NCBI RefSeq assembly: GCF_006345805.1
Contig: NC_043012.1
Location: 48,298,001-48,362,000, forward strand
DNA from: Octopus sinensis
Taxonomy: Eukaryota
DNA: 64,000 nucleotides
Reading direction: 5' to 3'
The translations under genes were made by a program, and so were the position numbers. Below the pieces are notes generated by a model. It made no database searches, was not told where the DNA came from, and saw nothing but the letters and a program-made list of their open reading frames with translations. The stretch's first letter is position 1. The number at the start of each line of letters is the position of its first letter. Shown here one piece after another: positions 1-64,000 of the stretch.

Positions 1-80
1 TCCTGGGGTCGATTAGCGGGACGAAAAGCGGTGCTCTAGCATGGCCGTAGTCAAACGACTGAAACAACTAAAAGAGTAAA
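1..80 (+). mobile_element. 3' tail of SINE family A, cut by the window edge
   Basis: Matches the 3' end of copies at 7770-8218 and 47893-48312 (cctggggtcgat...agcatggccg.agtcaaa.gactgaaacaa.taaaagagtaaa). Confidence 0.8.
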
Positions 81-1379
81 TGAGATTACTCAATGGGAGA
101 AACGAGTTCGTTTCTCTTTGCAGACAGAAAATTACTTCACACTGACAAAATCATCGGAGATGTGTTAAGATTACAATGTAACTGCTGGATGGCAGATCAG
201 CAGCTAAATATATGTACACAAGAACCAGCTACTCACCACGTTATAGGGAAGTGCCAACACGGATTGACGACCGCGAAAAAAACCAATGAACTAACGAATG
301 AATATGTCAGGCACATACGGGAATGTAATTAGTTTGAACATCTGAATAAGTTGCCTGAAACATCACAGAACATGGAACACGATTGGCAACCAAATTCTCA
401 TATATGGAAGTGTGCGGATGTCTGTGCTTGTGTGTGAGTTTGTATATATTAACATATGTATGCATGAATGCATGGATGTATGCGCATTTGTGTGTATGTG
501 TGTGTGCGTGTGTGTGTGTGCGTGTGTGTGTGTGTGTGTGTTTACACGTATATTTTCTATTAGTTTCTAGAGTTCCTGTCGCCTAAATTCGAGTTCAATT
601 TCCAAAGTTTAATTTCCAGCTCAAAGATTGTTATTAGAAGGCCGTTTATTCACTTATTTCAAAAAAATTCAATACTCGACAACATACAAGATCCACTGCA
701 CATAAACATGTAATCTCACCTTTCTTCCACTTCTTCTATCGCTCCTATATCGGCTTCTGACTTTCCAGTCCTCCAAATCTATCGCTGTCACTCTCGTCAT
801 GCGTTACCTAAACTGCAACGATCAAAAGTGCTCCGTTTTCACATTTCTTCATTCAGATATCGACAAACGAAGTACAATTAACCTGGATATAAGAGAGATT
901 ACAAAGGCAATGGACACTGCCAAGGTCTATTCTTCTGGCTAATTAATTTGAGAAAGAAAACTCATTATCAGGGTTTTTAGTGTTTTTATCAAAGAGCGTC
1001 GCGGATTTTCGTCGCCATATTGCCTGAAGCAATTTAACAATTTAAAGGAGATATTTGTATGTCAATAACCACACTTTGTCAGACGGGAGAAAATAAATCA
1101 GAAATATTAGGTTAAAGGGAATATGACAGATGTACAAGAGAAGGTTACAGTAGCAAACAACAACAACAATAATATAAACTACAAGTAAGTAGAAATAACA
1201 GGAAAAAATTATATATAGACATGGTAATTAAAGATGATTAGCATTTTCGGAGTTAACTGCAATACAACAAAATACATTCAATATTTCTCTCTTTCTCTTC
1301 CACTCTCATATTCTGCCTTTCTTCCCCTTCTTCTCTGTCTCTGTCTGACCGTCTGTCTAACTGTCTGTCTGTTTGTCTG

Positions 1380-1423
<44 letters not shown>

Positions 1424-2483
1424 CTTTTCACTTGTCTTCTTTTGTTAATAATTGTTTTTCTACTCATGCATATATGTGTGTATGTGTGTGCGTGTGCATC
1501 TTTATGTGTGTGCATGTGTACACAAATATATATATTTATATTTATAAATGTGTGAGTCCGTGTGTCTCGCGTCTGTAAACATACATGCAGACATCCAATC
1601 AGTTATACATATACAGACATACATATGCATATGTCAATAAATATAATAATATAAGTTTGTATGCACATATATGCATACACACACATACACACATGCGCGC
1701 ACACGCAAACACACACGCACGCGTGCACACATACACACACAAGCACATATACACACACACACACATATATATATAAACACACCCACACACACACGTATGC
1801 ATAATACATTTAAAGTGATTGAATACATATGCGAAGATATTTATAGTTCGTGTGTATGTGTATGTGTATGCGTGTATGCATATTTGTTTGTGTGTTTTCT
1901 TATGTATACGTGTTTATGTGTTTGTATTATTGATGATAATTTTATACTTTGTCCTGTTTCTTTCTGTTTATTTCCCCCTTCCACTCCCCCCACCCCCCAA
2001 AAACAAACCAAAAACATTATAAAAAGCACAAAAACAGAAGAAAAACACACACATTTTCAGTTTTCTATCACAATGGACATAATTGCTACGTACGAGGTTA
2101 TGTCAAATGGCGGAATGCTAAAATGTCTTTATTTCTGCTGCCGTCACATTTTTTCTTTTCTTCCCATCTCTCTCTCTCTCTTTCTCTTTCTCTTTTTCTC
2201 TTTTTCTCTCCACCCATCCCTCCCTCTGTCTCTCTTTCACTCGCACTCGTTCTCACTCTCTACCTCTCCCTCTCTATTTGTCATGATGACTCTATATCCG
2301 TATTTGATTCTTTCTTCTAATCTAACATCCTTCTCTTCTTCTCTAATCCTCTCTCCTCCTTTCTCCTTTATCTCCTACCTCGCCCACCCCCACTTCTCTC
2401 ACTCAATCACTATTTTGTTTTGCTTTCTCTTTTCTCTTAGTCTAATTCATCTTAGCAAAATCTTAAGTGAACAACTACAGCAT

Positions 2484-2502
2484 TATCTATCTATCTATCT
2501 GC

Positions 2503-2546
<44 letters not shown>

Positions 2547-2581
2547 ATCTATCTATCTATCTATATATATATATATATATA

Positions 2582-2636
<55 letters not shown>

Positions 2637-2750
2637 TATATATAATATATATATATATAATATATAATATATATATATATATATATACATATATATGTAT
2701 GTGTGTCTGTCTTTACAGTATATATAGAGTTACAGAGTGATGTATATATT

Positions 2751-2815
<65 letters not shown>

Positions 2816-2835
2816 TTGTGTGTGCGTATATATAT
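2484..2835. repeat. Compound microsatellite (CTAT)n/(TA)n/(TG)n
   Basis: Directly visible; explains the overlapping low-complexity ORFs. Confidence 0.95.
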
Positions 2836-3588
2836 ATATGAGTTATAGAGTGATATAGTTATAAAGAGATGTATATATTTGCATGTATATTTATCGTTAT
2901 ATATGTGTGCCTTTGTATATATGAAAGCATGTGTTGGCTTGTGTTTGTGTGTGAGCGTATGTATGTGTACGTGCGCGAGCGTACGTACGCGCTTGTGTGT
3001 GTACAAAGAGAAAAGTAAGCACGCAGGCAGCTATCTATATTTTACAACAATCTCGCTAATAGATTTTCATATATCTAAAATGTTTACGTGTTAACGCGTC
3101 GCTGTACTATCGTCAATCTGTTTTCAGCTTAAATACATGTGTATGTACTTACATCTGTGTGCAGATGCATTGATGCATGTGTAACATAAGGGATGCAAGC
3201 TGAAATAACTAGATTTATGCAATGGAACATCGATATATAAATACGGCTATCTATACACTTACATACACACATTCATATGAAACATATAAGAGCGCATATG
3301 CGTATTTATACGTAAGCGAATTTATATGTATAAATACACATACCCATATAATGAATACGCACGTACAATACATACGCAAACATACAGTCACTCGCCTCCT
3401 ACACACGTAGATCTACATATATATATAAACAAACCGCGCGACCACCACCACACACGTTGTTTACAACGAACAGATTGAAAACTTCCGAATATATATTTGT
3501 ACACTACATTCGGAAGGTAAATTCGTTTGGTGCTCTCTGCGTCGCTATTCGGAGTTTCCACATCTTCTATGTAATATCCAAGGGACAG

Positions 3589-3855
3589 ATTGGTTTCAAA
3601 AGTTTGGCACAAAGCCAGCAATTTTGGGTCAGTCGGTAAGTCAATTACATCGACCCCAGTACTCAGCTGGTATATATTTTATCGACCACGAAAGGATGAA
3701 AGTTGACATCGGCGGAATTTGAACTCAGTGAGTGTGGGCGAAATGCCGCGAAGCAAAATCGACCCCGACGGCAATTCAACTCTGAACGTAAAGACAGACG
3801 GAATGCCGCTAAGCAGTTTGCCCGGCGTCCTAACGATTTTGCCAGCTCGACACCT
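3589..3855 (-). mobile_element. tRNA-derived SINE family B, diverged, with partial internal duplication of the B-box region
   Basis: Reverse complement matches 37572-37800 (gagctggca...gagttcaaattccgccga.gtc.actttcatcctttcg.ggtcgataaa...ctggggtcgatgtaat). The segment around ggcggaatttgaactc appears twice. Confidence 0.8.
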
Positions 3856-4132
3856 CTTTCAAGTGATACATTAATTTACATGTGAAAATAAAAGCTGCAG
3901 TCTTACTTTGAGATTATACAAGTAAATTTTGAAGAAAACCTCCGACAAAGAGTGTTTAAAATCTAAAAACAAACCAGTTAGAAATATATCTAAAATGAGT
4001 TCAATTAGCGACAACTTTCGAACTTAGCAACAATGTTAACTTTGAATAAATCTACGTAGGAAAACCGAAATAAAGATAGAAACTTATTGAGGGACGTATA
4101 AAGAAAGAAGTGTGTTTAAATAATGGTCAAAG

Positions 4133-4186
<54 letters not shown>

Positions 4187-4187
4187 T

Positions 4188-4268
<81 letters not shown>

Positions 4269-4270
4269 CG
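4133..4270. repeat. (GATA)n microsatellite
   Basis: Directly visible. Confidence 0.95.
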
Positions 4271-5040
4271 ATGGATAGGTATGCAGACAGACAAACTGGC
4301 AGGCAAATAAATGGAAAAAGAGAGAGAGAAAGTGCTAGATAGATGTGAATAATTAAGGAGAAGAGTGACATTAGTAAAATAAATCCTGATGGATAATGAA
4401 ACTGGCCTTATGTAACCAATTATTGGATAATCGTGATGTTGTGACAGTTATGCCTTTCTTCAAGCTCTTAGCGTTGTAAATTAAACTGATCATTATCAGC
4501 TGTAAAAGGAAATCATGTTGTAGATGCTACTTCAAAAGAATCAACGATATAATTGAAACATTTGTACATTGTTGTAGAAACTAGAAAACCAACAAAGCAT
4601 CATATAAATGAATCCGTCGCGTTCGATGATGTCTTTTCCTAATTGTTCGTTCAATTGCACTTATTGAGTTATAGTGGTGGCGGAGTATTCCTTCGTCGCA
4701 TATAGCATTATGTGTTCCTCACACATAAACATCTAGTATTGTATTTGACAAGCCTTGTCCTTTGAGTTACAGATGAAATTTTTTCTGGTAGGTTTCCGCA
4801 CAGTTTCCTTCTAACCATTTTCACGCAGAAGGTTCAGTTTGTCTCTATGACTAGTGAAAGACTTTGACGAAGTATCATTGCCGATTGCAAAACGAAATTC
4901 TCAGCTATTCGATCATGTCTTTACTCCTACATCATGTACACACGCACACACAAACATGAACCACACACATACACATGCTCATATTCACACACTCACGCTC
5001 ACATACACACATATGTAAACACACACACACACATATGTTG

Positions 5041-5340
5041 TTTTATTCTTTGACTTGTTTCAGTCATTTGACTACGGCCAGGCTGGAGCATGGCCTTTAG
5101 TCGAACGAATCAGCTCCAGAATTCATTCATTGTAAACATAGAACGTATTCAATCTTCTCTTTAGCCGAACCGTTAAGTTACGGGAACGTAAGTGCACCAA
5201 CATCGGTGTCAAGCAATGATTGGGGGACAATCACAGACACACGAACACATACATAGACTCATAGATACATATATACATACATGCATGCATAATACATACA
5301 TACATACATACATACATACATACATACATACATACATACA

Positions 5341-5371
<31 letters not shown>

Positions 5372-5524
5372 GTGCAGTTTCCGTCTACCAAATCTACACA
5401 CAAGGCTTTGGTCTGCCCGAGTCTATAGTAAAAGACACTCACCCAAGGTGTCACGCAGTGGGATTGAACCTGGAACCATGTGGTTGGGAAGCAAGCTTCT
5501 TACCACACAGCTACTCCAGCGCCT
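5041..5524 (-). mobile_element. SINE family A (tRNA-like head, CORE-like segment, internal microsatellite, 3' tail)
   Basis: Head at 5374-5524 and tail at 5041-5240 both match 7770-8218 in reverse; they are separated by (CATA)n. Confidence 0.85.
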
Positions 5525-5589
5525 AAATATATATATTTATCTTTTACTTGTTTTAGTGAGACTGCGGCCATGTTGGGGCAACGCCTTGA

Positions 5590-5673
<84 letters not shown>

Positions 5674-5934
5674 GTATATATATATATGTATATATACATA
5701 CATAGATATATACACTGGAGAGAGATACATACATATACATGCATGGATATATACATACTTACATACATATATAGACACAGGCATACAAACAGACATACAA
5801 GGAAAAAGCCAGACAAAATCATACAAACCAATAACATCCTATATTTGTATTCCTTGCATTTATGGGAATACACAATGTTGGAACCGACGTGGAAATCGAC
5901 AGAATGACTAGAGAGACAGAGACAGACAAGAAGC

Positions 5935-5980
<46 letters not shown>

Positions 5981-6281
5981 AAGTGAGAGAGTGGGAGACA
6001 AAGAAAGACAGTGAGAAAGATAGGCAGGCAGGCAGACAAGCAGACAAACAGACCCACAGACCAACAGGCGGACAGACTAGCAGACCGACAGACCAGCAGA
6101 TCGACAGACTAATGCAAGCTTTATTGTCAAACATGAATAATAAATCTATGTTAATTTCCACGTGCTTTAGCGAGCAGCTGAATACGAGATAACAGAATGA
6201 GATGGTTAACGTTTCAAAACGAGGTTGATGATGCCTGCTTCTGTCTGTTGCGTTTGCTGCTAAATAACAATAACAGGAAGA

Positions 6282-6423
6282 AACAACAACAACAACAACA
6301 GCAACAAGAACAACAACAACAAAACCGACGACGACGACAAACAAACAAAGCTAGCAACATCGACAACAACAGCAACGAGCTGAAGAAGAAGAAGAAGAAG
6401 AAGAAGAAGAAGAAGAAGAAGAA
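6282..6423. repeat. (CAA)n/(CGA)n/(GAA)n trinucleotide tract
   Basis: Directly visible; source of the poly-Q/poly-K pseudo-ORFs. Confidence 0.9.
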
Positions 6424-6793
6424 CGGTGAGAACGAAAGTAGTAACAGAAGAAAATGATGTATTTCTACATGATACAGAGCCAACTAGAACCATCTGCTCT
6501 ACATCTGGTATGTTGAATTAGGTTTGTCTTATTTTATTTTATTTTATTGTATTTCATTTTATTTTCGTTCTTGTCAGCCTCTGTTTGTTGTAAATGCAAC
6601 GAGGTGTTGTTTAAGACGATATCAAATACAGAAATACTGCCAGGAAGACCGCAGAAACCTGGCCAATTTGGCAAAATGGCAAACGGATTCTCCACGAATT
6701 CTTTAAATGCTTATTGCTACCAACATCATCATCACCATCATCATCACCATCAGCGTCATCGTCTTTGTCATATTCAGCAGCAACAGCAGCAGT

Positions 6794-7160
6794 GAAGGCG
6801 CAATGGCCCAGTGGTTAGGGCAGCAGACATGCGGTCGGAGGATCGCGGTTTCGATTCCCAGACCGGGCGTTGTGTGTGTTTATTGAGCGAAAACACCTAA
6901 AGCTCCACGAGGCTCCGGCAGGAGGTTGTGGCGGCCCCTGTTGTACTCTTTCGCCCCAACTTTCTCTCACTCTTTCTTCCTGTTTCTTGTCCCCGTCTTC
7001 CTACGCAACCGCTGAGCCTGGATGAGCATTCATTCATCCGTCGATGTTTTCGGTGGGGGGGGGTGACCTGCTTTCTCTTCTGCGGGTCTTACGAATAGCA
7101 AAGGACCACGTTTCGGACTTATCCCATCTTGCGAGCTCTGGACGAAGACCTATCGCTCAA
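6794..7160 (+). mobile_element. tRNA-derived SINE family C, full length
   Basis: A box TGGCCCAGTGG and B box GTTTCGATTCC in a tRNA-like head. A closely similar second copy lies at 54173-54535 (-). Flanked by CAG/CAA repeats. Confidence 0.88.
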
Positions 7161-7339
7161 CAGCATCAGCAACAGCAGCAGCAGCAGCTGCAACAGCACC
7201 AACACCAGCATCACATCACCAGCACCTGCAGTGACAGTAGTATTCCCGCTATTATCAACTACGAACCCTCTGGAAAATCTACGTGTTCACTTCCAAAGAT
7301 ATCGAGACCCACCTTCAGTCATGAATGACCATGGGAAAG

Positions 7340-7519
7340 GCAAAGGGGCCGATACAGCTTGGTGCCAGTGACGTCACCACTCATTTCTACAGCTAACTGA
7401 AGCAACGTGAGGTAAAGTGTCATGCTCAAGAACACAACACGCAGCCCGATCCGGGAATCAAACCCATAACCTCACGATCGTAAGCTCGACACTCTAACCA
7501 CTGAGCCATGTGCCTTCAC
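7340..7519 (-). mobile_element. tRNA-derived SINE, family E-type head and CORE-like segment with a different tail
   Basis: Reverse strand reads tggctcagtggttagagtg...gtttgattcccgg...gtgttcttgagca.gacacttt, like the copy at 9295. Confidence 0.75.
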
Positions 7520-7769
7520 ATCCAAAGATATAACGTATACTATTTTAGTGAGGGTGCGAGGGTTTGAAGGTGTGATGATGCGCTATTGCTTCCTGATGCA
7601 GTTGTGATGGGATGCTGAAGTTTGTCTTGCCTGTCATTCTGTTTAGGGAGGTATCAGTGCGAAGGGTGTGTCTGCCCTTCATTCCTCTACTGACAACCTT
7701 TACTACGCTACTCACTGGTCGCTTCGCCTAACAATAACAACAAAATTTCTGTTTCTAGTAACAGCATAA

Positions 7770-7932
7770 GGCGTATGGGTGGCTGTGTGGTAAGTAGCTT
7801 GCTTACGAACCACATGGTTCCAGGTTCAGTCCCACTGCGTGGCACCTTGGGCAAGTGTCTTCTACAATAGCCTCGGGCCGATTAAAGCCTTATGAGTGGA
7901 TTTGGTAGACGGATACTGAAAGAAGCCCGTCG

Positions 7933-7993
<61 letters not shown>

Positions 7994-8218
7994 TGTGTGT
8001 GAGTATATGTTTGTGAGCCTGTGTTTGTCCCCCAACATCGCTTGACAACCGATGGTGGTGTGTTTACGTCCCTGTAACTTAGCGGTTCGGCAAAAGGGAC
8101 CGATAGATTAAGTACTAGGCTTACAAAGAATAAGTCCTGGGATCTTTTTGCTCGACTGAAGGTGGTGCCCTAGCTTGGCCGCAGTCAAATGACTGAACAA
8201 GTAAAAGAGTAAAAGAGT
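7770..8218 (+). mobile_element. SINE family A, full length
   Basis: tRNA-like head (tggctgtgtgg...ggttcagtccc), CORE-like ggcaccttgggcaagtgtcttc, internal (TG)n, tail ending in AAAAGAGT repeats; several copies in the window. Confidence 0.88.
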
Positions 8219-9294
8219 GTATGTCAGTTTGATAATGACTAACAACGACGACAGGAAGAACAACCTAAAACATAACGACTATGTGCTGAACACAATGAAA
8301 TTTATAAAGCCGCAACAGTTGTTTTTAATTCTGACAGCAGTTTATTGTGTCATGGTAACATATGTAGTTTATTTATAATTTATGAAAACAAAAAACTTAT
8401 CTTGACGCTTCTATATGAGATGAGGTTTTAAAAATCTGAACGAAAAGATCATGTCCGGTATACAATCAAAATTTGTAAGATGGCGTCTGTAACTAGTTAG
8501 AGGAAACATTCACTTTTTATGAATGTCCGGAAGAAATGGTACCTAAGTGTAGTTTCTGTATTTTGAGGCAGATGAAAATTTCAGGTAAGACACAAAAATG
8601 CTCGTATTTTCTTTTGCCAATGGTAATTCAAAAGGAGTGATTCAGATTAGATAGTTAAGTCCAGAACTAGCAAAATAGCGAATGTTAGCGGCAGGATTTG
8701 ACGATTGGCTAATGCATCATAAGTTCATATTCTACCCAGACAGTCATTTTACTGCACAGAAGTTATAGTGAGATTGTTTTTTCATCTACCTGCGATGACT
8801 AAGTTTTTTCAGGGAAAAAGGAAATTGGTTAATATCTAAGTATTTGAGACTGGATAGTGACTCTAACCTTTTTGGGGAAGTTTATAGGTAATTGTATAAC
8901 TTCAGTAAATTGAATTATGGTATTCAACCTCTATCCATTTGCAACGTTGAATTATTTTGTAACTCTCTTCCTAAGCCCTCGTAGTGGTAAAACATAGTCT
9001 ACGATTGTTGTGTGGTCCTATTCGAGAATGACAGTTCGTTTTGCAGTCAGTTCACATGAAGACTGAAACTTCAAGTACAGTTAGGTGTCTCTCACTTTTG
9101 TCAAGCGTCTATAATTAATTATATGGCATCACTTAAGTTTGACAGCTGTTTCTGATGAGACAGACATGTCACCACAAAGAGAGTTAACCGGTGATTGGTT
9201 CGTTGCGATATAAAATCTAAACAATATAAAATGCATCATTTAGAAAAGCCAGATATTTCCTTGTAAGTATAAGTGATCAGTATAATCATAAGCT

Positions 9295-9556
9295 GTGGAG
9301 GCGCGTGGCTTAGTGGTTAGGGTGTCAGCATCATGATCGTAAGATGTGGTTTCTATTCCTGTACCGGGCGACGCGTTGTGTTCTTGAGCAAAATACTTCT
9401 TTTCACGTTGCTCCAGTCCACTCAACTGGCAAAAAGGAGAAACACTGCGATGGACTGGCGTCCCGTCCAGCTGGGGAACACATACGCCATTGAAAGCGGG
9501 AAATCGGGCCCATGAGCCTGGTTAGGCTTTAAAAGGGAACATTTATTTTATTTATT
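9295..9556 (+). mobile_element. tRNA-derived SINE family E with 14-bp TSD
   Basis: A box TGGCTTAGTGG, B-like GTTTCTATTCC, gcgatggactggcgtcccgtccag motif, (ATTT)n tail. TSD tataatcataagct at 9281-9294 and 9557-9570. Confidence 0.9.
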
Positions 9557-10618
9557 TATAATCATAAGCTAGAAGATATGATACATCTTGAGCTAGTATT
9601 GACTCTCTGACTTGTATCTATCTATTCTTGCGACTACTGTGTATCATAAGTGTGTGTGTGGGCGCTTCATATGAGTAGCCGTCGAGCTACAGATCCGTCT
9701 TTCTGTATTGTTAATCAGCTGATTACTCGCTAAATTTCAACACAAACTCAATTTTACTAGGATTATCGAGGTGCATCTCACATCTGCTCCTCAGACAAAT
9801 GCATGTGTCTTCTGCGATAAGCAAGCTTAAAATTATACAAGCCGTCAGCAACGCCCTACACATCAAACTTCTACAATATTATTCTGCTTCCCATGGCGTC
9901 TCTCGAAGGTTACGCTTTAAACAACCATAACCACTGACTAAAATATTGATAACATAATCAAAGTCATGATGAAATAATGTTGCGAAGATCTATCATAAAT
10001 TCATTCGTCAAAACAGAAAAAATAAAAATGCATAAAAACGTAAAATTTTCAGGGTACACCCTAGTGACAATTAAAATGCAAAAATAATACGATTAGCAAT
10101 TATCAAAGATTTAAACTAAATTGCGCAATAAAATCAAATTTTGGAGTTAACTTTGTTTTGCTAAAAACCTCCGTTAACACCAAGATATGTATAAGCTACC
10201 AAAACTACTAATGATCTAGTTCGTTACTCTGGACGCTGCATAAAATATTTAATATTTTAAATTTGAATTTCATGAATTCTGTCCCATTCACCTTCTTTTC
10301 GTTAATGCTAATATTTTTTTCTCATTACGTTTATATATTTTTATTGATTAATTATTTATCTTTGGCTCACCATGCGAAGTATAGCAGCCTGTACTTGAGT
10401 ATATATTCACAAATGAAGGATTAGTGATTAACATTCAGTGCAGGGCCTTGGAAACGACTCACAGAATTGGCAACGAGAGGGAAAACAAATATTGTTTTTC
10501 CGCTTGACTGATTAGAGTCATCTGCGGTCTAGGGCAGTGGTTTCCAACCCGGATTCCGCAAATCCCTTGTGGTACTTAAAGGTAGTATTGAGGGTTCGTG
10601 AATTAAATTCAAAATTTC

Positions 10619-10679
<61 letters not shown>

Positions 10680-10822
10680 TACGTAAGTACCTAACCAGAA
10701 AGAGAAAGGGAGAATGGAAATAATTGTAGTGATGCTAATTAAGAACATCAGAAAATTGGTTGCTGGAAAATACTTGAGGACGCATAATGCATGCTAAATG
10801 TTTATATGGTGAGTTAGATATA

Positions 10823-11035
10823 AGGCGGGGAGCTAGAAAACCGTTAGCGCTCAGGGAAAAATGCTTAGTGGCATTTCGTCCGTCTTCATGCTCTGAGTTC
10901 AAATTCCACCGAGGTCGCTTTGCATTTCATCCTTTCGGGAATGATTAAATAACTAACAGTTAAACACTGGGGTCGATGTAATCTACTTCACCCCTCCCCA
11001 ATACTGCTGGCCTTGTGCCAAAGATTAAAACCAAT
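10823..11035 (+). mobile_element. SINE family B, diverged
   Basis: gagttcaaattcc.ccgaggtcg.tttgc.tttcatcctttcggg...ctggggtcgatgtaatc motif. Confidence 0.8.
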
Positions 11036-11549
11036 ATGGTGAGTCAAATAATTTCTAGTAACTGATATTGAATATTTAGAAAGCAAGGTTATTATGATAT
11101 TGAATCAGTTCTACTTCTCTTTGCTTGAAAACATACTGTATTTTATTATAATTACATTCACATCTAACATCTAAGACATATTTTTCAACCTGCTGGGATG
11201 AAGGCTAAAATCGACCTCAGCAGGACTTCAGTTCACAATGTGCCGCGCTCTAACAACGTTATGTAAGGCGGGTTGGTTTGGGCGACGGTGTGAAGCTGCT
11301 AACAAACAACAGCGAAGAGTAAGGGGAATAATTCGTGTTTAGTATTTTTTAAAAATGGCTACTCTACATTTTTTAAGTGGTACTTACAGTTTGAAATAAA
11401 TTTCAGACGACGTAATCCACAAAATTACGCAATTGAAAAAAACACAAAACTAATGAATAAATAAAGCTATAGTATCTGAAAGTTGTGTCTCAGCAACAAC
11501 AGAAAGAAAAGACTAAAATAAGTATAACAGCGTACGTGTTTGTGTGTAT

Positions 11550-11567
11550 ATATCTATATCTATATCC

Positions 11568-11649
<82 letters not shown>

Positions 11650-11723
11650 ATATGTGTGTGTGTGTGTATGTATATACATATATACATATATATATCTAAT
11701 ACGCACGCACACACATATATGTG

Positions 11724-11780
<57 letters not shown>

Positions 11781-12357
11781 GTATGTATGTATGTATGTTA
11801 TTCACATACATGTTCACATGAACACACACATATATGTTTGTATGTTTGTATGTTTGTATGTTTGTATGTATGTATGTATGTATATATATGGATGTATGTA
11901 TATATACATAATTAAATAAGTATATATAATGCATATTGGTGTGTGTGTGTATACATATGTATGTATATAAATAATATAATGCTGCATTATACATACATGT
12001 GTGTGTTTTGTATGTGTGTGCATGCGCCCATTTATATGCATATGTATATTTAGTAAGTGCATTAATGCTATATACGTGTTTTTAGGCTATACAATAACAA
12101 AAGCAACGCAACCATATTGATTTAATGTCTTTCACCTTTTCAATAAAAGTTCATTTTATTTATTTATCGAGTTTGTTTTTCATTGTATAATTTTGAAGCA
12201 ACATTGAATTTTATTTCAATTCTAATGTCTCTATGCGTGCTCCTGTTTGTTCGTGTGTGTCTCTATCCCCATATATGTACGTGGATACGTACGTATGATC
12301 ATATACATACTTATACATATATATATATGTGTGTGTGTGTGTGTAAATATGTATATG

Positions 12358-12388
<31 letters not shown>

Positions 12389-12490
12389 GTATAAATCTAT
12401 ATATATTGTTACATGTGTGTACATATGTATATGTATACATATATATAAACAATGTGGATATATAAGTATGTATGATCAAATATATATATA

Positions 12491-12529
<39 letters not shown>

Positions 12530-12620
12530 TATATGTATATATGTTGTTTATACGTTTGTACATATGTATATGTATACAAATATATAAACAAATGTGGATA
12601 TATATGTTTATACATATATA

Positions 12621-12651
<31 letters not shown>

Positions 12652-12670
12652 CATGTAAATGTATGTATGT
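11550..12670. repeat. Low-complexity field of (CTAT)n, (TA)n, (TATG)n and (CA)n
   Basis: Directly visible. Confidence 0.9.
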
Positions 12671-13048
12671 AATCGCATATATATGCAAATATGCAGAACT
12701 TACATAATGGTGTTTTGTTTTCGTCAAAACCCATACTATTTGAAAATAGTATGGCTTTTTTTATATATATATTTTTTTCAATTGTTCTTTCTAACATTCC
12801 ATTATTTAGTATTATTTTGATTCTCATCTCTGCACACAACAAACTTAGTTGTCAATGATTCTGTTTTTGTATTATTTCTTTTTTGTTTTTGTAATTTTAT
12901 TTATTAATTTTTTTTTTTGCTTTTCCATTGTTTTAAATTTGTTGTTGTATTACTTTCTTTCTTCTGGCATTCGGTCTCGTCAGATGTAAACTTCTTTCAT
13001 GTGTGGACAAATGCATTATATATATATGTGCGTGTGCGTGCGTGTGAG

Positions 13049-13098
<50 letters not shown>

Positions 13099-14744
13099 TG
13101 TGTGTGCATGTGTGTGTGTGCGTGTGTGTAAGCGTGTATAATTTAATATAATATAAAATAATACGCAGAAACGTACACACCCACACACACACGCTCACTC
13201 ACAGAAACACATTCACTACACAAGAATTTATACGTGTGTGCGCGCGCGTGTGTGTGTGTAAGCGCAAACATGCATAAGTTTATTTGCTTATGGAGTCGTA
13301 ACAAAAAAAAAGAAGCAGAAATTTTCGCTGGATATGTTTTAAAATCCATAACATTGAAACTTCATTGTTCTAATCTAAAACCACAGCAGATGAAAGAACA
13401 GGTTGTTTATTGACAACACAGACACAACTACACACACGCACACATGTAGACAAATACACAGGGATATGAACATACACACATATGTATATCTATATATATA
13501 TACATATATGTGTTGGTGTGTGCGCGTGTGTATTCACGCTATAGTTGGGATAAAGCAAAGATTTTTGCTCGTTTGTTTGTACATGACTTGAAAATTTATT
13601 ACAAGCGGTTGTCGTTGAATGATTTATGTACAACTCAGACATTATTCTCCCTCATTCGTTATACTTCAATCTCTGAATGTTTCATACTCTCCACAAGGAT
13701 CGAACTCCTGTTTGAATCCTTTTAAAGTTCTCAGATCTCTTACATAAACAGTTTTTCTTGCCCACATTAGGCGGCTGCATAACTACTTGCAATCCACAAG
13801 CGAAAGATAGCTCTATGTCTAAGTCGTTTACATCGCAACTATATGTTGGTGGGTTCAATCCCATAATGAAACCCTTTCGGCAATTATATTCGATCAAAAT
13901 TTTGGCCAGGCCTTTGCGTGTAGCCCGTGAGTGTAATTATATTTACACCGGTCTAAAACTATGAATTGTCACTTTTGCTCTGTCCCATAACATAGTTTTA
14001 CTAAGAAACCAATCAATAAAATGTGTACAAGATTCAAGCATGTACTAGGTTTGATATACTTGACTAAATTCTGTTAAGGTGGTGACTCAGTTCACCTATT
14101 TGGGGACTATAATACGCTCTCCAATATGCAGCGGGTTTTGTTCGCGCTGTTAGTTGACCTCATGTGAACGTTACGTCGGCCAGATCTATAATCAAAGGTA
14201 GTCAATCCGTGACAGTTTCATCATTTTTCTTCTATGAGCAGAGAATACAAAACCACATTATACAACGTAAATTAAGTTTAAAGCAATAAGACATAGATTA
14301 TGATCTGAGGGAGACTTGCTGTTTTTTTCTAGGAAATTTAGCGATCGTGCAAAGGCTGCTAAATCTGAGGTAGCTTTTTCTGCGCATGTACGCACTTACA
14401 CACAGAGAAGTATAGTTGCTTTGGTGTGAATGTATATTATCGCTGGTGTGTACCGCACTCAAGAAGACACAGAGGAGTCACTAGACTCTCTTGAAATGGT
14501 ATGTAAATACTATCAAAGATTGGGGAATGCGCTGAATTACCATATTCAATAAAGAATTTCGGTCGAACGAAAGATACTTGGTTCTTATAATAATAATAAT
14601 AATACCGAAATCAGTTCACCCCACACACACACAAACACACACATACACGCACATGCAATTACACATGCGAGGACATAAACACGCACATATATACACGTGT
14701 GTTTGTGTGTGTTTGAGAGAGTGTGTGTATCTATTAACTTTTCA

Positions 14745-15310
14745 TCTCTTACTTGTTCTAGTCATTAGAGTGCGGCCATCTCAGAGAATTCTTAGCCGAA
14801 AACATCGATCCCAATACGTATTTTTTTAAACTCTGGTACTCTATCGGACTCGTTTGCCGAAGTTATCTTTCGGAGACCGAAGCACACCAACGACGTTTGT
14901 CAAGTGTCAAGCATAGACACAGAGACACAAACACATAAACAGACTCAATACCCACCACACATCTTTCTATCTACCTATCTATCTACATATATATATATGT
15001 GTGTGTGTGTGCGTGTGTTTGTGTGGGTGTATTTATATATATATATCGTAAAATATATTTGCCAACTAAATGTGGTAGTCCCATAGTGGGCGATGTTACT
15101 GTTGTTTTTAGACCTAGGAAGACGTCTCCACCAGCTGGCTAACAACAAACTTTCTGTCTCCGATTAATATTTGCGCGGGGAGGTCATCACTCCAATCTCT
15201 AGCCTTCTTTCGGCTTTGGTCGCCCCGAGGCTATCGTAAAGGACATTTTCCCCAGGTGCCACGCAGTGGGACTGAATCCAGTTAAGAATTAAGCTTCTTA
15301 CAAAACAGCT
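14745..15310 (-). mobile_element. Decayed SINE family A pieces (tail ~14745-14930, head ~15210-15310)
   Basis: Degenerate matches to family A (cttacttgtt..gtcatt...gcggcca; ggtgccacgcagtgggactgaa). Confidence 0.55.
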
Positions 15311-15759
15311 TCACCTGTACGTATGTATGTATGTATGTAAGTGTGGGAATGTGTGTCACTGGTTCTGCGATTGAATGGGCGTAAATGCAGGTGCACATAT
15401 GTGTGTGTTTGTGTAGTGTATATGGTGTGTGCATATGCATGTACACGCGCAGGGAGACATAAATATATAAATGTATCAATAGCATATATAATGAAGTGGG
15501 TGTGCTGAGAAATTCCGGCGTTGAGGGCACAATACCTGTGCGTGTATCAATAAACATTAAAAAAAACCATGCACAGGCACATACATTATATGTATATATA
15601 CAGTATATATAAAGGTGTGATTTGTATAGATCCCTAATCTTTTTTCAACCTATATGTGTATTATATATATACATATATATATATACATACATGCATACAA
15701 GCGTAGAAATATATATATATATATATACGTGTATATATATGTTTCTATCTATCTATCTC

Positions 15760-15791
<32 letters not shown>

Positions 15792-15829
15792 ATACATATA
15801 TATATATATAATATATATATATATTATAT

Positions 15830-15864
<35 letters not shown>

Positions 15865-15951
15865 CACTTAGGCATTGCGAGACTAAAATTTCGTGTAGAA
15901 CTAAATACATAGTTATGAAGTTCGTAAGATAATCATTTACTTCTTTGCCTG

Positions 15952-15989
<38 letters not shown>

Positions 15990-17606
15990 GAATGTTTGTT
16001 TGTATGTATGTATGTATGCATGTATGTATGTATGTATGTATGTATGTATGTATGTATGTATGTATGTATGTATGTATGCATGTATGTATGTATGTAAGTA
16101 TGTATGTATGCATGTTTTCGTGCTGAGTACATCCCGAGCTTCAGCCCATGCCAATATGACTAGAATATATGTGAATTGTATTAGCGAATTAAGGGCACTG
16201 GAGTTTATTGTTTTGAAAGCCTACGGCATCTTAGAACGTACTCTGCTGATTGACATGACGTCTGTCATAATGTTAACTGACGCACTTTCCACAGCGTGAT
16301 AGATGTTGGCCTACAAATTAATAGGCTTTGTCGCTAAACATACAACACAATGCTGTACTTCTTTGCACTTGATTACACGACCTATGAGATATGAACCCTG
16401 TAATCCATATTTTTACTTCAATTGTCATAAAATGCATTTGTCCAGCTACATAGACTATAATTCTCATGTTGATAGATCCCCAAAGTATATACAATCGCCG
16501 GGGAGATATACACAGCTAAAAGTAAGCCGTCATCGACATTTCCTGTTTTTGTTTTTGTTTTTGTTTTTTTTTTGTAGTCATCGTCGTTGTTATTTAGTTT
16601 CGGTTCTGTTCAGTTTGAACTCCCCTATGATTAGAGGCGATCCCAGTTTTAATTCGAAAATCAGAATAGGAAAAACATACTAATTTTTAGAATTTTTTAC
16701 TCTATTTTAATCTATAACAATAAATATACTAACGAAGAACTTTTTGCGGTCTCGGCAGCGAGAGAAAGGTATATGAATACACACATTCCACATTCTACTC
16801 GGAAAGTGCAAGTATCTGTCAAAATGTCGACGTCAGATTAAAATTTATCAATTATGATAAAGCATTGTAATCAGAATAAGTTGTCAGATATAGATCCCAT
16901 TTTCATCGGAAGGTTCAAAATTTACGGATGATTCCCCTAATAAGGGGACTCATTCATAAGTTATTATGCGAAATTACCGGAATTCTCTGGTGTAAACACT
17001 CTCGCGTTGGAGTTTCATAAAGTGAGTAATGAGAGAGATTGGTAATAAATATTTTGTGAACCAGATACGGAGACTTTTCAGTTTGGCAGTAAAATTATTT
17101 TTTCTTTTTGTCTATTTCCTTCCCTTGCGCTCTTGTTTATATATTTTTCAAATGTTTACTTTAAGCAATTATTACGCCATAGTATATTCAAATTCATACT
17201 TTTCCATGGATACACACATGTCTTTATTCGTATTTTAAAGCTTTCTGTTCAGTTTATCCTGAAATATTGACTCATTCAAAACTGTTCAAAAGAAGAAATT
17301 CGGGTAAGGTAGAAAGAATATAGAACGTAAATTAAAATTGTAGACTTCGAGTTTATTATTTTGGGGGTAAATATGCACCTTTCTACCTTTATTTTTCTGT
17401 GCCTTTTTCAATTTGCAGCATTAATATTTTTAGTAAGTGCAAACGAATTCACATTTTACTCAGTAACATTTTCTAACGCTTAGATGTAAACAATATTCTT
17501 AATTTTGAATTTTGATATTTTTCCCGCTTTGAAAATAACAAATATCAAACTTTCATGCGGTTTATCAATCTCTGCTTGAACAGATGGGCACCCATGCCTA
17601 CATTTT

Positions 17607-17607
<1 letters not shown>

Positions 17608-17649
<42 letters not shown>

Positions 17650-17658
17650 AATATATAT

Positions 17659-17690
<32 letters not shown>

Positions 17691-18048
17691 ATATATATAT
17701 ATATATATGTATATATATATGTATATATGTATATATATATATATACATGCATATAAATATATATATGTATACATAAAAATATATATATATGTATATAAAT
17801 ATATATATATGTATATAAATATATATATATATTTATACAATATATATAATATATATATATATATAATATATATATATGTGTATAAATATATATATATATT
17901 TATATACATATATATATATTTATATACATATATATATATTTTTATGTATACATCATATATATATTTATATGCATGTATATATATATATATACATATATAC
18001 ATATATATATACATATATATATGTATATATATACATATATATATATAC

Positions 18049-18091
<43 letters not shown>

Positions 18092-18112
18092 CACCTTTAT
18101 ATGTATATATCA
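17608..18112. repeat. ~500-bp (TA)n-derived low-complexity tract
   Basis: Directly visible. Confidence 0.95.
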
Positions 18113-18439
18113 TATGCATGTAATTGTTTGTGTGACTTTTGTCTTTGTATAGATAGAGAGATAGAGAGAGAGGGGGGAGAGAAATTGAGTGGTAGGCAAA
18201 ATATATACACATCCATCCATCCATCCATAAATACATACATAGGTACCTACAAATAAACATACTACTATGAGCTGGAAAGTGGATACGCTGACTATGAAGG
18301 AATGATACTGGAGCTTTAAAACCTTGCATGCATTCATTTCAACTCTTATTAATAACTGCATTATTTCTTTCCAGATAAACTGACATCTGACTGTTCAAAG
18401 GTAAGCAGTAACTATCTCTCTTGAAAATAGTTATTAGCA

Positions 18440-19211
18440 TATTCCGTGAGAAAGTTGATAATATTCTGCGCAATGAACTTGGCATAAAAAGGATTTCTCT
18501 TCTGTGGGTGCCACATCATCTGATCAAAAGCGCACCAAGCTTATCGTATCGCAAGAAAATTTGACAGTTTTAGGCATATCTTACTGTTTTCTTTGAACGT
18601 TTCCTAACCCAAGGTGGGTGTTAGCTTAACCACTTTGACCCAGAGACAAAGGGAGTTGTAGTGGAAACATTTCACCATACCTATTCCAAAGAGGGTAAAG
18701 TCATAGAATGTGATGGGCTCAATTTTGGGGGATGCAAAAGGCATTATGCTGGTTGACTATCTTCAGAAGAACTGCGCCACCAATGGAGAATATTCATGCC
18801 AAATTGCTGAGGCAGTTACGAAAGGCTTTCAAATGCCCTGGCAAACTGACAAAAGGGGTTATGTTTCATCAGGACAATGCTCCAGCGTACAAGTTTCAAT
18901 TGCTGCTGTGAGTGACTATGACTTTGAATTGGTTGATCTTCCTCTTTATTCTCCTAATATGTTCCCATCTCATTATCATCTGTCCTCCAACAGGAAAAAC
19001 ACATACCCCAAAATCGCTGTAATGATAACGCCATATCTGCCGTTGATGACTTTTTTGACCAGGATAAATGCTTCTTCGCCAAAGGAATCCTTACCACTGG
19101 GTCCCAAGCGCTGTGTGGACCACAAGGGCGAATTTGTTGCTAGATAAACGCCATTTGGTCGCATTTAATGACAGTATTCTGGTTATTCTATAAACGTTTC
19201 AGCCGACTGTC
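18440..19211 (+). mobile_element. Decayed mariner transposase
   Basis: Frameshifted fragments read WVPHHL (WVPHEL motif), GSILGDAKGIMLVDYLQK, FHQDNAP and LYSPNMFPSHYHL (YSPDLAPSDYHL motif). Confidence 0.85.
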
Positions 19212-20429
19212 AGCATTGGTGATGTTAGATCGACCCACCACGGAATCTTAGAATAGTCATTTTGCAATTCAGCAAGTGTCACAGCCGGTATGCCTTCAAG
19301 AGCATTTTCACCCGAGTGAACATCATGTGCCAAGCGATGCATTTAGCGAATTTTTTTATTGTAAATCATACAAATCACGTGAAGTTTCTTCTCTTGGTGA
19401 ATTCGGGCCACGTTTTCCATGTATCTTACAAGTCTGTATTCAGGATTACATTAAATTCGATGTCATTGCATTCCTTGAACATTATGAACGGAGTTCTAAT
19501 TAGTACTATCTATATCCGTTCTTTGAAGGGTTCATTAATTCCTAAAGGAAAATTTACTTTACAAAGCAGTTAATAAAATTCATTCAGGTTTCGAAAGCTG
19601 ATTCTCTCAGAAGTGTTGCATTTTAGCAATTCATATAAATTTGCTAGGAACTATTCCATTATAGAATCTAGAATTATTATTTCTCACACACATTTTATTA
19701 GTTTTGCAAAAACATGCCTTTTACAAATTACTTTATTAATTTCCATTATTACACTAAATGAATTAATTTTCTAATCAGAAACATTTCTAATGCTTGAAGG
19801 TATATTATATTCTTAGTTTTAAATTCTCTTTTTCTCTTTCTTTTTATGCTTAGGAAGTAGCAGAAAAAGTCACGCGGATTATGACCTTCTCTTGCACAGA
19901 TGTGCCCCCATTCAAACTTTCAGTTATTTGGTGCATTATTGTGGCCTACAACTAGGAATTTGCATGCAAATATTCTTGTGCATGTATGTACCAGTACACG
20001 TGAATGGATTATATATAGATATAATCGTGTGTGTGCATATATACATATATGCGCCATGTGTACAAACACATAAATACATACATGCATAGAAAGAATGAAA
20101 GAAAGGAAAAAGAAAGAAATAAAGAAAAAAAAGAAAGAAAGAAAGAAAGCAGGAAAGATAGATAGATATTATATATAGATAGAGATGCATACATACATGC
20201 ATACATAAAAACTGCTTTTTGTTGTAGAAGTATGTGTGTATATGTGTAAGCATGAATTTACCAGTCAAAAGGTTTTTCGATTTTCACTGATGATATCTGA
20301 CCACGTGTTATGTCATAAATTCGATGCCACTTCCTGTCCAATCATTGCTGAATCATTCTTTATTTTCATATTTAACATAATATATGCTTTAACAGTTTAT
20401 TTTATATTTTACAGATTTGATAATGAGTG

Positions 20430-20995
20430 GTGAAAAAATGAAATTAGAGCCATTTTACGCTACCTGCGGAATAAAGGACTGAATGCAAGGGCAGTGGCAG
20501 AAGAAAATAATGTGTGGCGTAAACATGCTTCAAAGGTGTCAAGGTAGGTAACACCACCTTTGAAGACAAACCAAGGTCAGAAGGATCTTCTACTGGGGGA
20601 GATGAGGCCTTACTTGAAATAGCTGAACAGCCCAAGCACAACTAAAGTTACATTGTCTGTAAATTCTGGACCTTCACTAAACACCATCAATGGACACTTT
20701 CATAACCTCGGCATTGTGAACAGAAGTTGTCGAGATGCTCCTCATAAACTAATCAATGACCAGGCTCAACAAGATGAGAATATTTGCAAACAGCTGTTGG
20801 CAAATCCTCGAGATGCCTGTTTTTTGCTTAGAATTGTCACTAGGGATAAAAAATATATATATTTTCGTAATTCCAATAACAGAAATCAGTGATTTCGTTC
20901 TGTCCAGACTTCAGATCTGCTCTCTAACAAGGACAGTTTGTCCAGAAGCTCAAATTATGTGGTTGGAAGAATTTCGAGTGGGTGTTGCACCTTAA
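20430..20995 (+). mobile_element. Decayed mariner transposase, N-terminal half
   Basis: FEDKPRS (HTH-linker motif), APHKL and RIVTRDKKYIYFRN (RIVTGDEKWIY motif) in and around ORF 20653-20892. Confidence 0.8.
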
Positions 20996-21022
20996 TCTTG
21001 ACTTAGATTGTCATACTTGTCG

Positions 21023-21062
21023 TGCGCTGATGACGGGTCAATACCCAGAAACTGCAGTCCTT
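21023..21062 (+). ncRNA. Degenerate type I hammerhead ribozyme motif
   Basis: CTGATGA (21027-33), stem II GGGT-caat-ACCC, GAAA (21048-51), palindromic stem III ACTGCAGT, GUC site. Stem I pairs poorly. Confidence 0.6.
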
Positions 21063-21378
21063 GCGTATCACTTACGTTGACGAAGAAAGGATGACCTCCC
21101 TTTGCAAATACCGATAGGGCACACTCTCTAATATGTTGTCAGTTCATGATTACATTGCATATTCTCTGATTTTTTTGGAGCTGTTGCTAACTTTTATAGT
21201 GTGTCTATCAAATAATTTGTTATATTTATGCTCTGTTGAGCAATATTTGCTGATTATTCTTAGGAATTATTCCTACATTTGTTGTTATGAGTACGCTAAA
21301 GTATGGGCTAAATCAGATAATGTTCCATTTTCTATTTATCTTTTTTGTTTTCTTTTTCAATACTTTTTTTTTATTTAA

Positions 21379-21545
21379 AGCGGCGAGCAAAATACTTCGC
21401 AGTATTTCGCCCGTCTTTACGTTGTGAGTTCAAATTCCGTCGAGGCTGTCTTTGCCTTTCATCTTTTTGAGTTCGATAAAATGAATACCAGTTGTGAGTC
21501 AGTTTGACAGACTTAGACCACTCCTCATGAAAGTTCTGGCTTGGT
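21379..21545 (+). mobile_element. SINE family B, diverged
   Basis: gagttcaaattccg.cgagg...tttgcctttcatc motif. Confidence 0.7.
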
Positions 21546-22730
21546 TATTGATTTTTCTGTGATGTTTTCTATAAGCATTTGATGACTGACTTTTAATCCA
21601 ATGGCTTTCGGAATTTGCTGAATAATTATATGTGTGGGCGCGTAAGTGTGTGTGTATGTGTGTGTGTGCGTGTGTTGCATCTATATATAAACTGTATTAT
21701 CGTCGATTCGCTGTTTGGTTTTATCAATACTTTTGTTTTATCGTGTTAGGTATCTGGGAACCCTCCTCTGCGGGATTTATCATTTTAGGGTGTCAGTTTC
21801 CATTTCAGGGAATTGCATTTTTCCATCATGACCAGACATACTCTATGTATCCGGTCACTATAGAAGTTTGAGTTGGTGAATGACTATGCAGTAAGTATGC
21901 TGTTGAGAATATTAAGCCATAGCATTTGTTAGAAAATGTCCCCCTGGTACGGGTGACTACAGCACTTGATCTGTAACGTGTTTGACCCATCTAATCTGCG
22001 TTAATGTATGTACGTGAAATGAAGAATATTAGGGAAATAAATATTGAGACAAAATAAGTTTTCTGGAAGATTCCACCTGAGTGGGATCCCTGTAGTGACC
22101 GGGAGCTCTAAAGTGGTACTACTCATCTTTGATCACCCTTGTTCCGGTATTTGTCTATACAACATTTAGACACCGATACAAGCAAATGCACCTTCTTATT
22201 GAGGTCTCTTCTTGGTATGATTCCTGTAATATGGATCATATATGCTGGATCTCAGGGAATCTTTTCGTTGATGTCCTTCAAGAAGGACACTAACCAAAAG
22301 ATTAACTACAAAAGATTCAGGCCGTGACCGCATTGGATGGATTAACCATTAGCAAAGGATATCTGTGTGTTTATGCATATGAGCGGGGTGTGTATGATTT
22401 GTATGAATATATGTATTTATATTTATGTACATGTGCTTATGTATGAGTATACGTGCTTATGTGAGTGTTTTGTGAGTGTGGGTGTGTGGTACGGATGTGT
22501 GCGTGTGTGTTAATAATGAGACTTCCACATATGGTTGTACATGCATGTGTTTGAACGGATGAATTGCATACTGAGAAGGTGGTTATATTTTACAAACGTT
22601 GTCCTTTGCTTTTTTTGCAGTTGTCTCGCCTTCATTATTTCTCGTTCTTTTATACTTGTTATTCTTTCAGTTGTGTCTAATAATCGATACGAAGAAACAG
22701 GTTCTATCCTTCTATACGAACACACACTCA

Positions 22731-22786
<56 letters not shown>

Positions 22787-23606
22787 CTTGCACCTACATG
22801 TATAATTATATAAATATATTTATACATATATAAATATAGCCATAGATGTATTTATATATGTGTGTGTAAATGTGTGCTTGTGTATATATATATGTGCATG
22901 TTACACACACACAAACCGACATATATATATATATATATACATTTATGTATGATTACTTATACTCATACACACACACATATATATATACATTTATTTACAC
23001 ACATTCATATAAATATCCAGATGCCTATGTGTGTGATAGTGTGAGTGTGTGTGCGTGTGTGTGTGTATGTGTGTGTGTGTATGTGTGTATGTGCGTGTGT
23101 GTGTTCATGTGTGCGTGCGTGCGCGTGTAGCCCTATAGTCCTGTCAGACACTGTACAAAGGACAGAGCAGTACTGAGAATATCGTGAATACAGTGCAGAG
23201 AACACAAGGCTCACGCAAAAGTAGAGACACAACAACAACAACAACAACAACAACAAAAACAACAAAAGCAAAAACAATGACAACATCGCATCATCAACAA
23301 CAACAACAATAACAATATCAACAACAACTGTGTTATCTAATTGGGTTAAACCCATTCAAGCAGATGTTCTCTCCAATGCTTTAGGGCTCACAGCAACGAG
23401 AATATCTTGGTCTCAATTGGATTATTACACAACTAGAAGCGAACAAAATGTGGCAAAGGAAAAAGCAGCGAATTATTCCTAATACAATGTTAAAAGCAGA
23501 TGGAGACAAGGAAACATTGGCGCAGACATGTGTATATATTCATGTATATGTATTTATGTTTGTGTGAACAGAAAGAGAGTGCAAGAGAGAGAGAGAGAGA
23601 GAGAGT

Positions 23607-23637
<31 letters not shown>

Positions 23638-23708
23638 GCATGTATGTGTAAATTTTATACAGACATACTATTATAGTCATATATATATATATAAGTGTGT
23701 GTGTGTGT

Positions 23709-23794
<86 letters not shown>

Positions 23795-23988
23795 TGTTGC
23801 TGTCTTTATGAAACCGTGTTATATGAATGATGTCGCTCATGAATACAACACAGAGATATACATGTATTTCATGCATGTTTAATTGCGTGTATATATAATA
23901 TATATTTGCGTGAATGTGTATGTGTGTGTGCGTGCGTACGTGTGAGTCTGAGTATATATATATATATATAGGGGGGAGCGGGTATGGA

Positions 23989-24066
<78 letters not shown>

Positions 24067-24144
24067 TATTATATATGTGTAAGTATATACAGAGAGATGA
24101 ATAAGAAGAGAAAACCGAGAAAGAGGGAGGAGGATAGAAAGAGG

Positions 24145-24176
<32 letters not shown>

Positions 24177-24818
24177 GCAAATTCCTATTGTTTCTCATTC
24201 TGTCTTCTCTTTATTTCTCTCTTTGCAGTCTCAGTACTCAGACACTAAAGTTAATGTATGTGTACGCGTATGTACGTATGCTTATGTATAAAAGTTGTAT
24301 ATGCATATATGCTCATGTATTCTTGTCTGTATGCTTGTCCGTATGCTTACGCATGTGCGTGCACAGCTCTATCTACGCATAAGCGTCCTACCGCTCATGT
24401 CAGTTGATGCAGCTGTTTGAATGTGTGCATGTTTGGTCTCCGAAATTTCACATGCACGGACATTTTTCCCACACATTGACCCCTTAATAAGGGTCTTTGC
24501 CGCATGGAATTACTGATCCTTAAGCTAAGGGCCACTTGCGGTATAGATAATTCCGTTATATAACGCTTATGTTCTACAAAAGCTTAGAACACAAACACTT
24601 TAGTCTGCAGCCGCTTCTGTTTCTTAGTAGCCCTATCTCATACGATACATTTAACTTTGACAAATGTTCGCTTGACAGGCATTTGCGTCATTTATAATAA
24701 AATTGCATTATATCTGGTTCTTGGACAGCAATGGAGTTGGTGGTAATAATGGTGCCTCTTACCAATGAGTGGTTGTCCCCTACATTAAGCCACCTTTAAT
24801 TAATTTATTCACGTCTTC

Positions 24819-24869
<51 letters not shown>

Positions 24870-24924
24870 TGTGTGTGCGTGTGCGCGCGTGCGTATATAT
24901 ATATATATATACACATATATATAT

Positions 24925-24955
<31 letters not shown>

Positions 24956-24962
24956 CATCATT

Positions 24963-25007
<45 letters not shown>

Positions 25008-25666
25008 GAGTGAGAGAGCAGTTCATGCCATCAAAGTGACACTGGGGTAAAATATACGAAGCCCAATATACCCATCATGACTACCCGTCTGATAAAGGTA
25101 CACCAGGCACATGCATCACAACCATATGTGCGCGACATGGTGATCTCATATCAAGATAAATAGCACATGACCTTGCAGGTGGGGCCCAGTTAGAATTTTC
25201 TTCAGGTTGAGTAGCCCATCCCGCTCAAAAGGTCCCTGAATAAGGGTTGTTTAAGGATGTTGAAAGAACCACCCATGTTTCCAGAGGTGAATTATTCAAG
25301 CCCCAAAAGAATCCCTCTCAACACATGGCTACGATGCTCCCCCACTACTTCTGCTCGTGATCAGAGATGCACATATCGCCAGCCACTAAGGGACACGCTC
25401 AACTGGTTCAGGTCAAACAACTGACAAGCAAATCTGTGGTATTGAGCAGAATATTTGCTGTAGCCCATCTTTTATACCAAGACAAAACAATGTACATGAT
25501 AACACTTCCAATCAGTTAAGATCAGAAGCCATGAGAGCCACTGCCTAGCCATGAGAGCCACTGCCTAGCCATGAGAGCCACTGCCTAGCCATGAGAGCCA
25601 CTGCCTAGCCATGAGAGCCACTGCCTAGCCATGAGAGCCACTGCCTAGCCATGAGAGCCACTGCCT
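25008..25666 (-). mobile_element. Family D non-coding retroposon in (TAA)n, near full length
   Basis: Highly similar to 27161-27613, 53153-53624 and 60942-61229. All share one end (ctgctctctcactc followed by AAT repeats on the element strand). Confidence 0.85.
25528..25666. repeat. Seven tandem copies of the 20-mer GCCATGAGAGCCACTGCCTA
   Basis: Six perfect units plus one 19-nt unit, with no spacers. Confidence 0.95.
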
Positions 25667-25717
25667 TTATTATTATTATTATTATCATTATTATTATTAT
25701 CATTATTATTATTATTC

Positions 25718-26430
25718 AGTAGTATATTTTTTATATCGTGCTTTCACTTCACTACCGAGCGCAGCTCTGTGTGCCTTGGGTATGAGCTGTGATTTGTTGT
25801 GATGCTCTGATGGTTACTGTATTGAAAGTGTTCTGCGTAGGATGTGTGCAATGCCTAGTAGTGCAATTTTCTTTATGTTATATGTGTTTGTAAGTCCTGG
25901 TGTTTTTGTTATGTATTTGTCTGAATATTTTTTAGCATGCCTAATGCACCTACTATGATAGGAATTGTTTCTGTTTTTAGATTCCACATACTAGTTACCT
26001 CTATTTCCAGGTCTTTGTATTTTGAAAGTTTCTCCATTTCTTTTAGAGACACGTTGTCATCTGCTGGTATTGATACATCAATTAGAAAGTATTTTGTTTC
26101 TTCTCTGACAACAATATCTGGTCTGTTGGCCTTAATTTCTCTATCTGTGTGTAGCGGCATATCCCAGAGTATGGTTGCTTTCTCGTTTTCTGTGACCTTT
26201 TCTGGTGTGTGCCTATACCATCTTTTTTCTGTTGTTATTCCATAATGTTGGCATAGCTTCCAGTGTATGTAGGTACCAACTCTGTCATGTCTGTGAATAT
26301 ATTCCTTCTTAGTTAGGACTGGGCAGCCAGAGATAATATGATTTATTGTTTCTTGTCCATCTCCACATATTCTGCAGTTACTTGTTATATTTCTTTTCAT
26401 TACATGTTTTTGGTAATTCCTGGTGGGAAT
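25718..26430 (-). mobile_element. 5'-truncated R4/Dong-type non-LTR retrotransposon (zinc knuckle, restriction-like endonuclease, 3' UTR)
   Basis: ORF 25909-26400 has the CCHC knuckle CRICGDGQETINHIISGC, RHD, and RPD...D...KY endonuclease motifs; (TAA)n on both sides. Confidence 0.92.
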
Positions 26431-26443
26431 ATTATTATTATTA

Positions 26444-26479
<36 letters not shown>

Positions 26480-26568
26480 CGTTATTATTATCATTATTTT
26501 CGTTATTATTATTATTATTATCATTATTATTATTATTATTATTATAATTATCATTATTATTATTATTA

Positions 26569-26617
<49 letters not shown>

Positions 26618-26619
26618 GG

Positions 26620-26835
26620 AAGCGGTGAGCTGGCAGAATCGTTAGCACACTGGGCGAAATGCTTGGCGGTATTTCGTCTGTTTTCATGTTCTTAGTTCAA
26701 ATGCCGCCGGAGTCGACATTGCCTTTCATCCTTTCGCGGTCGATAAATTAAGTACCAGTTACGCACTAGGTTCGATGTAATCGACTTAATCTCTTACACA
26801 AATCCGAGGCCTTGTACTTCCAGTAGAAAAGATTA
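26620..26835 (+). mobile_element. SINE family B
   Basis: Head gagctggcagaatcgttagc, body gtcgac.ttgcctttcatcctttcg, tail gaggccttgt.c.tccagtagaaa.g. Confidence 0.85.
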
Positions 26836-26862
26836 TTATATTATTATCATTATTATTATTTA

Positions 26863-27056
26863 AAGCGGCGAGCAGGCACAATCGATACCACGCCTGATGA
26901 AAAGCTTCGCTATATTTCGCCCGTCGCTACGTCCTGAGTTCAAATTCCGCCGAGGTCGACTATCGGGCTCGATAAATTAAGTACCAGTGAAACATTGGGT
27001 CGATATAATCGACTAGTCCCCACAAATTTGAGGCCTTGTGCCTCCAGTAGAAAGGC

Positions 27057-27057
<1 letters not shown>
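26863..27057 (+). mobile_element. SINE family B with a small internal deletion
   Basis: Same motifs and tail as 26620-26835. Confidence 0.8.
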
Positions 27058-27145
<88 letters not shown>

Positions 27146-27160
27146 ATTATTATTATTATT

Positions 27161-27610
27161 GAGTGAGAGAGCAGTTCATGCCATCAAAGTGACACTGGGG
27201 TAAAATATACGAAGCCCAATATACCCATCATGACTACCCGTCTGATAAAGGTACACCAGGCACATGCATCACAACCATATGTGCGCGACATGGTGATCTC
27301 ATATCAAGATAAACAGCACATGACCTTGCAGGTGGGGCCCAGTTAGAATTTTCTTCAGGTTGAGTAGCCCATCCCGCTCAAAAGGTCCCTGAATAAGGGT
27401 TGCTTTAGGATGTTGAACAAAACACCTATGTTTCCAGAGGTGAATTATTCAAACTCCAAAGAATCCCTCTCAACACATGGCCATGATGCTCCCCCACTAC
27501 TTCTGCTCGTGATCAGAGATGCACGTATTGTCAGCCACTAAGGGACATGCTCAACTGGTTAAGGTCAAACAACTGACAAGCAAATCTGTGGTATTGAGCA
27601 GAATATTTGC

Positions 27611-27613
<3 letters not shown>
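27161..27613 (-). mobile_element. Family D retroposon, 5'-truncated
   Basis: Near-identical to 25008-25460; (TTA)n on both sides. Confidence 0.88.
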
Positions 27614-27675
<62 letters not shown>

Positions 27676-27676
<1 letters not shown>

Positions 27677-27782
27677 GTGGCGATTTTTGTATTCGTTTGG
27701 TTTCAGCACAGGATATTTCAAGATGAGATTGTCTATCGGTTCGTAAAATGTGTCGCAGAATCTGCATGTAGGATCAGAACTG

Positions 27783-27783
<1 letters not shown>
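27676..27783 (-). mobile_element. R4/Dong-type LINE fragment (zinc knuckle only)
   Basis: Translates to DPTCRFCDTFYEPIDNLILKYPVLKPNEYKNRH; sits between two (TTA)n tracts. Confidence 0.75.
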
Positions 27784-27839
<56 letters not shown>

Positions 27840-28110
27840 GTATAAAAACTCAGAACTAGTAGACTAAGGTGACACTTGTTAACTGGTGATATTTCAAGAA
27901 TCCTGCAAAGAATTCTTGCAGTTCCAAGCCATGCTGATTTTTCAAGCTGTTCTACCTTTACACTTGCACCGATATTTTTCGGCCATGTTGGTAGTTGAGT
28001 GACGATACTTCCAAGTGCACTAATTAGTAGTGGGATCACCTCTACTCTCTTCATTGACCACAACCTTCGTATTTACATCAAAATCAACATAGTTGGGGTT
28101 TTTTCCCCTT
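27840..28110 (-). mobile_element. R4/Dong-type LINE 3' end, second family
   Basis: MWSMKRVEVIPLLISALG...LEKSAWLGTARILCRIL, the typical C-terminus of this clade, followed by (TAA)n. Confidence 0.8.
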
Positions 28111-28941
28111 TCACATTGATCCTGTTACTATTATTATTAGTATTATATAAAACAGTGTGATTTTACCCCATGTGACTTAAAGTTTCGTAAGCTTGCCAAA
28201 GAACCCTAGTTTTCTCGGGCCGCCTGAATCCGGCAGCAAATATTTCTGTGACGAACCTACGAAACTATACATTGCATGGGACTGAATCAATGTTATAAAT
28301 AATAATATACGTAACTTTTACTAAATCATTTGAGTACCTCTTTCATTCGTTTCTCCACTCACTCATGGTTTCAATAAATAGAATAGCATTCGATTAGCTA
28401 AGATAGTAAATATAATGTTATAATAAAAAGCACAAGCCTTGTTATTTACAGCTCCCCAGGGTTTTCCTGGTCCAAACATTAATTTATTACTTCTACATAC
28501 TACCCCACACCATCTTTTAACTATGTTGGCCAACTTTGGCAATAAGTAACAGTTTGTAAAATGTGTTGGCAAGTACCGTACGCTCGATTTCAAAACCTGA
28601 AGGAAAACATATCTTTTGATTCTTAAACATTTTGTAAAAATAAAAGAAAATCGGAATTGACGCTCTCATTTGAAACTGTGCTAATCTTACAGGAAAGCAC
28701 TGTAGCAGAGACTTTGCAAAGTATCCAGTATCATTATAACAATTATATTTCTGAACTGATATACATAAAACAATCCATTACAAAACAATTTTTGTTATGG
28801 TTTGGTCGGTGGAGGAAGTATATCATCCACTATCTTTGCAGTGTTTCCGAAAACATGCTGCAGGAAACAGAATAAGAGATTTGACTCATTTTTGGTCCAT
28901 CCAATGGGATTTTGCAGCTTCCGTTCAGAGACTCTTTAGCA

Positions 28942-29160
28942 CAGTGATTTTCAACCAGGGTTCCACGGAACCTTAGGCTTCCGCCAGTACAGTCTTGGGG
29001 TTCCGCAAGAAGTAACAAAACTGCTAAAATCGGCAGTAATTTTTAATTCTCCTGTGCAGATATGTGTGCATAAGTCTATTAAATTATTGCACAGGGGTTC
29101 CCCGAGCCAGTGAAATGTTTCCTTGGGGTTCCGCTCCAGCAAAAAGTTTGAAAAGCACTG
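28942..29160. mobile_element. hAT (Charlie-like) MITE, 219 bp
   Basis: TIRs CAGTGATTTTCAACC and GTTTGAAAAGCACTG; 8-bp TSD ctttagca/ctttaaca; repeated subterminal GGGGTTCC motifs. Confidence 0.88.
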
Positions 29161-29762
29161 CTTTAACAGAACGCTTTGACTGACCAAGATTAATAGTAGA
29201 AAAAACTTTTGCAAGGTACTGAGCTGTTTAATAGGTTCTGGAATCAAAAGATGGCTAGACGAAATTCTGAATATAAAATATATATGGAATATGAAAATAG
29301 TTTCCTGCGGCAGATGAGTATTTTTGTTGTGGAATAAATCATATGATATATTTTATTAATTTTATATCAAAATTATTGCGCTAGAGCACATTCGAACACA
29401 GCTACCCGACGAGCTGCAGTTCACTGCATCTCTATGATTGTGTGTGACATATAGTGAATGTAACTCAGGTCATAACAAATTATGGCGGAGGATTCGATCG
29501 TTATAGAAATCTCCGATTTTTCGTTTTTTTCTTGCCAATATTTACCTCTTTTGCAAATATACGACGACAAAAAATAACCACATGCATGCACTACATAAGC
29601 GCATTTATATATATTCGTGTACATATGAATATATCTACATATCTACACACACACATACGTATACAAATACACACAGAATTATATATATATATATTATGTA
29701 TATGTATATGTAAAGTATGTAAGGTATCTCTCTCTTTCTCTCTCTCTCCCTCTCTCTCTCCC

Positions 29763-29836
<74 letters not shown>

Positions 29837-32125
29837 GAGTCTTTGAGAGAAAACGCATGTTAAAGATAAGTCGTTATGGTATCGAACCCGGAAACACCAA
29901 ATTGTGGAGTGAACTGCTTAATCATACAGCCATTGTTGCACCTATATAATCACAACTGAAGGTTATCAATTCAATTAGGACTAATGTCATCTCAATCTAT
30001 TTCTAGTGATGTGCAATTTACACAGCGGGTATAGAAATATTCACACATTATGCATTGGTGGAATGAAACAAATGACATATTACACTTATAATGAGTTCTT
30101 CATATCTTCATATCACAAATTAAAATCATGATTTTACCCTTTACAGTTAAATAAAATTTTGGGGTGGAGTTAATATATATTATTGACTGGAATATAGCAC
30201 TAATAATAACGAGGTCTTAATTTTCATTATTTGACAGTGTTACCATTTCTCTTTCATCTCTCCTTCGATTGAGAGCGGTTCCTTTTCCATATTCAGTGTC
30301 TTAGCATCTCTCTCTCACTTTCTCCCTCTTTCTCTCTCTTTCTTAACTCTAGCTTTCCCTATTTCTCTTTCTCTCTTTCTTTCCACACACACACAGACAT
30401 ATGCACATATAAAGAAGGATGAAGCATGAATATGTAAATGAATATATGTATGAATCTTGGTAGGTACATAGGTACTCACTATATATATTTATATATGCCT
30501 GTCTCTTTGGATGTGTGTGTGTTAGCGTGTGTTTGCGTGCGTGTGTCTATATCTACGTGTCTGTGTGTATGTGTATGTGTAAGTGTCTGTCTGCGTGTGC
30601 GTGCGCGCGTGTGTGAGTATGTGTGCGTGCGTGTGTGTTTGTGTGTCTACATGTGTGTGTGTGCATACGTGTAAGCCTAATTGCCTCTCCACCCCTAAAT
30701 ACAGGCTAATTAACCCCTCGAAAAGGGAATTGTTCTTAGTTAGCAAGCGTATTCCGACGTCATTATCTTAAAATTAGAAGAGCTGCGAGAGCAGATCAAT
30801 GGAACTTTAGTGCCGCTGTAATCAAGCGGTTGAACGGCAATGATAATATGAATATCGGCAATTTCATCCAATTTGATACTTCGAATATTTCTTATGCATA
30901 TTGCAATCCATTGTGCTAAAAGTACAGTAAGAACATCTGGAAATCATTATTGTTCCATAACATTTCTTACTGGATTGAAAGGCAAAGTGACAAAGTTCCA
31001 TCATTCGTCGTCTTACTTAAAAACGAGGTTGGACTGGAGATGGACTATTTTTCGGTCTGTTTCTCGGGAATCTGACCTCCAATCACATCGTAGGTTTGCA
31101 AAGATATGGCAGTGTGGCTTCCTCATACAACATAAAGTACCACACCATGGATAGATTCAGAAATGATCTGATACGCTCGTTCAATATGCTGGATTTAAAT
31201 ATAAGAATTTTCCACAAACTTAACGACAGAAAAGTTCTTAAGTATTACAAATAACTGAAGAGATGTAAAATGAAACAAAACGAGAAGACGGCATATAGCC
31301 ATAAGAACCGCATCTGGCGACTATAATTTGGAAACCAAGTGGCAATGATAGGCAGGGGAGTATTGATATAATCCTGATGTAGACTTATTTTCTACAATGC
31401 AACCTCCCTGCTATAAGGAAGCTTTTACCCAAAGTTTCTTTAAAATGCTTAATTATATGGAAACTTTTCAACTCTTCTCCAGCATGAAGAGAGCTGGTGC
31501 ACAGAAAGTAAACCATTCTAATTTAAATGTCCACAAAGTCTATTCGTTACTAAAAAAGTCCATAAAGTATTCTATACTTTCCGAAATGCATCGAAGCATG
31601 ATGAAACATAAATATCATATATTCTTTTGCTAACTATTCTCACCTAGATAATATCCTTCAAGCTTTACGCGTCGCAAGGAAATCTTTCATTAAGATTTTT
31701 CAAAACATAGGATTTCAGCTGAAATTATCGGAATCAAGACACTTACTTGCTGAGACGTAGTAAACGCAGCTACACTCAACCAACAAGATGATATTGAAAG
31801 TAGCTATGTATGGGTTATCATCAAGGATATTATGATTAATTTCAACAACCCATTAGGTCTAGAGACACACTAAACTACGCTACATCTTTGTCTACTTTTA
31901 TTTGGAAGACTAGAGACCAAGAGTATAACTGACTCGCTATAACATGGAACTTGATCGACAGAGCTTCTCCATATTCAGTGGACTTCACAAATTCAGATTC
32001 TACCTCTCAGAGTAACTGGATATTCCGAAGCATACACATAGTCACGCACTCACTCACTCACACACACACACGCGCTCACATATACCAATACATGAACAAA
32101 TATAGATTTGGATCTATGATATATG

Positions 32126-32151
<26 letters not shown>

Positions 32152-32156
<5 letters not shown>

Positions 32157-32363
32157 TAATCCAAACATGAAAACACAAAGAGAAAACACAACAACGCGAG
32201 GACGTGGAACAAATATAGTATTATTGGACGCTCAGGAAGGAAGGGAAGAAGGAGGGTATTACGTTTCGAGCGGAGCTCTTCGTCAGAAACATAGGAAAAG
32301 GAAAGATCCAGAGAAGGGAAGACGGAGGAAAAAAATCGCCAACGGTACACACGCGGTCACATT

Positions 32364-32368
<5 letters not shown>
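32152..32368 (-). mobile_element. Small hammerhead-bearing element inserted in (TA)n, probably a Penelope-like pLTR fragment
   Basis: ~217 bp of complex sequence with (TA)n on both sides; contains the HHR at 32256-32290. Confidence 0.7.
32256..32290 (-). ncRNA. Minimal type I hammerhead ribozyme
   Basis: Minus strand gttt-CTGACGA-a-GAGC-tcc-GCTC-GAAA-CGTA-atac: intact core, 4-bp stem II, palindromic ACGT stem III, GUA site, stem I 3 of 4 pairs. Confidence 0.8.
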
Positions 32369-32422
<54 letters not shown>

Positions 32423-32912
32423 ATATATATACGACACTAAAGTGACTAAAGGCACTAGTCAGTACCAGTATTGCTAGAAATAAGAATTAAAACAACTCAC
32501 AGTCACAAGAAGAACTTATCTTAATAAATGACAAGGGAAGCAAGCTCCCTCGGCGCCTGGGCATTGCCAGATCATAGTGATTTCGCATTTATATTAATGC
32601 TCGTTGTTGACTCTCACCTAGCGCCTTGGATTAAACTGAAATCTTCTTGTCAGTTTACAAGATTATCGTAGAAATAATACTTTGATTTCCTAAACGGAGA
32701 GTTCCCATTGCTATTTTGTGCGAAGTGAAATAATTCAATTAAGCCAAAAAAAAAAAAAGAACGCAATACTGTTAGATAATGTGGAATAATAATGCTTCTC
32801 TCGTAATTATATGTGCTGTGTTTAAAGGCTAACAGGCGTTTGTATACGGTTATCTTTAAGGTAGATATGTGTAATCGCATATATATGTACATAGGAATAT
32901 AAACACGAGTAA

Positions 32913-33131
32913 AGGCGGTGAGTTGGAAGAATTCTTAGCAGGCCGGGCTGAATTCTTAGTGCCGTTTTGTCCCGTCTTTACGTTCTGAGTTCAAATTCCA
33001 CCGGTATTGAATTTACCTTTCATTCTTCCGGAGATAGATAGAATAAGTAACGTCTGAACACTGCAGTCGATGTAGTCGACTTACCTCTTCTTCCGAAAAT
33101 ACTGGCCTTGTGGCAATATTTGAAACCAATA
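32913..33131 (+). mobile_element. SINE family B, diverged
   Basis: cgttctgagttcaaattcc...cctttcat...gtcgatgtagtcgactta...ctggccttgtg motifs. Confidence 0.75.
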
Positions 33132-34066
33132 TATAACATGGGTCTAAATAGGCTCGCATGTGAATGCATATGTCGGCAACGATGCACATGAACAGCCATA
33201 TATGGAATTTCACTTTTATATTGCCCCGTTTATGTATTCCCATGTTCTAATATTACTTTGTTCTTTTAATTCCATTTGCTTCTATCCAAATTTGTGATCA
33301 TAACACCACAGCATACACTAATTATACAAATGGTATGCTTCAAACATATATTTAGGCATTTATGCGGCTCCCCTAATTTATATAATTTTTAATCAATATT
33401 AAAATTATTGTTGAACCATATTGTGATTAAGAACTCTAACGGATTTGCCTTCACATGCATATGTGTACGTTGTTGCTGTTGTGTAAGGGTATGTGTGTTT
33501 GTGTGCACACGTCCATGACAAGCTCTAATGCAAAACTTATAAATAAAAATTATGAACATATGGGAGTAGAAATAAAAATTATACAAATATATGTATATAA
33601 AGACATTCAATTACACATATACACATATATATATATACATACATATATGTGTATATCTATCTATCTATATATATATATGTGTGTGTGTGTGAGAGAGAGT
33701 GTGTGAGCGTGTAGATATCAAGATAGATATGGATATATAGATAGACATAGATATAGACAGATGTATAGATATATGTACATATATACATACACATACATGT
33801 ATATTATATATATATATATGTATATGTGTGTATATATATACACACATATATATGTTTGTATACATACACTTATACATATGCATGTGTACATATAAATGCG
33901 AACATATAAACGTCCCTCACATATACGCGCGCGCACATACGCATGTATATTTGCATATAGGATTAACGTCTACTTATTTTACATTGAATATCTTATGCAC
34001 CACGGTATTTATTTTATAAGTATTTAAATATCTACGCAAATCATGTTCCGCACCACACTAAGTATG

Positions 34067-34169
<103 letters not shown>

Positions 34170-34197
34170 ATACATATATATATGTATATACATATAC

Positions 34198-34251
<54 letters not shown>

Positions 34252-34965
34252 ACATAAAATATATTCAGTGAGTTGACCTATATCTAACCCTAACCCGCCT
34301 CTCACCAACGTAAAACTAACAATAATAGAATTTAAATCAACAATATTTTACTACTAAAAAAGATAATATATTCCATAAACCCCTCACTCTCCTCATGCCA
34401 AATAGCAATAACTATTATTTCTAAAGACTGTAATAACAAATTTGAATATATGTATAATTCCAAATTTATTTATTCATAACTTCAGTAATTAACTACACCT
34501 GCTATTAAAACCATTTTAGCGTAAATTCTGTGCATATTTTCTCACGTAGTAAAAGTTACCCTACAGCCAAAGAATACTCACATAACATCTTTTTCTTCAT
34601 TCCCGAATCGCTAGTTTGTTCTTTTTTTGTTTTTTTGTTTTTTATATATTTGGATGATCAGAAGGCGATTACTATATATTTTCCACAGAATGTTTTTCTT
34701 TATAGTTAATACTTTATATGCAGAATATTTTCTATGGAACTTATATAATATTTGAAAAATTTGATGTGCTCATATGCAAGACAAATAACTGAAACTGCTG
34801 CCTAGAAATATAAACTCTTAATACCATTTCATGGATCGCCTGACGATCGGAAACGAAAAACTTCATGTAGCATTTAACAGAATGTAGCTTTTTGATATAT
34901 AGGTCTGATTTTGTACGTGCATGTACGTACGAAGGCGGACGTGTTTGTGCGTGCGTGTGTGTATG

Positions 34966-35012
<47 letters not shown>

Positions 35013-35134
35013 ATTTCTAGTTGTTGCTATTTCACTAACATGTAAATTTATATACTTTTAAATTGATACTGCTGTTTCGTATTCATATATATTTAAAATA
35101 CGAAGAATAAGAAGAAGAAAAAAGAAGGACGAGG

Positions 35135-35250
35135 AGAAGAAGAAGAAGAAGAAGAAGAAGAAAAAGAAGAAGAAGAAGAAGAAGAAGAAGAAGAAGAAGA
35201 AGAAGAAGAAGAAGAAGAAGAAGAAGAAGAAGAAGAAGAAGAAGAAGAAA
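35135..35250. repeat. (GAA)n microsatellite
   Basis: Directly visible. Confidence 0.95.
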
Positions 35251-35494
35251 AGAACAACAACAACAACAAATCCAAGATTCGGACTAGCATTCGGTAGAGC
35301 ATAGACAAGTGTCACGGATAGAAATTTCTATTTCTCTTTAGTCTTGATCAACAAGTTTCCTATCGATGGTGTCTCGATAAAACCACTGGCGTTTACACAA
35401 CCTTCCACATGTAGCTGTCTCAAAAAAGTGTAATGTAAAATGAAAACTGTTCAAATAATGGCGTGAATGATATGGAATCACATGTCAGGAATGG

Positions 35495-36118
35495 TTCGAA
35501 GAGGCAGACTTCTTTCTGTCGTCTTCCTGAAACTGCCAAAGTAAGTGAAAGAACAAACAGGACGAAAGAATTAAACAAGCTGATGATAAAGTGCTGTATC
35601 CTGAGCACATCAACGAGGAGGCATTTCAATAACAAAATGTTCCGTGTTTGGAATGAGTTATTTGAATAAAGCTAGCATGGCAATAAATAACAAAGGATAA
35701 CTCACCTCAATGGAAATTGAATTAATCAGGAAAGAGATAGAGGGCAGTGGAAATACCATTATCTCTGGTAAATCAGAATTTAATTCCAACACTTTAGTAC
35801 AGGGAAAAATCGTCAACAGAACGCGTTACGGACAACGTCGAAAGGAGTAAAATCAGCGAATGGAGAAAATTCTAGATGAAATACAAAGCAGAACAGAATA
35901 ATTCTCCCAACTTTAAAATTCATTCACAGAAATACAGCGAATACTTTACGAATGTCAGAAAGTGTCTAAAACCATAACTTAACACTTTGACTACTTTTAC
36001 AGTAATAAATGCCTGAACGTTATCAGTCATTAGATTCTTTAATTCTTTCGTCCAGTTTGTTCTTTCACTTACTTTCGCAGTTTCAGGAAGACGACAGAAA
36101 GAAGTCTGCCTCTTCGAA
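35495..36118. repeat. Inverted repeat with ~92-bp arms (35495-35586 and 36027-36118)
   Basis: ttcgaagaggcagacttctttctgtcgtcttcctgaaactgc.aaagtaagtgaaagaacaaac.ggacgaaagaattaaa occurs on both strands; the ORF track shows SKRQTSFCRLPETAKVSERTN on + and on -. Confidence 0.92.
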
Positions 36119-36120
36119 TC

Positions 36121-36870
36121 ATCAAATGGACAACGGGAAAATTGGAGTAAATTGACCGGAGAACGAGAAAACTGTTGAGAATATACAGAGTACTGCGCCT
36201 CCAATCTGACGTTGATGGGATATATCAAGCGGGGCAAAGAGGAAAGAGACATCAAATTGTGGAAGATAGTATAAATATAGGCATAAATATTCTCCAAGAA
36301 TATACATAGTCATGCAGTGAACAGCTATTGTAAACAGTAATGGCAGAATCTATACTCGGCGCCGGAAGGAGGAAGAAAGAATTACACAAAGAAGCACTAG
36401 ACAGGCATAAAGAAAAATCCGTGCAAGGAAGTTCAACAGCGACACAATAGGAGATAATAGTCAGATATATAATAAATGAGTGTCCGAAATTCGTACGAAA
36501 ATTCTACAAAAGAATGGAGGTATAATAAATTACAGTTCTACTTCACTGAAAACTTAGCTAAAAATTCAACTTCGACTATTCAGAAAGATTCTACGAGCAA
36601 GAAGGGGAAAAAAATTGACAAAGTGGAGATATTGTGAGACATGGAGATACAGATTGAAAACACAATCGAAAATTCTGTCATCGTCCCGACTATTGGAAGT
36701 TGTGTTATGTCTCTTTCATACAGAAGTAACTGAAGAGAAATGAGATAAGATTGATAGAAAGCAAAACTTTGGGATTGAGATTGAAAAACTATGGTACTGT
36801 AGGAAGATTAAAGTCATTTCTATTATTGTAGAATCATTCAGAATTGTAACCAGCAGACTGGAAGGATGAG
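36121..36870 (+). mobile_element. Old R4/Dong-type LINE fragment
   Basis: Stop-riddled translation IKWTTGKLE*IDRRTRKLLRIYRVLRLQSDVDGIY ... IEIEKLWYCRKIKVISIIVES. Confidence 0.7.
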
Positions 36871-37571
36871 TGAAGAAGATCGCCATTGAGGTCAATACAA
36901 AATATTTGCTTGTTATCTACAATGAGAATCATAAGTTCGTTCTCGAATACTTGGGGCAGGAGGAAGTGACTTGATTTCCAAGAAAATCCCCCATCTGTAT
37001 CATCGACGCCAATGTTCCACATTTACTTTATTTTAATGACCCCAAAAGGCAAAGTCGACCTCGACAAGATTAGAACTCAGAATGTAAAGACGGACGAAAC
37101 GCCGCTAAGCTAATAATGGTAAAACAGCAACAAGCAGAATAACTCAAAAGCTCACTAGCTTGAATCTGGGTAATCGTGTTAAAGTCGAATATACAAAATA
37201 ATGTGCAGAGGTAGTTCTTAATTTTTTTTTATAATTTCCAGTCTGAGTGGGATGGAGTCAATCATACCTTAGCGGTAAAGGGAGGCAATGAGAGGGATTT
37301 AAGTATAAAATTTCTCGAGTTAACTAAAGCAAGGACAGTGTTGTCTTTGCTACAGGTAACATACAACTCGTTACGCGATGGTTGTTCTCTTACAAGGTGA
37401 GTCTGTATTTTACTGAAGAAGGTGTAACAGAAACCGAAATATATTGTTGTGTCACACGCCACTCTGAACACTATCGTTCAATTTTGTACATACGTATATA
37501 TATATGTGTGTGTGTGTGTGTAAATGTATATGTATATAGTGTGTGTGTATACACACATATATATGCATGTT

Positions 37572-37800
37572 AGGCGGCGAGCTGGAAGAAACGTTAGCAC
37601 GCGGGATGAAATCCGTAGCCGTGTTTCGTCTGCCGTTACGTTCTGAGTTCAAATTCCGCCGAGGTCGACTTTGCCTTTCATCCTTTCGGGGTCGATAAAT
37701 TAAGTACCAGTTACGCACTGGGGTCGATGTAATCGACTTAATTCCTTTGTCTGTCCTTGTTTGTCCCCTCTGTGTTTAGCCCCTTGTGGGTAGTAAAGAA
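37572..37800 (+). mobile_element. SINE family B, young full-length copy with 15-bp TSD
   Basis: B box GTTCAAATTCC; central gtcgactttgcctttcatcctttcggggtcgataaattaagtaccag, which resembles the Meta-type SINE domain from memory. TSD atatatatgcatgtt at 37557-37571 and 37801-37815. Confidence 0.92.
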
Positions 37801-37988
37801 ATATATATGCATGTTTATGTTTATACATACATACATACATATAATACGTAAGTGCGTTGTATGTGTTTGAGTGCGTACGATTAATAAAAAAAATGATGTA
37901 GCAACTGAATGCATGCCACTCTCCTCCTCACTCTTTCTGTTTTCCTCTTCACCTTCTCTCTCACTCTGTCTGTCTGTCTCTTTCTTTG

Positions 37989-38025
<37 letters not shown>

Positions 38026-39299
38026 TTCTGTCACACACACACATGCTTTCTTCCACTCACTAAGGAGCAATGGTGAACACCTTGCCTTGTTTCACAGGGG
38101 TTTACACGTTTATCATGTGTGTTTAGTCCAGAGTGTAATTTACGTGAAATGCAATGAACAACGGCTACTACATTGTTTCTGTAGCATATCAGTACATTTG
38201 TTGATGAGACGTATTAATTAACTGAATAACCTGAATAACTTACAAACTGTGCTTCTGGATACATTGTAAATAAAGTTATATACATGAGTTTAATAAACAT
38301 ACATGTAGCCTCACTGTATCAATAGACATTTGCAATTAGACTTGTCTATTTGCAGACCGTTGCTAAATCTATGTTTAGTAAACATACGGCTATAAATTTA
38401 ATTATAACTTATCCACAAACACGCTCGCTCATTACTTTATTTAGATTTGTATGCGTATGTGTATATTGACTTCTAATTATTGTATTTATTTTTGTGTAAA
38501 CATAGAGAAGCATATGCATAATTATTGATGCACACGTGTAAGTTCGTGTCTTGATATTAACATACATAGTGACCCTGCACTAAGTTTATTCATAGCCGCA
38601 GAATTGCGCATAAAATAAACACAAACACACTGTCACACAGAATAACACTTACCTATATACACACACGTTTGTATATGTGTGTATATGTGAAAAAATAAAA
38701 CTGTTTTATGATATGTCTTCAAACCGAATGTCAACTGTCTGTTCCCTAGATGACAGCAAATAATGTGTTGTGGAAAACATAGGGGGATATTCTATTCACA
38801 TCCATTTAAATCAGGTTTGGGCAACCTTTATCGAGAAGTGGGCCACATGAAACATATTTCTTCAGGTGAACCATTCAGAAAATCATGCGGGCTGCATTTG
38901 CCCATGACTGGTTTGAATAGTCAAAGTATTCTGGAAAAACAAAAAGTATCAGTTCGCTAAAACTGGGAAGAACATAACCAATAACCGAATTAAAGAAGAT
39001 GTATCCTTAATGATTAGATTTTGAAGAGGATGTCCGATAATTAAATAACCAAATAATGTACGTATTTATAGTGTGAAAACAAGATTATATAACGGTAATA
39101 ATAATTTAACTTTGAATCGATCTAATGTAAGATAAAGAACAATTTGGCCATTCCTAATATTTCTGCTCATGAACACACTATACATCACCAGATTTCCGAA
39201 TTATTTGAAATCCAATGTGATCGTGCACAGCTCCAGTAAACTGGTTTATTGTTTACTCTTCTTTGGCCATATCTGTGTCATTAACTGACTTAATAAATT

Positions 39300-39551
39300 C
39301 TTTAATGTTCCTCCTTGAGTCATACAGACTGATAGGGCCGGTTTCCTGGTTTTCATGGCGTATATGTTCCCCACCTGGACGGTAAGCTGGTCCGTTGCAG
39401 GATTACTCCTTTTTGCCAGACGAGTGGAATTGAGCGACGTGAAATGAAGTATTTTACTCAAGAACACAACGCCTCACTCGGCTCAGGAATTGAAACCATA
39501 ATCTTATGATCATGAGTGCAACACCCCAACCACTAAGCCACGCGCCTCCAC
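39300..39551 (-). mobile_element. SINE family E
   Basis: Reverse-strand match to 9295-9556 (gtggaggcgcgtggcttagtggtt...). Confidence 0.85.
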
Positions 39552-40123
39552 TAAATAACTTAATTCCGCCCAAATTATTTCGACTGCCTCAATCAGGCGT
39601 GAAGATAACTTTGTTCTCTGTACTTCACGCCACGGTTATTATTTGATGTTATCTATGGGTCCATAGATTATCCAAATATTATGAACCGATCACTCTCGTG
39701 GGTTAACTGCATTTATACACATCTATATTCAATCTACGATGCTTTATATTTAATTTTTTATAACCAAAGGAAAACATACTCTCGCTCAGGTATATATCTA
39801 TGCGAAATGTACACAAACACACACATGCTCATAGGCAGGCACATATTCAGACGTATACAACCATACAGATCCATATTATTAAGCATACAGCTAGATATAG
39901 TCTAAGTGTGTGTTTGTGAGTGGGTGTGTATGCTTTGTACAAAGTTGTGCGTGTGTATTTTTCTGTGTCATAATTCCACAATTCATCTATTAAAATATAA
40001 AAAATTTTGTAAAGTATTCCAGGACCCAGTAAGAGAAGAAGAATAGATAAAACAATCTAAGCCATACTTGTGGAGTACTTTTATAAAGAAAAAAAATACT
40101 CAGCTCTTATGGATTAGATTGTG

Positions 40124-40802
40124 TTATCTATCCTTTCTATGTATTAGTGCCTGAGATGTTTCATTTATGAGGACGTACTTCTGTATTTTCCTGGGTGTTG
40201 GGTCCTTCGGGTGCTTCGATAAAATGCGGATGTCAAGCCGACACAGTGTACCTCCGTGTTGGTCTTTGGCACGTTATTAGAGTATGGAGGACTGCTTTTA
40301 ACGTCATATTGTTTCAAAAGTCCTTTAGTCTCTACACAATGCTTCTAGATGTCCCATCAATGTATGCCATATTCTTGTTTTTACAAACACCCTCTATGCA
40401 CCTTATGCTGTAGACTACATTTCTAGTCCTATATTTAATGCCAGGGTTAATCTTATATACCATGTAGTTATCATTGGTGCATGTGGTATTCTCAAATTGG
40501 TACGTCCAACATAATTGAGATCTGATGGAGCTCCCTGGCTTTTCAACGATCTTCATGTTGAGTTTGGCCGCCTTCAGAGTTTTTCTAAATCCTCGGATCT
40601 CTACAAACATTACTCCTTGATATTTGTCGGCCTTGTACCATGTGATCACCCTGTTTGCTTTATCACAAACTCTCTGTATCCTATTCCATACCTATTTTAT
40701 ATCTAGGGCAGGCACCACTGGTTTCATTACATATAATGCTACCTAACTTCTTTCTGGCTCCTCTGTATACCCGAACCATATCATTCTGGTCATATCCAGA
40801 CA
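40124..40802 (-). mobile_element. Decayed Penelope-like element: RT C-terminus, linker and GIY-YIG endonuclease
   Basis: SGY...; ORF 40332-40649 reads WYK...MFV...IVEKPG...RNVVYSIRCIEGVCKNKNMAYIDGTSRS, and after a stop continues as DQHGG...ILSKHPKDPTPRKIQKYVLINE. This matches the PLE pattern NVVY.I.C..C...YIGETSR...R..E...I. Confidence 0.8.
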
Positions 40803-41553
40803 CTGTTCTGCTATCTAAAAATCAGAGTAGCTACCCAACAGCTCTATTTCATTAAAACATACATTCTTCAAGGCTATACACAAATCTGTTAATTCGACTG
40901 TCAAGTAGTTAGAACTCACAGAACATCAAGCAAGAAAATTAAAACACACGATGTTACAAAACATCAAAAAGAAAATATACGCAGAAATCAACCAGTACCA
41001 GAAACGAAAGAGGGCCCTTCAGCATGAATTGAAAAATACCACTAAACCATACGAAAGTAACAGATTCATGACACACGTCTAAAAAGAGTGCTCCCGAATG
41101 AACCATGTCAGCAACAAAAACTTTCACAACGAACTGAAGTGGATAAAACAGCAACCACAACGTTCTCACAAACAATTTCGACAGAATCATTATGTTGAAA
41201 TGTGGCTACCAGAGGACTTCAGAGCCAGAACACCGAAAAACAACACCACCAACAACAACAACAATTATACCCCTGGAACATAACGGTGCAGTGCAGCTAG
41301 ATACGGATAAAGATAAATGCCTTAGAGCTACCACCGAAATTTGCTGCATATAAAAAGTTCAGAAAATTGATTGTCTAAGATTGAAAAACGTTCTAAATAA
41401 TAAGATGGAGGTTAGGACAATACAAAAACAACAACAACAGCACAAACATACGAAACCAAAATAACAACAACAATAGCGATATGTGTGAAGATATGTGTGA
41501 AGGAGATAGACAGACAAGCAGACAGACAGACAGACAGACAGACACATACATAC

Positions 41554-41600
<47 letters not shown>

Positions 41601-42085
41601 TATAGATAGATAGATAGACAGACAGCCAGACAGACAGACAGATAGATTTGCTCAAGGTACTAGGAAACAGAATCAAAATAGGGAAACTCGTTGAAGCGAA
41701 ACAAACTTCATCAACACCATAGATATGGCTGCGCCTATAAGTGAAAAAGAGACAGAGCGTTTATGAGTTTATAGACTAATTGTTCTATGTATAGAAGATA
41801 CGAATCTACTCAATAAATAATATATCGTAATGACTGTGCGTGTTGTGGCAGATCGCTGAATAACTTGGTGTGTGCTTAAATATTCGCATGTTAAAAATGG
41901 GCAAGTATAGGCGATTATTTAAGAAAATGAATTCGCAAATCCATTGATCTGCCTTGATTCCACTTAACGGCACCTGGAATAAATGTCTTTTACCTTGACT
42001 TTGTGTTTACCAATGTTACTTATTGAGTAGAGCTTAGCAAATGCAACATACATACATACATAGATGCATACATACATACATACAT

Positions 42086-42316
42086 ATTCCTTTACTACCC
42101 ACAAGGGGCTAAACACACAGAGGACAAACAAGGACAGACAAACGGATTAAGTCGATTATATCGACCCCAGTGCGTAACTGGTACTTAATTTATCGACCCG
42201 GAAAGGATGAAAGGCAAAGTCAACCTCGGCGGAATTTGAACTCAGAACGTAGCGGCAGACGAAATACCGCTAAGCATTTCGCCTGCCGCACTAACGTTTT
42301 TGCCAGCACGCCGCCA
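42086..42316 (-). mobile_element. SINE family B, young copy
   Basis: Near-identical to 37572-37800 in reverse; inserted in (CATA)n. Confidence 0.9.
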
Positions 42317-42854
42317 TACATACACACATACATACATGCATACATACATACATACATACATACATACATACATACATACATACATACATACATACATACA
42401 TACATACATAGAAATTGAAGAAACCGTAATTACAAAACTCATTTCTCTTGGAGTTATGAATTGAATAGTGATCTATTTATCTGCTAAGATGCGAAACAAA
42501 ATCCCGCTGTTGGCTATATGAATCGATTGAATTCATATTGGGAGGATCTGCAGCCTAAACTAAATCATTTTACTACTACGTCAACATGCAACAATTTTAG
42601 GACATAGGAACAAGATTAGTAACTGTAACTTTATTAAAAAATCGAAATTTAATTTTCTTCCAAACTCTATGAACAAAAAAAGAAAACGTGAATTATGCGA
42701 GACCACCACGTGATTTCGCAGATAGCGACATTCCAACAGATTCCATAGCGCCTGCCAGCCAAACTACATTACTGGCTAAAGTAACTGACCACTGTCCCCC
42801 TAATACGACTATGGTAAATGGTAGGCACAACCGCAACGATTATTGTAGTAGTAT

Positions 42855-42888
<34 letters not shown>

Positions 42889-42959
42889 TACTGTTGTTGT
42901 ATTCAATAAAACAGAGACCCACAATGTGTTTGTGGAGCCAGTACTCTTACCAATATTTA

Positions 42960-43990
42960 GTCTGCTTGATTGGGTGCTTGATGAGATCTGAGCCATTAAT
43001 GTGAACATCCGGAAAATACTAACAACCACACATCATTTCCACATAAACAGCGACGTAGACCGCCTCTGTCTAAAATGTAAACAAGGTGGCTGGGGCTTAA
43101 CATCAATCCAAACTGCCTTTGAATGTCGTATCATATCCTTTCGGCAACCACCAAGTGTCGAAGTGCATCCCTTGACCAAGTTTGGACACATGAGGCTGAT
43201 AAAATCATAAGTCTTGGAAGGCAGCTCCTTGAGCAACACTCTTTGTCTGATAACGTGGTATACATGCCCAAAGAAGTCGCACGACTCTAACACCACGTAT
43301 CATCAGATGAAAGAATGAAGATATTTGAGCAGAAGACTTTGCATGGATATGTTAGTAGAAAGCTCCGAGATGATAGTAACGTTGATCATCAAAGCAATCT
43401 ATCATGGACCAATAACCGGATTACTATCTTCCACACTGAAGAGAGTGCGTTTGAAATCCAGGAACAAGAAATATCAATCAAATACCTGATACACAAAAGG
43501 AATAGAGGTGCAGGAAAAGTAGTAAAATGTAGCAATCGATGCAGACCTTGTGAAGATAACACAGATTATATTACCTACATCATAATCAGTTGCATGATGA
43601 GACATGATGTTGTAGCTAGGACACTCTATAGTGAAATCAGTAGGAAGGTTAAACTCGAGGAACAAGAATTAAGAACCCACAGTATGGCAGAAGCCATAGC
43701 CACGCATAAGAGGATGTTAATATAAAGCTGAAGATCAGTGAGAAAGAGAATGCCTACGTTGGACTATTGCAAAATCTGCAGTTACTCTATCCAGATTACA
43801 AGTTGAGGTTTATACTTGTAATTTTTGGGGCCCCGGTATTTATAACACACTGCTTAAATACCCATCTCGAGAAATTAGGCTTCTCAAAACCAGAAAGGAG
43901 AAAGCTAATTCGAAGACTGCAGATCCAATCTAACAATGGATCTGTAAAAAAAAAAAGAGCTCTAAAACTTTGCGAAAGTTTATCATTTAA
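42960..43990 (+). mobile_element. Decayed R4/Dong-type LINE (RT C-terminus to endonuclease, internally deleted)
   Basis: NSDVDRLCL...GGWGL; KTLHGY; IQEQEI; CRPC...IISC..RHDVVA; C-terminal ILVIFGA...LQIQ. Confidence 0.85.
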
Positions 43991-44356
43991 ATATATATGA
44001 GCATGTTTAGATATGCAAATATATGCATGAGAATACATTAATAAAATAAAATATACAAATCTGCAAATATACATACATAGACGCGTACATACATACGTAC
44101 TTATATACATACATGCATACATACATGCATAGATATATATATCTGTCTATCTCTGTATGTATCTATCTATCGAATCTATCTGTCTAATTACACCATCCCA
44201 ATACGCACACATACATATACATACATACATACATACATATATATGTGTATGTATATATACATATACGTATATATATAATGAATAATAAAACAAATGGTTT
44301 ACACCTGGTAGCTCCCGTCTTTCATTTGCCATATATATGTATATAAACAGATAGAC

Positions 44357-44406
<50 letters not shown>

Positions 44407-44410
<4 letters not shown>

Positions 44411-45120
44411 CACAACATGGGACAAGAACGCAAAACATCCGGACAGCTAGGTGATACAAAAAGGGACAAAAAAACGTCCAGATAGACGATACAAAGAAAA
44501 CAAGGACAGGTCATTCGAAGCCCTCTATCCTCAGTCAAGCACCAGATTATCCTCACAATTTCGGCTGATTATTCTTGAGATTGCTCCAAACTGGCCAGCC
44601 CCAACGAAAAACTAAGCTAAGAGCATTAGATTCCTTGGGAGAAAGCAACGAATTTATACAAAAACAAGGACAGGAAAAACGGAAAAAGTTACGCAAATAT
44701 GAATACAATAATAAATACAATTAAAAAAATAACAGGACATAACAACAGGTGTCTTTCGACTAAGGATTAATTGAATTAAGCTGGCACGTGTGGAAATGCA
44801 GCCTTACGGCAGAGATATGAGAGCTTCATAAACACATGGAAGAATATTGGTGTTGCACAGACAGAGGTCAGACCAAGAAAGAAAGAACAGGCTAGGCTGA
44901 CCGCGCGGTCACGTGGGAAGAGAAGAGAGAGAACTAAAAGCAGAGGGACAAAAGAATTAAGGTGGGGGCGGGAAAAAAGGACAGGGACACAGTGAAGTGA
45001 AAAGTGGAGGGAAAATGAAAAGGCAAAGAAATGTGAGAGAGGGGGAACTAAAGAACGAAGAGTGGAATGAACGAATAAGCGTGAAAGAGCTGATAGACAG
45101 ACAGAAATTGAGTCGTTCAA
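44407..45120. mobile_element. Unclassified insertion between (TG)n and (TA)n
   Basis: Complex non-coding sequence sharply bounded by microsatellites; shares aaaacacaac and cgcggtcac with 32152-32368. Confidence 0.4.
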
Positions 45121-45135
45121 CATTTAGAAATATAT

Positions 45136-45227
<92 letters not shown>

Positions 45228-45311
45228 TGTACATATATTCATACTTTCATATAAATATGGCTATGTATGCATATATATGTATGTGTCTATGTATGTATTA
45301 TATATGTATAC

Positions 45312-45344
<33 letters not shown>

Positions 45345-45361
45345 ATATAATATATATATAT

Positions 45362-45950
45362 AAACATAGTAAATAGGGTAATAAAAAAAGACGAAACTGC
45401 AGTACAAGATGAGCTGAGTTTGTAAACGTTTTTGATTTTCATTTCATTGAATTTATCCCCTTTTTGTGTATCTAGTACTTGCTTCTTCTTTTAGAGGCCT
45501 TTTAATGTACTTATATATGAATAACATATAGTCTAATGACTAATTTGTCTTTTGTGCTAGATCACTGGTAATAATAAATTATTTTATTACCCTATTTACT
45601 ATGTTTGCATATTGTTCGATAAATTTGCTCGTAGACCTTCTACCGGCATCCTCTCTGTTCGCCGGGTATGTTTTGCGTCTGCGCACTGGTCTGAAAAGTT
45701 AGAGAATGCAGGTCGTTAGAATCGCACATGCTTCTAACGATATGTACTTCTAGGATGACAAAGGCTGCTTGCTGATGAGTCTAGCCTTGGCAGATAAATT
45801 ATATTCATCTGCTAAAAAAAAGACGGAACTGTAGTACAAGATGAGCTGAGTTTGTAAACGTTTTTGATTTTCATTTCATGAATTTATCCCCTTTTTGTGT
45901 ATCTAGTACTCGCTTCTTCTTTTAGAGGCCTTTTAATGTACTTATATATA
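45362..45950 (+). mobile_element. Hammerhead-containing partial-tandem element (retrozyme or Penelope pLTR-like) in (TA)n
   Basis: ~135-bp direct repeat (45383-45518 and 45814-45948, offset 432 bp); 25-bp inverted copy at 45362-45386 of 45582-45606; HHR at the repeat junction. Confidence 0.85.
45768..45840 (+). ncRNA. Type I hammerhead ribozyme with extended stem II (core GAAA mutated to GGAA)
   Basis: CTTG-CTGATGA-GTCT-[ttggcagat...atctgctaa hairpin]-AGAC-GGAA-CTGTA-GTA-CAAG. The upstream repeat copy keeps the canonical AGAC-GAAA-CTGCA-GTA-CAAG (45389-45408). Confidence 0.85.
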
Positions 45951-47794
45951 TATATACATGACACTACATAATTATTGTCAAGTGACTGACGATTGCTACG
46001 GTCTGATAATAGAATCACGATGAAAAGAATTTGTCATGTATCTATCTCGTTTCAAATTACGGTGATCGTAAACCGTGTTTTGCGAAAATCGAACACTGTG
46101 AGAGAAATCCTGTTTAAATAAACCGAATACTGTGCAAAATGTATTGAATACTCTCTTCGTTATTCGTCGACAAAATCTATAGTTTAAACTTACCCAATAC
46201 ATGCGCGCGTCTGCGTGTTTGTTACGTGTTTGTTTGCGTCTACTTGTGTAAATGTGTCTGAGTGTCTGCAGTCAGTATACATCAGCGAGGAAATCAGAAA
46301 AAAAAAATTAGTTTTGGAGCAAAATTCTTTGCGATATTTGGTCTGAACAGAAACTTCCTTATTTACCCTTCAGAAATGTAATGAACCAATAATTGTGCCA
46401 TTAGAGACATACAACCAACAATTCTATTGTTCTCAAATTGTTATACACAATAAAAGGAAGAAGACTAAAATGGTTTCATTCGTGGTTGTTGTTGGCAAAA
46501 TTCGATCCAGAGAATGGAATTAATGAAATACAATAGTTCAAAGGATGCAACAATTAAACCCTGGCTTCTTTTAGCTTTCTGTGGTTGAGTCAAATGTCTT
46601 CTCTTGCATATGACGCTAATAAACTCTGTAAATAACTATTCTATGTAGGATTGGAAGTTATTCTCCATTTAGGTAAACCGAATAAAAGTAAAAAGAAGTG
46701 TCTCGCCTCGAGTGACAACGAAGCGCCTTCAAATGACTTGCTGATCAGCATATTGTGAGCAGTGTGAGTAACAATCCCTGTTGGAAGCCATTTCTATACT
46801 ACATCAGTTCTTGCCTATGTCATCCAAAGGACACTCATATAAATTCTAGTTGTGGATAGTAATTGTGGTTGCATTGGCTCAAAGAACGAAATATATTTAT
46901 ATAGTCTTCTTTTTCTGATTATTATCATGGGAAAACGATTGCTGCTCTAACCTCCTGCGGCATTCAGAATTGGAGAGACGAGAATATAATGGAACGGCTT
47001 TGAAGGATTTCATTTCAAGTACTTCCTTGCCTGTGGTGCTTTAAAATGTCTATCAAATGAATTGTAACCTTGGTAATGTGAGATGTGAAACCTACATCTT
47101 CGGATAATGTAATGTCTACCTACAGGTAGAAAGAAGAGGAGTGGCTTTAGTTAACGAACTGTCTGGGTGTAGTTTATTGACTGAATGTTAAATAAAAGAA
47201 TGAGTCCTTCTGATGGGAGCGAGAGCAATAACCATGAAAGTTTTGTTTGTTAGGGAGGAATTGAGGTAAAAGAAACTATTTCTAAATACCTTATTTATCT
47301 GAAATTTATAAATAGGACCAATTGATTTTTATTTTTTTATTTTTTTTTATCCCTATCAGAAAATACGATTCATATTCTCGGTAATAAAATGGGGTGGATT
47401 CTTCTTTCTATCTTTACATCCATAAGAGGAATTAAGTTCAGCCCTGCAGGCTAAGGAAACATTTGACAATTCGTGAATACGCGAATTTGTTGTTAAATAT
47501 AGTTTACAAGTGTGTCAGGAAACCGATTTTAACTGAACGACGGGATATAAAGAATGTATCAAAAGTTTTAGAACAGTATGAGGTTTTGTTGCTGGTTTAG
47601 GTTTGCATATTTAACCCTGTTGACATACGAGATGACAGAGGTAGGTTGACATTTAAAAAACGGGGAGAGAGGGTAAGAGAGGCTGAGAGAGATGCATACT
47701 GACAGACAGGCAGAAATATATACATATAAGCAAATGGATAGATAAATAGATAGAAATGATAGACAGTGAGGCAGTTAGACAGACAGACAGATAG

Positions 47795-47891
<97 letters not shown>

Positions 47892-47892
47892 T

Positions 47893-47999
47893 GTAGCTTG
47901 CTTTCCAGCCACATGGTTCCGGGTTCAGTCTACTATAGCCTCGGGCTGACCAGAGCCCTCTGAGTGGATTTGGTTGGCGGAAACTGAAAGAAGCCCGTC

Positions 48000-48059
<60 letters not shown>

Positions 48060-48066
48060 GTATATG

Positions 48067-48105
<39 letters not shown>

Positions 48106-48312
48106 ACAGTATCTGTGTTTGTTGCCCCACCATCGCTTGACAATCGATGTTGCTATATTTACATCCCTGTAACTTAACGGTTCGGCAAAAGAGACCGATA
48201 GAATAAGTACTAGGCTTACAAAGAATAAGTCCTGGGGTCGATTTGCTCAACTATAGGCGGTGTTCCAGCATAGCCACAGTCAAATGACTGAAACAAGTAA
48301 AAGAGTAACAGA
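47893..48312 (+). mobile_element. SINE family A, missing part of the head and CORE-like segment
   Basis: Matches 7770-8218; the internal microsatellite here is (TA)n(TG)n. Confidence 0.88.
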
Positions 48313-48318
48313 GTACTT

Positions 48319-48910
48319 GTATGAAGTAATACCAAAAGGTTCCAGGACTAGTTATGTTTAATAAGTAAAAAAAACTTATTTCCTTAAGTTTTAGCATCAT
48401 CTCCTTCGCAATAATCAGCTTGCGCAAAAATGCACCGGTTCCAGCATTCCTGACACTTTTGGAATCCTACTTGACCATGGTGTTAAAACGGCGACTTTTG
48501 AACTGCATTTTCATGTTGGGGAAAAGATGGAAGTGAGAGGACGCTAAATCTGGTAAATAGGGTGGCTGTGGAAGCGATACCATGTTGTTTTTAGCAAGAA
48601 ACTAACTAGTGAGAAGGGCTCGGTAACAGGGTGCATTGGCATCGTGAAGGATTCAATTCTTCGCACTCCGCAGATCCGGTCACTTTCACCGCATATCCTC
48701 TCTCGAATGTTTCATAACGTCGAAATAGAACTCTCGATTAACGGTCGGACCCTGGCGAACAAACTCTCGATGCACAATACCACATTTTCGGGTGTGACAC
48801 TCGTGGCGTGTCTTCCAGATCGCTCATCGTCTTTCAGGGACTTTCTTCCGTTTTTTAAGCACCCATGCCACTCGAAACATTGCATACAACCCATTGCCTC
48901 GTCACAATGC
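48319..48910 (-). mobile_element. Decayed, internally deleted mariner transposon
   Basis: QCFEWHGCLKNGRKSLKDDERSGRH; ILHDANAPC...QPPYLPDLASSHFHLFPNMK; TIR-like end near 48319-48350. Confidence 0.85.
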
Positions 48911-48932
48911 CAAATACAAATGTATAATTATT

Positions 48933-49053
48933 TACATTATTTACATTTGACGGATATTTGTCCTCATCTTGTTTGTTGTTAACACAGAATTTCGGCTGAT
49001 ATACTCTCCAGCCTTCATCAGGTGTATTGGGGAAATTTCGAACCTGGGTTATA

Positions 49054-49097
<44 letters not shown>

Positions 49098-49180
49098 CAT
49101 TATTATTATTATTATCATTATCATCATCATTATCATCATCATCATCATCATCATCATCATTATCATCATCATTATTATTA

Positions 49181-49245
<65 letters not shown>

Positions 49246-49301
49246 TAGGTCACTGCCTAGAATCGAACTCGGAATCTTGGGGTTAGTAACTCACGCTCTT
49301 A
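48933..49301 (-). mobile_element. Composite of tRNA-like head, (AAT/GAT)n linker and hammerhead-containing tail
   Basis: Head 49247-49301 with B box GTTCGATTC; linker 49051-49246; tail 48933-49050, which recurs at 62054-62167. Confidence 0.6.
48982..49025 (-). ncRNA. Minimal type I hammerhead ribozyme, stem III degenerate
   Basis: ACAC-CTGATGA-a-GGCTG-gagagtatat-CAGCC-GAAA-ttct-GTGT: perfect stems I and II around an intact core. Confidence 0.75.
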
Positions 49302-49370
49302 GTCTGCTTGCTGTTGACAGCTGACACTTTCCATCATACCCAGCGAAATGAACAACATTTGTTTTCATCA

Positions 49371-49430
<60 letters not shown>

Positions 49431-49432
<2 letters not shown>

Positions 49433-49488
49433 CATCGAAAAATACATTAGAAATGAGAACTCAGGGGTTCGAAAGTTCCCCAAGACTT
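49431..49488 (+). mobile_element. Truncated fragment of the same HHR-tail family, in opposite orientation
   Basis: gaactcaggggttcgaaagttccccaagac matches the minus-strand aacccaggttcgaaatttccccaatac at 49024-49050; also preceded by (AAT)n. Confidence 0.65.
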
Positions 49489-49977
49489 AAATATAGAAGT
49501 GTATTACAAATATACAAATACATTAAAGTATATTTATTTTTTGGGGGGAGTCCTACGTAACTTATCACATTTCCATCACTGTCTCTCTAAAGAGAAGGAA
49601 ACGAGACTAGTCTTGTAAGAGTCATTATTTTAATAATGTTTATTGTTGGCAAAAGATATGTTCAGAAATTGTCTGTTTAAACAGATGGTGAAGTTTTATT
49701 TGTTTGCCAATTTTCCAAATCTTAAAAACATGCCCCATTAATAACTGACATCTATATTATTTGTTTTAGTTAGTTATTAGTGTATAAAAAAATAATATCA
49801 TTCAAGTCTTCCAAAAGTCGACTGTATCTAGTTTAAGAACTTAAGACCCGAAAACTGTCCGTTTTTACATGTACTGTTGTTTTGCTCTTTATATAAGATA
49901 CTTTTTTATCTTTTCCCTTTAATCGTTTTCAGAGTTAATTTTTATTCCATGAGTATTTGTATAACCATTTTTATCTT

Positions 49978-50011
<34 letters not shown>

Positions 50012-50680
50012 CAGCAGCAGCAGCAGTAGTTGTAGTAGCGGCTGTTGCTGATGTTGTAACTTATTGTTGTCCACCGCTATCTGAATTAACATATGATGTT
50101 TCGCGGTTTGCCTAGTTTTCTATAATTTGGATGACATTCCGTCTCTCAGATACGTTTATATCAAGAGATCGAAATATATTTTGCTATTTAAATCCACGTG
50201 AAAAAAAAATTCAAAGAAATATAATTCTGTGGTAGGAAAAGATAAGTAAACTGAGAAGAGAAATTTCCGTTATAAATTTCTTCTAGCGAAATTGGAATGA
50301 ATCTTGTAGAGATAGTTATCTGCCCGCTGTTTCGATAGATACCTTCAGATAACTTTGTGTTACCATATTGCCTTCTACTAAACGAGGTGTTATATTACTG
50401 CAGTTCACTCAGAAATATCACTTTGATTATCACACGAAGGTGCGGTATGGCATGGTTGAGTATTGTGTGGGAATAGTGAAGTGTGATAAGGCGTGGTAAG
50501 TGGTGGTGGGGGGACAAATTATAATCATAACAACTGCAACCTCTTTAAGGAATTGGCCAACTTTGAACGTCGATCATATGAAGTATTAAAAACAGGCGTA
50601 TGCAAATATATGTATATATGTGTGTGTAAGCATGCCCATATATATGTATTCATACACACGCATGTATATATGCATGTAGG

Positions 50681-50729
<49 letters not shown>

Positions 50730-52102
50730 CACGCACATATATATATCTAATGGAGTATGTGTTTGTATCTGTATAAACACTCACACAAATATATACTTCC
50801 TCATATACAATGGTGTGTGTTTCTATGTAACGTATTTATGCGCACATATGCATAAATACGTATACATACATATATACATATATACATACATACATACATA
50901 TATATATTATATATTATATATATATATGTTTTTATATATATGCAAATATATACACATATATATATACAAACAAACACACAAATACACACACACATATATG
51001 TGTGTGTGTGTGTGTATGTATGTAGCTATGTATGTATCTATATATGCATACAGACATGTGTACGTCGGTGTGTTCGTTTTGATGTTAAGAAATGTTTTAT
51101 CTTTCTGTGTGTACTTCCTCTTTAAAAATCTATCTTTATCGCCATCTTGTTACATCTATTATGGTTATTGTCGTTCTTACCGGATTTTTTTCGTGTGTGT
51201 TTGTGTGCTTGTGGTTTCTGTGTGAGTGTGTGTGTTTTGTATCCTTTGTTTGTCTCTATTCATTGTTTGTGTGTGTTCATTGTTAGCGTATGAGGCCGAG
51301 GTTGAAGCGTCGCTGTTTGTATTTTTATTGTTGTTTAACACCATAATGTCAACAATGTTGAGCAGGCTTACAATCGAGCAAAGTTGCTCCAAATATGACC
51401 ATATAGCTTTGGCTATATGGTCATACATGGTTAGTGTTGGCTAACGGTGGCTATCGGTGGTCATAGTGGTGATTGAAGGGGGAGATGCTAACCACTGTGG
51501 TGGTGGTTGTGGTGGTGGTGGTGATTTTCGTCGTCGTCGTGATCGTGGTGGTGATCATGTTGGTGGTCGTCGTCTTCGTCGTCGTTTTGAGGGTTGCGGC
51601 AGTCGTAGTGGTGGTGGTGGTTGTGGTGTTGGTGGTGTTGGTGGTGTTTGTGGCGCTGGTGGTGATGTTGACGAGGGGGGTAAGGGATGTCTGCGAGCTT
51701 TGTAAAATGTAGCAGTTGCCATATCTAATCTATCTAAGATTTTTCTTTTCTTTTTATAACTTTATAAAATTTATCACTTCGTTGAAGAAAAAAGATAGTC
51801 ATATGAACGCTGGCTCCTTTTAATGATATAATGACGTCAAAATTATTTTCATCGACAGTTTTAAGGGGCGGGGTTCCAGTTCTTGTCTTTGTTAGTTTCA
51901 GAACTTCTGACATAAACTACTTTCTCTGAAATACTAAGGGCTGACACCAACCAATGAGATATTTCCGAGTGAACTTCTCCGCCAGTCTCGTTGGACGTAA
52001 TTTTTATGGATTCCCCACTTTCAGCCAATTGTTTTCATTACTTGTTCACCTTTCACATACAGTATTCTCTATCATATTCTTGAAGAGTATTCTGTGATTA
52101 CC

Positions 52103-52507
52103 TATTTCTTTACTGCCCACAAGGGGCTACACACAGAGGGGACAAAGAAGGACAGACAAACGGATTAAGTCGATTATATCGACCCCAGTGCGTAACTGGT
52201 ACTTATTTAATCGACCCCGAAAGGATGAAAGGCAAAGTCGACCTCGGCGGAATTTGAACTCATACGAAATACATATTTCTTTACTACCCACAAGGGGCTA
52301 AACACAGAGAGGAAAAACAAGGACAGACAAACGGATTAAGTCGATTATATCGACCCCAGTGCGTAACTGGTACTTAATTTACTCGACCCCGAAAGGATGA
52401 AAGGCAAAGTCGACCTCGGCGGAATTTGAACTCAGAACGTAGCGGCAGACGAAATACTGCTGGGCATTTCGCCCAACGTGCTAACGATTCTACCAGCTCG
52501 CCGCATT
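52103..52507 (-). mobile_element. SINE family B tandem dimer (full copy plus 5'-truncated copy) within one 13-bp TSD
   Basis: Copies at 52275-52504 and 52103-52262; TSD ttctgtgattacc at 52090-52102 and 52508-52520. Confidence 0.9.
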
Positions 52508-52679
52508 TTCTGTGATTACCGTATCGCAAATAACAGTGTAACACTAAGAATGAAACAACAGAGAAATGAAATATAAGCTAATTCGAAGGCTGTCCTTGGT
52601 AGTAATAATAACACAATAATGATAATTATATGTGCTACTTGCTCTCGTCTAGCCCGTACATGCTGGCTTTTGGGTTACA

Positions 52680-53061
52680 GTTGCGAACGTTGGAACAGTT
52701 GATTGCAAGTTGAGTGATGAAGCAGTTTTGCATGCATTTGCTTAGTATTCGAGCATTGCTGACTTGTAGAGTTATGTTGAAAAGTTCCTCTTATGTGTCA
52801 GACGGGTCCATTTGTTAGTAATTTGTCAGATTCTAAACTCCTAGAGACTTATAACTCCCTCCTCCTTTCGATGATTTTTCATGTGTGGCCTTCTAGTAAT
52901 TGGATGCCTGTTGTCTACATGTCCCCTTCTCATGAGTAACATTGCGCATTTAGCTATGCCAACTTTCAAGCCTATATCTTTGCGGAACAGTCTATCTCTT
53001 TTTCATTCTTACTAACAAGTTTCATATCCATGGAGAGAAAATGGTTAATTTTCCCCTCATT
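52680..53061 (-). mobile_element. R4/Dong-type reverse transcriptase fragment
   Basis: GKINHFLSMDMKLVSKNEKE (INHLLFMDDLKL motif), KDIGLKVGIAKCA, YKSLGV. Confidence 0.75.
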
Positions 53062-53152
53062 TATTATTATTAATATTATTATTATTATCATTATTATTAT
53101 TATTATTGTTATTATTTATTGATTGATTGATTGATTTATTGATTGATTTATT

Positions 53153-53624
53153 GAGAGAAAGAGTAATGCATGCCCTCAAAGTGACACTGAGTTAAAATAT
53201 AAGAAGCCCAGTATACGCATCATGACTACCTGTCTGATAAGGGTACACCAGGTATATGCATCATAACCACATGTGCGCGACATGGTGATCTCATATCGAG
53301 ATTAACAGCGCATGACCTTGCAGGTGGGGCCCAGATCAGTTAGAATTTTCTTCAGGTCGAGTAGCCCATCCTGCTCAAAAGGTGCCCGATTAAGGCTTTT
53401 TTAAGCATGTTGAACGAAACACCCATGTTTCCAGAGGTGAATTATAGAAGCCACAAAGGATTCCTTTCGACACATGGCTATGATGCCCACTCTCACTACT
53501 TCTGCTCGCCATCGGGGATGCACATATCGTCAGCCATTAAGGCACATGTTCAGCTGGTTAAGGTCAAACAATTGATAAGCAAATCTGTGGGGTTGGGCAT
53601 AATATTTGCTGTAGCCCATCTTTT
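53153..53624 (-). mobile_element. Family D retroposon, older 5'-truncated copy
   Basis: Colinear with 25008-25475; (TTA)n-rich flanks. Confidence 0.85.
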
Positions 53625-53879
53625 ATTATTATTATTGTTGTTGTTGTTGTCGTCGTTATTATTACTGTTGCTGTTGTTATAGCAGCTGCTGCTTTCGTTG
53701 TTGATTTTGTTATTGTTGCTGTTTACTTTTAATCTGCATGCTTGATGCCATCACTTGCCGGGAGACAGTCAACGCCCTAAAGCAAGAGAAGGTTTGGAGA
53801 TGCTGAAATATAAGTAAAAGCTTCTCGAGGGGAAGTGGTGAGGCAGCAGAGAATTACCTCCATATAATGCAACACAATC

Positions 53880-54125
53880 ATTTAAATTGATAGGGTCTTT
53901 TCTGAGGATATGGATAGCACTTATCACATGAATCTTTTGCATTTCCTTGAGACAAAGTTCGCTTGGGACGTTTTCTAAATATATCTGACTCCCATTCTTA
54001 TCATACCTAGGGCACCTTCAATAACAGGAACGGTTTTTGCTTTAAGATTCCACATATTTTGTATTTCAATTTCCAGGTCCTTATAGTTCCTAATTTTGAC
54101 AAAATCCTTTGCAGATATACTTTTT
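53880..54125 (-). mobile_element. R4/Dong-type LINE C-terminal fragment
   Basis: YKDLEIEIQNMWNLKAKTVPVIEGALGMI...EMQKI...AIHILRK. Confidence 0.85.
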
Positions 54126-54172
54126 ATGTTGTTGTCGTTGTTGTTGCTGCTGCTGCTTTGTTTGTTTGTTTT

Positions 54173-54535
54173 TTGAGCGAAGCGGTCTTTGTCCCAGTGT
54201 AGTGAGAGAAGTCCGAAACGTGGTCCTTTGCTATTCGTAAGACCCGCAGAAGAGAAAGCAGGTCAACCCTCGACACCGAGAACATCGACAGATGGATGAA
54301 TGCGCATCCAGGCTCAGCGGTTGCGTAGGAAGTCGGGGACAAGGAACAGGAAGAAAGAGTGAGAGAAAGTTGGAGCGAAAGAGTACAACAGGGGTCGCCA
54401 CCACCCCCTGCCGGGGCCTCGTGGAGCTTTAGGTGTTTTCGCTCAATAAACACACAGAACGCCCGGTCTGGGAATCGAAGTTGCGATCCTCCGGCCGCGA
54501 GTCCGCTGCCCTAACCATTCGGCCATTGCGCCTCC
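54173..54535 (-). mobile_element. tRNA-derived SINE family C, full length
   Basis: Reverse-strand match to 6794-7160; both give the ORF text DLLSLLRVLRIAKDHVSD. Confidence 0.88.
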
Positions 54536-57500
54536 ATTGCTGCTGTTGTTGTTGTTGTTGTTGCTGCTGCTGCTGTTGCTGCTGTTGCGGTTGTTGTTGT
54601 TAAGACAAAATGATTTGAAATGATAGAGTCGTACTAAAAACAAAAATATTAAACACTGATGGAACGGAAAGCTAAATACAAAACCGAGTGGAAAGTTGAA
54701 AATTGTTTTAAAATATATAAATTGGATGAATGAAGAATACGTAAATATAAATTTATAATAAAGCAAGACATTCACGTAAATATTAAACTTCCATTTGCGT
54801 TGATCAAGTTACCCTCATCTCCCTGATAACATCTCGCTACTTCCCTCCGGCATTATTGTTCGCTTGAGATTCCAGAAATAGCGGATGAGGTTCTTTTGAG
54901 CTTTAGGCTGCTAAGTAATGGACCAGTCTTCTGGTTCATATAGATATTATATTTCGTAAAATCCCTCCAAAGTTTGTATTAGAATTCGGTCTTTTTCATG
55001 CTCTTTAAAATGTGATCTCATTTCTTCATCAATCCATGCTTCATTTGGAAATTCCGTACATGTGTTTTCTAAGAGTTTTCTTAGAACTTTGTAATTTATG
55101 CAAATGGCTGTGAATTACATTTCGTTCAGGTTGAATTTTAGTTTCACAGCATGGTTTTCCTTTCATATGATATAGGTATTTCTTCGGCGGGTATAATTGT
55201 TTCATTGTAGGTGTAACTAAATCGGATTTTTGCAGCTTTTTATCTTTTCTCTTGAAGGAAATCTACTTATTCTCCTCAACCACTGTTTGGTCTCCATCCG
55301 CATAAGTAGACAAGTTACTTCTGTCAGATTAGTACTAGTTTTTCTTTCTGTGGGGGGATCACTTTCCCTACCATGGAAAGTAATATATTCTGAGATGTTA
55401 GAATATATTACTAGTTAACTCCTGGAGTAATATAGTGGGCTGCTTCGCCACAGATTTCTCGCCTCGTACCTTTGTTAGGAAGGATTTTCTTGTAGTGTCT
55501 CTACCGAATCATACGTTCAAAGGTGGAATCAGTCACTTTTCCATAAAGTAGATATGATAGACTTTACAACAGTCCTATAGACAAACTAAATTATTTCGCT
55601 ATATAACTGACTAAACTCACTAACTGTCGGCGTAAACCGTTACTAAATTCATTTCATCTTACATTTTACTTTCTTAATCATGGGCCTGTTAATTTTTGTT
55701 GGTTTTTAATTATTTTTGATTACAGGAAAGGACTCTACGAAATGGATAAATTAGTGTTGTTAAACTATTCAGAGAAAACATTCCCTTGAGGAGGCCCTGA
55801 AGGACAGCCGTTAATCAGAGAAAAGGACTAGCTGGAGGTGTTAATGCGGGATTTGAGGAATTAGACAAAGCGCAGGTGCCGAGAGGAGAGCCTGATAGTT
55901 TGAGATGGCTTGATAAGTTATACTCGTCCTGAGAAGTAAAATGCATTGAAATAGCAATAGAAAAGACGGTAAGGACAAAAGCTCGTCTGTGGGCAAGAAA
56001 CTTCAATGCGTCTCGTACATCAGGGCAAGTCTCCGATGTTTGCAGCTGTAACAGCTACAAGGTCCCAGATATGGCAGGGCAGTATTTCATTGTTGCATAT
56101 TCAGTTGGTAATCTAACAAGTTAAATTGTCAGTCGATATCTGAAAATGAAGTCTGTTTATCATTTTTCTGTCCGCACGCTATAACACCTCTTCCGACGAT
56201 ATTATCTTTCATTATCTTAGAGCAATGGAAGAAATAACGGAAAAGAAAAAATCAAGATTAGTGAAGATATAGAGATGTACGATGTATACACAAATTAAGA
56301 AGATTGCTACAAAGAAGCTTTCTGGTGGAACTTTCGAAAGAGAAAACTGAAATAAACACTAAGAAATATATTGAAAAATATATTTCAATGGAAAAAAATG
56401 TATATAAAGAAAAAAAAATCATTTCATCCGAAATTTAAAATAGAAACAAAACTAACGTGAGATAAACTTGACAAGAATTACAGAAAAAAATACTTTCAAA
56501 AGAGGTGCAACTTGAAAAATAAAATGATCAATGAAAAACTTAGTGAACTGTGACATTAAGAGAAAAAATGTGCTATGTATAGACAATGTAAATATAATTT
56601 GCTCCTTAAAAATTATCTTCAGTTGAATCTATTGTTTTTTAAGTAAAGTGAAATGAATCAAATTGTGTCTTTGATATTCGTTTATTGTTTTTGAAGAATG
56701 GTTCTATGATTATCAACACTTTTCTGTTTATACTTTTTGGGTGTAAAGCAGTTGATTTCTCACTAAATAAAGGTTTAAAAAATCTGAAGATATGATCGGG
56801 AATAGCACAAAGTTCTTTGCATTACATCCTGATCAAATACCAAATATTTTTTTCTCACATTGATAATATAAATACCAGTAATGTGTTGTAGTCGACTCAA
56901 TTAGATATACATCTTCTATCTTTTGATTGTTAGAGATTGATTTAAAACTGTTTAATGAAGGCCATTCGGCACTTTTCTATTGATTCATGACCGTATCTAG
57001 CTTCCTTACCGCCACCAGTTACCTTGCGAATGTTAAAAACCAAATTGCTAGAAATAACAGGCAAATATCTCTCAAACATCACCGTAAAGTTAAAATGGAA
57101 ATACATTGGATAAATATAAGTGCTGGTGCTGTTACTCGTAACCGATAATGCTTTAGTAAAATCCTGTTGTTAACTTCCGTATCGCTTTAGGTGCTTCTGT
57201 AACCGCCTGGATATAGAGGTAAGCATTAGACTTTGTCGCCCTTGATCCAGTGAAACAGTTAAGATCTGATAGTTGGAGAATCGGAGGCCTGCAACAGTAC
57301 AGAGGGAAAATTTGATGATCATAAATGTAATGATTTTCATGAAAAGATCGTTTTGTCATAGTGGACATCCATTTAAACAATAACAACGTCGCGTGCCTTG
57401 ATCTAGTGTGTTTCTTGACCACATAGAAAGAGTAACTTGCGACAACTCATGTGTCCCCTATTTTAGAGCACAATGGCGTTACAAGTTATGTAATGCAAAA

Positions 57501-57820
57501 ATAAAATGTATAATTATGTGAATCATGTACGGCTCTATAATTGTATGTTTCAGAGGTTGGCTCCATCATCACAAAGACTAGTGAGTGATTCAGTTCAAGC
57601 AACCATTGAAAACTGATTTTGCTTTGGCCTCAAATTGACCAATGATTTGGGGGCGGAATGGAGCAGTTAGGAAATTTGAAACTATTCGTATATGTGTTTG
57701 AAAATTTTTTTTTTGCAAACATGTTTATATTTATCGTCGAAGTATAAAGGCGTCAAAGATGGCGCTATCAACAACGAAGCAGAGAAACCAGTGCCTCAGA
57801 GTTAAAAACTCTTGATTCTT

Positions 57821-57963
<143 letters not shown>

Positions 57964-58049
57964 CAGGCAGATAGGCAGGCAGGCAGTCACATGGTTAAAT
58001 TCAAATCTTTCTGTTATTCTCGAAGTTATTCACAGTCAGTTTCCAGCGA

Positions 58050-58365
58050 TTTCGATGGTTTTAGGAGCGGTGCATAACGAATTTCATGTCATGTCACTTC
58101 ATTTTTTCGCAGTGTCGTAGGATTAATGCTGTTAGAAATGTCGAGGTGCATAGAGACAGTTGTTATACCCTGGATGGACGAAGTATGCAGTGGAAAGCCG
58201 TACATGTTGCAACAAAACTCAACACATTCTCGTAAAGCCAACGTAGTCCAAGAATGGTTGTGAGACAATATTTGCGATCATGCAGCACCAAATTTGTGGC
58301 CTCCAAACTCACCAGACTTAAATCTCACTACATCTGGTGCGTTGTTAAAATGGATATTAATTGAC
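58050..58365 (+). mobile_element. Decayed Tc1/mariner-superfamily transposase, maT/DD37D-like
   Basis: MVLGAV...ETVVIPWMDEVCSGKPYMLQQNSTHSRKANVVQEWL*...LWPPNSPDLN. Confidence 0.8.
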
Positions 58366-59629
58366 AATACAATTATCCAAGAACACAAATTCTATTAAAA
58401 TGCATTTGGTTGTTGCAAGATTTCTTTTGTTATATAAAATTATCAAAAATATCCACAAACACCTCTCACATCTAATATATTCCTAATCAAATGAAACAAA
58501 CATGATGCGGGGTAGTAATGTCGTATCCTCTTAATTTTGTGTTTGGTGTGGTTAAAATGACTGATTTTGTCACAAATATGTCCAATTCAACAATCATGTT
58601 AGTGTAATTTTAGCTTTTTACTCATTATAGTAGTCTATAATTATAAACTGATATCGAGTACATTACACAAAATATTAACGTTTACTGTGAGAAGTGAACT
58701 GTGACATTCTGAGTCGATTTCTTCCTCCATTGAGAAAAGATAATGAGTATTTTTGCCGACGCAATCCATAAATAGTTTCCTTGGATTATAGCATTTTCCT
58801 TAGCATTAGTTTTCTATGTCTTTCCAAAGTTATCCTGACAGGAAACTCTGCGAACCGGTATATAATTATATTGACATCTTATGTTGTAATTTCCTGTACA
58901 TCTTTGTCGCTACTATTGTTAAGATAACTATCCACCAAAAATACCATTGACACAATATTGTCTTGGTAACTTCTCTCAATATGTGGACGAATTACTATAC
59001 TACACCTCCTATGTAACTAAAAATAAATATTTAGATATGTGTATGAAAATGAGCGAAAACGTCTTAGTATGTCTATATATATATTATTAACGTATGTATG
59101 CAAATATCTGCTGAAAATGCCATCATTATCATCTTCGCATCCATTTTTCTTGTACAGCTTAACAAGACTTGAAACGGATACGATGATGACATATTTGCAT
59201 CATGTCTTGACTTTCAAACAGTTTTGTTTGTCATTTTTCTTATAGAATTAATGTCTTATTGTTGAGACAACAGTAATAATGTTTACATTCATCACTGAAG
59301 GGAAACATATGAGAAGAAAATTTTCCGAGTGGTTAAAGTGAAGCAATAACTTTGCCAATTTTTAACATATATTTCAAGCATGTGGTAGTTGTTGATGTGT
59401 ACATATACGCGAGTGTCTAGTTAAATAGACATGTATGTACTTATTTGCATATATCCATACACATGATTGTGTATATGCACATATACACACATATATGTGT
59501 GTCTGTGCATGTGTGTGTACATATATATATGTATATACATAATATATATAGTAAATATACATATATATATGTATTATATAAATATATATATATATTATTA
59601 TTATTAATAGTAGTAGTAGTAGTAGTAGC

Positions 59630-59669
<40 letters not shown>

Positions 59670-60671
59670 TTATCATACATATATAGATATATTCGCACGT
59701 TCTCTTGTACTAAATGGGATGCAAGGGAATATTTTTTAAAGAAATAAACAAGTATGTCAACATAAAAACAAGCAAAAAGTAAAAAATTAAAAACAAGGTG
59801 TTGATAAAATATAAAAATTTACTTATATATATATATATGTTTGCATACACATACACACAGACACACACATACGCACACATACACACACATATATACATAT
59901 ACATACATATATATTATATATATATATATATAATATAATATAATATATATATGTGTGTGTGCGTGTGTGTGTGTGTATGTATATAGGAATGCGTGTGTGT
60001 GCCAGTAATACGATGAAGAATAATAGCAAAATCTAAAGTAGAACAGAAACATATTTAACTTCATAATTCTTAAAGAGAATATAATTGGTTTAGACAATTC
60101 AATAGGAAACAAAAACCCAAGAGATAAATTTCTATTCAATTTTATTATTTTACATTTTTATTTTCATTCTGAAAACTATTATTTTCACGTGACACCTTTT
60201 ATTGCGGATAGTATTTCTTGGTTTTCATTTTGTCTCTTGTTTTTTTTTGTTTTTTTGTTTTTTTGTTTTTATTTTTATATTTACTCTCTTCCAGCTGTTG
60301 AAAGAATTATATGAATGAGTGTGTAAAAACAAAAACCAATATATACGTGTGTGTGTGTGTGTTGAAGCCATAAAGCTAAATTTCTTCCTAAAGTTCCACC
60401 ATTAGTTATCAGGGGAAAATGTCATACAGTGAACTTGGCATTAAAATATTGAAATGCTATGAACTGCAAGAAATAGAAGTGTTACCACCATAAATAATTA
60501 TTGTTTCTTACGGTGGCATTAAACATGGAGGGTTTTGAGGCTTTTTCCTTCAAAGGTTGTTTATTTGTTTTGTTTTTCTGTTGTGACATGGGAATCCCAG
60601 AGGTTTTGGCATTCTTGCTCTTATGAAAATCATTAACAACATTTAGGAATGGAAACACATGCTGCTGCTTC

Positions 60672-60941
<270 letters not shown>

Positions 60942-61229
60942 ATGCCCTGATGCGGTACCGGATAGTGGCTCTCACGACTTCTGATCTTAACTGATTGGAA
61001 GTGTTACCATGTACATTGTTTTGTCTTGATATAAAAAAAATTGGCTACAGCAAATATTCTGTTCAATACCGCAGATTTGCTTGTCAGTTGTTTGACCAGT
61101 TGGGCATGTCCCTTAGTGGCTGAGGATATGCCTGGTGTACCCTTTTCAGACGAGTAGTCACTATGGGTATACTGGTCTTCGCGTATTTTATCCCAGTGTC
61201 ACTTTGATAGCATACACTGCTCTCTCACT
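60942..61229 (+). mobile_element. Family D retroposon with the longest 5' end and a ~260-bp internal deletion
   Basis: Reverse complement of both ends of 25008-25547, joined near 61130; (TAA)n on both sides. Confidence 0.85.
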
Positions 61230-61236
61230 TATTATT

Positions 61237-61340
<104 letters not shown>

Positions 61341-61553
61341 CCTCTCTACTACCGGCACACGGCCTGAAATTTGGCGGAGGTGGATAATCGATTACATCGG
61401 CCCCAGTACTTAACTGGTACTTATTTTATCGACTTCTGAAGGATGAAAGGCAAAGTCGACCTCGGCGGAATTTTAATTCAGAACATAAAGACGAACAAAA
61501 TGCCGCTAAACAACTTGCCCATCGTGCTAATGATTCTGCCAGCTCACCGCCTT
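61341..61553 (-). mobile_element. SINE family B
   Basis: aggatgaaaggcaaagtcgacctcggcggaattt...ctgccagctcaccgcct. Confidence 0.85.
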
Positions 61554-61589
61554 AAAAATAATAACGACAACAACAACAACAGCGATAAT

Positions 61590-62049
61590 AAATCTCAACA
61601 ATGGCTGAGAAATTCAGGATTCAAAGCAGAAACTGAAGAATTTCTACTTCCAGCACAAGATCAAAGCCTTCCCACCAGAAATCACCAACACCGCGTAATG
61701 AAAAGAAATACAAGTAATTGCAGAATATATGGTGATGGACAAGGAACAATAAATCAAACTGTCTCTGGCTGCCCAGTCCTGGCTAAGAAGGAATATATTC
61801 ACAGAGACGATAGAGTTGGGACATATATACACTCGAAGCTATGCCAACACTGTGGAATAACAACAGAAAAAAAAGATGGTGTAGGCACACACCAGAAAAT
61901 GTCACAGAAAATGAGAAAGCAACCATACTGTGGGATATACAAATACACACAGATAGCGAAATTACGGCTAATAACTCGGATACAGTTGTCAGGGATCACT
62001 AAGAAAAAAATGGTTTCTAATCAATGTATCAATACCAACAGATGACAAT
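61590..62049 (+). mobile_element. R4/Dong-type LINE, same family as 25718-26430 (5' part of a split copy)
   Basis: KSQQWLRNSGFKAETE...AQDQSLPTRN...MKRNTSNCRIYGDGQ...GCPVLAKKEYIHR. Confidence 0.9.
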
Positions 62050-62053
62050 TATC

Positions 62054-62167
62054 TACATAATTTACATTTGACGGATATTTGTCCTCATCTTAGTTGTTGC
62101 TAATACATTTCGGCTGATATAGCCTCCGGCCTTCATCAGGTGTGTGTCTTGGGAAACATTCGAACCC
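62054..62167 (-). mobile_element. Second copy of the HHR tail module (HHR motif ~62100-62143)
   Basis: ACAC-CTGATGA-a-GGCCG...CAGCC-GAAA-TGTA, followed by the same aagatgaggacaaatatccgtcaaatgtaaat as 48933-49050. Confidence 0.8.
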
Positions 62168-62189
62168 AACAAACTAATAAGAATAATTT

Positions 62190-63160
62190 CTAAACATGAC
62201 CTTTACAAGAAAACAATGGATACATAGATTGAAATCGTCAAACAAAAGCTACAACTGAAAACCAAACAACTGGCAAAATATAAAAGAACAAAAAAAAAAC
62301 GCTCAGCATTCCATATACAAAACAGTTTGCAAGAAGAACAGAAAATATTCTACAGGGAACTGGGGGAAATACCTTTTTCTGACAACACCTCCTCCCCACC
62401 AGCAAACTGAAGATTTTTGGAAAAAACATTTGGAGTAATACAAAGGAGTTTAATCAGAATGCACATTGGGTCAGGGACACAGAAGAGGCCAATGACCACC
62501 TTAAATATCAAGAATAGCAGGATATAACAACTGTTGTTTCTGGCTGAAAAGGAATACCTAATAAGACTTGACAGACTAGGGCAATACATCCACTGGAATG
62601 CTTGTAAATACTACAAAATGAAATCCCATGATAAGTGGTACAGGCACCATCAAGAGGATGTAGTAAATGGAGAGAGCGTCACCATCTTTTGGAACTTCCC
62701 AATACAAATAGAGAGAAAAATTGACTCCAATCGACAAGACAGTGTGATCAAGGACTGCAACAGATGGACTTAATAGATATGTCTGTCCCACAAGATCAAA
62801 ATGTTTCAACAAAGGAATACGAAAATCTTTCTCACTGAAAAGATCTGCAAATTGAAATGACAGAAATGTGGAAGGTTGGTACTATGATAATACAAGTAGT
62901 AATCGGTGCATTAGGAATGATAAAGAACGGAGCTGAGAATTATATAAAGCAACTCCTTTGTAACTCCAATCTCCGGGAATTACAAAAGAGAACCTTGATG
63001 GATACAGCCCATCTACTAAGGAAAGCACTCTCTATCTAAAATGGAATAAATGTGGTGACGCATAGCAAAACAAAAGTGTCCTTGCTACTCTTGACCTCCG
63101 GAGGATGCCCGGTACTAAGGCAACTGAAACAAAGTTATAAAGAAAGGAAAGCATTTAAAA
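62190..63160 (+). mobile_element. Different R4/Dong-type LINE lacking its RT domain
   Basis: Pre-RT EDFWK-type segment joined near 62533 to LAEKEYLIRLDRLGQYIHW...KWYRH...VVIGALGMI...LQKRTLMDTAHLLRKALSI. Confidence 0.8.
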
Positions 63161-63185
63161 GAAGAAGAAGAGAAGAAGAAGAAGA

Positions 63186-63219
<34 letters not shown>

Positions 63220-63284
63220 CGATGATGATGATGACGATGATGATGATGGTGATGATGATGATGATGATGAGAAAATATGAAAAC

Positions 63285-63573
63285 ACAAATAGAGATAACT
63301 CGTATGTGGATCCTAAAAACAGAAACAAACCCTATAATAGGTGCGTTAGGTATACTTGAAAAAATTTATGACAAATACATAACAAAAACACCAGGACTTA
63401 CGAATGAGTATAACATACAGAAAATAGCACTACTAGGCACTGCACACATCCTACGTAAAACACTTTCAATACAGTGAAAATAAGAGTATCACAACAAACC
63501 ATAGCACATACCCAAGGGACAGAGCTGCGCTCGGTAGTGTAGTCAAAGCACGCGATAAAATAAGACCACCGAT
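63285..63573 (+). mobile_element. R4/Dong-type LINE 3' end and UTR (3' part of the split copy)
   Basis: IEITRMWILKTETNPIIGALG...IQKIALLGTAHILRKTLSIQ; the UTR matches 25718-25815 in reverse; ends in (TAA)n. Confidence 0.9.
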
Positions 63574-63598
63574 TAATAATAATAATAATAATAATAAT

Positions 63599-63634
<36 letters not shown>

Positions 63635-64000
63635 AATAATAATATAATAATAATAATAATAATAACAACAACAACAACACCAGCAGCAGTATTGGTGATG
63701 GTGGTGGTTATGGTGGTGGAGATAAGTATATTTTAAAGAAAAAGAGTAAAATGTGCGAATAAAGAAAGAATATTCCGTTTATCCGTTGTTGTTAATCTAG
63801 TGTTTGCAGATCCACTACCATGATTACTAACATTTTAAGTTTGTTTTGTTGTTTTTAATAATTTTATAGCATTTTTTTTTCGGAATTCGTAAATGTGTTG
63901 TGAAAATTTTGAAATAAAGAATTCAATACACACACACATGCACGCATATGCACTCACTTAGACACATACGCTCACACACAGAGAAAAAGACACAATGACA

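Follow-up and report, generated by a model that had tools for sequence, protein, structure and literature searches.

Locus in the window

The window analysed here is a stretch of 64,000 nt of Octopus sinensis DNA (NCBI RefSeq assembly GCF_006345805.1, contig NC_043012.1, positions 48,298,001 to 48,362,000 of the forward strand). Its locus 48928-49504 is one head-to-head inverted insertion of a Penelope element. The parts, together with a second fragment of the same family, are as follows.

48915..48927, no strand: candidate target-site duplication, left copy (11 of 13 letters as in 49505-49517, by eye; tentative)
48928..49050, minus strand: tail module, the 5' part of the Penelope ORF up to its short 3' end (93% to a natural copy)
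48981..49026, minus strand: minimal type I hammerhead with core and stems I and II kept
49049..49245, minus strand: (AAT/GAT)n linker, longer than the family median of 48 nt through expansion
49247..49301, minus strand: tRNA-derived head with a 5' truncation that has removed the A box; the B box lies at about 49270-49259
49302..49370, no strand: 69 nt at the joint of the two inverted arms, assigned to no part
49371..49430, plus strand: (AAT)20 linker of the opposite arm
49431..49488, plus strand: start of the opposite-arm tail module, with the ORF ATG at 49453-49455
49486..49504, plus strand: long 3' end of the opposite arm, past an internal deletion (17 of 19 letters; weak, E 0.11 alone)
49505..49517, no strand: candidate target-site duplication, right copy (by eye)
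62036..62166, minus strand: separate, more decayed tail fragment (83-84% alike to the window module)

The initial annotation had described, on the minus strand, a head without A box, an (AAT/GAT)n stretch and a hammerhead-like module, and all three were found at the places given for them. Read on this strand, the head (49301-49247) corresponds to positions 23-77 of a natural full head with an 87% match, and the module (49050-48933) displays CUGAUGA, a 5-bp stem II and GAAA. The first ~30 nt of the tail module, including the ATG, are deleted in the window copy, and its hammerhead has lost the NUH and the stem III palindrome at 48989-48986, where TTCT stands in place of the family's CGTT. The length of 118 nt originally assigned to the module falls short on both sides: its hammerhead motifs are present as described, but the family module extends ~30 nt further 5' and, optionally, ~30 nt further 3'.

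The module had also been said to recur twice. The recurrence at 49431-49488 does follow directly on (AAT)20, but it lies on the plus strand, opposite to the first module. The other, noted near 62054-62167, was recovered at 62166-62036 (minus strand), where it sits within the remnant of an unrelated LINE (about 61596-63474). The locus has a short end at 48928 (minus strand), a long end at 49504 (plus strand) whose position agrees with the long-plus-short pattern of inverted pairs (see below), and 69 nt between the arms that matched nothing among 440 loci compared besides the window's own. The flanking 13-bp duplication is tentative since a script scored other AT-rich pairs above 48915-48927/49505-49517.

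Head, linker and tail as one repeat unit

Head-(AAT)n-hammerhead is a real repeat whose head and tail form one unit. Their co-orientation across the linker, visible once in the window, proved to be the rule: a tail was present in 24 of 28 loci selected by the head, and a co-oriented head lay at most 1 kb away in 20 of 29 loci selected by the tail, with a median spacer of 48 nt. The window's own loci and a near-identical duplicate locus (L035) were left out of the linkage counts. Exact junctions of head end and tail start at most 120 nt apart number 952 in the 2.72-Gb genome, against 0 in the reversed control, and the long 3' end occurs exactly 1,875 times.

In 80 evenly spaced, unselected 10-kb stretches (799,700 nt), 7 heads and 11 tail pieces were detected. 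Chance co-occurrence is excluded because the 7 stretches bearing heads are the same 7 that bear tails (P 3e-10). Six of the 7 heads had a co-oriented tail (one 920 nt off), whereas the seventh was inverted relative to a tail. From these stretches the copy number is estimated at about 24,000 loci (95% range 9,600-49,000). That head and tail are two repeats inserting separately into (AAT)n arrays can be practically dismissed: although the window displays their link once, such arrays are frequent (87 pure ones in the same 0.8 Mb) and an unrelated LINE does enter these linkers, the junctions are fixed and in phase at all 952 places, heads and tails occupy identical segments, and there is no head-only family, LINE pieces following the linker in 5 of 11 tail-less heads. 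A parent SINE consisting of the head only was sought among these 11 and not found; they are broken copies, five of them interrupted by the LINE in the linker.

The intruding LINE (RT, zinc finger, (AAT)n 3' end), tentatively labelled Dong/R4-like, was seen in the element's linker at L012, L019, L040, L180, L417, L418, L425 and L433. The 98-100% likeness of its 3' ends among several loci marks it as younger than the element. This LINE type has also left remnants in the window, at 61596-63474 (plus strand), 25817-26442 (minus strand) and 53898-54115 (minus strand). Four loci (L188, L189, L191 and L192) represent a single insertion with its flanks in four repeats on C1, 95-99% alike, which is either a local duplication or an assembly repeat.

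The autonomous element

Several heads have upstream sequence in common, and this sequence translates to an endonuclease-like C-terminus. When it was used as query, 30 loci were retrieved, in 29 of which the head lies ~18 nt beyond the match; exact junctions between ORF-spacer and head occur 189 times. The walk further upstream led to a reverse transcriptase (RVT_1, E 1e-9). In the near-full-length copy L249/L291 the end of the tail passes directly into the ORF, and the head recurs ~35 nt past the stop. The tail runs on into the ORF in most of L261-L290 as well, and the natural copies L276, L286 and L289 have tail and RT in one open frame. In L276 and L286 the frame opens with an ATG about 20 nt past the linker, spans the hammerhead and the tail and reaches the N-terminal domain; that of L286 includes the RT as well. 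The hammerhead "tail" makes up the initial ~52 codons of this ORF.

The element measures 2.6 kb and has a single ORF with a PLE-type RT; a fully intact version was not found among the copies examined. Copies diverge by 5-6% from the column majority, and the family has been decaying for some time. The same Pfam set occurs in 107 homologues, 5 of which carry PF01541. In the nearest protein (P0001; 49-55%) the hammerhead-encoded peptide is kept in frame. An Anolis protein (P0019), which may or may not be that of PAc (see below), is 32-40% identical (36, 40 and 32% in the comparisons), and pairwise identity was 40% to this protein versus 31% to another PLE family of the same genome. The labels Poseidon and Neptune-like are in part our assumption rather than taken from an RT tree. 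Pfam made no GIY-YIG call in the element family or in P0001; a motif-like C-terminal stretch, a candidate GIY-YIG endonuclease, aligns to homologues with E 2e-41. A genome search with the Pfam GIY-YIG model uncovered other PLE families, used as controls only, with a head or tail match in none of 30 loci. One of the PLE families of this genome (L295, L296 and L297) is young, with near-identical 781-codon open frames encoding RT and GIY-YIG, and possibly still active.

The ORF walk, the open frames and the homologues thus identify the apparent SINE as the pseudo-LTR, together with the start of the ORF, of an autonomous Penelope/Poseidon-type element. The original proposal that a SINE had taken its 3' end from a PLE is not supported, as head and (AAT)n belong to the autonomous element's own pseudo-LTR and the tail is its ORF start. 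We assign a probability of roughly 85% to the combined reading that the window carries such a pseudo-LTR and ORF start as a head-to-head inverted pair, the tRNA-derived head being likely an internal (probably Pol III) promoter.

Insertion marks and proposed mechanism

The notion that PLE machinery produces these insertions was upheld by the position of the head past the endonuclease end, the continuity of tail and ORF, and the junctions themselves. The 3' ends cluster at tail positions ~145-155 (ORF nt ~123-129) and, ~30 nt further on, at ~176-185 (ORF nt ~157), and both kinds of end also appear as loose ends in raw RNA reads filed under another species label. We collected 69 head-to-head pairs, the window's loci and near-identical duplicates (16 loci) having been removed; a few loci give two nested pairs. 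A long end is combined with a short one in 63 pairs, while five have two short ends and one has two long ends; without the end-selected set the long-plus-short type accounts for 48 of 53 (P 7e-10 against 0.5). Flanking duplications of at least 8 nt were found in 56 of the 69 pairs (median 12) versus 28 of 400 shuffled pairs.

An element of the anole is reported to have two internal RT start sites and a 30-40-nt tail, with both strands being cut and a dimer predicted (PMC11167929). PLEs are known to carry a tail at only one end and to form inverted 5' copies (PMC8557442), and the octopus family displays both the optional 30-40-nt tail and the inverted 5' copies. If it behaves like the anole element, the RNA would start at the head, the protein would bind the ORF start and cut both target strands about 12 bp apart, and reverse transcription would begin internally on the RNA, at two sites separated by ~30 nt. 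Synthesis from these sites to the RNA 5' end would yield the ~300-nt solo copies that form the majority of loci; two cDNAs, one per site and strand, would yield the long-plus-short inverted pairs; and longer copies would stem from tandem RNA, with cDNA extending into the upstream ORF. The long-plus-short pairing and the ~12-bp duplications lend genomic support to a two-strand, two-site mechanism so far described in vitro for one element. Many copies in L264-L288 continue, after 120-600 nt of ORF start, with another piece of pseudo-LTR, a pattern suggestive of template switches from one element RNA to another.

Solo copies

Among 30 intact heads, 2 were joined to an ORF according to the script and 4 according to inspection by eye; exact 28-nt matches gave 189 ORF-joined occurrences versus 684, a ratio that is rough because the patterns differ in CpG. 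Solo and ORF-linked copies (85 versus 62 tails, 61 versus 49 heads) are separated by no diagnostic column, although with ~60-85 copies per class the power to detect a separate lineage is limited. The majority letter is the same at every column save one at the alignment end, and three columns reached p < 0.01 without a real change. Divergence is 4.8 versus 5.2% and 7.9 versus 7.8% for ORF-linked versus solo copies. Given the lack of diagnostic columns, the equal divergence and the broken nature of the tail-less heads, we interpret the solos as short copies made from RNA of the element itself. They appear to have no sequence lineage of their own, and some of them may have been re-copied.

A true Penelope-dependent SINE, having its head in common with the autonomous element but with solos re-transcribed by Pol III, copied in trans and forming lineages of their own, would fit the absence of the ORF from most loci and the presence of A and B boxes without a T run in every solo. 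We regard it as rather unlikely, in view of the missing diagnostic columns and the equal divergence. Moreover, solos end at nt 125-157 and would lack a template portion required in the anole element, where the template must reach ORF nt 172, past the RT start sites (PMC11167929). As in SINEs, the head is tRNA-related and has A and B boxes; a SINE, as a non-autonomous family, has only its 3' end in common with its partner, whereas here the head is also part of the coding element.

The tRNA-derived head as a likely promoter

In its full form, the head carries A and B boxes spaced as in a tRNA and aligns along its length with tRNA genes of the same genome, the parent tRNA being not assignable, with Arg, Thr and Lys scoring alike among 20 distinct genes. 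ARAGORN made 9 calls from 30 heads at relaxed score and found no tRNA in the window at default. Rfam contributed no tRNA or hammerhead among the best 150 of 210 window matches, nor in all 82 matches for four intact copies; both labels rest on motif anatomy and alignment. Variable columns of the unit are mostly CpG, and head columns conserved below 85% are CpG sites except one. Heads not linked to an ORF begin within a narrow zone about the tRNA +1: 73 of 117 begin at or before head position 8 and only 3 extend more than 4 nt upstream; the ORF-bearing L276, L278 and L283 likewise begin at the head. This clustering is no clean proof of a start site, because a hairpin at the head's 5' edge can cause cDNA fold-back.

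By column majority, T4 runs number 0 in 2,289 ORF columns plus head and tail, and none occurs in linker or spacer. Two other PLE families of the genome, of equal T content, have 9-13 per ORF, and the median in 69 related ORFs is 3.8 per kb, 2 of the 69 having none. Decayed copies contain 0.37 per kb versus 4.5 in a control PLE family. For one master copy the chance of zero T4 runs is 0.03 under synonymous shuffling and 0.004 under a base-composition null. G4 runs are absent as well, and phenylalanine is low at 2.2%, as it is in 5 of 106 homologues. We consider the T-run signal modest.

Three raw RNA runs (other species label, unstranded in effect) had 74-81% of reads continuing into unlike sequence and no pile of starts at the head; they mirror genomic copies within host transcripts and are uninformative on polymerase or strand. 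A search for the A/B-box pattern in related elements of other animals, many of whose loci are short, gave a hit in 1 of 69 loci, in a tandem repeat and not in a head. Judging from the boxes, the 5' ends and the absence of T runs, Pol III is likely to transcribe the short RNAs. Whether this extends to the whole 2.6-kb element, ORF included, as a Pol III unit driven by a captured tRNA promoter, free of T4 terminators and yielding an uncapped RNA that would be translated, is doubtful. If so, the point of Pol III termination would not matter to the element, since its reverse transcription has an internal start. The element would then unite the roles of SINE and LINE and could serve as a model for the origin of Sm-alpha-like elements, and cap-independent translation of a retroelement mRNA made by Pol III would become directly testable.

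The alternative, that the pseudo-LTR has captured a tRNA or SINE piece, now a fossil, as its head and that transcription is by Pol II, with short copies ending at the head on account of a start site or the hairpin, deserves about as much, or as little, credence. The protein needs translation, which favours a capped RNA, and T runs are scarce also in close relatives that have no visible tRNA head (0 in 1.9 kb of L301; 1 in 2.3 kb of L307). Against it speak the A and B boxes kept at tRNA spacing in a head that varies almost only at CpG sites, the lack of T4 in head, linker, ORF and spacer, and a 5' boundary ~13 nt ahead of the A box, a distance at which Pol III starts lie as well. Its precedent is Drosophila Penelope, for which an internal LINE-like promoter, and not a tRNA-derived one, is described (PMC2377424).

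Relation to known elements

The octopus repeat is a Penelope-type element whose mechanism is known, the tRNA-derived 5' end being its unusual part. As in PAc, the Poseidon element of Anolis carolinensis, the hammerhead overlaps the ORF start and a 30-40-nt tail is optional, and two RT start sites early in the ORF and cutting of both strands are likely here too (PMC11167929). PAc has RT followed by GIY-YIG, and the octopus ORF would have this domain order if its candidate GIY-YIG, based on motif and alignment, is one; in contrast, the account of PAc describes no tRNA-derived head or (AAT)n linker, and its ATG is placed within stem II rather than before the hammerhead as here (PMC11167929). Features of PLEs in general are 5' truncation, partial tandems, inverted 5' copies, a tail at one end and a minimal hammerhead with palindromic stem III (PMC8557442, PMC4209133).

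Sm-alpha/Sj-alpha of Schistosoma similarly combine a tRNA-related head, a hammerhead and high copy number; they are apparently transcribed by Pol III, which for the octopus repeat we infer, and are described as tandem repeats released by self-cleavage, with no coding element having the same head (PMC6765202, PMC2770079). In contrast, the octopus copies are dispersed or in inverted pairs, and a coding element has the identical sequence as its pseudo-LTR. Like animal non-LTR retrozymes they are non-coding hammerhead repeats from PLE pseudo-LTRs with many monomers, but retrozymes are defined by direct tandem arrays (bioRxiv 10.64898/2026.07.22.740005), whereas the octopus loci examined hold single copies or inverted pairs. 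In a term search of that preprint, neither tRNA nor promoter, polymerase III or molluscs turned up. The literature searched, including the portions available of PMC13282606 and PMC4758252, described neither a tRNA-derived head in a PLE pseudo-LTR nor a Pol III-transcribed PLE; Repbase and Dfam were unchecked, and the family may already be in them or in the supplements of PMC13282606 or PMC4209133.

Unusually for a coding Penelope element, its 5' start is formed by a tRNA-derived head with A and B boxes, and T4 is absent from its 2.6 kb. The repeat may, however, be one of the SINEs reportedly covered by a 1994 paper on octopus. It illustrates how an autonomous element can directly give rise to SINE-like hammerhead repeats, and the same origin is worth seeking in Sm-alpha. 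Caution is advisable with high-copy "SINEs" in such genomes, which can be Penelope ends.

The hammerhead

In the copies not chosen by the window tail, an intact hammerhead (core, both stems, NUH) was seen in 16 of 54; copies chosen by the window tail had 7 of 29 intact and are enriched for the window mutation. The commonest filling after GAAA is CGTT (10 of 26 copies with readable core), which provides GUU at the cleavage site and a four-base palindromic stem III. NUH and stem III are present in the family in this way, but the window copy has neither. By these motifs, the family hammerhead is predicted to be a minimal type I ribozyme with palindromic stem III, of the dimer type that is typical of PLEs (PMC4209133). 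Its core starts at ORF nt 35, with cleavage predicted after nt 70. Single-strand folding of hammerhead and head gave z scores of -1.7 to +0.5, which is uninformative for a minimal ribozyme.

The initial proposal that self-cleavage serves mobility gained no support. Only 6 of the tallied tail matches begin at positions 96-99, beside the cleavage site, where the palindrome also causes inversions, and the three raw RNA runs (other species label) contained no read pile at this site. The anole element does not need cleavage for insertion in vitro (PMC11167929). Cleavage by the octopus hammerhead would require dimer formation or assistance by the protein, and self-cleavage is probably dispensable for insertion.

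A second family of minimal hammerheads, with a CUGACGA core and a short stem II, is represented in the window at about 32250-32400 (minus strand) and in L078 at 8850-9080 (plus strand). Its members have pyrimidine-rich flanks in common and no tRNA head nearby, and probably constitute the end of another PLE family. A further hammerhead-like core with a possible stem I lies at 37400-37460 (plus strand) of the window.
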